Below are positions 1 through 64,000 of a DNA stretch of 64,000 nt, one piece after another. Source of the DNA: Deltaproteobacteria bacterium (GTDB lineage: Bacteria; Omnitrophota; Gorgyraeia; Gygaellales; Profunditerraquicolaceae). A model generated the notes under the pieces. That model was not told where the DNA came from. It made no database searches and worked only from the letters and a program-made list of their open reading frames with translations. Every line of letters begins with the position of its first letter. Within the stretch, counting starts at the first letter, position 1. The DNA lies in contig JBLMZF010000106.1 in NCBI GenBank assembly GCA_050258655.1, positions 2,669 through 66,668 of the forward strand. The letters are read 5' to 3'. The translations under genes and the position numbers were made by a program.

Positions 1-561
1 CCGGCCCTTCCTTCTTTTCCTTGATAAGGAACAGGAACAGCACGCCGAGCACCGCGGGTATCAGGGAGATCAGGAATATCTCGCGCACCGGGTCCTTGAG
101 CCCGATGACAAGCACGTACGCCAGGATCACGCCGAGGACCGCCCCGGTGCTGTCCAGGGCGCGGTGAAGGCCGTAGGCGGCGCCCCTTTTCCCCTCGGGG
201 GCGCTGTCGGCGATGATCGCGTCGCGGGGAGCGGTACGCACCCCTTTGCCGAAACGGTCGATCACGCGGCCGATCAGGACCGCGTGCCAGTTCACCGCGG
301 TGTACAGGAAGATTTTTCCCAGAGCTGAGGCGGAATAACCGCCTATGGTGAACGGAAGACGCTTGCGGATCCTGTCGGACCAGTAGCCTGAGAAAACCTT
401 CATCAGGCTGGCGAGGGATTCCGCGATGCCTTCGATCAATCCCAGTATCGCGGGGCTGGCGCCCAGGGTGGTGACGAGGAAGACCGGCAGTATCGGGTAG
501 ATCATCTCGCTGGAGATGTCGGTCAGGAGACTGGTGATGCCGAGCAGGATGATGTTGAGCA
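1..561 (-). CDS. MFS-type transporter, partial (runs off window start; N-terminal ~187 aa present)
   Basis: Minus-strand ATG at 559-561 translates to MLNIILLGITSLLTDISSEMIYPILPVFLVTTLGASPAILG... with several hydrophobic helices and a GRVIDRFGKGVRTAPRDAIIAD loop resembling MFS motif A. It is not in the ORF track because it lacks a stop inside the window. Confidence 0.6.
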
Positions 562-624
562 TTGCGCTCCAGCGCAACACCTGCGCGTATTCCGATCGCG
601 CAGGGTGCCACTGTCCGATTAAAG

Positions 625-2141
625 CTAGATCCTGTCGAAGAAATAGAAAATAGAGCCGAGCAGCACTATCAGCCAGCAAAAAGCGAGGAAGTAATCCCCG
701 TAAAGACCATAGACGGTGGGTGAGTGGTCCGTCTCGACCGCCACCGTCTCGGCCGACATGCCTTCGATGAACAGTTCCTTTCCTCCGGTATCGCGCACAA
801 TGCCTGAGATCCTGCCGGAACGGTCGATGAAACAGCTCACCCCCGTGTTCGCGCATCTGACCACCGGCACCCTGTTCTCCACCGCCCTGAACACCGCCGC
901 CTGACAATGCTGGTAGGTAGCCGGCGAATACCGGTACCAGGCGTCGTTGGTGATGTTGACCAGGAACGCGGCACCCTTGTTGACGAAGCGGCGCGCTATC
1001 TCAGGGAAGGTGTCCTCAAAACAGATCAGGCTGGAAAAAGGGACGCGGACCCCGTCCTTTCCCGTCACTGAGAAGACGGTAAAATCCTTCCCGCGCGCGA
1101 GTTCGCCTATGGGAGCCAGGGTCTCAAGGAACGTGAACACGTTACGCAGGGGGATGTACTCGCCGAAGGGGACAAGATGCGTCTTGTCATAGGTCGCGGT
1201 CACCTCGCCCGAAGGCATCAGGAGAAGCGCGCTGTTGTAGAACTTTTCGTCGCGGTGGGTGATAGCGCCGAGAAGAAGCGGGATCTTCCCGTCCTTTATC
1301 GCCGCTCTGGTCTGCGCGAAATACTCGGGGTCGTCCTCAAGGATCACCGGCAGGGCCGCTTCCGACCAGACAATCAGATCGGCGCCGCCCGAGACCGCCT
1401 CCTTCGAGAGCCGCAGGTGCGTCTCCATGATCTGTCTGCGCGCCTCGGGCAGCCATTTACGTTCATGCTCCACGTTCCCCTGTATGAGAGCGACCTTATA
1501 ACCGGCTCCGCGGGGACGCTCCGCCAACCGCATCGCGCCGTACCCGAGGCACAACGCCAGGACAAGCGCCGTAATGATCACCGATGCCGCCGACAGACGC
1601 TTCTCTCCGGCTATCTGGGATACGGCACCGTATACGCAGACATTGACCATCAGCACCAGGAACGACACTCCCCAGGCTCCGGTGATGTCGGCGAACTGGA
1701 TGACCGCCAGCTGCGATGTCTGTGTATAGGCGGCAAGCGCCCAGGGGAAACCGGTCATCAGGTGGCTGCGCAGGAACTCAAGAAGGACCCAGACGGAAGG
1801 TATGAAAAGAAGCTTGATGACGGAAAGACGGGTGCGCGTGGTGGAGAAGACGAGGCCGAAAACCGCGAAATACAGCGCAAGGTAAACGGCCATCCCGATC
1901 ATGCCGCCCAGCGTCACATGCATGAGCCAGTAGACCGTGGCTCCCCAGAAAAGGATCCCGGTGAGCATCGAAAGCAGGAAAGCCCGCCTCCTGGTCCTGC
2001 CCTGGATGGCGGCGAACCAGGGCACAAAGGCGACCCAGGCCAGGAACGGCCGGTCGGCATACGGGAAAGAAAGGAAAAGCAGGAAGGCCGAAAGCGCGCA
2101 CAGAGCTATTTCCAGGAAAGTACGGATTATGTCCCAGAGTC

Positions 2142-2157
<16 letters not shown>
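625..2157 (-). CDS. lnt: apolipoprotein N-acyltransferase
   Basis: 510 aa with an N-terminal polytopic membrane region followed by a CN-hydrolase-like domain (…VALIQGNVEHERKW…ICFEDTFPE…). Overlaps the secA stop by 16 nt. Confidence 0.85.
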
Positions 2158-5108
<2,951 letters not shown>

Positions 5109-5162
5109 TACCAGTTACTCCCTTCTATCCCACCGTTCCCGCTTCGTAAGCGGGAAGGGTCA

Positions 5163-6270
5163 TTATTTCTGTTTCATCCATTTCAGATAGGCCTCTATGA
5201 AACCGTCTATCTCCCCGTCAAGCACCGCCTGCGTGTTACCGGTCTCATAATCGGTGCGGTTGTCCTTCACCATCTGGTAGGGCTGCAGCACGTACGAACG
5301 GATCTGTGAACCCCACTCGATCTTCTTCTTCTCCGTCCCGACGGTCTTCTGCAGCTCCTCTTCCTTCTTGCGCTGCTCGTATTCGTATATCTTCGCCTTG
5401 AGGATCTTGAGCACGTTCTGCCTGTTCTGGTACTGCGAGCGCTCGTTCTGGCTCGACACCACGATCCCCGTCGGCTTATGGGTCATCCTGACCGCCGTAT
5501 CCGTCTTCTGCATGTGCTGGCCGCCCGGACCGGAAGCCCTGTATGTCTCGATGACCAGGTCCTTCTCCTCGATCTTGATCTCGCCGGTCTCCTCGATCTC
5601 GGGAAAAATGTCGACTGAGGCGAACGAGGTATGGCGGCGCTTGTTGGCGTCGAACGGCGAGATGCGCACCAGGCGGTGGACGCCGCGCTCAGACTTAAGG
5701 TACCCGAACGCGTAGGGGCCTTCGATAAGGATTGTGACGTTCTTGATGCCGGCCTCTTCGCCGTACAGGATGTCTATGGTCTTGACCCCGAAGCCCCTGC
5801 GTTCGGCCCAGCGCGTGTAAAGGCGCAGGAGCATCGAAGCCCAGTCGCAGGATTCCGTGCCGCCCGCTCCGGAGTTAATGCTCAGGTACGCGGAGTTCGG
5901 GTCGAACGGACCGTCAAGCAGCGTCCTGGACTCGATCGCCTCGACTTCCCCGACCAGCGCCGCCGAACTGCGGTCGAGGTCGGCCACCATATCCGGCTCC
6001 CCCTCGCCGGTGATAGCGGCTATCTCTTTAAGTTCTTCAAAACGCTTGTGCGCCTGTTCCCACGGCTCGACGACTGTCTTGAGGGATTTCAATTCCTTGA
6101 CGGTCCTGGAAGAGGATGCTTCATCGTTCCAGAACTCGGGGCTGGACATGAGGCCGGAAAGCTCGGCTATCTTGTGCTTCTTGCCCTCGATGTCAAAGAT
6201 ACCCTCGTAGGTTGCGCAGGATCTGCTCGATCGAGGAAAGGCGGACGTTGACGTCTTCGAGTAACGGCAT
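5163..6270 (-). CDS. prfB: peptide chain release factor 2, with programmed +1 ribosomal frameshift near 6195
   Basis: The downstream frame has the RF2-specific SPF motif and GGQ (…RISPFDANKRRHTSFASVD…GPGGQHMQKTDTAVRMTHKPTG…). The N-terminus MPLLEDVNVRLSSIEQILRNLRGYL ends at an in-frame TGA within CGAGGG TAT CTT TGA C. That is the canonical SD-like plus CUU UGA C shift site. A +1 shift continues as DIEGKKHKIAELSGLMSSPEFWND…. Confidence 0.9.
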
Positions 6271-6284
6271 AGGTATCCTTGGGT

Positions 6285-7358
6285 TTAGCGTTTCTTTATG
6301 CCCTTGAGGGCGAGAGAGAACTCGTCGGGGTTGTCGGAGAAGCTGGTCGCCTCTTCCACGCTGACCTTGCCCGCCTTGACGAGCCTGACCAGCGACTGGT
6401 CGAAGGAGTGCATACCGAACACTTCCGAATCCTCTATGAACTTGTTCATCTCCCAGATCTTGTTCTCCCTGATCAGCCTGCTTATCGTCGGGGAAAGCAG
6501 CATGACCTCGGACGCCGGGACGCGTTCGCTGCCGTCCTGAGTCGGGATAAGCCGCAGCGAGATCACGCCCTTGAGCAGCTGCGAGAGCTGGGAGCATACC
6601 TGGTTATGCTGGTGCGGGGGGAAGAAATTTATCATTCGCTCCGCGGTCTGGCAGGCGTTGACCGTATGCAGGGTGCTCAGCACGAGCACTCCCGTCTCGG
6701 CGGCCGTCAAAGCGGCCTGCATCGTCTCCATGTCGCGGATGTTCCCTATATAGATCACGTCGGGGCTCTGGAGCGTGAACGAACGCAGGGCGGCGGAATA
6801 GGAAGAAACGTCCTTGCCCAGCTCCCTCTGGTTGATGATGCAGTTCTTGTCCTGGAACGTGAACTCGATCGGCTCCTCGAGGGTGAAGATGTGCCTGTTG
6901 GCGTTGACGTTGATGTACTCGATCATGCTGGCGATCGTCGTCGATTTCCCCGAGCCCATCGTGCCTGTCAGCAGGATTATGCCGCGCCGCTCCATCGCCA
7001 GCTTCTTGAGCGTCTCGGCAGGCAGGCCGAGCTCTTCCATGGTCTTGATGAACGTCGGGACGTTACGGATGACTATCGAGGGGTAGTTGCGCTGGGTAAA
7101 GATGCTGACGCGGAAACGGTGCTTGAGTTCCTGGCTGTAGTAGGCGAACTCGATGTCCAGGCTCTTCTTGAAGAACTCCCTGAGCTCCTCGGAAAGGAGG
7201 CGCTGAAGGGCGAAATCCATATCCGTCAGGTTGACGATGTCGTCCCCGAGCTTGACTATCTGGCCGTTAAGGCGCATGCGGACGGTGCCACCGACCCTGA
7301 AAAAAAGGTCGGACGCGTTCTTTTCGACCATCGTCCGAAGGCAATCGAGTATCTCCAA
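6285..7358 (-). CDS. pilT: type IV pilus retraction ATPase PilT/PilU family
   Basis: 357 aa. Walker A LLTGTMGSGKSTT; PilT-like Asp box and His box region (…IFTLEEPIEF…VIYIGNIRDMET…STLHTVNA…). Confidence 0.85.
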   Translation of the reverse strand: MEILDCLRTMVEKNASDLFFRVGGTVRMRLNGQIVKLGDDIVNLTDMDFALQRLLSEELREFFKKSLDIEFAYYSQELKHRFRVSIFTQRNYPSIVIRNVPTFIKTMEELGLPAETLKKLAMERRGIILLTGTMGSGKSTTIASMIEYINVNANRHIFTLEEPIEFTFQDKNCIINQRELGKDVSSYSAALRSFTLQSPDVIYIGNIRDMETMQAALTAAETGVLVLSTLHTVNACQTAERMINFFPPHQHNQVCSQLSQLLKGVISLRLIPTQDGSERVPASEVMLLSPTISRLIRENKIWEMNKFIEDSEVFGMHSFDQSLVRLVKAGKVSVEEATSFSDNPDEFSLALKGIKKR

Positions 7359-7407
7359 TCTTCCTCCGCTGTTTTTTCGTAACCGATTGTGCTAATTATT
7401 ATACCAC

Positions 7408-8898
7408 TCAGCGGCGCTTTTCCGTAGTAAAAAATTTCATGCCTTTCCCGAGGAAAAGGCGCGTCTGAGCGTCCAGGGCGGGGGTCGATCCGAGGATGAT
7501 GATGATGACGGGAGCGATGATCCATTCCATGGCTATCAGCACGTTCTTGAGCCAGCTGACACCCTTCGGCCGGGGAGGCAGGATGGTGCGGCTCAGGAGC
7601 ACCCAGACGATACTGGTGCAGAGCGTCAGGTTGAGCAGAAACCCTGTGATACGAGGGAGGTTAAAGCCGATCGGCATCTGCCGGAAGAAGACCCCTCCCA
7701 GGAAGATCGGGAGGGGCGCGATGAAGACGATGATGACCGCCCAGCAGGCCCAGGTGACGTGGCTTTCGAACAGGTGGAACGAACGGCGGACCTTGAGACC
7801 CGCGGGGACACCCTCCTCCCTCAGGAAACGGCGCACCACGTAAGGGAAGTTCTCCACGCCCCAGGCCCACCTGCGCTTCTGCTTGTACTGGAGTCCGATC
7901 GTGCTCAGGACATCCCTGCCGTAAGCGGCGTCCATGGAAACGGTCGTGTACAGCGGGATGACGCGGTACTCGCCCTTATAATGGAGGAACGCTTTCCAGT
8001 AGATGACCGAATCGTCCGAGATCATGTCCACCGGCCAGTAGTCTATATCCACAAGGGTCTTGAAACTCATGCTGTGGCTGGAAAAAGTGACGAACTTCTC
8101 CAGCCTCATGCTCTCTATCATCTGTGAGAACGACGAGGACATCTCCACCACGCGCGCGAACGAAGGCGCGGTCCAGATGTTGTTGTTGTAGACCGGGATG
8201 GGCTGGTAGCTGGCCTGGTGCGGGTGGGGGTTGGTCAGGAAATGGTACGCCAGGCACCCGAAATATTCCGGATGACAGCAGGTGTCCGCGTCGAAGCAGG
8301 AGACGATCACCGACTCCAGCGGTATCTTCCTGCCCTCGATGAACTCCTTCGCGCGCTTGCCCGCCCAGGTGGCGTTGGCTCCCTTCATGCGCTCCTCGCC
8401 GGGGAGCCCGTCCGGATGGAACGTGGTGATATACCCGAAGAAGTCATGCTTGAATTCCTTCTCGAGCACTTCGGCGGTCTGCCGGGAAGGCTTGTGGCGC
8501 TCCTCGAACGACACGACGGCGATGATCCTGTTGAGCGGGTAATGGCTTTCCTTGAGCGCCTGCAGCGAAGGACGCAGTATCTCAAGCCCCTCCTTGTACA
8601 CGGGGAACAGCACCAGCTGATAGACCCCGTCGAACCCCTTGTGGCGCTCGGCCATCCTGAGCCAGTTCCTGTCCTTCTCTTTCTGCAGCCTCCTGTGGGC
8701 CATCAGCAGGAGGATGGTCAGGTAAAGGGTCCTGATGATCCAGTAGAACTCGAAGATGATGATCAGCACCGCGCTGACCACCGGCCTGAACACGGCCAGC
8801 ACGATCAGGGCGATGATGAAGAACCACGAGACTCCGCCCGGCACCATCTCGAGGAAGCGGAACACCCTGTCTTTCTGCGTCTTGACCAGTTCGCTCAT
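7408..8898 (-). CDS. integral-membrane family 2 glycosyltransferase
   Basis: 496 aa with N- and C-terminal TM bundles flanking a GT-A domain carrying a DxD (VIVSCFDADTCCHPEYF). The start overlaps the PEGA gene stop (ATGA). Confidence 0.7.
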   Translation of the reverse strand: MSELVKTQKDRVFRFLEMVPGGVSWFFIIALIVLAVFRPVVSAVLIIIFEFYWIIRTLYLTILLLMAHRRLQKEKDRNWLRMAERHKGFDGVYQLVLFPVYKEGLEILRPSLQALKESHYPLNRIIAVVSFEERHKPSRQTAEVLEKEFKHDFFGYITTFHPDGLPGEERMKGANATWAGKRAKEFIEGRKIPLESVIVSCFDADTCCHPEYFGCLAYHFLTNPHPHQASYQPIPVYNNNIWTAPSFARVVEMSSSFSQMIESMRLEKFVTFSSHSMSFKTLVDIDYWPVDMISDDSVIYWKAFLHYKGEYRVIPLYTTVSMDAAYGRDVLSTIGLQYKQKRRWAWGVENFPYVVRRFLREEGVPAGLKVRRSFHLFESHVTWACWAVIIVFIAPLPIFLGGVFFRQMPIGFNLPRITGFLLNLTLCTSIVWVLLSRTILPPRPKGVSWLKNVLIAMEWIIAPVIIIILGSTPALDAQTRLFLGKGMKFFTTEKRR

Positions 8899-9758
8899 TT
8901 GTCCTTGTCGTCCCCGAAATTCTTGCGCATAAAGTCGCGGAAAAGGTAAAGTTTGCGGCCGAGCTCCAGCCTGTACACGTTCTCGTACGGCCTGTTGTCC
9001 GCGCCCGACTGCGAATCCTGGAAATAGAGGATATCCCCGTCGCTCTCGTAGAACAGTTTCCTTGGGTCGGAGTTGAGCTTCATCAGCACGAAAGGCTGGG
9101 CTCCCGGGCGCGTCTCGAGCATACAGATCTCCCTCCCCCTCAGGACGACGATATGGTAGTTGTCGGAATACCAGAAGACCTCTTTGATCGGCCCTGACAG
9201 CTGAAGGACGAACGAACTGTTCTGCGGTGCGCCCGGCTCGAGGTCGACTATCCCCACCATTTCATCATTGTAATAAAGCACGCTTTTGCGGTCAGGCGAG
9301 ACCTTCCACTCTTTCGCTCCCCCGGGCAGGGGGAAGAACTCCGCTATCTTCTCCGGGCGCTCGCCGGAGAAATCGGAGCGGTAGAGGCTGTTCGAGTCGG
9401 AAGCGACGTAATAGATCTGCCTGTCCTCGTCGATCCAGAACCAGGAGATCTGCTCGCGGTTGACCTTCTGTACGTCGGGACGCAGCGGGAAGAGCAGTAT
9501 CTTTTCCAGGCGCGCCACCGAGCTCGCTTTCACCTCGACATCCTGGCTGTACGGGTAATACCCGGACAGTCTCAGCTCGACCTTGTAGTTCCCGGGCAGA
9601 AGCTCAGTGATGCCGCACGGTGTCTTTTCGTTGAGCGGCGCTCCGTTCAGGAAGACCCCCGCCCCCGCGGGCTGGCTTTTCAAAGAGATAAGACCCGTAC
9701 GGGTAAAGGTCCAGGTCGCGCGGTTGAACTTGTAACCGAGCGTGTAGGTGAGGATCAT
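8895..9758 (-). CDS. PEGA-domain / beta-propeller-like membrane-anchored protein
   Basis: TM anchor AVLYYFSAAVFFTGLPMIL, then a PEGA-like beta-sandwich (LPGNYKVELRLSGYYPYSQDVEVKASSVARL), then a repetitive beta-rich region. The start is ambiguous (ATG 9758 or GTG 9830). The long ORF-track N-terminus overlaps the MGMT-like gene in another frame and is probably not translated. Confidence 0.5.
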   Translation of the reverse strand: MILTYTLGYKFNRATWTFTRTGLISLKSQPAGAGVFLNGAPLNEKTPCGITELLPGNYKVELRLSGYYPYSQDVEVKASSVARLEKILLFPLRPDVQKVNREQISWFWIDEDRQIYYVASDSNSLYRSDFSGERPEKIAEFFPLPGGAKEWKVSPDRKSVLYYNDEMVGIVDLEPGAPQNSSFVLQLSGPIKEVFWYSDNYHIVVLRGREICMLETRPGAQPFVLMKLNSDPRKLFYESDGDILYFQDSQSGADNRPYENVYRLELGRKLYLFRDFMRKNFGDDKDK

Positions 9759-9808
9759 CGGCAGCCCGGTGAAGAACACCGCCGCGCTGAAATAATAGAG
9801 GACCGCCC

Positions 9809-10087
9809 TTATCTTTTGTTCTCTGACCACAGCCTGATCTCTCTTTCCATGGCAAGAAGCCGTCTCTTCTTCGCGCTCCCGCCGGCGAAACCCCCGAGCG
9901 AGCCGTCGCTTTTGACCACGCGGTGGCAGGGGACGAGCGGCGCGTACGGGTTGCGGTTGAGCGCGTTGCCGACGGCGCGGCAGGCGCGCGGCCTGCCGAT
10001 CCTGGCGGCGACCCATTGATAGCTTCTGGTCTCGCCGACCGGTATCTCCATCACCGCCTTATATACCTTCTTCTCGAACTCCGTCAT
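9809..10087 (-). CDS. minimal methylated-DNA-protein-cysteine methyltransferase (MGMT/Ogt C-terminal DNA-binding domain only)
   Basis: 92 aa. MGMT HTH plus active-site PCHRV motif (…YQWVAARIGRPRACRAVGNALNRNPYAPLVPCHRVV…). It lacks the N-terminal domain of canonical Ogt. Confidence 0.75.
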   Translation of the reverse strand: MTEFEKKVYKAVMEIPVGETRSYQWVAARIGRPRACRAVGNALNRNPYAPLVPCHRVVKSDGSLGGFAGGSAKKRRLLAMEREIRLWSENKR

Positions 10088-10101
10088 CTCTCCACCTTTT
10101 C

Positions 10102-10137
10102 AACTTCGTAAGTTGAAAATTTTCAACTTACGAAGTT
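10102..10137. repeat. perfect 36-bp palindrome (aacttcgtaagttgaaaa|ttttcaacttacgaagtt) with a nested hairpin ttttcaact-tcgta-agttgaaaa starting at 10097
   Basis: Read directly in the 59-bp gap between the uvrC-like stop and the MGMT-like start. The sequence is related to the REP arms at 17260 and 17981 and to a half-copy at 20837-20863. Confidence 0.8.
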
Positions 10138-10145
10138 ACCGTGGT

Positions 10146-11399
10146 TTATTTCTCGCCTAAGACCTTCTTCCGGTGCAATAAATGGTGGTACACGCGGGCG
10201 AAGCGATGGGCTTCGTCCCGGACACGGCGGACCAGATTGAGCCCGGGAGTGTCCTCGCGGAAACTCACCGGCTCTTCCCTGCCCGGCACGTAGATGTTTT
10301 CCTGTTCCTTGGCCAGGGCGATCATCGGTATATCCAGCCCCAGCGCTCGTATCTCTCCCAGCGCCGCCTCGAGGTGCTGGCGGCCGCCGTCTATCAGTAT
10401 CAGGTCCGGCATCTGCCGGTTCTCCACCTTGAGCCTGTAGTATCTGCGCCGGACCACCTCTCGGATCATCGCGTAGTCGTCGATCCTGTCCACGGTCTTG
10501 ATCCGGAACCGGCGGTAATTGTCCTTATCAGGGGAACCCTTCAGGAAGCTCACCATCGACCCGGTCGCTTCCTTACCGGAGATATTGGCGATGTCGAAGG
10601 CCTCGATGCGTATCGGAGGGCGGTCCATGCCGGCGATCTTGCGCAGCTCCTCGATACCATTGAGGTTCAGGAACTCATTGCCCCTGCTGACCGCGCTCAA
10701 CGCATGTATCTGGTCGCGGATCTTGGCGGCGTCCTCGAACCGCCGTTCCTTCGCGGCGAGGTTCATCTTCTCCGAAAGCCGGAAGGCCAGTTCATCATAC
10801 CGCGAATCGAGTACCAGCTGGATATCCTTGATTATCTCAGCGTATCGCTGTTTGGTCAACTTCCCTTTGCAGGGGCCGGGGCACAGCTTCAGCCGGAAAT
10901 AAAGGCACGGCTGCCTTGGCATCACGTTGCAGGAACGGAAACCGAAGATGCGGCGGATGACCTTGAGAGCCTGCCGCAGGAGATTGGCGCTGGTGTACGG
11001 CCCGTAATAGGTCGACCCGTCCTTCGTGTGGAGCTCGCCCTTCTGCTTCCGGCACACCATCACGACAGGGAAATCGTCGCCGGTGATGCGTATCATCGGG
11101 AAGGACTTGTCGTCCTTGAGGCTGATGTTGTACCTGGGCTGCTTTTCCTTGATCAGCGACGCTTCCCACAGCTGGGCCTGGAACTCTGTAGGTGAAAGGA
11201 TATACTCGAGGTCCTCGACCTGCGAGACCATCGCCTGGGTCTTCGAATTGAGGAATCTGCCGAAGTAGGAGGAAACCCGCTTCTTCAGGGACTTCGCCTT
11301 GCCGATATATATGATCTCCCCCTTCGCGTTCTTGAAAAGGTATACTCCGGGAGAATCCGGGAGAGCCTTGACCTTGTCTTTTACTTTTCCTGTGCTCAT
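10146..11399 (-). CDS. uvrC: excinuclease ABC subunit C homolog, short form (GIY-YIG plus UvrC endonuclease domains, no C-terminal HhH)
   Basis: N-terminal GIY-YIG (GVYLFKNAKGEIIYIGKAKSLKKRVSSYF). Central UVR-like region. RNase-H-like domain (RIEAFDIANISGKEATGSMVSF). Ends about 150 aa short of canonical UvrC. Probable start is MSTGKV at 11399. Confidence 0.8.
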   Translation of the reverse strand: MSTGKVKDKVKALPDSPGVYLFKNAKGEIIYIGKAKSLKKRVSSYFGRFLNSKTQAMVSQVEDLEYILSPTEFQAQLWEASLIKEKQPRYNISLKDDKSFPMIRITGDDFPVVMVCRKQKGELHTKDGSTYYGPYTSANLLRQALKVIRRIFGFRSCNVMPRQPCLYFRLKLCPGPCKGKLTKQRYAEIIKDIQLVLDSRYDELAFRLSEKMNLAAKERRFEDAAKIRDQIHALSAVSRGNEFLNLNGIEELRKIAGMDRPPIRIEAFDIANISGKEATGSMVSFLKGSPDKDNYRRFRIKTVDRIDDYAMIREVVRRRYYRLKVENRQMPDLILIDGGRQHLEAALGEIRALGLDIPMIALAKEQENIYVPGREEPVSFREDTPGLNLVRRVRDEAHRFARVYHHLLHRKKVLGEK

Positions 11400-11404
11400 G
11401 ATCC

Positions 11405-13012
11405 TTATATCTCTTCTGGGACGGCGGTCTTTCTGGCCATCCATTCCCATATCCTGGCTACCGGCCCCACGCGCAGAGCGATACAGAACACCGCGTAGGA
11501 GGCCGCTCCCGCGCAGACCGGCACGATGATGCTCAGGGCACGTCCGGAGATCCCCGGCCCGAAGCCGCGCCCCAGCGCGAGCAGGCAGACGGCTCCCATC
11601 CCGGCGCTGGCAGCGATGACCTTGGTGATATACTCGGCCATGCCTGCCAGGTCGACGCCTCCTATCCTGCTCTTGAGGGCCTGGAGCGATACCGCGAAGG
11701 TGACGATGCCTGAGATCGATGTCGCCAGAGCGAGTCCCCCGATCTTAAGCGGGTATATCAGCAGCGCGTTGAAGACGATGTTGAGCACCAGCGTCAGGAC
11801 CGAGATCTTCGTCGGAGTAACCGTATCCTTGATCGCGAAAAAGGCGCAGTTGACGACCTTGGTGGCGCCGTAGGCGAAGAGCCCGATGCTGTAGAAAAAG
11901 AGCGCGCTGGCGGTCATATCGACCGCGTAGGCATCGAACTTCCCTCCCCTGAACAAAGCGGAGATCATCGGCTTCGAGAGCACCATGAAGGCGACCGAAG
12001 CCGGTATCATCACGAACAGCACCGACCTCAGCCCGAACCCTACTGTCTTGCGCAGCTTCGACCTGTCCTCTTCGATCGCCTGTGTGGACATGACCGGCAG
12101 GATCGCCTGCGAAAGCGAGTTGCTGAAGATGCCCAGCGGGAACTGGATCAGGCGGTACGAGAAATAGAGCGCGGCGACACCGCCGGTACCGACGATGAAG
12201 ACCAGCGAACCGAAGATCGTGTCCACGAAATTGTTGAGCTGGTAGATCGCGGTGCTGAACAGGCGCGGGGTCAACAGGCGCAAGATGCGTTTCAGGTCGG
12301 GATGGCCGAACCCCTTGAGCGAAAAACGGAACCGGTACCCTTTGGAATACAGCACCGGCACCTGGACGGCCAGCTGAAGCACGCCGCCGATCAGCACGCC
12401 CGAGGCAAGGCCCTTTATGCCTTCTCCCCAGACCAGGGCGCAGACGATGATCGCGATGTTAAGCAGGCAGGGGGCGAACGCGGGCACCGCGAAATGGCGC
12501 AGAGAGTTCAGCACGCCCATGAAGTAAGCGGTCAGCCCGATCAGCAGGATGTACGGGAAGATGAGCCGGTTGAGCTTTACCGTGGTCAGGAACTGCTGGG
12601 CGTCCGCGCTGAAACCGGGGGCGACCAGGCGCACCAGGACCGGCGAGAGCAGTATGCCCAGAAGCGTGATGGCCGACAGCACGACCAGGATAAAGTTCAT
12701 CCCGGCGTTGACCAGCTCCCAGAATTCCTCTTTCCGGCCCCGGCCCGTATACTCGCTGAATACGGGGACGAACGCGGCGTTCGAGGCCCCTTCCCCGATC
12801 ATGTCCCTGAAAAGGTTGGGGATCTTGAAGGCGATAACGAACGCCTGGGCGTAGACATAGACGCCGAAAAGCCGGGCGATGACTATGTCCCTGACGAAGC
12901 CCAGCAGGCGCGAGCAGAGGGTCGCAAGGCCGATCACTCCCGCCGACTTTGCCACCTGCCTGTGCCCGCCGCCCCCCTGCCGGGGGACGTTGCCGGATTT
13001 ATCTATTGACAT
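11405..13012 (-). CDS. murJ: lipid II flippase MurJ (MviN)
   Basis: 535 aa polytopic protein. N-terminal signature LGFVRDIVIARLFGVYVYAQAFVIAFKIPNLFRDMIGEGASNAAFVPVFSEY. Confidence 0.9.
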   Translation of the reverse strand: MSIDKSGNVPRQGGGGHRQVAKSAGVIGLATLCSRLLGFVRDIVIARLFGVYVYAQAFVIAFKIPNLFRDMIGEGASNAAFVPVFSEYTGRGRKEEFWELVNAGMNFILVVLSAITLLGILLSPVLVRLVAPGFSADAQQFLTTVKLNRLIFPYILLIGLTAYFMGVLNSLRHFAVPAFAPCLLNIAIIVCALVWGEGIKGLASGVLIGGVLQLAVQVPVLYSKGYRFRFSLKGFGHPDLKRILRLLTPRLFSTAIYQLNNFVDTIFGSLVFIVGTGGVAALYFSYRLIQFPLGIFSNSLSQAILPVMSTQAIEEDRSKLRKTVGFGLRSVLFVMIPASVAFMVLSKPMISALFRGGKFDAYAVDMTASALFFYSIGLFAYGATKVVNCAFFAIKDTVTPTKISVLTLVLNIVFNALLIYPLKIGGLALATSISGIVTFAVSLQALKSRIGGVDLAGMAEYITKVIAASAGMGAVCLLALGRGFGPGISGRALSIIVPVCAGAASYAVFCIALRVGPVARIWEWMARKTAVPEEI

Positions 13013-13084
13013 GGTTTTTAGATGATGCTATAAATAAATGGAATTACACGAGTTTTTCTACACACCATTCAAGGAGCCACTACA

Positions 13085-13348
13085 ATGCCTAAACGTAAAG
13101 CAGCAGTCAAACAAGAGCGCAAGGACAGGAAACGCCACGCGCATAACCTCAAGATAAAGACCGAGCTCAAGAAAGCCGTCAAGAAGTTCCAGCAGCTCAT
13201 TGTCGCCAAGAACGCCGCTGAAGCGAAGACCGTTCTGACCAAGGTCTTCTCCCTGCTCGACAAGGCCGCCAAGAAGAACGTGATCCACAAGAACAAGGCC
13301 AGCCGCGACAAGAGCAGGTTCTCAAGCAGGCTTGCGAAGGCTGCATAA
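13085..13348 (+). CDS. rpsT: 30S ribosomal protein S20
   Basis: 87 aa, MPKRKAAVKQERKDRKRHAHNLKIKTELKKAVKKF… is typical S20. SD aaggag 6 nt upstream. Confidence 0.95.
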   Translation: MPKRKAAVKQERKDRKRHAHNLKIKTELKKAVKKFQQLIVAKNAAEAKTVLTKVFSLLDKAAKKNVIHKNKASRDKSRFSSRLAKAA

Positions 13349-13966
13349 ACCGATTATCAGACGTTCCAAGACGAGGGCAGGCTTAAGCCTGCCCGTCTTG
13401 ATTTCCAGGTCACTCTTAAGCAGCAGCCCCATCCTCCGCTCCAGTTCCCGCGGATCGGCCACCCGCTTTTCCCAGGAAGCCCTTAAGCCCCCCAGCAGGC
13501 GTTCCGGCTTTTCACCTTCAAAAAGAAGCCTGTTCAGTATGGCCAGGCTTTCGCGGGCATCCCGCGCCTCTATCGTCCTGGCCAGGTCGAACACCGTCAG
13601 CTGCCTTTCCTCCCGGAAATAGCTTGTCCGGCAGCATTTCTTCAGCCCCTCCAGGAAACTGTCTTTGGGCAGGTTGCGCTCCACTTCGAGGACCAGCACC
13701 AGCCGTTCAGGAGGCGTGCGCACGAACGAGCCGAGGAAAGCCTTTGCGTCCTCCTTGAGCTCGTGGGCGTTCCTGATCACCACCATCCTGTTGCCCTGGC
13801 CGGCGGGGAAGAAAAGGAGAAGTTCCTGGAGTTTTTTGAGGCTGGTGTCCTTGCCGTAGACGGTGTCAAGATCGAACGCGGAGGACCGGGGAAGGGATTC
13901 TTTCTTGAGCTTATCCAGCGCTGCGTCGCGCGACGCGCTGTCTTGGCCGATGAACAGGTACACCAT
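13322..13966 (-). CDS. holA: DNA polymerase III delta subunit-like (short)
   Basis: MVYLFIGQDSASRDAALDKLKK… N-terminus is typical of HolA. Conserved lptE-holA adjacency. Only 214 aa. The 3' end overlaps rpsT convergently by 27 nt. Confidence 0.55.
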   Translation of the reverse strand: MVYLFIGQDSASRDAALDKLKKESLPRSSAFDLDTVYGKDTSLKKLQELLLFFPAGQGNRMVVIRNAHELKEDAKAFLGSFVRTPPERLVLVLEVERNLPKDSFLEGLKKCCRTSYFREERQLTVFDLARTIEARDARESLAILNRLLFEGEKPERLLGGLRASWEKRVADPRELERRMGLLLKSDLEIKTGRLKPALVLERLIIGLCSLRKPA

Positions 13967-13981
13967 AGGCGGGGATGTGCG

Positions 13982-14524
13982 CTACCACTGTTCGACTGTC
14001 CGCTCGACGATTCGGCGGCTCAGGTCGTCGATGGCGTTGCTGATGGTCGTGGATTCCTGTCCGGCCGAGGGACCCGTGACGAAATATGTGGCGTACCCGG
14101 TATAGCTGGGTTCGTCCCAGATGGTGGTCCCCTTGGCGGCGTCGACCAGTTTGATATGCACGACCACGTTGACGCGGTATTCCTGCACGTTGTTGCCGGC
14201 ATCGTACCGCAGCGGGTCCTTGCGGAAATCAACCAGCTCTCCGGTAAGCAGCAGGTCGGCGGCGTCCTTGTCCTCCACCGGCTTGAGATTCCCGTCGATC
14301 AGGTATCTGCGCATCACGGTATTGGTGACATCGGTCTCGATCAGAGGACGGTAGGTGCGGTAATTGAACCCGTTGTCAGATTCGCGGGTGATATCGATCT
14401 TGTTCTGGAAAGGCGTGATGTAGATGGTATGATATTTCCCGGCGATCATCGAGCGGGTGGTGTAACCGCATCCCGATGAGAAGAATGCCAGCACCGCGAA
14501 TATCGAAAGGAGTATGGGTCTCAC
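13982..14524 (-). CDS. lptE: LPS-assembly lipoprotein LptE-like
   Basis: Signal peptide with lipobox FFSSGC. About 180 aa, beta-rich. Position immediately upstream of holA is as in the E. coli leuS-lptE-holA arrangement. Confidence 0.65.
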   Translation of the reverse strand: MRPILLSIFAVLAFFSSGCGYTTRSMIAGKYHTIYITPFQNKIDITRESDNGFNYRTYRPLIETDVTNTVMRRYLIDGNLKPVEDKDAADLLLTGELVDFRKDPLRYDAGNNVQEYRVNVVVHIKLVDAAKGTTIWDEPSYTGYATYFVTGPSAGQESTTISNAIDDLSRRIVERTVEQW

Positions 14525-15465
14525 TTCTTCTTCCCGTCCATTATGCGCAGGCGCTCCGCGGCCCTGGCCGCCCAGATGCTGTCCGGAACGTCCTTCATGA
14601 TGCCCTCGTAATAAAGCCTGGCCGGATCGGACTGCTTCTGCTTCTCGTAGAACCGCGCCGCGTTAAAGTCGCTTTCCGCCTCTTTGTCCTTGAGCCTGCC
14701 GATGTTCTTTTCGGCTTCTCTGGAAAGAGCGGCATCAGGATTGGACTTGACGAAATCCTCGAACTTCTCCTTGGCTTCCTTCGTGGCGCCCTGGTCGTAA
14801 TCCGACCCCTTGGAGAGCGCCGCCTTGGTCTCGGCGAGCTGGAACTTCGCCGGCTTGACCCATTCGCTTTCAGGATAATTGGAGACGACCTTGCCGAACG
14901 CGTCTTCCGCCTCGTTCAGGCGGCTCAAGCCCTTGAGCACCAGGCCGAGCCTGTACTGGGCCTTTGCGGCCAGAGGGCCGTAGGGGGCGTTGTCCACGAT
15001 CTTGCCGAATATCTCGATGGCCGGGTTCTCAACGGGAAGGGACATGCCCAGCGCCTTGCGCTTAGCCCCGTTCATGAACTCCTCCCCGATGGCGAATTCA
15101 CGCTCATTGATCTGGCCGATGCGCTCGGAGAAAGGATATTTCTCGACGACGACCTGATACGCCTTGTAGGCCTCGAACGGATTGCCGAGTTTCTCCTCGA
15201 CCTGGCCGAGGAAGAACTGGCTTTCCGCCGCCTCGGTGGACTTCGGGTAGGCCTTCAGGATCTTCCTGAACTCGCGCTTGGCGTCATCGTATTTGCCCGC
15301 GTCGAAAAGGGCCTTGGCTTCATTGAACTGCTCTTTAGGGCTGGATTTGACGCCATCCCTGGGGTTGACCCACTTGCCGGTCTTGGGAGTCCAGATCCAG
15401 TAAGGGTAAGCGGTGCCTGTGGAAAGGGCAAAAAAGACTATAAAGGGTATGAATATCTTTTTCAT
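14521..15465 (-). CDS. TPR-repeat periplasmic protein (BamD/YfiO-like candidate)
   Basis: Signal peptide MKKIFIPFIVFFALSTGTA followed by multiple TPR-like helical repeats (…AKALFDAGKYDDAKREFRKILKAYP…). The ORF-track N-terminal 65 aa extension was rejected; start set at MKKIF (15465). Confidence 0.55.
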   Translation of the reverse strand: MKKIFIPFIVFFALSTGTAYPYWIWTPKTGKWVNPRDGVKSSPKEQFNEAKALFDAGKYDDAKREFRKILKAYPKSTEAAESQFFLGQVEEKLGNPFEAYKAYQVVVEKYPFSERIGQINEREFAIGEEFMNGAKRKALGMSLPVENPAIEIFGKIVDNAPYGPLAAKAQYRLGLVLKGLSRLNEAEDAFGKVVSNYPESEWVKPAKFQLAETKAALSKGSDYDQGATKEAKEKFEDFVKSNPDAALSREAEKNIGRLKDKEAESDFNAARFYEKQKQSDPARLYYEGIMKDVPDSIWAARAAERLRIMDGKKK

Positions 15466-15499
15466 AATATGATTAAGGTACCATAGACCGGTAGGTTTG

Positions 15500-16891
15500 T
15501 CAACGGGCGGGAAGGGAAAAAAACCCGAGCCGAAAGCTTGCCAGATGGACAAGGACGGCGGTGGAATGATCGACGGTGACAGCGATGAGGCCGGCGCAGG
15601 CAGGCAGGGCCAGCTCGGCCAGCAGGAGACAGAAACCGCAGAGCGTGATGAAGCCGGCAAGCGGCACTACCAGCAGGTTCGTAAGTATTGCTCCAGGGGT
15701 AAAAATACGGAAATAATAGGCGATGAGACCGGAGGTCATCAGCCACGCCGAGAAGGAAACGAGCAGACCGTCCGCGATATACCGGAAAAGGCCGGCAAGA
15801 CGCTCTATCCCCAGTCCTGTCTTCAAATGAGGATAGACGACGATCAATCCGAACACGCTGACGTAGGAGAGCTGAAACCCTGCGTCGAACAAAAGACGCG
15901 GGTTTATCATCAGCATCACGCACAGCGACAGGGCGAAGGCGTTCTGTATATCCCCTTCCCTGTGAAAGAGATATGCGCCTGATAGAATGACTGCCATTAT
16001 CCCCGCCCGCACAACGGGCTCGGAAGCGCCGGTCAGCAGACAATAGGCGAAGATCCCCGGGACCAGGAAGAAAAAACGCAGGCGCCGGGGCACGCGCAAA
16101 AGGCGCAGAAGGATAAGCAGCACGAAAACCACAATGCCGACATTGAACCCGCTGACCACCAGGATATGGATCGTACCCGTCTCGATCATCGCTCTCGTGA
16201 TGAGCGGAGAGACATCATCCTTCTCGCCGAGAAGCATCGCCTGCATCATGGCCGCGCACTGAGGCGAGAGCCGGTCACTCAGGGTCAGCGACAGACGATG
16301 ACGGAGCTTAAGCAGCAGGGATCCGATCCGGCCGCTGTCTTTTTTGACGAGCTCGATCGACCAGGGACGGCATTCGAGGATTCGGGAAATGCCGTGACGT
16401 TCCAGGTGATCGGAGTAATTCCTCATCATGAACGGAAAAGCCGCTCGGCAGGAGATAAACTCTCCCGAGGAAAGGAGCTGGTCACCGCAGGAATAAGGAA
16501 CGTCGGCCTTGACGATGAGCAGAAGCTTACCGTGCGCCGGGCTCGCCTTCCTGCCAGCGGATATCTGGTCAACGTCGAGCAGCATCCGCGTCGAGCCGCG
16601 AACCCGTTCTGGTTCGCCTGCCACCGTCCCCAGTACCGTTATATGTGCCGGCCAGGGGCGGTCGGAGACCGCGGAGACGGAGCGGACCTGACAAGCCGAA
16701 GCCCAGCAGCAGCCTACGGAAAATGAAAGAAGCGGTAAAAGCGCCGCCGGGAAGGAACGGCCGCGGAGTAGCCAGGAGGCCGCTGAAAGCGCCGAGGCGC
16801 AGAAAAAGAGAACGACGAACGGAAGCCGGACATAAAACGCGAAACCGATCCCGGCGCAGAAAAATCCGGACAGGATAAGCAGCGGGCTCAT
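15500..16891 (-). CDS. comEC: ComEC/Rec2 DNA internalization channel (membrane domain only, no metallo-beta-lactamase domain)
   Basis: 463 aa polytopic. DUF4131-like N-terminus plus the ComEC competence domain (…HILVVSGFNVGIVVFVLL…GLIAYYF…). Confidence 0.8.
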   Translation of the reverse strand: MSPLLILSGFFCAGIGFAFYVRLPFVVLFFCASALSAASWLLRGRSFPAALLPLLSFSVGCCWASACQVRSVSAVSDRPWPAHITVLGTVAGEPERVRGSTRMLLDVDQISAGRKASPAHGKLLLIVKADVPYSCGDQLLSSGEFISCRAAFPFMMRNYSDHLERHGISRILECRPWSIELVKKDSGRIGSLLLKLRHRLSLTLSDRLSPQCAAMMQAMLLGEKDDVSPLITRAMIETGTIHILVVSGFNVGIVVFVLLILLRLLRVPRRLRFFFLVPGIFAYCLLTGASEPVVRAGIMAVILSGAYLFHREGDIQNAFALSLCVMLMINPRLLFDAGFQLSYVSVFGLIVVYPHLKTGLGIERLAGLFRYIADGLLVSFSAWLMTSGLIAYYFRIFTPGAILTNLLVVPLAGFITLCGFCLLLAELALPACAGLIAVTVDHSTAVLVHLASFRLGFFSLPAR

Positions 16892-16900
16892 ATCCTCGTC

Positions 16901-17227
16901 TTACCTGACGCAGACCCAATCTCTGACCCTGCCCACCAGCGATGACCGCATACCTTTGACTTTCGAAAGCTCGGCGACATCCGAGAACCCGTTGTTGTCC
17001 TCGCGATATTGGATGATCCTGCGCGCCAGTCCGTCCCCGATACCCGGGAGGCTTTTGAGAGCCTCCGTATCCGCTTTGTTCAGGTCGATCCTTCCCAGGT
17101 CGCGGAGGAATTCGCGCCTTTCCAGCGGCGGGATCATTTTCGCCGCGCACTCGATCGCCGCCCCCGCGCCGCTTACCGCCAGCAAAAACACCACCACCTG
17201 CCTCTCCTGCTTCGTCAGCTCAAGCAT
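16901..17227 (-). CDS. comEA: competence protein ComEA (HhH DNA-binding)
   Basis: TM anchor plus C-terminal helix-hairpin-helix pair: IDLNKADTEALKSLPGIGDGLARRIIQYREDNNGFSDVAELSKVKGM. Start taken at MLELTKQ (17227). The longer ORF-track start would run through the REP hairpin. Confidence 0.8.
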   Translation of the reverse strand: MLELTKQERQVVVFLLAVSGAGAAIECAAKMIPPLERREFLRDLGRIDLNKADTEALKSLPGIGDGLARRIIQYREDNNGFSDVAELSKVKGMRSSLVGRVRDWVCVR

Positions 17228-17256
17228 ATCGCCTCCCTTCCCCACCGCTTCGCGGT

Positions 17257-17285
17257 GCGCTTGCGTAGGTTCCAACCTACGCAAG
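17257..17285. repeat. REP-like hairpin, left copy (gcg-cttgcgtaggtt-cc-aacctacgcaag)
   Basis: 12-bp perfect stem with a 2-nt loop. Exact reverse complement of the right copy at 17978-18006, so the two are in inverted orientation flanking the RAYT gene. Confidence 0.85.
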
Positions 17286-17287
17286 TA

Positions 17288-17908
17288 TTATGGTTCTATA
17301 ACTAGATGTTTAATGGTTGCGAGTTCTCGTTGATAATCTATGCGCGAATTGACAAAATCAGCATATTTTTCTGAAGCAATATCGATAAACTCTTTAAATT
17401 CGCAGATTCCCGATTCTTCTCCCAGATATTCTTTAAACGAAGAATACTTCCACTCTTCAGGAGCATTAACCAGATAGGCCGTTACCGGATTAAGGTGGAT
17501 ATATCTGGTTAGATGAAGTAAATACTCCTCATTTTCAATCAGTTTTCTCTTAAACCTTCCTTCCCAAAGAGGACCTTTGCGCTTGACTCTCGCATTGAAA
17601 TAATGCGTGTAACCATTTAACACTTTGTTCATATAAAGTGAGATGCCATTCTCTTGCAATTGCTTTAATATTAGATGAATGTGCGTGCTCATCAGACAAA
17701 AAGCTATTATCTGCACAAGAGCGGATCGCGGTTGGCGGATCGGAGAAGTAATTGAATTTCTCGTTTTTGCATTAGGATCTTTGTAGAATTGGAGGGCCTC
17801 AAGCATTCGAATGTAATCTCTTTCTGAATTAAAGATTACATAGTCAGAAATGCTTTTGCTGTAAACATGATAGATACTACCTTCGACTAAGGGATCGTTC
17901 GCCATCAC
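17288..17908 (-). CDS. REP-associated tyrosine transposase (RAYT; IS200/IS605-like TnpA, Y1 HUH family)
   Basis: 206 aa. YHVYSKSISDYVIFNS beta-strand region, HUH motif HIHLIL, and a C-terminal Tyr-containing helix (RYIHLNPVTAYLV). The gene and its flanks are visibly AT-richer than their surroundings. Flanked by inverted REPs. Confidence 0.8.
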   Translation of the reverse strand: MMANDPLVEGSIYHVYSKSISDYVIFNSERDYIRMLEALQFYKDPNAKTRNSITSPIRQPRSALVQIIAFCLMSTHIHLILKQLQENGISLYMNKVLNGYTHYFNARVKRKGPLWEGRFKRKLIENEEYLLHLTRYIHLNPVTAYLVNAPEEWKYSSFKEYLGEESGICEFKEFIDIASEKYADFVNSRIDYQRELATIKHLVIEP

Positions 17909-17977
17909 CTAAATAGACAGCGAAAAATAGGAAGTCTAACAGCTTTTTTTAAGGATTTGGGGTTGAATTGGCTTATT

Positions 17978-18006
17978 GCGCTTGCGTAGGTTGGAACCTA
18001 CGCAAG
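17978..18006. repeat. REP-like hairpin, right copy (gcg-cttgcgtaggtt-gg-aacctacgcaag)
   Basis: Inverted partner of 17257-17285. Lies 16 nt downstream of the leuS stop. Confidence 0.85.
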
Positions 18007-18021
18007 CGGCGAAGCGGGGAA

Positions 18022-20439
18022 TTAGACGACGATGGTGACGAGTTTGCCGGGGATGACGATGAATTTCCTGATCTCTTTGCCGTCGAGCCAGGGCTTGGCT
18101 TTTTCGTCAGAAAGAACGGCGGCGCGGATCTCGGGCTCGCCCGCGGCCGCGGGGACTTCCACGCGCGAGCGGACTTTGCCGTTGATCTGGATCACGTAGG
18201 TGATAACGTTCTCGACCAGCATCGCCGGGTCATACTTCGGCCACGGCGCTTTGGCGATGTCGCCCTTATGGCAGGTCATCTCCCAGAGCTCCTCGCACAT
18301 GTGCGGCGTGATCGGCGAAAGCAGCTGAACGAGCGTCGATAAGATCTCGCGGTCAGCCCCGTACTGGTAGATGGCGTTGACGAACTCCATCATCGAGGCG
18401 ATGGCGGTGTTGAACTTGAAGTTCTCCAGGTCGTCGGTGACCTTCTTGACGGTCTTGTGCATCACCTTGAGCAGTGCCGGGTCGGACTTCTCTTTAAGGT
18501 TGTCCTGGATCCTCCAGACGCGGTTGAGGAACTTGAACGCGCCCTCGATACCGCGGTCATCCCACTCGAGCTCTGTCTCGGGCGGAGCGGCGAAGAGGAT
18601 GAACAGCCTCATGCTGTCGGCGCCGTATTTATCGATGATGGAATCGGGGTCGACGATGTTGCCCTTTGATTTAGACATGACCTCGCCGTCCTTGAGCACC
18701 ATGCCCTGCGTCAGCAGGCGCTTGAACGGCTCGTCGAAATCGACCATACCGAGGTCTTTGAAGAACTTGGTGAAGAAGCGCGAATAGAGAAGATGGAGGA
18801 TCGCGTGCTCGATGCCGCCGATATACTGATCGACCGGCATCCAGTACTTCGCTTCCTGCATGTCAAAAGGAGCCTGCGCGTCTTTCGGCGAACAATACCT
18901 GAGAAAATACCAGGAAGAGTCGAAGAACGTGGCCATGGTATCGGTCTCGCGCCGCGCCTTGCCGCCGCACTTCGGGCACTTCGTCTCGACGAATTCCTTG
19001 ACCTTGCCTAACGGGCTTCCGCCCTCTCCGGTGAAAGGCGCGTCCGCCGGCAGCTTGACCGGCAGTTCCTTGTACGGCACCGGCACGACCCCGCATTGAG
19101 GGCAGTAGACCATCGGGATGGGCGTGCCCCAGTATCTCTGACGGGAAATCAGCCAGTCGCGCAGGCGCCAATGGGTCTGGATCTTCCCGATCCCGGTCTT
19201 CTCCATCCACTCGGCGATCGCGGCCTTGGCCTTGACGTTGGGCATGCCGTCGAACTGCTTCGAATTCACCTCTTCGCCCTCGCCCTCGAACGCCTCGGTC
19301 ATCTCCGCCGCATCGAGCTTCGCGCCCTCAGGCTGGATGACCACGCGCATCGGCAGGCCGTGCTCTTTGGCGAACAGGAAATCACGCTGGTCATGGGTCG
19401 GGACGGCCATGATCGCCCCGGTCCCGTACTCCATCAGCACGTAATCGGCGGTCCAGATCGGCACCTCTTCCCCATTGACCGGGTTGACGGCATGCGCCCC
19501 GGTAAAAATACCTTCCTTCTTCACTCCTCCGGCACGGTCGACCTTGCTCTCTTCCGAGACGCGCTGGATGAAATCGGACACTTCCCTCTCGCGCGGCGTG
19601 CCTTTGACCAGCTCGGCGACAAGCGGATGCTCGGGAGCGAGAACGACATAGGTAGCTCCAAAGATAGTGTCCGGCCTGGTGGTAAATACCGGAATAACGC
19701 GGTCCGTACCCTTGAGCTTGAAATATATCTCCACACCCTGGCTCTTGCCGATCCAGTTGGTCTGCATCGCCACGACCCTCTCCGGCCACTGCGAAAGCTG
19801 GGAGAGATCATCCAGGAGGCGTTCCTTGTAATCAGTGATCTTCAGGTACCACTGCTCGAGCTCCTTCTGCTCGACCTGCGCGTGGCAGCGCCAGCAGCCG
19901 CCCTCGATGACCTCTTCATTGGCCAGCGTAGTCTGGCACGACGGGCACCAGTTGACCGACGATCCCTTCTTGTAGGCGAGACCGCGCTCGTACATCTTGA
20001 GGAATATCCACTGGTTCCAGGCGTAATAATCGGCGTCGCAGGTCGACACCTCGCGGTCCCAGTCGTAGGAGAAACCCATCTTCCTGAGCTCGACCTCCAT
20101 GTCGCGGATGCATTTATGTGTCCAGGCGTCAGGCTTGGTCTTGTTCTTGATCGCGGCGTTCTCGGCGGGCTGGCCGAACGCGTCGAAGCCCATCGGGTGC
20201 AAGACCTCGAAACCGCGGTTCCATTTATAGCGGCTGTAGACGTCGCCGATGGTGTAGTTGCGCACATGGCCCATGTGGATCTTGCCCGACGGGTACGGGA
20301 ACATCTCCAGGCAGTAGAACTTAGGGCGGGGGCCCACACCGGCACCTCCACTTGTGCCGGGTGGGACGGCCCTGAACGTTCCAAATTTCTGCCAGTGCGC
20401 ACGCCACTTCTCTTCTATCCGTTTGAAATCGTATTCCAT
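18022..20439 (-). CDS. leuS: leucine--tRNA ligase
   Basis: 805 aa. HIGH-type motif ([15 protein letters not shown]) and KMSKS (VMSKSKGN). CP1 editing domain present. Confidence 0.97.
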
Positions 20440-20441
20440 AT

Positions 20442-20840
20442 TTATGCTTTCATCCTCAGCGGCATAAGCGAGATCATCGTCTGTATGCCTTCAAGCACAT
20501 GCTCCATGCCGCACGGCTTGGTCAGGTAATGGTCAGCCTCGAGTTCATAGCACTTCTTCGTCGCTTCCAGCTCCTGCCGGGCGCTGACGATTATCACCGG
20601 CCGCCAGCGGTCGTTGTATTTCTCTCTGACGGTCTTAAGGACGTCGAATCCGTTGCATCCGGGAAGGTTGAGGTCCAGCAGGAGGATATCCGGGTTCTCG
20701 GAAGCCATCTTCGCGATCGCCTCCTCCCCGTCGACGGCTGTGACCACGCCGTACCCTTCGCGCATGAGCTTGCGCTGGAGCGCTTCTCTTACGTCCGGTT
20801 CGTCGTCGACCACCAGTATCTTATATGTCATGATCATCAA
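20442..20840 (-). CDS. single-domain response regulator (CheY-like receiver)
   Basis: 132 aa. [15 protein letters not shown]…[19 protein letters not shown]…TKPC.. Conserved Asp pocket and Lys. No output domain. Confidence 0.8.
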
Positions 20841-20863
20841 CCTACGAAGTTGAAAAGGTTAAC
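20837..20863. repeat. half-copy of the ttttcaact…agttgaaaa palindrome family (caacctacgaagttgaaaaggttaacc)
   Basis: 14/15 identity to one arm of the 10102-10137 palindrome, followed by the ggttaacc mini-palindrome. Sits between the nfo start and the response-regulator stop. Confidence 0.6.
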
Positions 20864-21713
20864 CGGTCTTTTCTTCGACGATCCCGCGGACCGTCTTCAA
20901 ATTCTTCTTATCTGCGGTCGCCGGCTCCTTGGGCGTCTCAAGGATGAACGGCTTGCCGCTGAACCGCGGGTCCTTAAGAAGCAGCCTGAAACCGTTGAGA
21001 CCGATATTACCTTTACCTATATGGGTATGGATATCGTAGTGGCTGCCGAGCCCGCTGGCGCAGTCGTTCAGATGCACCAGCCCGAGCCGCTCGAACCCCA
21101 CCTGTTCCTCGATCTGGCCGGCCAACCGGTCAAAACCTTCCCTCGTCGCCAGGTCGTACCCGGCGGCGTAGGCGTGGCAGGTGTCGAGACAGACACCGAC
21201 CCTTTCCTTCTGCTCCACCCTGGCGATGATCTTGCGGTGGTGCATGAACTTATACCCGAGCCAGGAGCCCGAGCCAGCGGTGTTCTCAAGCAGCAGTTTG
21301 ACCTTGCAGTCCCGCGTCTTCTCGAGGATGCGGTTGAGCGCCTTAGACACCCGCTGAAAGCCGAAGTTCTCGCCTTTTTTCTTGTGGCTGCCGGAATGAA
21401 GCACCATGTACTCGACGCCCAGCGCCTCAGCTTCCTTGATGTCCTCGATCACGGCGCGGATCGAGCCGTAAAAAAGCTTGCCTTCAGGCGAAGCGAGGTT
21501 GACCAGGTACGGCACGTGCACGAACACAGCGCGGATGCCCGCCGCCTTCCTGCGCTTCCTGAATTCCTCGATATCCGCTGCCTGGATCTTTGTCTTTCGC
21601 CATTGGCGGGGATCGCGGGAGAAGATCTGCATCACGTTGCAGCCGAGCTTCTCGGCCCTCGTGACCGCTTCATACACATGCCCGGCGATCGAGACATGCA
21701 CTCCCAGCAGCAC
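20859..21713 (-). CDS. nfo: endonuclease IV (AP endonuclease, TIM barrel)
   Basis: 284 aa. MLLGVHVSIAG… LENTAGSGSWLG…CLDTCHAYAAGYD… are typical Nfo metal-binding motifs. Confidence 0.9.
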   Translation of the reverse strand: MLLGVHVSIAGHVYEAVTRAEKLGCNVMQIFSRDPRQWRKTKIQAADIEEFRKRRKAAGIRAVFVHVPYLVNLASPEGKLFYGSIRAVIEDIKEAEALGVEYMVLHSGSHKKKGENFGFQRVSKALNRILEKTRDCKVKLLLENTAGSGSWLGYKFMHHRKIIARVEQKERVGVCLDTCHAYAAGYDLATREGFDRLAGQIEEQVGFERLGLVHLNDCASGLGSHYDIHTHIGKGNIGLNGFRLLLKDPRFSGKPFILETPKEPATADKKNLKTVRGIVEEKTG

Positions 21714-22300
21714 TAGGCTACGCCTCCTGAGAGGGAAAGGAGCTTATTGAGCGCCCATTCCACTTTCTCGGGCCCCAGGTCCTGCTCAAGCGGGCCTGCG
21801 GGTTTCCCCAGCCAGAGACCCTGCTTGTTCATCAGGAACGATTCAAAACCCTGGGCGAAAAGTTCCTTGAGCGTGTTCTTTGCGGAGGGATTAAGGAAAT
21901 TGACGGCCATCATCGGCCGGTCGGAATAGATGATGAACTGGCTGTCGAAAAAGGGGTCGTTGATGCGGGCCTGGCGGACGATGGAGATCTCTCCCAGGGG
22001 ACCGCGCGCCCCCTGCTTATAGACGCGCAGCATGAAAGAGGCCGGTCTACACAACCGGAAGACCAGCAGCGCGGGAGAACTCTTCCCCCCGCCGGCCATA
22101 TGGACCGAGAAATCGATGTCGCGGAACTTTCCCCGCATCGAATCCGCCAGAAGCCCGGCCTTGCCCTTATATTTAAGAGCAAGGGCCTTGAAGAACTTGC
22201 GCGCGGGGTCCTGAAAGATATGCAGGATAACCACCAGTATGGCCAGGCACAGGAAGACGACGAGGACGACGCCTACCTGTAGTATGAGCGGATCATTCAT
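21713..22300 (-). CDS. hypothetical membrane-anchored protein
   Basis: 195 aa with a single N-terminal TM (LILQVGVVLVVFLCLAILVVILHIF). No recognisable motif. Coding likelihood rests on length and codon usage only. Confidence 0.45.
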   Translation of the reverse strand: MNDPLILQVGVVLVVFLCLAILVVILHIFQDPARKFFKALALKYKGKAGLLADSMRGKFRDIDFSVHMAGGGKSSPALLVFRLCRPASFMLRVYKQGARGPLGEISIVRQARINDPFFDSQFIIYSDRPMMAVNFLNPSAKNTLKELFAQGFESFLMNKQGLWLGKPAGPLEQDLGPEKVEWALNKLLSLSGGVA

Positions 22301-22361
22301 GTGGGTCCAGAGTTACCGGAGGGAGGACAAGGGCACATGCCGTGCCCGTTACGGGGAAATT

Positions 22362-22437
<76 letters not shown>

Positions 22438-22454
22438 ATGAGATCTTTTCGCCG

Positions 22455-22856
22455 CTATCCTGTCTGGTCCAGGTACTTAGAAAGAAGCTGCCAGGTGCGG
22501 CTTCCGATGACCCCGTCGGGAGTGAGGCCGTTGGCGGACTGGAACTTCTTGATGGCATCCTTCGTCTTTGAGCCTATCTGGCCGTCGATGGTGCCCTGAT
22601 AATAGCCCGCCTTCTTGAGCGCAAGCTGTATTTCCTTGCCGTTTGGCATCCGGACTTCCTTCTTCCCGGATATCGCCAGCTGCTGGCGCAGTGCGGCATT
22701 CTCATCCTGCGACTGCTTGAGCTGGGTCTCCAGCGCGGTTATCCTGTCCTGCAGCTGCTGTGAATCAGGTTTCGGTGCCCCGGTGGGGGCGGTCGTCGCA
22801 CATCCTGACAGAGCCAGGACAAGTAAGGAAATCAACGCATATTGCCTCAATCCCAT
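22455..22856 (-). CDS. lipoprotein with coiled-coil and peptidoglycan-binding (PG_binding_1-like) domain
   Basis: Lipobox LALSGC. Coiled-coil QQLQDRITALETQLKQSQDENAALRQQL. C-terminal …GYYQGTIDGQIGSKTKDAIKKFQSANGLTPDGVIGSRTW is typical of the PG-binding domain. Confidence 0.7.
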   Translation of the reverse strand: MGLRQYALISLLVLALSGCATTAPTGAPKPDSQQLQDRITALETQLKQSQDENAALRQQLAISGKKEVRMPNGKEIQLALKKAGYYQGTIDGQIGSKTKDAIKKFQSANGLTPDGVIGSRTWQLLSKYLDQTG

Positions 22857-22907
22857 TTCTTCCCTCCGTTTGGAAATTTTGATTTATTATAGCCTATATT
22901 TAGTGAA

Positions 22908-22936
22908 TTGACAAACAGGTTTTTCAAAGGTATAGT
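22908..22936 (+). promoter_or_regulatory. sigma70-like promoter for tRNA-Leu (TTGACA-N17-TATAGT)
   Basis: TTGACA at 22908-22913, 17-nt spacer, TATAGT at 22931-22936. It lies in an AT-rich tract about 120 nt upstream of the tRNA-Leu 5' end. Confidence 0.6.
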
Positions 22937-23054
22937 TTAAATAATTCCTTTGCCGCACGCGAGTGCGGCGTCCGCTTTGCCGTACCTAGCGGTACGGCCA
23001 GTTCTTCGCCGCCCCCGGCGCTTAATTGGAATAGCGCCGGGACGGCTTCCGTAA

Positions 23055-23137
23055 GCCGGGGTGTCGGAATGGCAGACGAGTCGGTCTCAAAAACCGATGT
23101 CCGAAAGGGCGTGAGGGTTCAACTCCCTCCCCCGGCA
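23055..23137 (+). tRNA. tRNA-Leu (anticodon CAA), type II with long variable arm
   Basis: GCCGGGGTGTCGGAATGGCAGACGAGTCGGTCTCAAAAACCGATGTCCGAAAGGGCGTGAGGGTTCAACTCCCTCCCCCGGCA. Acceptor 7 bp. 3-bp D stem. Anticodon stem TCGGT/ACCGA with loop CT-CAA-AA. Long variable arm. T-loop GTTCAAC. CCA not encoded. Confidence 0.85.
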
Positions 23138-23200
23138 TGAATTTTCCCTCTATTACTGTCAGAAAATCACCCCCGCCAATTGCGAGGAGATCCTAAAAGG

Positions 23201-23317
23201 ATCGACGACGCGCGTAATTGGCGGGGTAAATTTTCCCCGCAAGAAATCGACGAAGCGCTTAACTGACGGGGTATTTATTTCGCTTGGCCCTCGACGAAGC
23301 GCTTCTTTTATTTCGCC
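23201..23317. repeat. imperfect tandem direct repeat of about 44 bp, 2.7 copies (atcgacgaMgcgcKt…acggggta…tttcgc)
   Basis: Copies at 23201-23240, 23245-23283 and 23290-23317. The last runs into the 3' end of the SGNH hydrolase gene. Preceded by the palindrome gatcctaaaaggatc (23189-23203). Confidence 0.6.
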
Positions 23318-23982
23318 TGTTTTTCCTGCTTGACGGCCGCGGCCCTGGCCTTGCGGAGCATCGCGTTCTGGTTCAGGTAGGGTATGATGCCCCGGTAGAT
23401 GCGGTAGGCGATGATCTTGTAGCCTTTACCGTTGGGATGGATCGGGTCGCTCTTGAGATCGGGATTGGTGATGATGCCGTCGAGCAGGTGCGGGATGAGG
23501 ATCACGCCGTACTTCCTGCTCATCTTCCTGAACTCCGCCCCGTACTGCTCCATGAAAAAACTGGTGCTGATATCCGCCAGCGCCACCATCACGCCTTGCT
23601 TCTGCAGGACCTGGATCATCTGTTCGACATTGGCGAAAGTCTCTGCCGAAGGCGTCTTGCCGAGGAAATCGTTCCCCCCGAACTCGATGATCACGATCAA
23701 CGGGTCGCGTTCGAGGACATCCGTCTTCAGCCTCTTGAGGGCTTCGCCGGTCGTGTCGCTGTTTATGCCGGCGTTGATGACATGCAGCCTGGTCATCGAT
23801 GCCAGCAGCGACGGGTAATCCATTCCCGGCCCGGAACCTTTGCCGTGAGTGATGCTGTCACCGAAGCAAATGATGTTGTTCCCCTGCGACTCAAGGTTGG
23901 CGATGTTGCTTTTCGTGCAGCCCCCGATCAGGGAAAAAGCGGTAACGGCGGCGATTATGGGAAGGACGATCTTTTTCATCAC
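23308..23982 (-). CDS. SGNH/GDSL hydrolase lipoprotein (TesA-like esterase)
   Basis: Lipobox LIGGC. GDSL block NIICFGDSITHGKG. Block III GGNDF. C-terminal DPIHPN catalytic His region. Confidence 0.8.
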   Translation of the reverse strand: MMKKIVLPIIAAVTAFSLIGGCTKSNIANLESQGNNIICFGDSITHGKGSGPGMDYPSLLASMTRLHVINAGINSDTTGEALKRLKTDVLERDPLIVIIEFGGNDFLGKTPSAETFANVEQMIQVLQKQGVMVALADISTSFFMEQYGAEFRKMSRKYGVILIPHLLDGIITNPDLKSDPIHPNGKGYKIIAYRIYRGIIPYLNQNAMLRKARAAAVKQEKQAK

Positions 23983-23989
23983 TCGTATA

Positions 23990-25057
23990 CTATAATCTCA
24001 AATCCCCGTCTATGCCAGATTTTTTTTCGTATCGCAGCCTCAGCTGGCCGCACGCCGCGTCGATATCCTGGCCGCGCGGGGTCCTCACCGTGACCTGGAC
24101 CCCGGCATTCTCCAGATCATCCCTGAACGCCGCCACTTTTTTCCGGTCAGGGGCTTTCCACTGTTGTCCCAGCGCTTTGTCCAGGACCGGATTGAACGGT
24201 ATCAGGTTGACCTTGCTGATGAACCCCCGCATCAAAGCGGTCAATTTTTTCGCGTCGTCGGCACCGGCGTTAAGCCCTTCGATGAGGATGTACTCGAACG
24301 TCACCTGCCGTTTGGTCTTCTCCGCGTACTCCTGACAGACCGGGATAAGCTCACCCAGAGGATACCGCTTGTTCACCGGCATTATCTTGTCCCTCGTCTT
24401 ATCGTCTGCGGCATGGAGCGAGATGGAAAGCTCGATCTGCAGGCCCTCTTCCGCCAGCTTCTTTATCCCAGGGACGATCCCGCATGTCGAAATGGTTATC
24501 CTGCGGGCGCCGATGCCGAAAGCGTCCGGCGAATTGATCAGCCTGACCGCGTCCATCACGTTGTCATAATTGTCCAGCGGCTCGCCGGTACCCATGAAGA
24601 CCACGTGCGAGACGTCCTTGTCTTTCCCGCAGTCCTTTACCAGCAGGAGCTCCCCGGCCATCTCGCCGGCCGAAAGGTCCCGCCTGTAGCCCAGCTTCCC
24701 GCTGGCGCAGAAAACGCAGGCATATTTGCACCCTGCCTGACTGGAGATGCAGGCGGTCATCCGCTTCTCCGTCGGTATCGCGACCGCTTCAATGAACGCA
24801 CCCTCGCCGAGCCTGATAAGGAGCTTTTGCGTACCGTCCTTCGACCGCTGGACCGTCTCCACTCCCAGCCCGGTGACCCGGAACTTCTCCTTGAGCTGCT
24901 GCCGCAGGAATGCTGGAAGATCGCTCATCCCGTCGAAATCGAGCGCACCCTTCTTGTAGATCCAGGAAAAGACCTGCCGCGCGCGGAACGCCGGCTGCCC
25001 CAGGTCCTTGAACGTCCGCTCCAGTTCCTTGAGTCCCAGTCCGACTATGTCTTTCAT
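23990..25057 (-). CDS. rlmN: 23S rRNA/tRNA adenine-C2 methyltransferase RlmN (radical SAM)
   Basis: 355 aa. Radical-SAM cluster motif SQAGCKYACVFCASG (Cx3Cx2C). RlmN-type N- and C-terminal regions. Confidence 0.9.
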   Translation of the reverse strand: MKDIVGLGLKELERTFKDLGQPAFRARQVFSWIYKKGALDFDGMSDLPAFLRQQLKEKFRVTGLGVETVQRSKDGTQKLLIRLGEGAFIEAVAIPTEKRMTACISSQAGCKYACVFCASGKLGYRRDLSAGEMAGELLLVKDCGKDKDVSHVVFMGTGEPLDNYDNVMDAVRLINSPDAFGIGARRITISTCGIVPGIKKLAEEGLQIELSISLHAADDKTRDKIMPVNKRYPLGELIPVCQEYAEKTKRQVTFEYILIEGLNAGADDAKKLTALMRGFISKVNLIPFNPVLDKALGQQWKAPDRKKVAAFRDDLENAGVQVTVRTPRGQDIDAACGQLRLRYEKKSGIDGDLRL

Positions 25058-26373
25058 TGCTCCTTCTCCCCGCGGACATCCTGGGCCGCGCCGATAAAAG
25101 GATTGAAACCGAGGACGCTGTAGAAAAGGTCCCGGCTCGATATCTCCTCCGCCTTGCGCACTTCCTTTATCTTCGTCAGGAGGAACCCGGCCACGAGGAA
25201 GCGCAGCGTACCGGCGATAAGGAAAAGGCTGAGCAGCTTGTAGCCGAACAGCGGCGGCATAAAGCCGACCGCGCAGCCTCCGGAGATAGCTCCCAGGAAC
25301 GTGGCGATGCCGGCGAAGACGTTAAAGTAGGCGATACAGCGCGTGCGCTTGCCCGCTGTGACCGCGTCATAGATGAAGTTGCTTACGCAGAGGTTGAAGC
25401 CGGCCCAGGCGAAGCCGGAGAGCACCTGCGCGAAAAGCAGGAACGCGGGATGCCGGTTGAGGACCCAGAGTATCGGGAGGCTGGCGATGAAGAACGAGGT
25501 GAACCTGATGATGCGCAGGTTCCCCACCTTGTCGGCGAACCTCCCCCACCGGTTGATCGTGGCGATGCTGGTCACTGTCACGGAGGCATTGAGGAAGAAG
25601 TACGTGAGGTAGTTGAACTTGAGGTCGCGCAGCATGAAGACCGAGAAGAACGGCGCCGCGAAGTTGACCGCGAAATGGAAGCAGGCGATGAAGACGACGA
25701 ACTTGGCGTAGTTGGAATGGCGGAAGCGCGCCAGGAAACGGTACATGCTGAAATAGTTCTCGTGCTTGACCACGTATTTCGGCTCGTACATCCGGTTCAG
25801 GAAGAACCAGGAGACCACGCGCGAGAGGAACGCCACCGACAGGATGATCCCGAACGCCAGCTGCTGGCGGCCATGGAGGGAGAAAAGGATCGCGCCCGAG
25901 ACGAACGAGAAGGTGATCGTGACGACGTTCATGACCCGCGAACGCCAGCCGAAATACCTGCCGCGCATCCCGGTCGGCACGTACTCCGAAATAAGGCTCG
26001 ACCAGGCGGGAGTGGCCAGGGCGGAAAAACCGTTGAACAGGGCGACAAAGACTATCAACGCGGTGACGCCGTCGCCGGGGAAAAGGTACGGGATCAGCAT
26101 CATCGGCAGGAGCATCAGCGCCTGCAGGTAGACGAACCCGACCACCATCTTCTTGCGGCTCTTCACCCGCTCGGTGATGTCAGGCGCCTTGAGCTGCACG
26201 ATCGAGGAGACCAGGCTTGTCGCCGCGGTCAGGTACCCGATCTGTTGTGTCGACGCCTTAAGCCACAGGGCGTACGGCGTGACATAGTCCGCGATCAGGC
26301 CATTCATGATGGAACAGAAAAACCCGTCCCAGAAAGACGCCCGCAGGCTGTTCTTGATCCTGTTCGTTTTCAT
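25054..26373 (-). CDS. MFS transporter
   Basis: 439 aa, about 12 predicted TM helices. Internal duplication typical of MFS. Confidence 0.8.
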   Translation of the reverse strand: MKTNRIKNSLRASFWDGFFCSIMNGLIADYVTPYALWLKASTQQIGYLTAATSLVSSIVQLKAPDITERVKSRKKMVVGFVYLQALMLLPMMLIPYLFPGDGVTALIVFVALFNGFSALATPAWSSLISEYVPTGMRGRYFGWRSRVMNVVTITFSFVSGAILFSLHGRQQLAFGIILSVAFLSRVVSWFFLNRMYEPKYVVKHENYFSMYRFLARFRHSNYAKFVVFIACFHFAVNFAAPFFSVFMLRDLKFNYLTYFFLNASVTVTSIATINRWGRFADKVGNLRIIRFTSFFIASLPILWVLNRHPAFLLFAQVLSGFAWAGFNLCVSNFIYDAVTAGKRTRCIAYFNVFAGIATFLGAISGGCAVGFMPPLFGYKLLSLFLIAGTLRFLVAGFLLTKIKEVRKAEEISSRDLFYSVLGFNPFIGAAQDVRGEKEQ

Positions 26374-26398
26374 AGGGGGAACAAAAACCTATTTCGGG

Positions 26399-27022
26399 TT
26401 ATTTTTTACGGAGACAGCGTTTAAGCTCGCGATCGAGCGCGTCGAGCCCCTGCCGGTTGAAAAGCCGGGCAAGGGCGAACACCCGCACCGCTTCCTCGAG
26501 GATCTCCACCCGCTCCAGCGCCTGGCCGAGCGTGGCGGCTTTCGAGAAGACGCCATGGTTGCGGATCACGGTAAGAGGGTTGCGCCGAAGGGCTTCGATG
26601 ACCGGCTTCGGGTCGGTCACGGTCAGGCTCTTCTGCCTGACGACCGGCACGTCGCCCAGATAATACCGCGATTCGAAGGTCAGGTAGCGCAGCCGCGGGT
26701 AAAGGCAGAAATACGCGTTGATGAACGACGGGTGGCAGTGGACGACGGCCCCGGTATCCGGGAACGAAAGATAGATAAGACGATGGAGCGGGGATTCGGA
26801 GCTCGGTTTCCGCGGGCCCGCGGTCTTGCCCGAGGCCAGGTCGATGATAACGATATCGGAAGGAGAAAGTTTTCCCAGCCTGCTGCCCGTCGCGGTGATC
26901 AGGGCCCGCTTACTGTCCAGCCGGCAGCTCAGATTGCCGGCTGCGGCCGTCACCAGCCCCATGCCGGCAAGCTTCTTCCCGGTGGCGATGATACCTTTGA
27001 TGAGTCGTTCCCTGTCGGGCAT
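26399..27022 (-). CDS. class II aldolase/adducin-family protein
   Basis: 207 aa. GLVTAAAGNLSCR… metal-binding His cluster (…VVHCHPSF…RNHGVF…) is typical of the fuculose-phosphate aldolase / MTRu-1-P dehydratase fold. Confidence 0.8.
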   Translation of the reverse strand: MPDRERLIKGIIATGKKLAGMGLVTAAAGNLSCRLDSKRALITATGSRLGKLSPSDIVIIDLASGKTAGPRKPSSESPLHRLIYLSFPDTGAVVHCHPSFINAYFCLYPRLRYLTFESRYYLGDVPVVRQKSLTVTDPKPVIEALRRNPLTVIRNHGVFSKAATLGQALERVEILEEAVRVFALARLFNRQGLDALDRELKRCLRKK

Positions 27023-27025
27023 GCG

Positions 27026-27289
27026 TTAGAAGCAGGCGTTGACGAGCTTTGTCTTGACTCCCTTGATCTTGTTCAACGACGCCGCCAGTTTCTTGTGCTG
27101 GCGCGTGTCACCGACGAGCTCGAGGACGATCAGCCCCGCGTTGGAGCATTTGCTGCCGGCATCGTGGAGACCCAGGCGCGTCCTGATGACGCAGCCGAAA
27201 TCAGTGAAGACCGACTGAACGCAGGTGGCAGTATCGCGCCTTTTAGGCTGCAGAACCAGCAAGATCGCCTTGCACGTGATCCCGTCCAT
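27026..27289 (-). CDS. small NikR-C-like regulatory domain protein (TM1266-type putative iron-only hydrogenase system regulator family)
   Basis: 87 aa. The pattern AILLVLQ…GLIVLELVGDT…LAASLNKIKGVKTKLV matches my memory of that family's conserved blocks. I cannot confirm this without a search. Confidence 0.5.
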   Translation of the reverse strand: MDGITCKAILLVLQPKRRDTATCVQSVFTDFGCVIRTRLGLHDAGSKCSNAGLIVLELVGDTRQHKKLAASLNKIKGVKTKLVNACF

Positions 27290-27427
27290 ACCTTCTCCTT
27301 TTTTTGGGGGAGGTCAGGTTTATTATAGCAGAATAGCAAAGCCGAATCTATAGGTAATCCTGGTGACGGGTTCCCTCGGGACACTCCTGAAGGAATGTCC
27401 CTCGTTAACCCGTCCCCGGTACGTCCC

Positions 27428-28423
27428 TCAATGACCCGTCCCCTCCACGCCGCGCTGCGGCTGCAGCGTACAGAATTCCTCTACGAGCGCGACCATCTCG
27501 TCGCGCTTCTTGATATGGCTGACCTTCTCGCGGACAGGGCGCACACCGCGGAAACCCCTGGTGTACCAGCCGAAGAACTTGCGGAAAAGGATGACCGCCG
27601 TCTTTTCACCGTAGAAATCCGCGGTCGCGTCGAGGTGCTCGACCATCACCCTGCCGATCTCATGGGCATCGGGCCGGGGAGGAACGGGCTCGCCTTTGAA
27701 ATGCGCGTCCAGTTCCCTGAAGATCCAGGGATTCCCCAGCGAACCCCGCGCGACCGTCACTCCGTCGCATCCCGTCTCGTCGAACATCTTTTTCGCCAGT
27801 TCAGGCGAGAAGATATCCCCGCTTCCGATCACCGGTATGGACAGGGCCTTCTTCACGTCGCGGATGACCGTGTAATCGACTTTCCCGGCGTACAGCTGCA
27901 TCTTCGTCCTGCCGTGGATGAACACCGCTTTGACCCCGGCCTCCTGGCAGCGCAGCGCGACCTCGCGCGCGTTCACCGAGTCCTTGTCCCAGCCGGCGCG
28001 TATCTTCACCGTCACCGGAAGCTTCGTGTTCTTCACGACCAGCTTGAGCAGGCGCTGGAGCTTGACCGGGTCCTTGAGCAGGCTCGAGCCTTCCCCCCTG
28101 CGCGTCACCTTCTTTTCCGGGCAGGCGGCGTTGAAATCGAGCAGGTCGAAATCGTAGCGGCTCAGCACATCCAGCCCGCGCTCGATGAACGCCGGTTCGC
28201 ATCCCAGTATCTGCACGCCCAGCGGCCGGTCCTTACCCTCGGACTGGAGCATACCTTTGGTCTTGCGGCTCTTATGGCTCAGGCAGCGCACGTTGATCAT
28301 CTCGACGAACGCGAACGGACAGCCGAAACGGCGGTTGAGCAGCCGGTAAGGCAGGTCGGTTATGCCGGCCAGCGGAGCGAGCATGAAACGGGAATCCAGT
28401 TTTAGCGGTCCAATTTTCAGCAT
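27428..28423 (-). CDS. dusB: tRNA-dihydrouridine synthase (DusB-like)
   Basis: 331 aa TIM-barrel flavoenzyme: MLAPLAGITDLPYR…GVQILG…DLLDFNAACP…VTVKIRAGWD…HGRTK…IGSGDI…. Confidence 0.85.
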   Translation of the reverse strand: MLKIGPLKLDSRFMLAPLAGITDLPYRLLNRRFGCPFAFVEMINVRCLSHKSRKTKGMLQSEGKDRPLGVQILGCEPAFIERGLDVLSRYDFDLLDFNAACPEKKVTRRGEGSSLLKDPVKLQRLLKLVVKNTKLPVTVKIRAGWDKDSVNAREVALRCQEAGVKAVFIHGRTKMQLYAGKVDYTVIRDVKKALSIPVIGSGDIFSPELAKKMFDETGCDGVTVARGSLGNPWIFRELDAHFKGEPVPPRPDAHEIGRVMVEHLDATADFYGEKTAVILFRKFFGWYTRGFRGVRPVREKVSHIKKRDEMVALVEEFCTLQPQRGVEGTGH

Positions 28424-28454
28424 GTGGCAGGAAAGGTCCGGGGAAAGGATGGAA

Positions 28455-29408
28455 TTACTGCTCCAGGAAGACTCCCATCTTCCGGAATTTCTCGTATCTG
28501 AGTTTCAGCAGGTCCTCAGGCTTGAGCACCGTAAGGTCCTTGAGCCCGCGCTTGAGCGCGTCCCTGATCGCTTCGGCGGCCTTTTGGGGTTCGCGGTGGG
28601 CGCCTCCCATCGGCTCGGGGATCACCTCGTCGATGATCCCCAGCTTGAGCAGGTCCTGCCCGGTGAGCTTGAGCACTTCGGCGGCGGTGGATGCCTTGGC
28701 ACTGCTTTTCCAGAGGATCGCCGCGCACCCTTCAGGCGAGATGACGGAATAATAAGAGTTCTCCATGACCATGACACGGTCGGTCACGCCGATACCCAAC
28801 GCGCCGCCAGACCCGCCTTCGCCGATCACGGTGGCGATCATCGGGACGGATACGGCCATCATCTCGCGGAGGTTGAACGCGATCGCCTGCGCTTGGCCGC
28901 GCTCCTCGGCCCCGATGCCGGGATAGGCGCCGGGCGTATCGATGAAGATGATAACGGGAAGGCTGAACTTCTCGGCCATCTGCATCAGCCTGAGCGCCTT
29001 GCGGTATCCCTCGGGATGGGCGCACCCGAAATTCCTGCTCAGGTTATCCTTGAGGTCCCGCCCCTTCTGGTGGCCCATCACCACGACCTTGCGGTCGCCG
29101 AACATCGCCAGGCCGCCGATCAGCGCCTTGTCGTCGGAATAGAGCCTGTCGCCGTGCAGCTCGGTGAAATCGGTGAAGAGCATGCGGATGTAATCGAGCG
29201 TGTACGGCCGCTGGGGATGGCGCGCGATCTGCACGCGCTGCCAGGGCGTCAGCCGCGAATAGATCTCCTTCTTGAGCGCATCAAGCTTGTCCTCGAGCCT
29301 CTTCACTTCGGTGGAAAGGTCGATCTTCTTATCGGCCGTGAAGCTTTTGAGCTCCTCTATCTTCTTCTCAAGCTCTATGATGGGTTTTTCGAAATCGAGA
29401 CCAGCCAT
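28455..29408 (-). CDS. accA: acetyl-CoA carboxylase carboxyltransferase alpha subunit
   Basis: 317 aa. [20 protein letters not shown]…[15 protein letters not shown]…[11 protein letters not shown]… is canonical AccA. Confidence 0.95.
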
Positions 29409-29441
29409 TAGGCGTTATCCATTCCTTATATTTTCGGCAGT

Positions 29442-30245
29442 TTAGTTGACGATAGTGACTTCGGTGCCCTGAGGGACGATCGAGTAAAGCTCCTCCACGT
29501 CCCTGTTCGACATGCGCACGCAGCCGGCCGTGGCCTGTTTCCCCAGGCTGTCCGGAAGCGTCGTGCCGTGGATGCCATACCCCTCCTTGTCGAAACCCAT
29601 CCAACGGGTGCCGAGGATGTTCTCGGGGCTGGACGCGGGGATGGCCTTATTGTCCTTGTACCAGGTGGGGTTGGTGATCTTCTCGATGATCCTGAACGTG
29701 CCCACGGGCGTGCAGTTGTCGTGGCCCGTGGCGACGGTATAGGTCTTCATCACTTCCTCGTCGCACTTGAGCAGCAGCGTGTTCTCGGACTTGTCTACGA
29801 GGATCGTGAAGGGCGCGTTCCACACCTTGAGCCTCATGCCCGGATAGATGCGGTCGGCGGAGACGTTGTTGGCTTTGCGGATCAGCTCCACGGTCGTCTT
29901 ATGGTCGCGCGCTATCTTCTCAAGGGAATCCCCGGCCATGACAACGTACTCGATGCTCCTGGGGGTCATGATCGGCGAGAAAAGGAGCTCTATATTGAGC
30001 TGTTCAGCCTTACGCTGCCACTGGATCACGTCCCTGTTATTAGGCTGGTCGGAGACAAGCTTCTGATACGCGGCCTTTGCCGCCAGCAGCTTGCCCTGGG
30101 CCTCGAGCCCCGCCGCTTCCGCCGCCGGGCCGGTCACCGGCGCCCGGGAAGGAGCCGAGCCGTGCGCGCCGAGCAAAAGGCGCAGGATGACAGCGAAAAG
30201 GATACCGCATACCGCGGCGATGATGATAAAGTTCTTCTTGTTCAC
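29442..30245 (-). CDS. LysM-domain L,D-transpeptidase (YkuD family)
   Basis: TM/signal anchor. LysM (YVVMAGDSLEKIARDHKTTVELIRKANNV…). YkuD catalytic region with HGT…AGCVRMSN. Confidence 0.8.
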   Translation of the reverse strand: MNKKNFIIIAAVCGILFAVILRLLLGAHGSAPSRAPVTGPAAEAAGLEAQGKLLAAKAAYQKLVSDQPNNRDVIQWQRKAEQLNIELLFSPIMTPRSIEYVVMAGDSLEKIARDHKTTVELIRKANNVSADRIYPGMRLKVWNAPFTILVDKSENTLLLKCDEEVMKTYTVATGHDNCTPVGTFRIIEKITNPTWYKDNKAIPASSPENILGTRWMGFDKEGYGIHGTTLPDSLGKQATAGCVRMSNRDVEELYSIVPQGTEVTIVN

Positions 30246-30260
30246 GGATGTCTCCTCGGC

Positions 30261-30707
30261 CTACTGTGCGACGATAGCGATAGCAACCCCGAGCACGAAA
30301 CCGGCAATGACCTCGATCGGCGTGTGCCCGATAAGCTCCCTGAGCCGGCCTTCCTTGATCTTACCCTGCCAGTAAATGTCGTCCATGATGCGGTTGAGTA
30401 TCTGGGCCTGGCGCCCGGACGCCCTCCTGACCCCCTGCGCGTCGAACATGACCACGATCGCGAAGGACGCGGCCAGCGCGAAATGGACGCTGTCGAAACC
30501 GTAACTGAGGCCTATCGCGGTGGCAAGGCAGCTGGCGCCGGCGGTGTGGCTTGAAGGCATGCCGCCTGTCCCCACAAACCAGCGGAAATCGAACCGCCTC
30601 TGCCTGATCACGCCGATGATCACTTTGATCGTCTGCGCGATGACCCAGGCGGAAAGCGTGGTGATGAATATCTTGTTGTGATACAGCTCGGTGAGTATGT
30701 CTCTCAT
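30261..30707 (-). CDS. divergent PAP2-family membrane protein (YuiD/DUF212-like)
   Basis: 148 aa, 4 TM. GGMPSSHTAGASCLATAIG and …GHTPIEVIAGFVLG… blocks. Confidence 0.7.
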   Translation of the reverse strand: MRDILTELYHNKIFITTLSAWVIAQTIKVIIGVIRQRRFDFRWFVGTGGMPSSHTAGASCLATAIGLSYGFDSVHFALAASFAIVVMFDAQGVRRASGRQAQILNRIMDDIYWQGKIKEGRLRELIGHTPIEVIAGFVLGVAIAIVAQ

Positions 30708-30710
30708 TGA

Positions 30711-31334
30711 TTATTCAGCAGGAGCGGGGAGAGGAACGACTTCTATCTTTATCCTGGTCGGAAAAGTGGTCTTGCCGTCCTTGATCATGTACCCGCCGTT
30801 GCCCAGCACGAGGTGTTCCTGCTCGAGCCGCTGGGTGATCTCATGGCGCGCGCCTCCCAGCTTGCGTTTGAGGTCGTGGATCGCCTTTTTGAGCTCGATC
30901 AGCGAACTGAGCCTGGCCGCGAGAAGCTCTTTCTCCTTCACGGCGGCGTCCGTCTGGCCGCGGAGCTCCCCTGCCTGACGGACCAGCGCGGCGTTCTCCG
31001 CCTTCGCCAGCGAGATCTGGTTGTTCAGGTCCTCGACCGTGGTCTGGGCGGCCTGCAGGTCGGCTTTGAGCTTGAGAAGATCCTCCTGGCTTACCTTCAG
31101 CTGCTGCTGGAGACCGGCATTCTCTTCAGTAAGCGCTTTTTCCTTTATCCGGCTGCTCTCAAGGTCATGGCTCAGAGCGGCTTTCTCGCCTCTAAGCGCA
31201 GTCACCTGTTCATCGGCCAGCTTGACCTGCCCCTGCAGGTCGAATTTCTCCTGCAAGGAGGAAAAGTACTTGTAGCCGCTGAAAATAGTGATGCCGGACA
31301 AAAGCGCTATAAATGCCGGTTTTAGTGCTTTCAT
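30711..31334 (-). CDS. membrane-anchored coiled-coil protein, unknown function
   Basis: N-terminal TM (FIALLSGITIFSGY) followed by about 150 aa of heptad-rich, Q/L/K/E-rich sequence. Confidence 0.5.
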   Translation of the reverse strand: MKALKPAFIALLSGITIFSGYKYFSSLQEKFDLQGQVKLADEQVTALRGEKAALSHDLESSRIKEKALTEENAGLQQQLKVSQEDLLKLKADLQAAQTTVEDLNNQISLAKAENAALVRQAGELRGQTDAAVKEKELLAARLSSLIELKKAIHDLKRKLGGARHEITQRLEQEHLVLGNGGYMIKDGKTTFPTRIKIEVVPLPAPAE

Positions 31335-31486
31335 ATGGATTCCTTTCCTGCATAATTATAGCGATGCGAGTAATAAAAAGCAAGATTTTTCCAAAAAAGC
31401 GTTAGATTCGAATTTCCCGCCTGTCTATTATAGGTAAGGAACGGTTTGCACACGTGTGCATGTTCCGAACGGCAAAAGGAGCTCTT

Positions 31487-33010
31487 ATGCTTGCGAAAAC
31501 ACTTGGGGCTGGCCTGGCCGGCATCGAAGCCTGTCCAGTAGAGATCGAAGTCGATGTGACAAAAGGACTTCCGGCGTTTAACATCGCCGGGCTGGTGGAT
31601 ACCGCGGTAAAAGAAAGCCGCGTGCGGGTCAAGACCGCGATAAAGAACTCGGGTTACAAATGGCCGAACGAACGCATAACCGTGAACCTGGCGCCCAGCA
31701 GTATAAAGAAAGAAGGGGCCGGATTCGACCTGGCCATCGCTCTCGCGCTGCTTGCGGCAAGCGAGCAACTGGGTCAGGAACACCTGCGCCGGTTCTGCAT
31801 CCTGGGGGAGCTTTCCCTCGACGGTATGGTCCGGCCGGTGCGCGGTATCCTGCCTGTCTGTCTGGGGATGAAGCGGCGCCGGGTGGAAGCCATCATCGTG
31901 GCCGAACAGAACGCCGGGGAAGCGGCGATGGTGGAAGGCATCAGGGTCTTCCCTGTCCGGTCGCTCGCCCAGGCCGTGCAACTGGTCAGCGAGCCGGGAC
32001 TCGTCGCGCCTTATGTCATCGATCGGGAAACTGTTTTCAATGGGGAACCGGATTACGCGATAGACTTCTCGGAAGTGAGCGGGCAGCACTCAGCGAAGCG
32101 CGCGGTCGAAGTAGCCGCCGCGGGCAACCATAATCTGCTTCTGATCGGACCGCCGGGAAGCGGCAAGACCATGCTTGCCCGGCGCATCCCCACGATCCTC
32201 CCTTCCCTGAATGTTGAAGAAGCTTTGGAGACCACCAAGATCCATTCGGCGGCGGGACTGCTCAGGCAAAAAGAAGCGGTCATAACCCGGCACCCCTTCC
32301 GTTCGCCGCACCACACGATATCATACTCCTCCCTCATCGGAGGCGGCCCCTCCCCGCAGCCGGGAGAGATAAGCCTGGCGCACAACGGAGTCCTTTTCCT
32401 CGACGAGCTGCCGGAATTCCACAGGGACGCGCTGGAAGCACTCCGCCAGCCGCTGGAAGAAGGATCCATCCGCATCACCCGTTCGCACCGGTCGCATCTT
32501 TTCCCCGCCTCGTTCATGCTTGTCTGTTCGATGAACCCCTGCCCCTGCGGTTTTCTGGGGGACGCGCGCAGGGCGTGCCGCTGCAACCAGGGAAAGATCG
32601 CCGCTTACATGGGCAAGGTCTCGGGCCCGCTGCTCGACCGCATCGACATCCACGTCGAGCTTCCCGCAGTCCCTTATAAGGAACTGGCGGACCCGCAGGG
32701 AGCCGAGCCCTCCGCGATGATACGGCAACGGGTGGCGCAGGCCAGGGCCGTGCAGAAGGAGCGGTTCAGGGAGAAAGGGATAAGCTGCAACGCGGCGATG
32801 ACGCGCCGGATGATCAGGGAGTTCTGCCGGCCGGACGAGGAAGGGCAGAAACTGCTGAAGATGGCGGTGACCGAACTGGGACTGTCGGCGAGGGCGTACG
32901 ACAAGGTCCTCAAGATCTCGCGCACTGTCGCCGACCTGGCAGGGACGCAGGAGATCAGGCCCGACCATATCGCCGAGGCCGTCCAGTACCGCAGCCTGGA
33001 CAAGACGTGA
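31487..33010 (+). CDS. comM: Mg-chelatase-like AAA+ ATPase YifB/ComM
   Basis: MLAKTLGAGLAGIEACPVEIEVDV… Lon-protease-like N-domain. AAA+ Walker A (LLIGPPGSGKTMLARR). Walker B (GVLFLDELPEF). C-terminal Mg-chelatase domain. SD aaaggag 6 nt upstream of ATG 31487. Confidence 0.9.
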   Translation: MLAKTLGAGLAGIEACPVEIEVDVTKGLPAFNIAGLVDTAVKESRVRVKTAIKNSGYKWPNERITVNLAPSSIKKEGAGFDLAIALALLAASEQLGQEHLRRFCILGELSLDGMVRPVRGILPVCLGMKRRRVEAIIVAEQNAGEAAMVEGIRVFPVRSLAQAVQLVSEPGLVAPYVIDRETVFNGEPDYAIDFSEVSGQHSAKRAVEVAAAGNHNLLLIGPPGSGKTMLARRIPTILPSLNVEEALETTKIHSAAGLLRQKEAVITRHPFRSPHHTISYSSLIGGGPSPQPGEISLAHNGVLFLDELPEFHRDALEALRQPLEEGSIRITRSHRSHLFPASFMLVCSMNPCPCGFLGDARRACRCNQGKIAAYMGKVSGPLLDRIDIHVELPAVPYKELADPQGAEPSAMIRQRVAQARAVQKERFREKGISCNAAMTRRMIREFCRPDEEGQKLLKMAVTELGLSARAYDKVLKISRTVADLAGTQEIRPDHIAEAVQYRSLDKT

Positions 33011-33019
33011 GAGAGGTTG

Positions 33020-34690
33020 TCAGGTGGACGGGGAGACCTTGATGACATGCTGCTCGCCGACCACGCAGAGCTGCTCGACCCTGAAATCCGTCCCGGCTAT
33101 TTCCTTCATCTGACGGGCGCCGGAAGACCGGAGGACGCAGTAAGTGATTCCCTGGCGGACAAGGAAGGCCCTGACCGCCGGGGGATCGGCGGGCGAAAGG
33201 TAGGTGACGGGATGCGGGCTGAAAAATGTGCCGGTGTCGAAGAACGCCGTATCGAGGCCGCTGAAATAGCTCACTCCCCTGACAAAAGGTTTCGAGCAAA
33301 GGACTGTTCCGCGCGCGCCGTTGGCGTTGAGGCATTTCCCTGCCTCCCTGCTCGAGGCAAGCCTGTCGACATCCCTCGATGCGAAAGGCAGGGCAAGGAT
33401 GATGATCAGGTTGAAACCGGCCAGCGCGTAAGCCGCCTTGGAGAGCTTGTCCCTCCTGATAAAGGAGAAGAATATCCATGCGAACACACCCGTGGCCAGT
33501 ATCAGGATATACGCGGGCGTGGCCGAAGACAGATATCCCGAGAAGACGGTAATGCCCGCCACCAGGACGACCGGGATGACCGCGCAGACGGCCAGGGTGA
33601 TCAGGAAACAGTTTTTAAGCAACCGGGAAGAAGCGTTTCCGGAGATAAAGTCCGCGGTTACGACCGCCAGCGCGGGAAAAAGCGGCAGGATATACGTCGT
33701 CAGCTTGGAATGCGCGAACTGGAAAGCCGCCAGAACGGTGATGATCCAGCAGGCGCAGAAGAGCGTGAACGGTTTCGCTTCCCCGATCCTTTTGAACAGA
33801 CGGCCGAGCGCGGCCGCGGTGAAAGCGCTCCAGGGGAACATGCAGCCGATCATGGTCAGAGGATAAAAATACCATCTGTCATTCGACCTGTGCTCGGCGT
33901 AGATCAGACGGCGGTAATGGTCATTGTAGAAGAATTCGCGGATAAAGGCGTCGCCGTGACGGCCGATGATGAAGGCGTACCAGGGGACGCTGATCGCGGC
34001 GCAGAGGGCCAGCCCGGCCGCGAATACGGGATCGAGCAGGAACCCGGGCATCCTCATCAGGAGGACGAAAGCGAGCGCGGCCGCGAACGGTATCGCGGCG
34101 CCCAACGGTCCTTTTGTCAGGACGGCAAGCCCGGAAAAGACGAAGAAAAGCAGGATCCCGGGCCTTTTGCGTTCAGGACAGGCATAGGCCCAGTAGAACG
34201 CTGTCAGGGAAAGCGCGATGAATACCGTGAAGAACATGTCGGTGAAGACCGTCCTGGCCAGCGCCATGTAGAAGATCGCGGACATGCAGACAAGGGCCGA
34301 GAGGAAAGCTTTCCGTTCATCCCTGAATCCCAGCAGTCCCAGGAAATATACGCCCAGAACACCCGCCGTCGCGAACAGCGCGCAGAAGAAACGCGCCCCG
34401 AACGCGTTGACGCCGAAAAGGAGATACCCGATCCGGATCAGCCAGTACGTCAGAATAGGCTTTTCGAACTGCGGCTGGCCGAACATGTACGGCGTCATCC
34501 AGCTGTTGCCCGCCGCCATCTCTTTCGCCGTCTGGGCGTAAAAGACCTCATCGGGATTGGTCAGGTCGAAACTCCCCAGCGAGATGAAGAAGAAAAGTCC
34601 CGCAAGCGCGAGCAGGGTCATGATCCGGGATGTTGTCCTGTTGTCTCTCATTTTTTCTCCCCTTCCAGCAGCTGCGATATAGTCACGCAT
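33020..34690 (-). CDS. ArnT/PMT-family GT-C glycosyltransferase (GT39/GT83-like, undecaprenyl-phosphate sugar transferase type)
   Basis: 556 aa polytopic. First periplasmic loop carries the DE motif (NPDEVFYAQTAKEM) characteristic of ArnT/PMT_2. The exact start is uncertain. The annotated start overlaps the upstream deacetylase gene by about 40 nt. Confidence 0.75.
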   Translation of the reverse strand: MRDYIAAAGRGEKMRDNRTTSRIMTLLALAGLFFFISLGSFDLTNPDEVFYAQTAKEMAAGNSWMTPYMFGQPQFEKPILTYWLIRIGYLLFGVNAFGARFFCALFATAGVLGVYFLGLLGFRDERKAFLSALVCMSAIFYMALARTVFTDMFFTVFIALSLTAFYWAYACPERKRPGILLFFVFSGLAVLTKGPLGAAIPFAAALAFVLLMRMPGFLLDPVFAAGLALCAAISVPWYAFIIGRHGDAFIREFFYNDHYRRLIYAEHRSNDRWYFYPLTMIGCMFPWSAFTAAALGRLFKRIGEAKPFTLFCACWIITVLAAFQFAHSKLTTYILPLFPALAVVTADFISGNASSRLLKNCFLITLAVCAVIPVVLVAGITVFSGYLSSATPAYILILATGVFAWIFFSFIRRDKLSKAAYALAGFNLIIILALPFASRDVDRLASSREAGKCLNANGARGTVLCSKPFVRGVSYFSGLDTAFFDTGTFFSPHPVTYLSPADPPAVRAFLVRQGITYCVLRSSGARQMKEIAGTDFRVEQLCVVGEQHVIKVSPST

Positions 34691-35388
34691 TCGTATCCCT
34701 GCGCCTTGAGCTGTTCGACCAGCCTCGGGATGGTCTTCACCGTCTCGCTGCGGTCCCCGCCTTCCGCGGAGAACACTCCTCCGCTGTCATGGAACAGGAT
34801 GATATCTCCCGGTCTGACACGGTCCAGGATGTACTTAATGATGAACCGGTCGTCAAAAGTGACCCAATCCTTGGAACTGAGGTCCCAGAGAACGACGGAA
34901 TAACCCATGTCGCGTATCTTTTCTTTCTCGTTCTTGGAAAGCCAGGCCTTGGGAGGCCGGAAGTACTTCGGCTTCTCCCCCGCCGCAGCGACTATCGACC
35001 TCTCCGCGCGGCTTATCTCGTCTTCAAGCTGGTCGGCCGGCCGCCAGAGCATCATCGCGTGGCTATAGCTGTGGTTGCCGATCTCGTGGCCCTCCGCGGC
35101 GACCCGCCGCGCTATATCCGGATACCGCTCCACGTGCCTTCCGATCATGAAGAATGTCGCCTTCACGCCCGCCTTCTTAAGCTCATCAAGGATCAGGGGC
35201 GTCCAAACGGGCGAGGGACCGTCATCGAAAGTAAGCGCGACCATCTTACGGCTGCCGGTACCGCGGTATATAGTTCCCTTGCGGACCAGGACAGCCTGGT
35301 CGAAAAAGACGGTGACGGCGACGAAAATAACAGCCGCGCAGAGAATACCTGTCAAAACGGATAAAAGAGGATAGAAATACTTTTTCAT
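34648..35388 (-). CDS. polysaccharide deacetylase family protein (NodB homology; ArnD-like)
   Basis: TM anchor then NodB motifs: TFDDGP (motif 1), HSYSH (motif 2), and a later His/Asp block (…ILFHD…). Start taken at MKKYF (35388). Confidence 0.8.
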   Translation of the reverse strand: MKKYFYPLLSVLTGILCAAVIFVAVTVFFDQAVLVRKGTIYRGTGSRKMVALTFDDGPSPVWTPLILDELKKAGVKATFFMIGRHVERYPDIARRVAAEGHEIGNHSYSHAMMLWRPADQLEDEISRAERSIVAAAGEKPKYFRPPKAWLSKNEKEKIRDMGYSVVLWDLSSKDWVTFDDRFIIKYILDRVRPGDIILFHDSGGVFSAEGGDRSETVKTIPRLVEQLKAQGYECVTISQLLEGEKK

Positions 35389-35556
35389 TCTGGCTTTCAA
35401 AAGGATCGCCTTTAGGGGGGTAGAGACCATTATAGCAAAAAACCCGGGAAATAAATAGGGACAGAAACTATTTGTCAACGCGTTGTTGAAAAACGGTTTC
35501 TGTCCCTATTTTTTGCCCTGTTTGTTTACCTGTGGTTCCCGGGTGAATCCCGAAAC

Positions 35557-36030
35557 CTATGCAGTCTTTTTCCGCCTGAAGCCAGCCATACCGAGGAGAC
35601 CGCTGCCCAGCAGCAGAAGTGTCGCGGGTTCGGGTATGGGACTGCTGATATCATTGAAGATCCAGTGCGGGTCAGTCCTCGGTCCGATGTCGGATGTCGT
35701 GAATATGAGCTGCTGGTCAGTGAACCAGAGGGACTCGGGCACATCCGTCGAGTATGTCTTCCAGTCCGGATACGTGCCGCCTGTCTCAGTCACCGTGCCG
35801 ATAAGCACCCCGTTCGCGGTCCTGACTGTCAGCATATCGCCGGCAGAGCCCGCGGGCGGATCCATCGCGTTGATCTCCTGGTAATTGAAATTCAGCGTTT
35901 TGCCGAGCTCCATGGACTTGGTGAAATCCTGCCGGGATGTCGTCCAGCCTTCCCAGGGAAGGGCCCAGGCTGCTTCCGTGCTCAGGACGACCGCCGTCGC
36001 GAGCAGAAGCAGTGAAACGAGTTTTTTCAT
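35557..36030 (-). CDS. PEP-CTERM sorting-signal secreted protein
   Basis: Signal peptide MKKLVSLLLLATAVVLSTEAAWA. C-terminus IPEPATLLLLGSGLLGMAGFRRKKTA is a PEP motif plus TM plus basic tail, the exosortase recognition tag. Confidence 0.75.
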   Translation of the reverse strand: MKKLVSLLLLATAVVLSTEAAWALPWEGWTTSRQDFTKSMELGKTLNFNYQEINAMDPPAGSAGDMLTVRTANGVLIGTVTETGGTYPDWKTYSTDVPESLWFTDQQLIFTTSDIGPRTDPHWIFNDISSPIPEPATLLLLGSGLLGMAGFRRKKTA

Positions 36031-36169
36031 TGCCCACCTCCTTTCATTTCATTAAAACAACTCTCCCGTTTATGTAAAAGCATTATCCGTACCAAAACAC
36101 GCTGAAGCGGCAGATGCGCCGCCGGAGGGCTGGGGAGACTCCGCTTGTCCTTATTTGTAATCATGATGT

Positions 36170-36206
36170 TGAAAAAAGAAGAGCGGCGGGATACCGCCGC
36201 TCTTAC
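36170..36206 (-). terminator. rho-independent terminator downstream of the DUF1328 gene
   Basis: Minus-strand stem agagcggcgg / ccgccgctct with a 5-nt loop, followed by cttcttttttc. Confidence 0.6.
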
Positions 36207-36229
36207 CGTTGGAAAAAGACGATGGGTCT

Positions 36230-36397
36230 TTAGATCTGCCGCGGCCTCCTGCCCATGATCAGGCTGACGATGAAAAGTATGAGGAAGATGAAGAACAGGA
36301 CTTTCGCGATGTCCATCGAGGTGCCCGCTATGTTCGTGAAGCCGAACAGGGCCGCGACGATAGAAACGATCAGGAAAATAATTGACCAGGTAAGCAT
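36230..36397 (-). CDS. small membrane protein, UPF0391/DUF1328 family
   Basis: 55 aa, [55 protein letters not shown]. Two-TM hairpin with the family-typical LFGFxxIAG…AKxLFF pattern. It is below the 60-aa cutoff of the ORF track. Confidence 0.65.
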
Positions 36398-36467
36398 ACA
36401 CGCTCCTTTCTTTATAAAAGTTTTGCTTTTCCCTCTTTATTTACTATACTCTCGAAGGGCAGCTCCC

Positions 36468-38501
36468 TCAATCGGCCGGCGCCCCTTTGTACTGATCTTT
36501 TTCCGCCGCTCTGCCGTCACTCTTCGACAGGCAGCGCAGGAGCTCCGCGACGCTCCACGCCTGCGCGACGCAGCCGCGCGCCGCGAACGGAGTCTCCGCG
36601 TCGAAGATCTCGCTGATCGACCCGATGCAGCCGTCGTCCAGGTGCGAAGAGAACCCCCGCAGGAACCGGGCGCCGTCCGAATCGCCGTGCACCTTGCGCC
36701 AGGCGTCGAAAAAAGGACCGATGAGCCAGGCCCATACCGTGCCTTCGTGGTATGCGGCATCGCGGGAACGGATATCGCCGTAATACTTCGGCTTGAAGTC
36801 GGCGGATTCCCTGGAAAGCGAGCGCAGCCCTACCGGTGTCAGCAGCCTTTGTTCCGCTTTTTCCAGCACGCTTTCCCACCGCTCTCTGTCCAGGACCGGA
36901 TGCGTGAGGCTGATCGCCAGGAGCTGGTTGGGCCGGAAGGAAGTGTCATCACCCCATTCTCCGTCGACGATGTCGTACAGGTACCCTCCCTTTTCGTACC
37001 AGAACCTCCGGTTGAACGCTTCGCGGCACCGTTCGGCCTGCTCTTTCAGAGAGTGCGCCGCATCCCTGCCGCGCTCCTCCTCGACCCAGCCTGAGAGAAG
37101 GCGCAGCGCGTTGTACCAGAGGGCGTTTATCTCAACGGCCTTGCCCCTCCTCGGCGTCACGACCCACTCGCCCACCTTCGCGTCCATCCATGTCAGCGCC
37201 ACCCCCCGGTCCCCCTGCCGCACGAGACCGTCGTGCGGGTCCACTCCGATGTTGAAAAGGGTACCCTGCGTGTAATTTTCGACGATATCGAGCAGGCGGG
37301 GAAGCATGAACCGCAGCAGACCACGCTCCCCTGTGTAGGCCAGGTAACGCTCTATCGCGTGGAAGAACCAGAGCGTCGCGTCGGCGGTGTTGTAGACAGC
37401 CTGGGCGTTGCCTTCCGGGAAACGATTGGGGATCAGACCGTTGTTGATGTGATGCGCGAAGGTGCGCAGGATCCAGGCCGCCTCGGCGTGGCGGCCCGTC
37501 ACCAGTGCCAGCCCTTCGAGGCTGATCATCGTGTCGCGTCCCCAGTCGGTGAACCAGTGGTAACCCGCGATGACCGTGCGCACCTCTCCGCCATATGCGT
37601 TCGCGCGCGCCAGGTCCTGCGTCCGTCCGGCGGGCGTCACGATGAACTGGTCCGCCGCCAGGACAAGCTGGCGCAGGGGACCGTCAGGAGGAGCTTCAGC
37701 TATCGACAGCAGGACCTGCCTCCGCTCGTTCTCGGCGGACAGCGCATCCTGCGGTTTGAGCGACAGGAGGAGTTCCCATTCTTCTGTCGAAGCGGCGAAG
37801 GCGGCCGGCGTATCCGGCGAAAGGCTGGCCGAGAAATAACCGGGGCTCCAGAGACCGCCCCGCGAGGTGTAGCCGAGGGTCTCTTCGGTCCTGTAGAGCA
37901 GCTCGTCGACGATAAGCCTTTTGCAGACGAAAGCCCGGTCACGGCCGTACAGGAGCATCCTGAGCCGGGGAAGATAGGCGCGCTCCGAGACTTCGTACCT
38001 GTCCTCTGTCACGGTCAGCAGATAATCCTTGCGCAGGGGCGTGTCGACAGGCTCCTCGTGCCGCCGGAAATTGATCGCCGGCCTCAGCCGCAGTTCCACC
38101 GGTACTTCCCCTGCGACCATCCGGTAAAGCACGAAGACCGTGTTCTGTTTGTACGGGCAGAAGACGCGCTTCTCGATCACCGCCCGCCCCGTCTCATAGC
38201 GCCAGACGGGAAGCCCAAGCTCAAGACGGAAATCGCTGCACCGGCAGCAGTCCTTCTGCGGCCCGCAATCCGAGCGTTCCTCGCCGCCGAGCGACAGGCA
38301 CGCCCCGCCGGTGACCGCTTCTTCATACAGGTGATTGAGCATCACCCTGCGGCCCTGCGCGGGAAGATCGGCGATCAGCAGCCCGTGATAGCGCCTGGTG
38401 ATCACTCCGGCAACAGTACCCGAGGCATATCCCCCGAGCCCGTTGGTCACCAGCCACTCCTTCGTCAGCAGAGCTTCCTGTGAGCAGTCGAGGATACCCA
38501 T
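36468..38501 (-). CDS. amylo-alpha-1,6-glucosidase / glycogen debranching enzyme (GDE_N plus GDE_C six-hairpin glycosidase)
   Basis: 677 aa. N-terminal WLVTNGLGGYASGTVAGVITRRYHGLL is typical of the archaeal/bacterial GDE N-domain. C-terminal (alpha/alpha)6 region with …HWFTDWGRDTMISL…. Confidence 0.85.
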   Translation of the reverse strand: MGILDCSQEALLTKEWLVTNGLGGYASGTVAGVITRRYHGLLIADLPAQGRRVMLNHLYEEAVTGGACLSLGGEERSDCGPQKDCCRCSDFRLELGLPVWRYETGRAVIEKRVFCPYKQNTVFVLYRMVAGEVPVELRLRPAINFRRHEEPVDTPLRKDYLLTVTEDRYEVSERAYLPRLRMLLYGRDRAFVCKRLIVDELLYRTEETLGYTSRGGLWSPGYFSASLSPDTPAAFAASTEEWELLLSLKPQDALSAENERRQVLLSIAEAPPDGPLRQLVLAADQFIVTPAGRTQDLARANAYGGEVRTVIAGYHWFTDWGRDTMISLEGLALVTGRHAEAAWILRTFAHHINNGLIPNRFPEGNAQAVYNTADATLWFFHAIERYLAYTGERGLLRFMLPRLLDIVENYTQGTLFNIGVDPHDGLVRQGDRGVALTWMDAKVGEWVVTPRRGKAVEINALWYNALRLLSGWVEEERGRDAAHSLKEQAERCREAFNRRFWYEKGGYLYDIVDGEWGDDTSFRPNQLLAISLTHPVLDRERWESVLEKAEQRLLTPVGLRSLSRESADFKPKYYGDIRSRDAAYHEGTVWAWLIGPFFDAWRKVHGDSDGARFLRGFSSHLDDGCIGSISEIFDAETPFAARGCVAQAWSVAELLRCLSKSDGRAAEKDQYKGAPAD

Positions 38502-41030
38502 CTACCTGTCCTTGTACAATCCGTCAAGTTTTGTCAGGCTGGGCAAAAGGTCCACGCCTTTGCCCAGCACTCCCCTCTCCCAGGCATTTCCCCGCGCCTG
38601 CATGCGCTCGGGCATGGTGCGGATGGTGAACTGCGCGGGATCGAGTTTCCGGGTCACCTCGTTCCAGGCAAGCGGACACGAAACGGTAGCCTTTTCCTTC
38701 GGCCGGACGGAATACGGAGCGGCCATCGTCTTTCCTTTCCCGTTTTGCAGGAAGTCGAGATAGACTTTGCCCTCGCGGGCATGGGGCATACGTTTGACAC
38801 TGGTGATCGCCGGGATCAGCGAGTTGACGTACCTGTTGACCAGTTCGGCAAAGGTGCGCGCCTGGTCATAGGTGTAACGGGCGGCAAGCGGCACATACAC
38901 ATGCATTCCTTTCGCGCCTGAGGTCTTGCAGTACGAAGGGCAGCCGATCTTCTCCAGGACCTCATGCGTCACCAGCACAGCCTCGACGACGTCCGCGAAC
39001 GATGCCAAATGCGGGTCGAAATCGAGCACCAGATAATCGGGGTAATCAGGTCTCTGTATCCGGGAATTCCACGGGTTTATCTCGATGCACCCGAGGTTTA
39101 CCATGTACAGGAGCGACGCCTCGTCCTGGCAGACCATGTACGAGACCGGCTCCTCTCCCGGCTCGCGAACGGTATACGTCTTTACCCAGTCCGGGACGAT
39201 ATCGCCCACGTTCTTGTGGAAAAAGCTCTTCCCGTGGATCCCGTTCGGGAAACGGTGGAGGGATTCGGGCCTGCCGGTAAGGAACGGCAGGATCCGGGAG
39301 GCAGCCGTCCGGTAATACTCGATCAGGTCGAGCTTGGTGTAGCCTTCGTCCGGCCAGAACACCTTGCTCAGGTTGGTGAGTTTCACCTCTCTGCCGCTCA
39401 CCGCGACGGTCTCTTCGTTCTCCTTTTTCTCAACGGGAAGAAACCGGCGGACGGGCGCGGCCTGCGGCGCCTCCCGCCTGACTTCCGACGGAGCCTTGTC
39501 AGAGCGGAGCCCCAGGAACACGGGATGGCGCATCAGACCTTCCTGCGTCCATTCGGTGAAACGCACTTCACAGACCAGCCGCGGCTCGACCCAGGCCGCA
39601 TCACGCGCCGACTCAAGGTTCCTGAACGGGGAGCGCTGACGCTCAAGCGGCTGGAGCCTCCGGAACAGCGAATCGAGTTCACGGTCGCTGAAGCCGCCCC
39701 CGCTGTGACCGATATAGACGAACCCGCCTTTTTCGTCATAGAGCCCCAAGAGCAGAGAACCGAAACGCGTGCGCCCGCCTTTGGGCGCGGTGAACCCCCC
39801 GATGACAGCCTCCTGTCGTTTCTCGGCCTTGACCTTCTGCCAGGTCCGGGTCCTCCTGCCTTCCTCGTACACGCTTGAGCCGTCCTTGGCAAGCATTCCC
39901 TCGACACCGTTCTCGACCACGAACCGGAACAGCTCAAGCCCTTTGTCCTCGATATGGGAGCTGAACCGTATATCTGTGACCAGAGGCGACAGGAATCTCT
40001 CGAGCAGCTCTTTGCGGCGGCGCAGGGGAAGGGAACGCAGGTCGTATCCGGCCAGAAAAAGCAGGTCGAACACGTAATACACAAGTATCCCCCTGCCCGT
40101 GCGGATGTAGTTCTGAAGAAGCTGGAAATCCGCCCGGCCTTTCTGATCGACCGCTACGATCTCTCCGTCGATCACCGCTGACGCAGAGAAACGGGAGAGT
40201 GAACGGAAAACGGGCTCGAACTGACGGCTGAAATCCTGGCCGTTGCGCGAGTAAAGGCGCGTTCCCTGCGGTCCTGTCTGGGCGATAGCGCGGTAACCGT
40301 CCCATTTTATCTCGAAAAGCCATCCCTGCCTGTCGAACGGCTCGTCGACAAGTGTGGCAAGCATGGGACGGACAATATGCGGGATGGAAGCGCGCGGGAC
40401 GCCGCCGGCCTCAAGCGGGGAAAGGTCCGGGGCGGGTATCCCGACGGGGCGGGAAGCGGTGCCGCCTGCGATCTCGCGCAGGTCGCGGCCGGAAAGGACA
40501 GACCTGTCCTCGCGGGTGATGTCGGACCCCGAAGCGGTATCGTCGTCCTTCTTGAACAGGAGCCAGGCGTTCTCGCCTCTTGACGGCATGCGCACGAGGT
40601 AGAATTCGCCCTTGAGCTTATGCCCTTCGAGCACGAACGCGACCCTGCCGTCGCGTATCTGGCGCTCGATCTCCTCACCGGGATCACCGTCGCCGTGGGC
40701 GGGCCTGTACGTCCCCCGGTCCCACACCATCACCGTACCGGCCCCGTAATTACCCTCGGGGATGGTCCCCTCGAACCCGGCGTAATCGAGCGGGTGGTCC
40801 TCAACCATCATCGCCAGCCGTTTAACACGGGGATCAAGGGAAGGCCCTTTCGGCACCGCCCAGCTCTTCAGGGCGCCGCCCGCCTCGATCCTCAGATCGT
40901 AATGCAGGTGCGACGCGCGGTGCTTCTGCACGACGAACGCGAGAGGTGCCCGTTTCTCTTCTGTCTTTCGGGGAGCTGGCTCGGGGGTACGGGACAGATC
41001 CCTCTTGCGCAGGTATTCCCTGAGGGCCAT
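38502..41030 (-). CDS. ligD: multidomain ATP-dependent DNA ligase LigD (phosphoesterase-ligase-polymerase)
   Basis: 842 aa. N-terminal 3'-phosphoesterase (FVVQKHRASHLHYDLRIE…WAVPKGPS). Central ligase with adenylation Lys (FEIKWDGYR). C-terminal LigD primase-polymerase domain. Confidence 0.9.
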   Translation of the reverse strand: MALREYLRKRDLSRTPEPAPRKTEEKRAPLAFVVQKHRASHLHYDLRIEAGGALKSWAVPKGPSLDPRVKRLAMMVEDHPLDYAGFEGTIPEGNYGAGTVMVWDRGTYRPAHGDGDPGEEIERQIRDGRVAFVLEGHKLKGEFYLVRMPSRGENAWLLFKKDDDTASGSDITREDRSVLSGRDLREIAGGTASRPVGIPAPDLSPLEAGGVPRASIPHIVRPMLATLVDEPFDRQGWLFEIKWDGYRAIAQTGPQGTRLYSRNGQDFSRQFEPVFRSLSRFSASAVIDGEIVAVDQKGRADFQLLQNYIRTGRGILVYYVFDLLFLAGYDLRSLPLRRRKELLERFLSPLVTDIRFSSHIEDKGLELFRFVVENGVEGMLAKDGSSVYEEGRRTRTWQKVKAEKRQEAVIGGFTAPKGGRTRFGSLLLGLYDEKGGFVYIGHSGGGFSDRELDSLFRRLQPLERQRSPFRNLESARDAAWVEPRLVCEVRFTEWTQEGLMRHPVFLGLRSDKAPSEVRREAPQAAPVRRFLPVEKKENEETVAVSGREVKLTNLSKVFWPDEGYTKLDLIEYYRTAASRILPFLTGRPESLHRFPNGIHGKSFFHKNVGDIVPDWVKTYTVREPGEEPVSYMVCQDEASLLYMVNLGCIEINPWNSRIQRPDYPDYLVLDFDPHLASFADVVEAVLVTHEVLEKIGCPSYCKTSGAKGMHVYVPLAARYTYDQARTFAELVNRYVNSLIPAITSVKRMPHAREGKVYLDFLQNGKGKTMAAPYSVRPKEKATVSCPLAWNEVTRKLDPAQFTIRTMPERMQARGNAWERGVLGKGVDLLPSLTKLDGLYKDR

Positions 41031-41035
41031 GCGGA

Positions 41036-41902
41036 TCAGGAACCGTCTATGGGACGCATTGTCCCGGGTTTGCGGACCGCCTTCCAGGGCGTACGGATCC
41101 CTTCCTCCTCAGCGAACCCCTGCATGATGTCCCCCGTCACGGTCCCTTCGAAATTTATGGTACGTTCGCGCGCGGCGTATTCAAGCGAGATGGTGAAAAG
41201 GATCTTATCGGCCTCGACCCGCAGCGACACCGCCTTCCCCTGGGCGGGAAACGCCGCCAGCGAGGCAGTGCCCTTCTGGAAGACCTGGTCCACCTTCATC
41301 GAATACCTCTGGCGGCCGCCCTGCCATACCCAGGTCCCCGACACATTGGACGGCACGATCCAGTAATACACCCTGCTGTCGCCGAGACGGGCCTGTCCAT
41401 CGGGCTTCCATTCCCCGAGATCGAAATCCCGGGCGACAAGCCGCGTGCCCGGCTTGAGCTCGGCAAGAAGCTTCGGCCTTATCGCCGCCGACTGACGGGG
41501 AAGGAGATAGAGTGAGACGACGCTGGCCGAGGAAAGGGGGACGGAACCGAGGTCCGTCTCGATGAATTCGACACGGTCGGAGACTCCGGCTTTCCGGGCG
41601 TTCTGCCTTCCCTGCTCGAGACGGATGTGGTCGGTATCTATACCGACTCCCCGGCATCCGAACTCGCTCGCGCCGGTGATAGCCACCCTGCCGTCGCCGC
41701 AGCCCAGGTCATAGAGGACATCGCCTTTGCCCACGCCGGCCATCTTCAGCATCAGCCTCGCCACCGATAGAGAATAGGCCTCTGCCGCTTCGGCCGGGGT
41801 CAACATCTCCTCGTCGTCTTCCAGATTCCCCGGATCTTCCTGGGCAAAGCAGGCAAAGGGCAGGACGGCGACGGCCAGGGCCGCGATGATGTAGGGTCGC
41901 AT
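41036..41902 (-). CDS. class I SAM-dependent methyltransferase with cleavable-type N-terminal signal peptide
   Basis: MRPYIIAALAVAVLPFACFAQ signal. Motif I VLYDLGCGDGRV. Post-I acidic (GIDTD) and motif II/III. C-terminal about 100 aa beta-rich extension. Confidence 0.7.
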   Translation of the reverse strand: MRPYIIAALAVAVLPFACFAQEDPGNLEDDEEMLTPAEAAEAYSLSVARLMLKMAGVGKGDVLYDLGCGDGRVAITGASEFGCRGVGIDTDHIRLEQGRQNARKAGVSDRVEFIETDLGSVPLSSASVVSLYLLPRQSAAIRPKLLAELKPGTRLVARDFDLGEWKPDGQARLGDSRVYYWIVPSNVSGTWVWQGGRQRYSMKVDQVFQKGTASLAAFPAQGKAVSLRVEADKILFTISLEYAARERTINFEGTVTGDIMQGFAEEEGIRTPWKAVRKPGTMRPIDGS

Positions 41903-41934
41903 GTGTTTTCCGTTTTTGAGGTGATCGCGCGTTT

Positions 41935-42399
41935 TCAGGCAGTGCGCTCTATATCCTTCAGCGCCTCTTCGAGGTAAAGGATATGCTGTTTTTCTTCGCC
42001 CCGCCCGTTATCAACGAGGAACCGCGCCTTGAGGGAAAGGTCTTGCCGGGCGGCCTCATCGTACGCGTGGCTCGCCAGCGTCTCGTTCCTCAAAAGAAGC
42101 CGCAGGATACCGGCGTCCCCGGAGCCCGGTGATCGCGACTCGAACTCCTCGGTGTCGAAATCCTTCTCACTTGAAGGACAACGGGCGGGGGCATTGGCGC
42201 CGAGGTCCACTATCAGGTTCGAGAGCTGCTGGAAATGGACCGCGTGCTCGCTCCGGTACGACTGGAGCCTGTCCTTTATCACCGGCTCGCTCAGCTCCCT
42301 GATAGCCTGGTCGTACGCGTCGATGGTATCAAGGTCGGTCTGGGCAAGTTCGGTCAGCCTTTTTGCCATCTCGAGGTCAGCCATCATGTCCTTTCCCAC
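41935..42399 (-). CDS. ferritin-like four-helix-bundle protein (DUF2383/PA2169-like)
   Basis: 154 aa. Helical, with paired acidic/His positions (…DAYDQAIREL…EHAVHFQQL…ASHAYDEAAR…EKQHILYLEEAL). Confidence 0.55.
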   Translation of the reverse strand: MGKDMMADLEMAKRLTELAQTDLDTIDAYDQAIRELSEPVIKDRLQSYRSEHAVHFQQLSNLIVDLGANAPARCPSSEKDFDTEEFESRSPGSGDAGILRLLLRNETLASHAYDEAARQDLSLKARFLVDNGRGEEKQHILYLEEALKDIERTA

Positions 42400-42420
42400 C
42401 GGCCGCCGCGGGGCCGCGGC

Positions 42421-43632
42421 CTACGGTGAAGTCAGTTCCACTTTTATCCACCCCGCCTGCCTGTGGTCGAACGATTCGTACGCCTGCACCGCGTCCCTGA
42501 GCGGCTCTACGTTCGTCAGCACCTTCGTTGGGTCGATGATCCCTTCTTCGATAAGCTCGATCAGAAGCGGGACGTATTTGCGGTGATTGCAGTTCCCCAT
42601 CTTGATGGTCAGGTTCTTGTTCATCGCCATCCCGATCGGGAACCAGCGCACCGATTGAGGGTAGACGCCGATTATTGAAAGAGTGCCGGCCTTGTCGACC
42701 GCCTCCACCTCCCATTGCAGGGCCTGCGTCGGAGCGTCCCCCGGCCGCCAGCTTTCGCCCTGCACGTTGGTACGCGGGGCTATCTGGCTCAGCTCCTGGC
42801 GGAACCACTGCTCTTCGACACGTTCAGTCCCTGCCGCCGGTCCGGAATGGGGCAGCTGGGCATCGACACCTACCGCGTCGATGACCCTGTCCGCCCCGAT
42901 CCCTCCGGTGAGGCCGAGGATCGCCTTGACCGGGTCCTCGCGGGAAAAGTCGACCGTTTCAGCGCCCTGGGCTTTCGCCATTTCCAGACGCGACGGGATC
43001 TGGTCGACAGCTATCACCCTTCCCGCGTTGAGGAGACTGGCGCTGGCGATCGCGAACTGGCCGACGGGGCCGCACCCGAAAACAACGACTATGTCGCCTG
43101 CCTTTATCTCGGCGTTATCCGCCCCGAAATACCCCGCCGGGAAAATATCTGAGAGGAACACTCCCTGCTCGTCGGTGATACTGTCGGGCAACTTGACCAG
43201 GCCGACGTTCGCGAACGGGACCCTCACCTTCTCCGCCTGCAGGCCGTTGAACGGACCGCTGTCGGCGGGGCCGCCGAAGAAGGCGGTCCCGGCGCGCCTG
43301 CCATGAGGATTGGCGTTGTCGCACTGGGAGAAATATCCCGCGCGGCAGTAAGAACAGTACCCGCAGGCGATCGAGGACATTATCACCACCCGATCGCCGA
43401 CGTTCAGGTTGCGCACACTGTCCCCCAGCTGCTCGATTATCCCCACTCCCTCGTGGCCGAGCACCGTGCCGGGACGCATGCCTGTCAACGTGCCCCGGAT
43501 CATGTGCAGATCGGTCCCGCAGATGGCGCTTGAGGTTACGCGCACGACGGCGTCTGTCGGAGACTCGATATGGGGGTCGGGGACGTCCTCGACGCTGATG
43601 GAACCGATGCCCTTGAAAACGACGGCTTTCAT
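42421..43632 (-). CDS. zinc-dependent alcohol dehydrogenase, glutathione-independent formaldehyde dehydrogenase (FdhA)-like
   Basis: MKAVVFKG…ICGTDLHMIRG…GHEGVGIIE… catalytic Zn site. Structural Zn Cys cluster (CGYCSYCRAGYFSQC). Rossmann VVVFGCGPVG. Roughly 100-aa insertion typical of FdhA. Confidence 0.85.
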   Translation of the reverse strand: MKAVVFKGIGSISVEDVPDPHIESPTDAVVRVTSSAICGTDLHMIRGTLTGMRPGTVLGHEGVGIIEQLGDSVRNLNVGDRVVIMSSIACGYCSYCRAGYFSQCDNANPHGRRAGTAFFGGPADSGPFNGLQAEKVRVPFANVGLVKLPDSITDEQGVFLSDIFPAGYFGADNAEIKAGDIVVVFGCGPVGQFAIASASLLNAGRVIAVDQIPSRLEMAKAQGAETVDFSREDPVKAILGLTGGIGADRVIDAVGVDAQLPHSGPAAGTERVEEQWFRQELSQIAPRTNVQGESWRPGDAPTQALQWEVEAVDKAGTLSIIGVYPQSVRWFPIGMAMNKNLTIKMGNCNHRKYVPLLIELIEEGIIDPTKVLTNVEPLRDAVQAYESFDHRQAGWIKVELTSP

Positions 43633-43643
43633 CGCTCCTCCGT

Positions 43644-44462
43644 TCAGGTTGCCTGTACAGGCAGTTTGACCCTTCCGACCGAGGCTCCCCACATGGAGAA
43701 CAACGCGGTCAGGACCATCAACACGAACCCGGAGAGGCCTGCCGCGGCCGCCGCTTTCGCCGCCGCCGCCGCTCCCTGTTCGATATTGCGGGCGGTGGTG
43801 ATCAGATTGTTGACGGTCGACTCGGCCTGCTGGCGGTCCATGTTGTTGCGGCTCTGGAGCGCGTTGATCGCGGATTCCTTGTCCTGAGGCGTCAGTGAAT
43901 CCGGCCCCTGCTGGGCCATCTTCTGTACCATTGAACCGACTTCAGGAGGCACGGTCGGAGCAGGAGCTCCCATTCCCGCCTGCGTGCTCGACTGCGGCCC
44001 CTGCTGCTGTTTGTTCATACCGAGCATCTGCTGCGCCTGCGAACCCATCTGCTGCTTCTGCTGCGGGCTCATCTGGCTTATCTGACTTGTGCCCGCGCCG
44101 AGCGCGCTGCTCATCAGCGAGAACGTCCCGCCGAGGAGCGAACCGACCGTCGACGTCAGGAGCGTCAGCGTTACCAGGGACGTGAAACCCCAGACGACAA
44201 AACCATGGAGCGCTGCCGAAGAACCCAGCAACACCGGCGACAGCTTGCCCGCCACCCAGCCGCCGGCGAAAAACGCGATCAGGCTCGTCACGAGCAGCCA
44301 GATCAGCGATCCGATACCGACTCCCTGGGCCGTCTGCGTCCCGGCCATACCGAGCGTGCCTATGCCCAGCCCGATACCGAGAAGGGAAAGCGTGATCTGC
44401 ACCGCGATCACCGTTACGAATCCTGCGAATATCGCTCCCCACGAGGCCTTTGTAACGGCCAT
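43644..44462 (-). CDS. hypothetical membrane protein with Q/M-rich low-complexity linker
   Basis: Four predicted TM helices at the N-terminus. A Gln/Met-rich segment (QMSPQQKQQMGSQAQQMLGMNKQQQGPQ). C-terminal TM. No known motif. Confidence 0.45.
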   Translation of the reverse strand: MAVTKASWGAIFAGFVTVIAVQITLSLLGIGLGIGTLGMAGTQTAQGVGIGSLIWLLVTSLIAFFAGGWVAGKLSPVLLGSSAALHGFVVWGFTSLVTLTLLTSTVGSLLGGTFSLMSSALGAGTSQISQMSPQQKQQMGSQAQQMLGMNKQQQGPQSSTQAGMGAPAPTVPPEVGSMVQKMAQQGPDSLTPQDKESAINALQSRNNMDRQQAESTVNNLITTARNIEQGAAAAAKAAAAAGLSGFVLMVLTALFSMWGASVGRVKLPVQAT

Positions 44463-44527
44463 ATGGCCTGTTTCGGTCCGTTCAACCATTGTAGGCTCCT
44501 TTCCTTATGAAAACTGCCTTGCGCCCA

Positions 44528-45304
44528 TTACCCCGCATGGGCATATTCAAGGCTTTCCTTCAACTTCGAAAGCAGGTCCGGCACCTTGGTAGGGGGCACC
44601 TCCTCGGGCCTGACGTGCTTTTCCTTCCCGTGCACCTTTGCCTCGATGACACCCTTGAGGGTCTCGGTGTACGTGTCCTTGAAGCTTTCAGGCCGGAAAC
44701 GGCCGGACAGCTGTTCGACCAGCCTCAACGCCAGCTCCAGCTCTTTCTCCGGCACCTTCTCGCCTTCAGGAGGAAGGTCGAGCGGCCGCGCGTCGCGGAT
44801 CTGTGATTCAAAACGCATCCGGTCGAGCACCAGCACCGGCCCTTCGGCCTTGAGCAGGGCCAGGTGCTCTTTCTGCCGGAGCACGAATTTCGCCACGCCT
44901 ACTTTGCGCGAGCGCCTCAGCGCCTCGCGCAGGAGCGCGTACGCCTTCTTGACCTGATGCGCCGGCTCGACATAGAACGGTTTCTCGAGGAGCTTTATAT
45001 CGATCTCATCCTCTCGGATGAACTCAAGCACCTCGATCGTCTCGGTCTTCTTCGCCCGGGCCTTCTGGAAATCATCGGCCTCCACGACGACATACCGGCC
45101 CTTCTCGTACTCGTACCCCTTGACTATGTCCCTGTAGGGCACTTCTTCCCCGGTCGCCTCGCAGATACGGGCGTACCGGATCGGGCTCATATCCTTCTTG
45201 TGCAGCATGTCAAAGTCGAGGCCCGTCTCATCGGAAGCTGAATACAGCTTAACCGGAATGTTGACCAGGCCAAAGCTGATCATTCCCGTCCAAAGGGACC
45301 TCAT
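44528..45304 (-). CDS. ku: NHEJ DNA end-binding protein Ku
   Basis: 258 aa. MRSLWTGMISFGLVNIPVKLYSA… is the hallmark bacterial Ku N-terminus. Ku core beta-barrel. Basic C-terminal tail. Confidence 0.9.
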   Translation of the reverse strand: MRSLWTGMISFGLVNIPVKLYSASDETGLDFDMLHKKDMSPIRYARICEATGEEVPYRDIVKGYEYEKGRYVVVEADDFQKARAKKTETIEVLEFIREDEIDIKLLEKPFYVEPAHQVKKAYALLREALRRSRKVGVAKFVLRQKEHLALLKAEGPVLVLDRMRFESQIRDARPLDLPPEGEKVPEKELELALRLVEQLSGRFRPESFKDTYTETLKGVIEAKVHGKEKHVRPEEVPPTKVPDLLSKLKESLEYAHAG

Positions 45305-45307
45305 CGG

Positions 45308-45739
45308 CTACGTGCGGCACGAACCGATCCCCCGGGAGAGCATGGCCAGCGAGAACGCTCCCAGCGCGAGACCGAAATCCCTGGCCGCGATATCATAGTA
45401 GCCGGGGATAGAAAGAAGATTGATGACAATGGCCAGCTCCCACAACCCGACGATCGTCCCGCCGACCGAAGGGGCCAGCGCGACCAGCAGGCCCGCGACG
45501 ATCTCGATGACGCCGACGACGTGCATGAACGAGGTGGCGCCGCCCGGGAACGCTGAAGCGACAGCCGGGTTGAGGTACACGTTCCAGTTGACGAGGAAAT
45601 GGAAGAACTTATCGAGCCCGGCGACGATGGGTATGACAGTGAAACCGAAACGCAGAAGCCGCTGCGCGTTAATGATCCCCTTCGTCAGGAAGACCCTGTT
45701 GACGGGGGGAGCCGCCCTAGTTTCCGATACAGTCGCCAT
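45308..45739 (-). CDS. DoxX-family membrane protein
   Basis: 143 aa, 4 TM, DoxX-like (…RLLRFGFTVIPIVAGLDKFFHF…). 4-nt gap to ku. Confidence 0.65.
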   Translation of the reverse strand: MATVSETRAAPPVNRVFLTKGIINAQRLLRFGFTVIPIVAGLDKFFHFLVNWNVYLNPAVASAFPGGATSFMHVVGVIEIVAGLLVALAPSVGGTIVGLWELAIVINLLSIPGYYDIAARDFGLALGAFSLAMLSRGIGSCRT

Positions 45740-45778
45740 ACCAACCTCCTGTTTTTCTTTTCATTCTATATGTTCGTC

Positions 45779-47047
45779 TCACGTACCGTAATCTCCAGCC
45801 TCCCCTTTTTTCTGATGTTTCTCCCCGATTGACTCAGCGGTCGAGGGAGGCAGATACGTCTGACCGCGCCGCTCGAGGGCGGCCAGCACGGCTTCGTGCG
45901 TCATGCGGGATGGAGGCAGGGCCGGCCTGTAGCCTGAGACCGCCAGGCTGCCGGAAACGACCTTCTCGATCATCCCGGCGTCCATCAGTTCCCTGGCGAG
46001 AGGCGAAAAGAACAGGCGGGGGATCCTGAGGGACGAGCAGATATGGTCGGCGGTCGGCGGGATACGGCCTTCGACGAAAGCGCGCGTTATCTCGCCCGCG
46101 ATGGCAAGCGCGAGTTTCTTACGCAGGCACAGGCTTGTCGAAGGGAAGGACGGGAAGAAACCGTAGGTCTCCCTGTTCGCTATCGAGAAGGCGAGCTCCC
46201 CTCCGAACAGGGCGATGGTCCAGCTCATCTGAAGCCAGATCAGGAACAGAGGCAGGGCAGCGAAGCTGCCGTAGACGGCGCCGTAGTCGGCCACGCCGAT
46301 CTGGAGAGTGATGTAGAACCACTGCGCGGCCTGGAACAGGATTCCCGCCGCCACTCCGGCGACGGCCCCGGCGTAAAAAGGCACCTTGGTGTTCGGCATG
46401 AACAGGTAGAGGAACGTGAACAGGCACCAGTTCGCGGCGAACGGCACCAGCTGCAGCAGCCAGGCCAGCGTAGTGCTTATGGGCGGCAGGAACGAAACGC
46501 GCTGTGCGGCTGAGCTCAACTGGGCGGTGATCAGAACAGTAGCCCCCTGAGAGACCGCGAGCAGTACCGTCCCGACGAACACCACGGACAGGTAATCCGC
46601 CATCTGCCGCGCGACCCCCCTGCCCTGCCGGACGTCCCAGATAGTGTTGAACGCCTGTTCGATCGAGGAGAGAAGCCCGACGATGGCCAGAAAAAAGGAC
46701 GCGACGCCGACACCCGCGATCAGGCCGCCGCGCGAGTTCTCGAGCGCGGAAGCGGAAAACTTGAGCAGGAACTCAACGAACTGCCGCTGCCATTCCACCT
46801 GGGTCGAAAGAGCGGCCTGCAGCAGGCGCGTGAGACCGAAGCCTTTGGCGATGCCGAAGATAGTCGCCAGCAGGGGTACGATCGAAAGCAGGGTGTAGAA
46901 CGTCAGGGTCGATGCCCACAGAGCGCAGTTGTCGTCGATGAAGCTTTTGACGGCGATAGCGGCAACGCGGACAGCGGTAAAGGCCTTACCGCCCCGGCCA
47001 CCCCCCCGCATCAGTCGGCTGTAAACGGCTTTCAGGTATGAGATCAT
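45779..47047 (-). CDS. YihY/BrkB-family inner membrane protein with C-terminal soluble extension
   Basis: 422 aa. YihY signature region (…WASTLTFYTLLSIVPLLATIFGIA…), six TM, then about a 120-aa C-terminal domain. Confidence 0.75.
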   Translation of the reverse strand: MISYLKAVYSRLMRGGGRGGKAFTAVRVAAIAVKSFIDDNCALWASTLTFYTLLSIVPLLATIFGIAKGFGLTRLLQAALSTQVEWQRQFVEFLLKFSASALENSRGGLIAGVGVASFFLAIVGLLSSIEQAFNTIWDVRQGRGVARQMADYLSVVFVGTVLLAVSQGATVLITAQLSSAAQRVSFLPPISTTLAWLLQLVPFAANWCLFTFLYLFMPNTKVPFYAGAVAGVAAGILFQAAQWFYITLQIGVADYGAVYGSFAALPLFLIWLQMSWTIALFGGELAFSIANRETYGFFPSFPSTSLCLRKKLALAIAGEITRAFVEGRIPPTADHICSSLRIPRLFFSPLARELMDAGMIEKVVSGSLAVSGYRPALPPSRMTHEAVLAALERRGQTYLPPSTAESIGEKHQKKGEAGDYGT

Positions 47048-48879
47048 TTCTGGCGCACCTGCCTGAAGAAAAAAGCCGTCTCAGCGGGCACGCACACGTC
47101 TTTCAGGCCAAGGGGATGTACTCTCCCCTGTCCGCCGAAACACCTGTCGTCGCTTGAGAACACGAGCCGCCAGACGTTGCGCCTTCCGGGAGCCAGCAAG
47201 GGTTCAGACAGTGGGACATATCTCAGTCCGCTCCCTCCGTAATTGACCATCAGCAGCCTGTCCCCCTGCGCCCCGCCGTCGTATCTGATCACGAACGACG
47301 AGGGGCCCAGGACCGCTCCCTGGAGCGAATCCCTCGATTGCCTGGCTACGACCGGGTCTTTTTTCCTCAGCCCGATGATCCTCCTGTGGAAACGGAGAAT
47401 GGCTTTCCCCCTGAGGCCGGGACCGATATGGGCCCTGCGAAAGGTGGATGCGTCGCACGGATGCGGGATAAGTCCGAGCTTACCCGGCCGCGCGTACGTC
47501 GGGAACTGCGCGATGAAGGCCTTCCTGCCCTCGTATATCTTCTCAGCCAGACGCGGTATGTCCGCGAAAAATGGGAACGGCGCCGTCTCCCCCCATTCCT
47601 GCCCCATGAACAACAGCGGCGTGCAGGGAGAAAGCATCATGAAGGTCATCAGGGCGCGGTACAGGCCGGGGCTGATGAGGTCGGCGATCCGTCCGGCCTC
47701 GGGATGGTTCGCGATCTGATCGTGGTTCTGCAGGTAGACCACGAACGATGCCCCGGGTTCCCGAGTCACGGGCGTACCTCTTTTCTTACCCTGCCAGAAA
47801 TAATACTGCCCCTGGAAAAGGAACCCCTTCTTCGCGGCCGAAAGCAGCTCCTGCGGCGAGCCGCGGTAATCCTGGAAATATGCTTCGCGGAACCCGGTCG
47901 CGGCCACGCGGACCGAATGGTGGAAATCATCGGCCCACATCGCGTCGAAACCGAGCCCTCCGTCCCCGCTCCCGGCAAGGCAGCGCGTATCCTGGGGTTC
48001 GTTCTCGGCGAAAAAAAGCACTCCTCTTGCGCCCGCGGCTTTTCTGCCGGCGTCCGTTATGTCTGAGAGGATGTGGCAGGGACTTCTGTCATGGATATCC
48101 TGGGTCGCGTCCACACGCAGACCGTCAAGGTGGTATTCGCGGATCCAGGATACGGCATTGCCGGTGAAAAAATCCCTGACGCCGGCCGATTGCGGTCCGT
48201 CGAAATTGAGCGCGTTGCCCCAGTCTGTGCGAAGAGAAGAAAAATAGGAGTCGCTGAACCTGCGCAGGAAACAGCCTTCGGCGCCCATGTGGTTATAGAC
48301 GACATCAAGGACGACGCCGATACCCAGGGAATGGGCGGTGTCGACAAAACGCCGGAGATCGTCGGGACAGCCGTAATTGCGGGAAGGGGCGTAAATAGCG
48401 ACGCCGTCGTAACCCCAGTTCCATCTGCCGCTGAACTCGTTGACCGGCATCAGTTCGACAGCGGTCACGCCCAGCGCGCGCAGGGCGACCAGCCGCCGCC
48501 GCGCGGAGGCGAAGGTCCCCTGGGGAGTGAACGTCCCGATATGCAGCTCATACAGCACCTGGCCGCGCAGGGACAATCCCTTCCAGCCGGCATCATGCCA
48601 CCGGTAGGCCTCGGGATCTATGACCATTGACGGCCCGAAAGGCCCTTCGGGCTGAAAGCGTGAACAGGGGTCAGCGTAGACTTTATTACCGTCAAGCCTC
48701 AGCAGGTAAAGGTCGCCGGCGCGGATACGGGGGGCACGTCCATGGAAATACCCTCCCTTGCCCCTGGCAAGGGAAAGGACAAGCGTCCTTCCATCCCCGG
48801 CCATCACGTCCACGCGCCTGCTTTTAGGCGACCATACCCTGAACGCCGTACCTTGACGGGACGGCACCGCTCCCAGCAT
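47044..48879 (-). CDS. treZ: malto-oligosyltrehalose trehalohydrolase (GH13)
   Basis: 611 aa. N-terminal CBM48-like. GH13 catalytic regions (VVLDVVYNHMG, GLRVDATQDI, FFAENEPQD, FDAMWADDFHH). Confidence 0.9.
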   Translation of the reverse strand: MLGAVPSRQGTAFRVWSPKSRRVDVMAGDGRTLVLSLARGKGGYFHGRAPRIRAGDLYLLRLDGNKVYADPCSRFQPEGPFGPSMVIDPEAYRWHDAGWKGLSLRGQVLYELHIGTFTPQGTFASARRRLVALRALGVTAVELMPVNEFSGRWNWGYDGVAIYAPSRNYGCPDDLRRFVDTAHSLGIGVVLDVVYNHMGAEGCFLRRFSDSYFSSLRTDWGNALNFDGPQSAGVRDFFTGNAVSWIREYHLDGLRVDATQDIHDRSPCHILSDITDAGRKAAGARGVLFFAENEPQDTRCLAGSGDGGLGFDAMWADDFHHSVRVAATGFREAYFQDYRGSPQELLSAAKKGFLFQGQYYFWQGKKRGTPVTREPGASFVVYLQNHDQIANHPEAGRIADLISPGLYRALMTFMMLSPCTPLLFMGQEWGETAPFPFFADIPRLAEKIYEGRKAFIAQFPTYARPGKLGLIPHPCDASTFRRAHIGPGLRGKAILRFHRRIIGLRKKDPVVARQSRDSLQGAVLGPSSFVIRYDGGAQGDRLLMVNYGGSGLRYVPLSEPLLAPGRRNVWRLVFSSDDRCFGGQGRVHPLGLKDVCVPAETAFFFRQVRQK

Positions 48880-48930
48880 CGCTTGCCTTATATTTTAAGG
48901 AAGGCGGCGACAACCCCGCCGCTTAACGGT

Positions 48931-49161
48931 CTATGTGCGCTGTTTCCTGCCGATCAGGTAACCGAGGCCGAGACCAGCCGCGGCGATGCTGCCTACGACC
49001 AGCATCGGGTGATCATTGATCATCGTCTTGCTCTGGGATACGATCGTGTCCCTCAGGTCGCTGTATCTTTCGGTGATCAGTTTGGAGATCTCGTTCTTCT
49101 TCTCTTTTGCAGCCGTGTTCAGAAGGTTAAGGGCCTCATCGATCCTGGATTCGCCTTCCAT
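48931..49161 (-). CDS. DUF883 (ElaB/YqjD-like) membrane-anchored protein
   Basis: 76 aa. Helical N-region plus C-terminal TM with GLGLGYLIGRKQR, typical of the ElaB/YqjD/YgaM family. Confidence 0.6.
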   Translation of the reverse strand: MEGESRIDEALNLLNTAAKEKKNEISKLITERYSDLRDTIVSQSKTMINDHPMLVVGSIAAAGLGLGYLIGRKQRT

Positions 49162-49259
49162 TTCGTGCTCCTTCCATAACCGGGGGGTTACCCGTTTTCC
49201 ATACTTCTCATGCTACACTACGCCCTCCCCCCCGTAAACTCCGGAAGCTCACCTTTTTT

Positions 49260-49287
49260 TTGACTTTTCCCCACGGGGGACTATAAT
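49260..49287 (+). promoter_or_regulatory. near-consensus sigma70 promoter (TTGACT-N16-TATAAT) for the XRE-cupin regulator / acyl-CoA synthetase unit
   Basis: TTGACT at 49260-49265 and TATAAT at 49282-49287. SD aaggaggg lies 6 nt before ATG 49326. Confidence 0.7.
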
Positions 49288-49325
49288 GGGTCGTGGAATT
49301 TATCGCCCACAAGGAGGGTGTACTC

Positions 49326-49880
49326 ATGTCAGAAAAGCTCAAACAGATCGGGCAGAGGATGCGCGACTTGCGGGAGATCGCCGGCCTCTCCATAGAAGCG
49401 ATGGGACAGCAGTTCAAGGTCCCCCCCGCGCTGTACGCGAAGTACGAAGCCGGGGAAACGGATATCCCCGTCAGTTTCCTGGTCGAAGTCGCCCAGCATT
49501 TCAACGTGGAACTCACCGCTCTCCTGACCGGCGGCGACCCCCATCTTCATTCGTACTGCCTTGTCCGCAAGGATAAGGGACTTACCACCAAACGCCGGAA
49601 GGAATACAAATACCAGGACCTGGCGTTCAACTTCGTCCACAAGAAAGCGGAAGCCTTCCTGGTATCCGTCGACCCTAAACCGGCCAGGACCGCGGTGCAT
49701 TATTACGCGCACCCGGGACAGGAGTTCAATTACGTCATCAAGGGGACCCTGAAAATCCTGCTGGACGGCCATGAGGTGATGCTCTCGGAAGGAGATTCCC
49801 TCTACTTCGATGCGGGCATCAAGCACGCCATGCGGGCAGTAGGCCAGAAGCCCGCCAAATTCCTGGCAGTCATACTGTAA
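49326..49880 (+). CDS. XRE-family HTH transcriptional regulator with C-terminal cupin sensor domain
   Basis: HTH_XRE (LKQIGQRMRDLREIAGLSIEAMGQQFKV). Cupin motifs (HYYAHPGQEFNYVIKG…GDSLYFDAGIKH). Start set at MSEKLKQ because of the SD and promoter spacing. Confidence 0.8.
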   Translation: MSEKLKQIGQRMRDLREIAGLSIEAMGQQFKVPPALYAKYEAGETDIPVSFLVEVAQHFNVELTALLTGGDPHLHSYCLVRKDKGLTTKRRKEYKYQDLAFNFVHKKAEAFLVSVDPKPARTAVHYYAHPGQEFNYVIKGTLKILLDGHEVMLSEGDSLYFDAGIKHAMRAVGQKPAKFLAVIL

Positions 49881-49919
49881 TCTTCAACCCGCCTTACCGG
49901 GTAACAAAAGGAAGCCGCC

Positions 49920-51584
49920 ATGCTCACGAAATTCGCACGGGACAGTTACTCTTCCTACGAGGAATTCTGTCAGCACTGCAGGATCAAGGTGCCAGACCCG
50001 TTCAATTTCGCTTTCGACGTCGCCGACTCGCTCGCAGAGTCCTCGCCTGAAAAGCCGGCGATGGTCTGGTGCGACGACAAGGGAAAGTCCGCGCGTTTCA
50101 CCTTCGCCGAGATGAAGAAGCGCAGCGACCAGACGGCCAATTTCCTCACCGCGCTCGGGATCAAGAAAGGCGACCCGGTGATGCTTATCCTCAAGCGCCG
50201 GTATGAATACTGGTTCTTCCTCCTGGCGCTGCACAAGATCGGGGCCATCGCGATACCTGCCACCCATCTCCTCAAGGCCAAGGACGTGATCTACCGGAAC
50301 AATGCCGCAGGGATCAAGATGATCGTCGCCGTCGACGAACCGGCGCTGCTTGACCAGATAGACATAGCGGCGAAGGAATCGCGCACGCTCGAACACCGGG
50401 TGACGGTCGGGGGGGCGTATAAGGACTGGGTCGATTACCACACCGAGGTCGGTAAGTACACGGACGTGTTCACGAAACCGAGAGGCAAGGCCGCGACGAA
50501 GAACAGCGACATCATGCTCCTCTATTTCACCTCTGGAACAACGGGCATGCCGAAGATGGTCCAGCATAATTTCACCTACCCGCTCGGCCATATCCTGACC
50601 GCCAAATTCTGGCAGAACGTCCGGGAGAACGGCCTTCACCTGACCGTCGCGGACACGGGCTGGGCAAAAGCGGCTTGGGGAAAGATCTACGGCCAATGGC
50701 TGGCGGGCAGCGCGATATTCGTCTACGACTACGATAAGTTCGTGCCGAAAGACCTTCTCGATGTCATCTGCAAGTATGGGGTGACCACCTTCTGCGCGCC
50801 ACCCACCGTCTTCCGGTACCTGATCAAGGAAGACCTGACTAAATACGACTTCAGCAAGCTCAAATACTGCGTGACCGCGGGAGAGCCCCTGAACCCGGAA
50901 GTGTACAACCAGTGGCTCAAGCTCACCGGCCACAGGCTGATGGAAGGATACGGCCAGACCGAATGCATCGTGGCCCTCGCCACTTACCCCTGGCTTGAGC
51001 CGAAACCGGGATCGATGGGAAAACCCTCGCCGGGCTACGATATCGACATCGTCAACGAGAAAGGCGAGCCCTGCGGGATAGGCGAGGAAGGACAGATCGT
51101 CATCCATACCGAAAAAGGCGCGCCGATAGGGATGTTCGACGGGTACTACCGGGACAAACGGCTGACCTCTAAGGTCTGGCACGACGGTGTCTATTATACC
51201 GGTGACATGGCCTGGAAGGACGAGGACGGCTATTTCTGGTTCGTGGGCCGCGCCGACGACCTGATCAAGAGCTCGGGCTACCGCATCGGGCCTTTTGAAG
51301 TGGAAAGCGCCCTGCTCGAGCACCCGGCGGTGCTTGAATGCGCTATCACGGCCGTCCCTGACCCGGACAGGGGCCAGATCGTGAAAGCGACGATCGTGCT
51401 CTCCAAGGCATATGCCGGCAAGGGAGGCGACGAGCTGGTCAAAGAGCTCCAGGAGCATGTCAAGAGGGTCACGGCCCCCTACAAATATCCCCGGATCATC
51501 GAGTTCGTGACCGAGCTCCCCAAGACCATAAGCGGCAAGATCCGCAGGGTCGAGATCAGGGATAAGGACGAAAAGTCCGAATAA
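49920..51584 (+). CDS. AMP-forming acyl-CoA synthetase (medium-chain/ACSM-like)
   Basis: 554 aa. AMP-binding signature [15 protein letters not shown]. Hinge and A8 motif ([38 protein letters not shown]). A10 Lys (ISGKIRR). Confidence 0.9.
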
Positions 51585-51586
51585 TC

Positions 51587-51640
51587 AAAACGGGGTCAGA
51601 ATTATTTTCCCGGAAAATAATTCTGACCCCGTTTTTCTTT
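51587..51640. terminator. bidirectional rho-independent terminator (perfect roughly 48-bp palindrome)
   Basis: aaaacggggtcagaattattttcc cg gaaaataattctgaccccgtttt followed by tcttt. Sits between the convergent acyl-CoA synthetase and response-regulator genes. A- and T-runs on both sides. Confidence 0.85.
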
Positions 51641-51649
51641 CGCGTTCGC

Positions 51650-52036
51650 CTATTTTAAAGAATGCTTCAATATCGTATCTATCTTCTCTACCAGCTCCGT
51701 CGGGTTCACCGGCTTGGCCAGGTAGTAGTGCTTTCCGACGCTCTCCCCGCTCTCCTCGGCCTTTTTCATCAGGGCGGTTATGAACAGGATCGGGATGTCC
51801 TTGGTCCTGTCATTCTCAGCAAGCGCGCTGGCGACATCACCCCCATCCATCCCGGGCATGTTCACGTCAAGCAGGATGAGATCCGGCGGCTCCTTCCTGG
51901 CCAGCGCCAGCCCTTCCTTCGAGTCCGTCGTCGCGGATGCCTCAAACCTTCCCGTCCGCTGCAGCATTGACCGGGTATACCGGCAGATGTCCTCTTCGTC
52001 ATCGATGATCAGAATCCTCGCGCACCGCTGTTCCAT
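51650..52036 (-). CDS. single-domain response regulator (CheY-like receiver)
   Basis: ARILIIDDEEDI…DLILLDVNMPGMDGGDV…KPV. Start at MEQRCA (52036) with SD gaggagg. Confidence 0.8.
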   Translation of the reverse strand: MEQRCARILIIDDEEDICRYTRSMLQRTGRFEASATTDSKEGLALARKEPPDLILLDVNMPGMDGGDVASALAENDRTKDIPILFITALMKKAEESGESVGKHYYLAKPVNPTELVEKIDTILKHSLK

Positions 52037-52158
52037 AAAGACCTCCTCGCGTAGGCAGAAGCCTTTGCCGCATTCCCCTAGATTATATATCAGAAAAAGG
52101 GAGGGCAAAACAAAAAACCCGCTTTCCGCGGGACCGATGCTCCTGTTGCCTGCCTTTT

Positions 52159-52524
52159 TCAGCCTGCGCGCCTTGTCCCTGTCATCAACTGGGCGACGGC
52201 CATCAACTCGGGTTTATCGAGCAGGATGCCGATGCGATACCTGTTGTTGGCCACCTTCTGGCACCAGACGACCTTGCCCGCAGTGACCAGCTCATCGCGC
52301 GTGCAGGGGAATTTGAGGTAGATGTCGACCTGGGATGCGGGCTTGAACCATTCGCTCGAGACCATCCCGAGCCCCTGTGCGCTGATGTCCATGGTGATGC
52401 CCATCTTCTCCTGCTGCTTCTCAAGGCAGCGCAGCAGGACCTCGGCCTTTATACGCGCGAACAGGCGCCTGTCTTCAGCACTTCTTTCATCCAGTTTCTT
52501 CTCTTCGCGGGAGAAAAAAAGCAT
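52159..52524 (-). CDS. PilZ-domain c-di-GMP-binding protein
   Basis: RxxxR (EDRRLFARI) and D/NxSxxG (MDISAQGLGM) PilZ motifs. Start at MLFFSRE (52524). Confidence 0.7.
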   Translation of the reverse strand: MLFFSREEKKLDERSAEDRRLFARIKAEVLLRCLEKQQEKMGITMDISAQGLGMVSSEWFKPASQVDIYLKFPCTRDELVTAGKVVWCQKVANNRYRIGILLDKPELMAVAQLMTGTRRAG

Positions 52525-52681
52525 TGTTGTCCTCTTTGTCTTTTCCTGTCGAATAATTATGCCTTCCCGCGGCACTCTTTTCAAGAGTGAAAGACAAAAA
52601 ATGCGAAAGCGTTTTCAATGATCAAGCCGATTTACAACATGATGGGAACAAAGAGGTTTGGAACGGGCGGGAAAAGCCTTT

Positions 52682-53071
52682 TCAGGAACCTGAAGTCCTT
52701 TTTATGAAGGAAAGAATCTCTCTCTTATCGTCTTCGTCGAGCTGCTTGAACAGGATACCGATCCTGTACTCGCTGCCGCTTAAAGGCATGTTGTACCGCA
52801 CTTCGCCGGTGATCTCTATCGGTCCGTAGAAGCTGACGTCGTCCTTCTCGAGCGTGAAAAGGGTGAACTTTATCTGCAGCAGGGAGCCGCGGGGGATATC
52901 CAGGCCGGTCAGGAACGAGATCCCGCCCTCGCTCAGGTCGAGCATCGTGGCCCGTGTATCCTTATTGCCTATGGTCAGGCGGACTTTCGCGGGACGGTCT
53001 ATGCGGTAAACAACGGAGAGGTTCACGCGGAGACGCTTATGTCTCCTGTTCTCCCTGCCTTTATCCATCAT
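52682..53071 (-). CDS. PilZ-domain c-di-GMP-binding protein
   Basis: RRHKRLRV (RxxxR) and LDLSEGGISF (DxSxxG) motifs. 129 aa. Confidence 0.7.
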   Translation of the reverse strand: MMDKGRENRRHKRLRVNLSVVYRIDRPAKVRLTIGNKDTRATMLDLSEGGISFLTGLDIPRGSLLQIKFTLFTLEKDDVSFYGPIEITGEVRYNMPLSGSEYRIGILFKQLDEDDKREILSFIKRTSGS

Positions 53072-53499
53072 TGGGCCTTTGTTTCCTTTGAATCCTTCAG
53101 AAGCTTCTCTACCTGTTTCTTGGACATCGTGGAGAGGTTCTTTTCCAGCTGGCTGACCTGCTCGTTCTTCCTGTCGAGCTCCTCACGGGCGGCCGCGATG
53201 TCTTTTTCCCATTTTTCGAGCTGGCCGGAGACCTGGCGGAGCTCGTTCTTCATCCCCGCGAGGTTCCGGGCCGTTTCAGCGGCCTGTTTCCGGTCCTCAC
53301 GCTCCACGTTGAAGGCGAAAACGAGGCTTGCCGCGGCGATGATCGCCAGCCACAGCGCGCTCGTCTTCCAGAACATCAGCTTGCGGATGAGTTCTGCATG
53401 CCGGGTCCGGTACTGGATGACCAGCTGCTTGTAGTCCGCCAGCGCGTACACAAGATTGGTCGCCTGCCGTTCTTTCGGGTCTTTTTTCTGTTCTTCCAT
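53068..53499 (-). CDS. membrane-anchored coiled-coil protein, unknown function
   Basis: Single TM (ALWLAIIAAASLVFAF) then heptad-rich region. Start codon overlaps the PilZ stop (ATGA-type coupling). Confidence 0.5.
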   Translation of the reverse strand: MEEQKKDPKERQATNLVYALADYKQLVIQYRTRHAELIRKLMFWKTSALWLAIIAAASLVFAFNVEREDRKQAAETARNLAGMKNELRQVSGQLEKWEKDIAAAREELDRKNEQVSQLEKNLSTMSKKQVEKLLKDSKETKAQ

Positions 53500-53508
53500 A
53501 TGCTCCCC

Positions 53509-54066
53509 TTAACCCTTCATCAGCGCCAGCGTCTCGGAACGGGTCTTCTCGTTCTCCTTGAACACCCCGCGCACCGCCGAAGTGACCGTTCTGGTCCCCG
53601 GCTTCTTGACGCCGCGCATCGACATGCACATATGTTCCGCCTCGATGACCACCATGCAACCCTGCGGCTTGAGCTTTGCCATGATCATGTCCGCCACCTG
53701 CGTCGTAAGCCGTTCCTGTACCTGGGGGCGGCGGGACAGAAGATCGACGACGCGGGCAAGCTTGCTGAGACCCGTCACCCTTCCCTGTCTGGGGATATAG
53801 GCGACGTGGGCCGTCCCGATGAACGGCAACAGATGATGCTCGCACATGCTGTACAGGGGTATGCCTTTCAGGAGGATGATCTCGTCGTGCTTCTGGTCGA
53901 GGATGACCTCGAGCTCTTTCGAAGGGTCACGGCCGAGCCCGGCGAATATCTCCTCGTACATCTCGGCCACGCGGCGCGGGGTCTCGAGCAGATCGGTCCT
54001 GCGGGGGTCCTCGCCGATCGCCTCGAGCAACATGCGCACGGCTTTTTCTATCTTTTTGCTGTCCAT
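53509..54066 (-). CDS. folE: GTP cyclohydrolase I
   Basis: 185 aa. …[10 protein letters not shown]…[10 protein letters not shown]…[12 protein letters not shown]… is canonical FolE. Confidence 0.95.
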
Positions 54067-55452
54067 CTATTTTCCTATGCAGAAACCGGAGAATATCCTT
54101 TCAAGAAGATCCCCGGTAAAATCCTTCCCCTGGAGCCGGTCAAGAAGCCCGCACGCGTCCTTCAGGTTCTGCGCCAGGCACTCCGGCAGCAATTCATTAT
54201 CCCGATAATTGCGGGTCTCATCAATGATTTTTTTTATTTTTTTGAGGGTCTGAATATGCCTGATGTTGCTGACGGCCGCGTCGGAACCCGAGACGCCCGC
54301 GCAGCCGCAGCGGTCCGCTATCGCCTCTTCCAGGCTGCCGATGCCGGTACCCTTTTTGGCCGAAAGCGCGATCGCCCCGGGGAACCGTCCCCTGACCGTC
54401 TCGGCGGTCCGCGCGACGGTCCTGCGGTCGGACTTGTTCACCACCGCGATGGGCCGGCGCGGGGAAAGCTTGCGCATCAGGAGCGCGTCTCGGCGGTCGA
54501 GCCCCGAACTGCCGTCGAAGACAAGGATGACCAGGTCCGCGCTCTCGATGCTCTGCGCCGTCTTCCTCATCGCCTTCTTCTCGACCAGGTCCCTCGGCTC
54601 GAGTATCCCCGCGGTATCGATGATCCTGACCGGGATGCCGCGGATGTCGATCACCTCTTCGACGGTATCCCTCGTGGTCCCCGCGACGGGAGTCACGATC
54701 GACCGCTCCTGTCGCAGGAGCGCGTTGAGCAGGGATGACTTGCCCGCGTTGGGCTTGCCGCAGATGACGGCGCGGACACCCTCCCGGTATGCCTTCCCGC
54801 GCGCGCTCCCTTCAAGCAGGGCAGCGATCATCCCGGAGGCTTCATCGAGGCCGGAGCGAACACGGGCGGGTTCGGATCGTGCCTCGCCGGGAAAATCTAT
54901 CTCCGCCTCGAGCGGGGCCAGGCAGGCAAGCAGGACCGACCTTATCCTGTCGAGTTCCCGGGATAGACCTCCCTTGAGCTGGCCGAGGCTGACCCTGAGC
55001 GCCGCATCGGTCTTGGCGCGGATGATATCGAGGACCGCTTCGGCCTGCGCCAGGTCGATCCTTCCGTTCAGAAAAGCCCTTTTGGTGAACTCGCCCGGTT
55101 CCGCGAGCCTGCAGCCGTTGGCCAGCACCAGTTCAAGCACCGCCCGCATCGCCACAGGTCCCCCGTGGCAGCTTATCTCCACCACATCCTCTCTGGTGTA
55201 ACTTTTAGGCGCACGCATCACGGTCAGCAGCGCTTCATCGACGGTCTCCTGCCCTGACGGCGACCTGCGCACCACCCACCCGTATCTGGCGGTGAAGCCT
55301 TTGGATGCCGAAGGGGCGCGGCCGGAAGCCGGGACAAAAACAGCATCGGCGACCGCAAGCGCCCGGGGTCCGCTGACGCGGATGATGCCTATCCCCGATT
55401 CGCCCGGAGAAGTGGCCATGGCGGCTATCGTCCCGTTCGTATCATCTACCAT
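54067..55452 (-). CDS. mnmE: tRNA modification GTPase MnmE
   Basis: 461 aa. N-terminal THF-binding domain. G-domain (VVICGKPNAGKSSLLNAL, DTAG). C-terminal CIGK. Confidence 0.9.
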   Translation of the reverse strand: MVDDTNGTIAAMATSPGESGIGIIRVSGPRALAVADAVFVPASGRAPSASKGFTARYGWVVRRSPSGQETVDEALLTVMRAPKSYTREDVVEISCHGGPVAMRAVLELVLANGCRLAEPGEFTKRAFLNGRIDLAQAEAVLDIIRAKTDAALRVSLGQLKGGLSRELDRIRSVLLACLAPLEAEIDFPGEARSEPARVRSGLDEASGMIAALLEGSARGKAYREGVRAVICGKPNAGKSSLLNALLRQERSIVTPVAGTTRDTVEEVIDIRGIPVRIIDTAGILEPRDLVEKKAMRKTAQSIESADLVILVFDGSSGLDRRDALLMRKLSPRRPIAVVNKSDRRTVARTAETVRGRFPGAIALSAKKGTGIGSLEEAIADRCGCAGVSGSDAAVSNIRHIQTLKKIKKIIDETRNYRDNELLPECLAQNLKDACGLLDRLQGKDFTGDLLERIFSGFCIGK

Positions 55453-56740
55453 ATCGATCTTTCAATCTCTGCCGCGCTTCACCGACGAGGAATATCGAGC
55501 CCGTGACACAGCATACCCTCTCTTTCCCTTCATCCTCCGCCATCTCCAGAGCGCTGTCGATATCCTGACTTATCCTCACCCGGACCCCCGGGGCAGCCGC
55601 CCTGATGCGCTCTGCGAGCCTTTTGGGGAGAAACGCGCGGGGATTGTCCGCCGCCGTGACGATGAACCTGTCCGCGACGCGCACGAGCTGCCGGCAGATG
55701 GCGCCCAGATCCTTGTCTTTTGACACACCGAGGATAAAGGTTATCTTCTTCCCGGGGTAACTCTCTGTAAGCGTCCTGCACAACGCCCGGGCGGAATCTC
55801 CGTTATGCGCGCCGTCGAGCACGAACCTGCCTGCCGCCTCGAAACGGCCGGGCCAGCGCGTCCCCGCCAGCCCCTGCGCTACCGCCGTCCGCTCCAGCTT
55901 TACACCAAGGGCAGGGGCCGCGGCCGCGCAAAGCGCGGCGGCGCAGGCCGCGTTGACCGACTGATGCGCTCCCCGCAGGGGTATGGGGATCCCTTCCAGG
56001 TCCTTAAGAGAACGGTCCCTCCCGATAAGACAGAGACGCGACCTGCGGGCATAACAGATTTTCTCGATCACCCTCAGCGCGCCGGCCTTCTGAGGAGCGG
56101 AAACGACGGGAATGCGGGGCTTGATGATGCCTGCCTTTTCCCGCGCGATCGCCGCCAGCGTCCTGCCGAGTTTCTGGGTATGGTCAAGGCTGATGGAAGT
56201 GATACAGCAGGCGGCGGGAACGACGACATTGGTGGCGTCCAACCTCCCCCCCAACCCTGTTTCGAGCACAGCGCAGTCGACCTTCTTTGAACGGAAATAG
56301 ACGAACGCGAGGGCCGTGTAGACTTCGAAAAAAGAAAGCGGACCGTAAGGGGACGACGCGCAGAAACGCTCGATGGATGGTTTTAAGCCGGCCACCAGAC
56401 GCGCCAGCTCTTCCCTGCCGATCATCCCTTCGAAATCAGCAGGGCGCGATCCGGGCTCGAGGATGCGTATCCGTTCGCGGACATCGCACAGGTGCGGGGA
56501 CGTGTACAGGCCTACCCGCAGGCCCGCGCTTCGCAGGATATTAGCGCAGAACAGGCAGACCGAACCTTTCCCTTTTGTGCCGGCCACGTGGACGCTCTTG
56601 AAAGCGTCCTGCGGATCGCCGATCGCGGCGAGGAACGAACCGATCCTCTCCAGCCTGAAGGAACGCTTATAAGGATAGGTTGCCCGTTTCTCGTAATTGA
56701 CGAACGAGTCGAGATAGCGTGCGGTCTCCCTGGGATCCAT
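55442..56740 (-). CDS. folC: bifunctional folylpolyglutamate synthase / dihydrofolate synthase
   Basis: 432 aa. P-loop HVAGTKGKGS. Mur-ligase middle and C domains. Confidence 0.9.
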   Translation of the reverse strand: MDPRETARYLDSFVNYEKRATYPYKRSFRLERIGSFLAAIGDPQDAFKSVHVAGTKGKGSVCLFCANILRSAGLRVGLYTSPHLCDVRERIRILEPGSRPADFEGMIGREELARLVAGLKPSIERFCASSPYGPLSFFEVYTALAFVYFRSKKVDCAVLETGLGGRLDATNVVVPAACCITSISLDHTQKLGRTLAAIAREKAGIIKPRIPVVSAPQKAGALRVIEKICYARRSRLCLIGRDRSLKDLEGIPIPLRGAHQSVNAACAAALCAAAAPALGVKLERTAVAQGLAGTRWPGRFEAAGRFVLDGAHNGDSARALCRTLTESYPGKKITFILGVSKDKDLGAICRQLVRVADRFIVTAADNPRAFLPKRLAERIRAAAPGVRVRISQDIDSALEMAEDEGKERVCCVTGSIFLVGEARQRLKDRYGR

Positions 56741-56751
56741 CGGGAAGGGTA

Positions 56752-58320
56752 TTAATGCCGGAAGTGGCGCATGCCGGTGAAGACCATCGGGATCTTGTAC
56801 TTGTCGGCGACCTTGATGATCTTCTCGTCGGCGATGGAGCCTCCGGGCTGGATGATAGCGGTGACTCCCATCCTGGCCGCCTGCATGACAGCGTCCTCTT
56901 TAGGGAAGAACGCGTCGGAGGCCAGAACGGAACCCTTGGCAAGCCCGTGCGATTTCCTGCCGCTCAGATGGACCGAATCGACGCGGGACATCTGCCCGGC
57001 ACCGATACCGACCGTCTTCGTCCCCTTCGTCAGGATGATCGCGTTGGACTTGACGTGCTTGGCGATCTTCCAGCCGAACAGGAGCGACTGCATCTGCTGT
57101 TTGGTCGGTTTCTTCTTCGTCACCACCTTGAGGGCTTTTTCGTCGAGAAGCTGATTGTCCTCGTCCTGCACGAGCAGACCTCCGGCGACACGCTTGAGGT
57201 CGAGCTGGCAGGATCGGCCGCCGAGCTCCGGGAGCTCGAGCAGGCGGACGTTCTTCTTGGCCTTGAGCATCTCCAGCGCCGCGGGCTCGAAACCGGGGCA
57301 TATCACGCACTCCAGGAAGCCGCTGGCGTTGATCGCCTTGGCAAGGACCGTGTCGACCTTCCGGTTGATCCCGACGATGCCGCCGAAAGCCGAAAGCTGA
57401 TCGCACTTCCAGGCCTCTTTGTATGCCTTGAGGAGGTTTTTATTCTCCGCGGCGCCACAGGGGTTGTTGTGCTTGATGAAAACAACCGCCGGGTCGGTGA
57501 ATTCCTTGATGATGTTGACCGCCGCGTTGAGGTCGAGGATATTGTTAAAGGAAAGCTCCTTGCCCCAGAGCTGCTTTATCGCGGCAAGCCCCTGACCGCC
57601 GGCCTGCGCGTAGAAGGCGGCCTTCTGGTGCGGGTTCTCACCGTAACGCAGGGACTGTATCTTCTTGAACGAAAACGAAAGCTGGTCCGGGAAAGCAGCG
57701 TCTCCGGCGCAAGCGGAAGCGCCGGGATGCACCGCTGTGCCAAGGAAACGGTTGATCGCGGCGTCATACCGCGATGTCCTGCCGTAGACCTCGACGCCGT
57801 AACGGGTGGAAAGCTCGGGACGGAAAGAGCCGTTGTTCTTCCTGAGCTCCGCGATGACTTCCGTGTACTGGGAAGGATCGCTGACCACGAGTACGGAACG
57901 GCTGTTCTTGGCCGCTGAGCGCAGCATCGAAGGCCCGCCGATATCGATGTTCTCGATCGCTTCCGCAAGGCTGACGCCGGGCTTGCTGATCGTCTTCTCG
58001 AACGGGTAGAGGTTGACCACCACCATGTCGATCAGGCCGATCCCGTGCTTCTCCACGGTCTTCATGTGCTCGGGATTTTCGCGCAGGGACAGGAGGCCGC
58101 CATGGACCTTCGGGTGCAGGGTCTTGACCCTGCCGTCGAGCATCTCGGGGAAGCCGGTGTACTCGGACACTTCCGTAACCTTGACACCGTTCTCGGACAG
58201 TATCTTCGCCGTGCCGCCCGTGGAAAGTATCTGGACGCCGAAAGAAGCCAGCGTCTTGCCCAGCTCAACGATGCCCGTCTTGTCGGATACGCTCACCAGC
58301 GCGCGCTTGACCTTGATCAT
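56752..58320 (-). CDS. purH: bifunctional AICAR transformylase / IMP cyclohydrolase
   Basis: 522 aa. MIKVKRALVSVSDKTGIVELGK…TGGTAK… MGS-like N-domain plus AICARFT C-domain. Confidence 0.95.
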   Translation of the reverse strand: MIKVKRALVSVSDKTGIVELGKTLASFGVQILSTGGTAKILSENGVKVTEVSEYTGFPEMLDGRVKTLHPKVHGGLLSLRENPEHMKTVEKHGIGLIDMVVVNLYPFEKTISKPGVSLAEAIENIDIGGPSMLRSAAKNSRSVLVVSDPSQYTEVIAELRKNNGSFRPELSTRYGVEVYGRTSRYDAAINRFLGTAVHPGASACAGDAAFPDQLSFSFKKIQSLRYGENPHQKAAFYAQAGGQGLAAIKQLWGKELSFNNILDLNAAVNIIKEFTDPAVVFIKHNNPCGAAENKNLLKAYKEAWKCDQLSAFGGIVGINRKVDTVLAKAINASGFLECVICPGFEPAALEMLKAKKNVRLLELPELGGRSCQLDLKRVAGGLLVQDEDNQLLDEKALKVVTKKKPTKQQMQSLLFGWKIAKHVKSNAIILTKGTKTVGIGAGQMSRVDSVHLSGRKSHGLAKGSVLASDAFFPKEDAVMQAARMGVTAIIQPGGSIADEKIIKVADKYKIPMVFTGMRHFRH

Positions 58321-58334
58321 GTGCTGTCTCTCCT

Positions 58335-59042
58335 TTATCCCTTATTGGTCCGGATCACCAGATAATCCCCGTCCTGCACGACGTAATCCTTCATCTCCAA
58401 TTTCATATGGTTGGCGGCTTTAGCCTTGGAAAGGCTTCCGTCGGCGATGAGGTCCTTGTAGTGGATAACCTCGGCGCGGATGAAGCCCTGCTGGATGGCG
58501 GTATGGATGGCGCCGGCCGCTTCGTAGGCCGTAGCCCCGCTTTTGACCGACCAGGCGTGCGAATCCTTGTCCCCGGCGGTGAAAAAGCTGATGTAGCCGG
58601 AGCGGTAATATGCGTTGAAGAAAAGCGTCTTTTTGTCCTCGATCTCCTGCGGCGTCGCCAGAAGGACGGGCTTTATCGTCAGCAGGGTCGCCCCTTCGAT
58701 CATCTTCTGCTCCTCGGGCGTCAGGGTCAGCTCCGAGAGGAACTTCTCCTTCTCAAGCTGCTCCTTGAACCTCCCGAGCAGGACCTTTTCCTCCGGGCTC
58801 TGGCTGCGCTCAAGCCTCGTCTCCACGAACTCCATGTCCTTGATGACCAGGTCCAGCTTGGACGATTCAGGACAGGCTATGACATCCGCCTCCACCAGCC
58901 GCTCCTCTTCAGCGAGGACCTCAGCCTGGATATACACCTTCTTGGCCGAATTGAACATCGTCTTGAGTTCGTCGACGCGCTTGTCGACGATATCCTGCTT
59001 CCCGGAAGTGATGCCTTCGATACCGAAAATGCCTATCTTCAC
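58335..59042 (-). CDS. YchF-like protein retaining coiled-coil and C-terminal TGS/DUF933 domains but with a shortened, degenerate G-domain
   Basis: The C-terminus FFTAGDKDSHAWSVKSGATAYEAAGAIHTAIQQGFIRAEVIHYKDLI…KDYVVQDGDYLV aligns with the YchF C-terminal domain. The N-terminus MKIGIFGIEGITSGKQD replaces the canonical GIVGLPNVGKST P-loop. 235 aa versus about 363 for YchF. Confidence 0.7.
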   Translation of the reverse strand: MKIGIFGIEGITSGKQDIVDKRVDELKTMFNSAKKVYIQAEVLAEEERLVEADVIACPESSKLDLVIKDMEFVETRLERSQSPEEKVLLGRFKEQLEKEKFLSELTLTPEEQKMIEGATLLTIKPVLLATPQEIEDKKTLFFNAYYRSGYISFFTAGDKDSHAWSVKSGATAYEAAGAIHTAIQQGFIRAEVIHYKDLIADGSLSKAKAANHMKLEMKDYVVQDGDYLVIRTNKG

Positions 59043-59098
59043 TTTGACTCCTTAGTTAGATTGCTTCGGAAAAAATACGGTAGAGCCTCGCAATGACG

Positions 59099-61039
59099 TT
59101 ACTCTTCCGCTTCGCCCGCGTGCTGCGCCTGGTACTTGGCGATGATCGGCTGCGCGATCTTGGCGGGCACCTGTTCGTAATGCGCGAAATGCATCGTGAA
59201 AGAACCCTTGCCCTGGGTCATCGAACGCAGGTCGCTGGCGTAGGTGAACATCTCGGAGAGCGGCACATGCGCCTTGACCACCTGCAGCTTGCCCTTGGCC
59301 TCCATGCCCATCGGCCTGCCGCGGCGCTGATTGAGGTCGCCGGATACCTGACCAAGGAATTCCTCGGTCACCAGGACGTCCACATCCATGATCGGCTCAA
59401 GCAGGACAGGGCCCGCGAGGGCGACCGCTTTCTTGAGCGCCAGAGAACCCGCGCGCTGAAATGCGGCATCCGAGGAATCGACGTCATGGTAAGAACCGTC
59501 GTAAAGGCTGACCTTGATGTCGACCATCGGGTAGCCCGCGAACACGCCGCGGGTCATCGTGTTGATGATGCCCTTCTCGACCGAGGGGATAAAGTTCCTC
59601 GGGATGGCTCCCCCGACGACATTGTCCTCGAACTCGAAGCCCTTGCCGTGCTCCAGGGGCCAGATCTCGATCCAGCAGTCGCCGTACTGCCCGCGGCCGC
59701 CGGACTGCCTCTTGTACTTGCCCTGGACCTTGATGCCGCCCTTCGAGATCGTCTCCTTATACGGGACCTTCGGGGTGCCCAGTTCGACGTCGACGTTGAA
59801 GCGCTTCTTGAGCCTGCCGATCATCACGTGCAGGTGCAGGTCGCCCAGGCCGGAGATGACCATCTCCTTGGTCTCGGGGTCGACCTTCTCGCGGAACGTC
59901 GGGTCCTCGGCGACAAGCTTCTGCAGCGCCTGGGTGATCTTCTCCTCGTCCTGCCGCGTCTTCGGCTTGACCGAAGCGGACATCATCGACTCGGGGAAGG
60001 CGATGGGCTTGAAGAGAGCCTTCGAGCCGGCCGCGCCGATCGTGTCGTTGGTCTTGGTCTCCTTGAGCTTCGGGATCGCGATGATATCGCCGCAGGAAGC
60101 GCCTTCCTGGACGCGCTGTTCCTTCCCCTGGAGGAGCATGATCTGGCCGAACCGCTCGTTCGTCTGCTGAGACACATTAAAGAACGACGTGTTCGTGGCA
60201 AGCCTGCCCGAAAGGACCTTGACCAGGCTCAACTGGCCCACATAGGGATCGAATATGCTTTTGAAGACGAAGCCGGTGAACGGCGAGGCGTCGGAAGCCG
60301 TCACTTCCCCCTGCCCCATCTGCATGTGGCAGAATTCGAGCGGAGAAGCGAGGTCATCCTTTACCGCCTTGAGCAGCTCGTCGATGCCTTTGTCCGCCGT
60401 CGCCGAACCGAACAGGATCGGGAACACCTTGCCCGCGTCGACCGCTTTCGGAAGGGCTTCCCTTATCTCTTCGGAAGTGAGCGTGCCTTCGGTAAGATAC
60501 TTCTCGGTGAGCTTGTCGTCGCTTTCGGCCACCGCCTCAGCCAGTTCGTCAAGGGAGCCGCTGGCGAGCACGACAGCGTTCTTGGAAAGGTTCTTCTTTA
60601 TGTCGGAGAGGACCTTTTCCCGGTCGAAGTCTTCCTTATCGATCTTGTTGACGAAGATGATCCGGGGCATCTTCGCCTCCTCGAGCAGTTCCCAGGCCTT
60701 TTCTGTCCCGATCTCGACACCCTGCCCCCCGTCGACGACGACGATCGCGTTGTCGGCGGCGCGGATCGAGGAAAGCACCTCGCCGTAGAAATCGGCGAAA
60801 CCGGGAGTGTCGACGATCTGGATGCGCGTGTGGTCATACTCGCAGAACATGAAGCTCGCGTTGATGGAAGACTTGCGCTCGACCTCGTCGAAATTGTAAT
60901 CGCTGACCGTATTCCCCTCTGCGGTGGTCCCCTTACGGGTGGTCGCACCGCATTTAAAAAGCATCGCTTCGCAAAGGCTTGTCTTGCCGACCTGGGCATG
61001 ACCGAGCAGGATAACGCTTCTTTTGTCCTTTACTTCCAT
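59099..61039 (-). CDS. elongation factor G-like GTPase (EF-G paralog)
   Basis: All five EF-G domains present. G1 GHAQVGKTS, G3 VDTPGFADF, G4 VNKIDKED. Domain IV loop region …HDVDSS…. Start at MEVKDKRSVILLG (61039). The ORF-track N-terminal extension was rejected. Confidence 0.85.
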   Translation of the reverse strand: MEVKDKRSVILLGHAQVGKTSLCEAMLFKCGATTRKGTTAEGNTVSDYNFDEVERKSSINASFMFCEYDHTRIQIVDTPGFADFYGEVLSSIRAADNAIVVVDGGQGVEIGTEKAWELLEEAKMPRIIFVNKIDKEDFDREKVLSDIKKNLSKNAVVLASGSLDELAEAVAESDDKLTEKYLTEGTLTSEEIREALPKAVDAGKVFPILFGSATADKGIDELLKAVKDDLASPLEFCHMQMGQGEVTASDASPFTGFVFKSIFDPYVGQLSLVKVLSGRLATNTSFFNVSQQTNERFGQIMLLQGKEQRVQEGASCGDIIAIPKLKETKTNDTIGAAGSKALFKPIAFPESMMSASVKPKTRQDEEKITQALQKLVAEDPTFREKVDPETKEMVISGLGDLHLHVMIGRLKKRFNVDVELGTPKVPYKETISKGGIKVQGKYKRQSGGRGQYGDCWIEIWPLEHGKGFEFEDNVVGGAIPRNFIPSVEKGIINTMTRGVFAGYPMVDIKVSLYDGSYHDVDSSDAAFQRAGSLALKKAVALAGPVLLEPIMDVDVLVTEEFLGQVSGDLNQRRGRPMGMEAKGKLQVVKAHVPLSEMFTYASDLRSMTQGKGSFTMHFAHYEQVPAKIAQPIIAKYQAQHAGEAEE

Positions 61040-61236
61040 CACGATCTCCTTTTGGTTTCCGTGGCGGTTTCCAAAGAAAAGATTGACGTCAGGCGAGGAA
61101 AGCTTTTTGTGGGATTGGTTCCAAAGGCAATTATAAAGAACGGAGCAAAGAAGCAATTTTAATTATACGACGGAAGGATATGTGCGGCAAGTGTTTTTCT
61201 GCCTGCTAAAACGACGGGAAGGGTCCCTGGAAGGGA

Positions 61237-64000
61237 TTACTGCAGGGCGGCGGTCTCGAGGCCCAGAACGACCTTCAGGGTCTCGATAATGTCTTTGGAA
61301 GAACGGGTGCCGTTCTCCTCTTCCAGCCTGAGGATATAGGCGATGCGGGTCCTGGCCCGGGCTATTGCGGCAGGGGCAGCGGGTACATGCTCACGGCAGT
61401 CGCCCAGGTAGCCCTTGACACTATCTTCGCTGGGCATCATCCCCGCGACAAGCATATTGTCGAACCGGAAGTCGACGCCGCCGGCGGCGTCCTCCCCTCC
61501 GTCCTTCGCGAGCTTCGGGCTCAATCTCGTGTAGTCCTGATGCACAACCGCGTAACCGCCTGCGGCTTCCATCTTCGCCAGGAACTTCTCCCACGGCATC
61601 TTGTAAAGCGCGACCAGGAGCCCGAAGCCGGGTCTCTGAGGGTCGATGGCCTGCTCGCCCGGGTCTTTACCGGTCGTCCGCTCGATATGCTTCCGGTACG
61701 CCTGCTGTCTAAACAGCATTGCCTTGGGGGTCGCCCGGGACTTGCCCGAATCACGCATCATCTCGACTAACTCCCGGCTGTCGGTCTTATTCACTACCTC
61801 CTTGAACTGCTCTTCTGGAATCGAATCTATGACCAGCGACCAGTCAGTCGGTTCATATATATGACCGTAGTCCAGAATGATCACTTTCTTCAGCATTCCC
61901 AGTTCCGGTTTATTCTGATAAGCCTGAGTGACATGGGCAAGTAACAGAGGATTATTATAGACTGCGTACTTGATGCTGCGGGCGAGCTGATATTCCGCAT
62001 CTGAGCCTATAGCGCTTATCCACGAGACGATAAGATCATCCAATTCAGAAAAGCCGATCCTAATGCTATTAGAGGATTCAAGCGAATCGGCTAAAGCTTC
62101 GGCAAGATCATCCTTAACAGGAATCTTGTTTGTCTCTTTTATGCCTGAAATAACCTGCCCGTACAGAGCAGGATTACCACTGATGGCATACTTCAGAATA
62201 TTGGTCGTTGTCAAACCATTAAAGGCATGGACAAGTATATCCATTTCTTCAGGAGTGACCTTAATGTGCAGGTATCCGTTGCTTGCATAACGAAGGAGAA
62301 CTTCGATAGCCTCTGTAAGCGCAGTTATAACAGCTTCGTTCCTGGTTTCTTTTAAAGCCGTGACCATCAATTTATACACTTCCTCGTTATTCTTGACGGC
62401 ATCGATCGCATTGATAAAGACCCACTGTAGATTTCCCCAGGCAAACTCGCCTTTCGCAGCGTCAAGCGCGGCAATAAGAGTATGCAGATCGTCGGAAGAC
62501 AACCTTAGATCATACTTTTTCCCGCGGGCGGCCTTGAAAGCGTCGATTAAGACTTCGGCCAGCACGTCACGGACACTGTCCTCTGTCGTTACTTTCAAAG
62601 CGGCGATGACCTGGCCGTACAATTCCGGGCTGTTAAGCAGCATGTTATTAATATCCTCTTTTAACTGCCGCGGAATCCCGTACCGAGATACCCGTCTGAG
62701 CGCTTCTAATTTTTCTTTTAATGACTGTTCTTCCCCACCGTCCTTAGCGGCCCACGCGCTCAATCTTGTAGGCTCCTTGTGCACGACTTCATATCCTCCC
62801 GAGGCCTCCATCTTCGCCAGAAACTTCTCCCAGGGCATTTTGTAGAGCGCGACAAGGAGGGAAAATCCTTCTTTCTTTGGATCGATGGGCTGTTCTCCGG
62901 GATCCTCGCCGCCAGCCCGCTTGATCGACTCCCTGTACGCGATCTGTTTCATGGCCATGGCCTTGCTTGTCACCTGGCCATTGTCTACGGCAAAGAACAT
63001 ATCCCTGTAACCATCTTCATCTCCCTTAATAAGGGCATGAAGAGCATCCGAGGGGATCGACGACAGGACGAGCGACCAGTCTGTCCGGCTGTTAATGCCA
63101 AGATATTCGTGCGGATAGAGGCCGTTTTGTCTGCATCTTTCAAATGCCGAGCCGAACAAAGGCTGCAAGCGGGGCCATTCACGTTTGCCCAAAGAGCTCC
63201 TTACAGCGGATACCAGGGTGAGATCATTCCACAAGGCTTCCTGGATACTCTCTTCGAAACGATCGATAGCCCATTTAGAATCCGTTACTCCTTGCGGTAT
63301 AGTAAAGAGCGCGTCAATGAGGGCGCCGAATTCCTCCTGGGCCAAAACGATCGGCCGCCCGTCTTCTCTGGAAAACTTCAGGGAAGTGACTAATGTCCTC
63401 GCGAACATCCCCCGCCAGGTAACGGTCCCGGCACCCTTGATCTCGGCAAAGAAACGTCCCATCATCTGCGGATTCTTCCTGAGCGCTCCCTCGACGCACA
63501 TTTCATAATCCCAGAGCTCTTCGTCATGCCTTTCGTAGGCGCTCCTCATAAGCGCGATATAGAAATCGAACTCTTCCGGCGTCCCCCTGAGGATCCGCGT
63601 GGCGCGGGACGTCCTCAACGCATAACCGAGAGCATACACAAGCGCGCGCGATTCTTCTTCTCCGGCGACCCGCAAGGCCGCGACGACCTGTTTATACAAG
63701 GCCGGGTTTACATGGAGAGTGTAGGTGATTTCCTGTTTAAGATGGTACTTTTCTTCTTTTGAAGAAGCCAGCTTGAGCGCCTCGATCTTCCCTGCGAGAT
63801 AAGACGTATTGTAGATATCCTTCTTCGACCTTCTCCCGCCGTCCTTCGCGATCTTCGGGCTCAGCCTTGTGTAATCAGCGTGTACCGCCGCGTATCCGCC
63901 ACAGGCTTCTATCTTCGCCAGGAACTTCTCCCACGGCATCTTGTAGAGCGCGACCAGGAGCGAGAAACCGGGTTTCTGCGGGTCGATAGGCTGCTCGCCG
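61237..64000 (-). CDS. giant modular repeat protein of unknown function (C-terminal >900 aa in window; ORF continues beyond window end)
   Basis: No stop reading 5' of 63939 to the window edge. Contains at least 3 to 4 tandem modules of about 400 aa, with near-identical junctions GFxLLVALYKMPWEKFLAKMEAxGGYxVVHxDYTRLSPKxAKDGGE and divergent cores. No signal peptide or TM seen in the part present. Unique C-terminal tail of about 90 aa. Confidence 0.7.
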   Translation of the reverse strand, partial: GEQPIDPQKPGFSLLVALYKMPWEKFLAKIEACGGYAAVHADYTRLSPKIAKDGGRRSKKDIYNTSYLAGKIEALKLASSKEEKYHLKQEITYTLHVNPALYKQVVAALRVAGEEESRALVYALGYALRTSRATRILRGTPEEFDFYIALMRSAYERHDEELWDYEMCVEGALRKNPQMMGRFFAEIKGAGTVTWRGMFARTLVTSLKFSREDGRPIVLAQEEFGALIDALFTIPQGVTDSKWAIDRFEESIQEALWNDLTLVSAVRSSLGKREWPRLQPLFGSAFERCRQNGLYPHEYLGINSRTDWSLVLSSIPSDALHALIKGDEDGYRDMFFAVDNGQVTSKAMAMKQIAYRESIKRAGGEDPGEQPIDPKKEGFSLLVALYKMPWEKFLAKMEASGGYEVVHKEPTRLSAWAAKDGGEEQSLKEKLEALRRVSRYGIPRQLKEDINNMLLNSPELYGQVIAALKVTTEDSVRDVLAEVLIDAFKAARGKKYDLRLSSDDLHTLIAALDAAKGEFAWGNLQWVFINAIDAVKNNEEVYKLMVTALKETRNEAVITALTEAIEVLLRYASNGYLHIKVTPEEMDILVHAFNGLTTTNILKYAISGNPALYGQVISGIKETNKIPVKDDLAEALADSLESSNSIRIGFSELDDLIVSWISAIGSDAEYQLARSIKYAVYNNPLLLAHVTQAYQNKPELGMLKKVIILDYGHIYEPTDWSLVIDSIPEEQFKEVVNKTDSRELVEMMRDSGKSRATPKAMLFRQQAYRKHIERTTGKDPGEQAIDPQRPGFGLLVALYKMPWEKFLAKMEAAGGYAVVHQDYTRLSPKLAKDGGEDAAGGVDFRFDNMLVAGMMPSEDSVKGYLGDCREHVPAAPAAIARARTRIAYILRLEEENGTRSSKDIIETLKVVLGLETAALQ
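61500..61700. repeat. conserved module-junction repeat copy (intragenic, about 1.2 kb period)
   Basis: cgccaggaacttctcccacggcatcttgtaaagcgcgaccaggagcccgaagccgggtctctgagggtcgatggcctgctcgcccgg at 61573 onward matches the copies near 62813 and 63916 at about 80-90 percent nucleotide identity. Confidence 0.8.
62740..62960. repeat. conserved module-junction repeat copy (intragenic)
   Basis: cgccagaaacttctcccagggcattttgtagagcgcgacaaggag… is homologous to the 61573 and 63916 copies. Confidence 0.8.
63830..64000. repeat. conserved module-junction repeat copy (intragenic, truncated by window end)
   Basis: cgccaggaacttctcccacggcatcttgtagagcgcgaccaggagcgagaaaccgggtttctgcgggtcgataggctgctcgcc is nearly identical to the copy at 61573. 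Confidence 0.8.

Follow-up and report, generated by a model that had tools for sequence, protein, structure and literature searches.

A probably foreign low-GC block in a long HEAT-repeat gene of a GC-rich Omnitrophota bacterium

The 3' part of a long gene from a GC-rich Candidatus Omnitrophota bacterium contains a block of about 550 bases whose base composition and synonymous codon usage resemble those of lower-GC members of this group. On a balance that tips slightly in favour of this reading, the block would be a recombinational import, still un-ameliorated, that was acquired from a lower-GC relative via a homologous giant gene. We infer the import itself, its donor and the use of a conserved junction module as the recombination site. 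It is a familiar phenomenon for a gene to hold a low-GC block that is probably foreign, and the present case is an ordinary mosaic in an unusual protein; nothing here demonstrates an active switching mechanism.

The stretch of DNA analysed (64,000 nucleotides, hereafter the window) belongs to a host assigned to Candidatus Omnitrophota by its LeuRS, whose best matches among GTDB species genomes (59-74% identity) are nearly all labelled Omnitrophota. With 59-60% GC, this host is unusually GC-rich for the group, the 80 related LeuRS loci having a median GC of 0.44 and a maximum of 0.578. The gene is followed downstream by housekeeping genes encoding EF-G, YchF, PurH, a Mur-ligase-family protein and MnmE, and 60500-64000 contains neither a tRNA-like nor an Rfam feature. 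Furthermore, no mobility gene adjoins the gene, the sole transposase-like gene being 44 kb away, and this counts against an import.

The window holds the 3' part of a large ORF (61237-64000, minus strand) that runs past the window end: its stop codon lies at 61237-61239 and the frame is then open up to 64000. The translation matches at 100% residues 260-1179, i.e., the last 920 codons, of the NCBI protein MGE5308783.1 (P0001, 1179 aa). This protein is probably the C-terminal piece of a longer product, at least 4,000 aa in length, whose gene is split across contigs of one metagenome-assembled genome (MAG). This figure is that of P0004 plus P0001, whose fragment ends overlap by 23 aa. If P0002 and P0003, which overlap by 31 aa inside a junction module (J), also belong to it, the full gene possibly reaches about 6,200 aa. 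In total, the protein family amounts to about 6,250 aa in the MAG, in four fragments (the others being MGE5309381.1, ACM3OC_09625 and ACM3OC_04580) that occupy at least four contigs broken at or near J modules.

The protein is laid out as a HEAT array followed by J, a 128-aa module ending in an invariant AKDGG, this arrangement being repeated. The minus strand of the window encodes successively the C-terminal half of J1 (63835-63999; GEQPIDP...MPWEKF...AKDGG), which is host-like with a GC3 of 0.80, and array A (63130-63834), made of two units of about 75 aa of HEAT-like helical repeats with a GC3 of 0.60-0.66 and, in its C-terminal half, a codon usage of low-GC type. Then come J2 (62734-63129; YPHEYL..TDWSL..SIP...PIDP..MPWEKF..AKDGG), conserved as a protein and intermediate in composition (GC 0.55, GC3 0.65), and array B (61864-62733), with three full HEAT units and a terminal partial unit (GC 0.457, GC3 0.50). 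The gene ends with J3 (61495-61863; GC 0.58, GC3 0.75), host-like from codon 730 on, and with an 85-aa C-terminal tail (61240-61494; GC 0.63, GC3 0.78) that is also host-like and has no detectable family. Array B corresponds to what an earlier, sequence-only reading of this DNA had called the core of the middle module. At least six copies of J occur in the organism, and the module has so far been found only in three Omnitrophota MAGs and one short ENA fragment.

The core is not a different kind of sequence, because it is made of the same HEAT-type repeat as the neighbouring arrays, with 23-33% identity and in register with the unit of about 75 aa. Array B is a diverged paralogue of the other arrays and not an unrelated insert. 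An unrelated insert or embedded element was considered and rejected, the minus frame being open throughout and the block aligning in register with other arrays. The AT-rich block is coding on the minus strand, where it covers HEAT units 2-4 of array B, and it contains neither an Rfam match nor a tandem repeat. Structure comparison revealed the stacked antiparallel helix pairs of the HEAT/ARM alpha-solenoid fold; the identity with TOG-domain and other arrays of this type is 7-12%, a likeness of general fold only that carries no functional implication. A single-sequence AlphaFold2 model of 920 aa was discarded (pLDDT 46). Neither P0001 nor the window ORF has any Pfam hit above threshold, including HEAT, HEAT_2 and HEAT_EZ. 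The repeat unit, used as the query of a profile search against the PDB, had no significant match, and neither the arrays nor J could be assigned to a significant family by sequence searches of Pfam, NCBIfam and PDB. In contrast, HEAT_EZ (42.9 bits) and HEAT_2 (32.5 bits) are both recognised in the homologue P0006. The fold and the literature on Omnitrophota giant proteins suggest that the arrays may act as protein-binding scaffolds.

The AT-rich core described by the sequence-only reading is real. The GC content of 61801-62400 is 0.435 versus 0.590 for the window, i.e., about 4.1 SD low (SD 0.0375, 600-bp windows). In 100-bp bins, GC is 0.42-0.46 over 61801-62400 and 0.50-0.53 over 62401-62900. 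The only other equally low stretch in the 64 kb, 17100-17900, is a Y1/IS200-like transposase ORF. The drop is present both at synonymous sites and in amino-acid content. Thus, GC3 is 0.40-0.50 in the core versus 0.73-0.86 in the credible genes of the window, and GC at the first, second and third codon positions is 0.508, 0.326 and 0.471 in the core versus 0.602, 0.423 and 0.792 in the host. P0006 (0.512, 0.369 and 0.46) and P0005 (0.498, 0.368 and 0.43), the only homologues known, sit in Omnitrophota genomes of about 45% GC. Among the arrays of the four fragments of the MAG, none has a more AT-type amino-acid content than array B.

The sliding GC and codon computation confirmed that the profile is not uniform. 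The synonymous-codon log-likelihood ratio is +0.43 +/- 0.11 in host 200-codon windows, with a minimum of 0.18, and -0.60 +/- 0.19 in windows from low-GC Omnitrophota; it is -0.36 for the core and -0.46 for unit 1 of array B. The maximal segment with a synonymous codon usage closer to low-GC Omnitrophota than to the host (61768-63399, minus strand) scores 152 bits, whereas none of 27 host genes exceeds 18.9 bits. The score of the segment is comparable to the 141 bits of the Y1 transposase, which is obviously foreign. In its GC content, codon-position GC and synonymous codon usage alike, the block therefore shows the deviations by which horizontally acquired DNA is recognised.

The limits of the block were obtained by least-squares segmentation of GC3 and GC bins. 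The lowest-GC3 block (61813-62358, minus strand; GC3 0.44) begins in unit 2 of array B and reaches into J3 as far as its first conserved motif (TDWSLVIDSIPEEQ), and 62359-62733 is only intermediate in composition. The extent of 61850-62700 that had been proposed at first sight is thus too large for the lowest block and too small for the sub-host codon usage, which reaches over 61768-63399; the 60-mer quoted as an example of the core has a single occurrence, 61873-61932 on the + strand. At the 3' boundary the change is sharp, with GC3 passing from 0.44 to 0.79 at 61812/61813, inside the TDWSL..SIP motif of J3. The location of this breakpoint within a conserved J motif would agree with homologous recombination. 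At the 5' boundary the change is gradual and takes place inside array B, not at a J module, which counts against an import. The reading frame and the repeat register are unbroken across both boundaries.

Under the favoured reading, homologous recombination or gene conversion with the homologous giant gene of a lower-GC Omnitrophota would have brought the block in, with one crossover in the conserved TDWSL..SIP motif of J3. This import would be recent, its composition having not yet drifted to that of the host. The weaker deviation of unit 1 of array B, of J2 and of the second half of array A could represent a longer import tract that was partly overwritten, or older imports. An import from a homologous gene requires the core to be homologous to the other arrays, and the homology seen fits this. 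Where the three J copies encode the same residue (40 codons), GC3 is 0.60 in J2, against 0.875 in J1 and 0.825 in J3; this speaks for an import, as do the dS values, which are about 1.6 for J2 with either of the other two and 0.54 for J1 with J3.

The graded edge also fits an endogenous heterogeneity, in which weakly constrained, fast-evolving or poorly expressed arrays would be left to an AT-biased mutation that is not countered there, while selection or GC-biased gene conversion would keep GC3 high elsewhere and J would stay or revert to a host-like state. The whole 3' part is indeed sub-host in codon usage, array A and J2 included, and a gradient is seen instead of two sharp edges. Furthermore, J2 stands apart from J1 and J3, which are closer to each other, as a conversion among J copies could produce: dS is 0.54 between J1 and J3 and about 1.6 between J2 and either of them, so that J2 is synonymously saturated against both. 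The longest exact repeat among the J copies of the window, 35 nt, is shared by J1 and J3, and none involves J2. However, GC1, GC2 and the amino acids of the block are also of low-GC type and match those of the homologues from 45% GC genomes, whereas the P0004 and P0002 arrays of the same MAG, compared by amino-acid content alone, are host-like. In addition, the 3' step is abrupt, and none of the 27 host genes comes near a GC3 shortfall of 0.3 over 180 codons. This endogenous origin is therefore considered unlikely.

The core had also been seen as a foreign or rapidly evolving cassette swapped in between conserved, GC-rich recombination handles. Its composition, which fits Omnitrophota of about 45% GC, supports a foreign origin, but handle swapping is not demonstrated. 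Only J3 is host-like; J2 is conserved as a protein but has a reduced GC3 and is saturated against J1 and J3. Moreover, the block starts inside array B and not at J2, part of array A is also sub-host, the window holds no second copy, and no related genome was found in any collection searched. The silent cassette copies for which a search had been proposed are absent from the 64-kb window according to tblastn and blastn. A programmed variation, in which array B would be an expressed copy recombining with silent copies via J handles, or the target of a diversity-generating retroelement, would account for the conserved flanks and divergent centre, which resemble an expression-site architecture. 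It is nevertheless extremely improbable, since the same searches of the window gave neither another copy of the core nor a repeat resembling a template for it, no tandem or near-identical repeats are present, and silent cassettes of the same genome would be expected to be host-like and not to have a GC3 of 0.44. No reverse-transcriptase domain was found among the window ORFs scanned, which are a subset of all ORFs.

The contig comes from a metagenome assembly in which other parts of this gene are found in pieces, and this counts against an import. Reads from the homologous giant gene of a co-occurring lower-GC relative could have been threaded through a conserved J, giving an assembly chimera. 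The breaks of the family at or near J modules, on at least four contigs with overlaps of 31 and 23 aa, show that the assembler struggled at this locus. However, a chimera would need two joins while one boundary alone is sharp, and the frame and the repeat register continue uninterrupted through both. The long shared k-mers that a mis-join requires are unlikely between genomes of 45% and 59% GC, and no exact repeat among the J copies of the window exceeds the 35 nt mentioned above, which do not involve J2. Such a chimera is thus judged very unlikely.

The search for a donor of the block returned few sequences. A word-indexed search of 5.8 billion proteins retrieved only the same MAG, an exhaustive phmmer search of 1.84 billion representative proteins gave six proteins in total, and a search with a J profile added one further fragment of 103 aa. 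Neither these representative proteins nor GTDB species genomes, contigs of JGI metagenomes and IMG/VR contigs contained a close relative or donor of array B, which counts against an import. The nearest sequences in all collections searched share 21-28% identity at best, which is too distant for a tree. The gene is carried by a single genome, one MAG, in the genome, metagenome and viral collections searched, and the protein is uncharacterised and almost an orphan. The low-GC homologues P0005 and P0006 resemble array B no more closely than they resemble array A, and blastn against their DNA revealed no similarity to array B; both results count against an import.

Mosaic genes resulting from interspecies recombination, such as pneumococcal pbp2x and pbp2b or Neisseria penA, also carry within a native gene a block that has the composition or divergence of another lineage. 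In the same way, this block is homologous to the part that it would have replaced, the frame is kept and the breakpoints lie in conserved sequence. In contrast with these genes, neither a donor allele nor an unmodified recipient allele is known here, and the block belongs to an internally repeated giant gene, in which paralogous and orthologous exchanges are inseparable. In Rhs/YD-repeat and other polymorphic-toxin loci, a GC-rich conserved core is associated with AT-rich variable tips that are usually read as horizontally acquired. The present gene likewise joins a GC-rich conserved and an AT-rich variable part in one ORF, with a short conserved motif at the switch. However, YD repeats, toxin or immunity modules and orphan tips are all missing from it, and its AT-rich part is internal instead of C-terminal and made of the same HEAT-type repeat as its neighbours.

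Giant proteins of Omnitrophota offer another comparison, for which passages of two preprints serve as reference: one deals with proteins of at least 30,000 aa and with the "Archaeovorins" (West-Roberts et al. 2023, bioRxiv 10.1101/2023.11.21.568195), and the other catalogues long proteins from a threshold of 10,000 aa (Nielsen & Lui 2026, bioRxiv 10.64898/2026.06.07.730766). According to these passages, the present protein resembles the class by its Omnitrophota host, its dominant scaffold of HEAT repeats, the presence of AAA_5 among the domains of the class, repeats that are diverged and not recent tandem copies, and a gene fragmented by assembly; like 80% of the catalogued long proteins, it is nearly unique in sequence. 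With 1,179 aa demonstrated and 4,000-6,200 aa inferred, it is far below both thresholds, and its fragments show no C39, S8 or SecA domain. The same passages contain no description of intragenic compositional mosaicism and no mention of the J module or its motifs.

If the import is real, large modular proteins that Omnitrophota use at the surface or as scaffolds trade internal pieces across 15 GC points, and this would be one concrete way for these long, poorly understood genes to diversify. A broader proposal, which we consider quite unlikely, is that HEAT arrays of Omnitrophota giant genes swap between lineages of very different GC with J as a portable joint, so that the giants would diversify by inter-genomic shuffling, and that AKDGG could mark processing sites. 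The role of portable joint would follow from the conservation of J as a protein, its number of copies and the compositional breakpoint in TDWSL..SIP. J could be used for segmenting such proteins for structure prediction and for seeking processing sites. Double-glycine processing sites have been proposed, in passages of the literature on Omnitrophota giants, for those that are polyprotein-like. A C39 peptidase, sought as a partner of AKDGG, was absent from the fragments and from the 20 largest window ORFs scanned. AKDGG could mark such sites because it forms the invariant end of J and because in two other fragments a KDGG motif is also located between non-repeat domains and the first array.

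An AT-rich core inside the giant repeat protein, as claimed by the sequence-only reading, is real, and its extent has been corrected. GC is 0.435 over 61801-62400, about 4 SD under the mean of all 600-bp windows in the 64 kb (0.590, SD 0.0375), and only one other locus of the window (17100-17900) is equally low, so that a chance fluctuation does not account for it. In 100-bp bins, GC amounts to 0.57-0.65 over 61201-61800, 0.42-0.46 over 61801-62400 and 0.50-0.53 over 62401-62900. The stretch originally quoted from the core occurs once in the window, at 61873-61932.

The core belongs to a minus-strand ORF whose stop ends at 61237 and which is open past the window end at 64000. Its product corresponds without mismatch to residues 260-1179 of P0001 (MGE5308783.1, 'MAG: hypothetical protein ACM3OC_06855 [Deltaproteobacteria bacterium]', from a contig of 67,494 nt). 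P0001 carries three copies of a junction module of ~128 aa, J (YPHxYL..TDWSL..SIP....AM..KQ.AYR....G.DPGEQPIDP.KPGF.LLVALYKMPWEKFLAK.EA.GGY..VH...L....AKDGG), with 46 invariant columns across four copies. Helical arrays separate the J modules, and all arrays of P0001 and of two other fragments from the MAG, P0002 and P0004, have in common a ~75-aa unit (AL.NNP.L...V...L......R..L..A...AL......L.L....D.L). Since array B (61864-62733, minus strand), which corresponds to the middle-module core of the sequence-only reading and is located between J2 (62734-63129) and J3 (61495-61863), aligns in register with the other arrays at 23-33% identity, it is, as judged from sequence comparison, a diverged paralogue of them. 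A different kind of sequence was considered for array B and is ruled out by this same identity and alignment.

The largest deficit concerns the synonymous sites of the core. In 50-codon windows, GC3 is 0.40-0.50 in the core versus 0.72-0.82 in J1, J3 and the tail (61240-61494), the credible genes of the window ranging from 0.73 to 0.86. GC1, GC2 and GC3 are 0.508, 0.326 and 0.471 in the array B core and 0.602, 0.423 and 0.792 in 27 host genes. The corresponding values are 0.498, 0.368 and 0.43 for the gene of P0005 and 0.512, 0.369 and 0.46 for that of P0006, two Candidatus Omnitrophota homologues found on contigs with GC of 0.447 and 0.449. Thus, all three codon positions are shifted and match homologues in 45% GC genomes, which, together with the restriction of the shift to array B and its abrupt end, favours an import. 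The best-supported reading, which we hold to be somewhat probable, is the import of a homologous segment through recombination with a lower-GC Omnitrophota, without later amelioration. One crossover would lie in the conserved J motif, and the weaker upstream deviation would correspond to a longer or older tract.

In a least-squares segmentation of GC3, the strongest change falls at codon 729/730 (61812/61813; 0.44 to 0.79), within the first conserved motif of J3 (TDWSLVIDSIPEEQ/F), and a second one at 62358/62359 (~0.6 to 0.44), within unit 2 of array B. Because of the position of this second change, the block does not extend from J2 to J3. Concerning the proposal of a foreign or rapidly evolving cassette swapped in between conserved handles, a foreign-like origin is likely from composition, whereas swapping between the handles is not demonstrated. 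Silent copies of the cassette had also been envisaged; no second copy of the core was found within the 64-kb window, and silent copies resident in the genome should have host composition, which makes programmed cassette switching or a DGR very improbable. J2 itself departs from the other junction modules: at the 40 codons specifying the same amino acid in all three copies, GC3 is 0.60 in J2, 0.875 in J1 and 0.825 in J3. Furthermore, J2 is synonymously saturated relative to both J1 and J3 (dS ~1.6 each), while dS between J1 and J3 is 0.54. The longest exact repeat between J copies (35 nt) is shared by J1 and J3; J2 takes part in none.

The sliding GC and codon profile suggested as a check on the core is non-uniform, the core being low in GC, GC3 and codon score. 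This score is a log-likelihood ratio of synonymous codon choice given the amino acid, under host usage versus that of L002, the low-GC Omnitrophota locus of P0005. For 200-codon windows of the host it is +0.43 +/- 0.11 (minimum 0.18), and for L002 windows -0.60 +/- 0.19 (maximum -0.26). Values are -0.36 for the array B core, -0.46 for unit 1 of array B, -0.08 for array A (its C-terminal half being near -0.4), +0.08 for J2 and +0.25 for J3 plus tail. The maximal segment of low-GC-like usage, 61768-63399, reaches 152 bits; a transposase-like ORF of the window reaches 141 bits and host genes under leave-one-out at most 18.9 bits each. An endogenous AT drift in weakly constrained arrays, with conversion keeping the J copies GC-rich, would agree with the graded 5' side of the block. 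However, the size of the deficit weighs against it, and so does a shift in amino-acid content: GARP minus FYMINK is -0.12 in array B, the minimum 200-aa value across the four MAG fragments (~6,250 aa in total), whereas the arrays of P0004 and P0002 are host-like in content (~-0.04 to +0.09, host mean +0.05). Such a drift thus appears unlikely.

Among 5.8 billion proteins, a word-indexed search returned only three, all of the same MAG, and six (P0001-P0006) came out of 1.84 billion representatives searched exhaustively with phmmer. P0004 (2,845 aa; MGE5309381.1, 'VWA domain-containing protein, partial') occupies a whole contig of 8,537 nt and carries AAA and VWA domains and a HEFGH motif read off the sequence. 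Its C-terminal 23 residues are the N-terminal 23 of P0001, save V for the start M, and both would belong to a single gene at least 4,000 aa long. Likewise, the C-terminal 31 residues of P0002 (1,003 aa, signal-peptide-like N-terminus) are the start of P0003 (1,228 aa, AAA_5 domain). These overlaps suggest that the four fragments (one N-terminal, two internal and one C-terminal piece) may represent a single gene of ~6,200 aa, carried by four MAG contigs and broken by the assembler. The order suggested is signal peptide, N-domain, HEAT arrays, J, AAA_5 region, AAA/HExxH/VWA region, five times HEAT arrays plus J, and tail. The locus is clearly difficult for assembly, which would favour a chimeric contig; yet a chimera needs two joins via DNA common to 45% and 59% GC genomes and the block has one sharp edge only, making this explanation quite improbable.

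A profile of nine J copies recovered only one extra protein, a 103-aa ENA fragment, and scans for J or the module pattern found no relatives in GTDB species genomes, JGI metagenome contigs or IMG/VR. P0006 (959 aa) matches the HEAT_EZ and HEAT_2 models. P0005 (2,098 aa; MFA5145627.1; 49-6345 of L002) combines a HEAT array and a J-like module with MraZ, a Rce1-like CPBP protease, a nucleotidyltransferase and unannotated parts, divided by an SSP[VL] motif present at least 8 times. This layout looks polyprotein-like, with putative lineage-specific linker or cleavage motifs.

Interspecies recombination makes mosaic genes, and Rhs loci associate a GC-rich core with an AT-rich tip. By analogy, the low-GC block would resemble the former and, more loosely, the latter. 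It adds a new case to a known type of event, intragenic compositional mosaicism, here in a nearly orphan protein family; its interest would rise above moderate to low only if ongoing exchange were revealed at the level of reads or by comparative data.

AKDGG is invariant at every J end (61495-61509, 62734-62748 and 63835-63849, minus strand; also in P0002, P0003 and P0004), and KDGG is likewise present ahead of the first HEAT array that follows the non-repeat domains (GGAKDGG in P0004, AEKDGG in P0002). The motif may have a capping role or mark a candidate double-glycine processing site; the available sequences yielded no C39 peptidase, and the protein fragments showed no peptidase domain. In the 'Archaeovorin' class, the commonest domain is the HEAT repeat, AAA_5 is among the frequent ones and proteolytic processing by C39 or S8 domains is proposed, the cleavage sites being unknown there (10.1101/2023.11.21.568195). 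A later catalogue describes repeats as diverged copies, not recent tandem ones, and long-protein clusters as 80% singletons (10.64898/2026.06.07.730766). In general outline, the giant protein agrees with Omnitrophota long proteins, but it is under the length thresholds of both papers; the J module does not appear in the parts of them that were covered, and a term search of the two sources retrieved no description of intragenic compositional mosaicism.

The 80 best matches of LeuRS (18022-20439, minus strand) among GTDB species genomes share 59-74% identity with it. As nearly all of these are labelled Candidatus Omnitrophota, the NCBI label 'Deltaproteobacteria bacterium' looks wrong and the host looks to belong to Omnitrophota. 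GC of these 80 loci has a median of 0.44 (10th-90th percentile 0.39-0.51, maximum 0.578) and that of the window, 0.59, exceeds all of them; the host is unusually GC-rich within a phylum whose members mostly have low GC.

Apart from the core, the window has a single strongly AT-rich island, an ORF of 206 aa (17288-17908, minus strand; GC 0.38, GC3 0.36) matching Pfam Y1_Tnp (IS200-like transposase, E 1.1e-6) and flanked by a ComEA-like small ORF and LeuRS. This island shows that low-GC DNA does enter the GC-rich genome. A 124-aa ORF (36027-36401, minus strand; GC3 0.42, 56 bits for low-GC-type codon usage), which adjoins a glycogen debranching enzyme gene and has no Pfam match, may be another small foreign gene. 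Nielsen & Lui 2026 (10.64898/2026.06.07.730766) describe hypervariable loci of Omnitrophota that contain EF-G and ribosomal genes. Here, an EF-G-family gene (59099-61156, minus strand) starts 80 bp past the stop of the giant gene, and the spacer between them (61157-61236) is AT-rich with a TTGCCG...TATAAT-like promoter.
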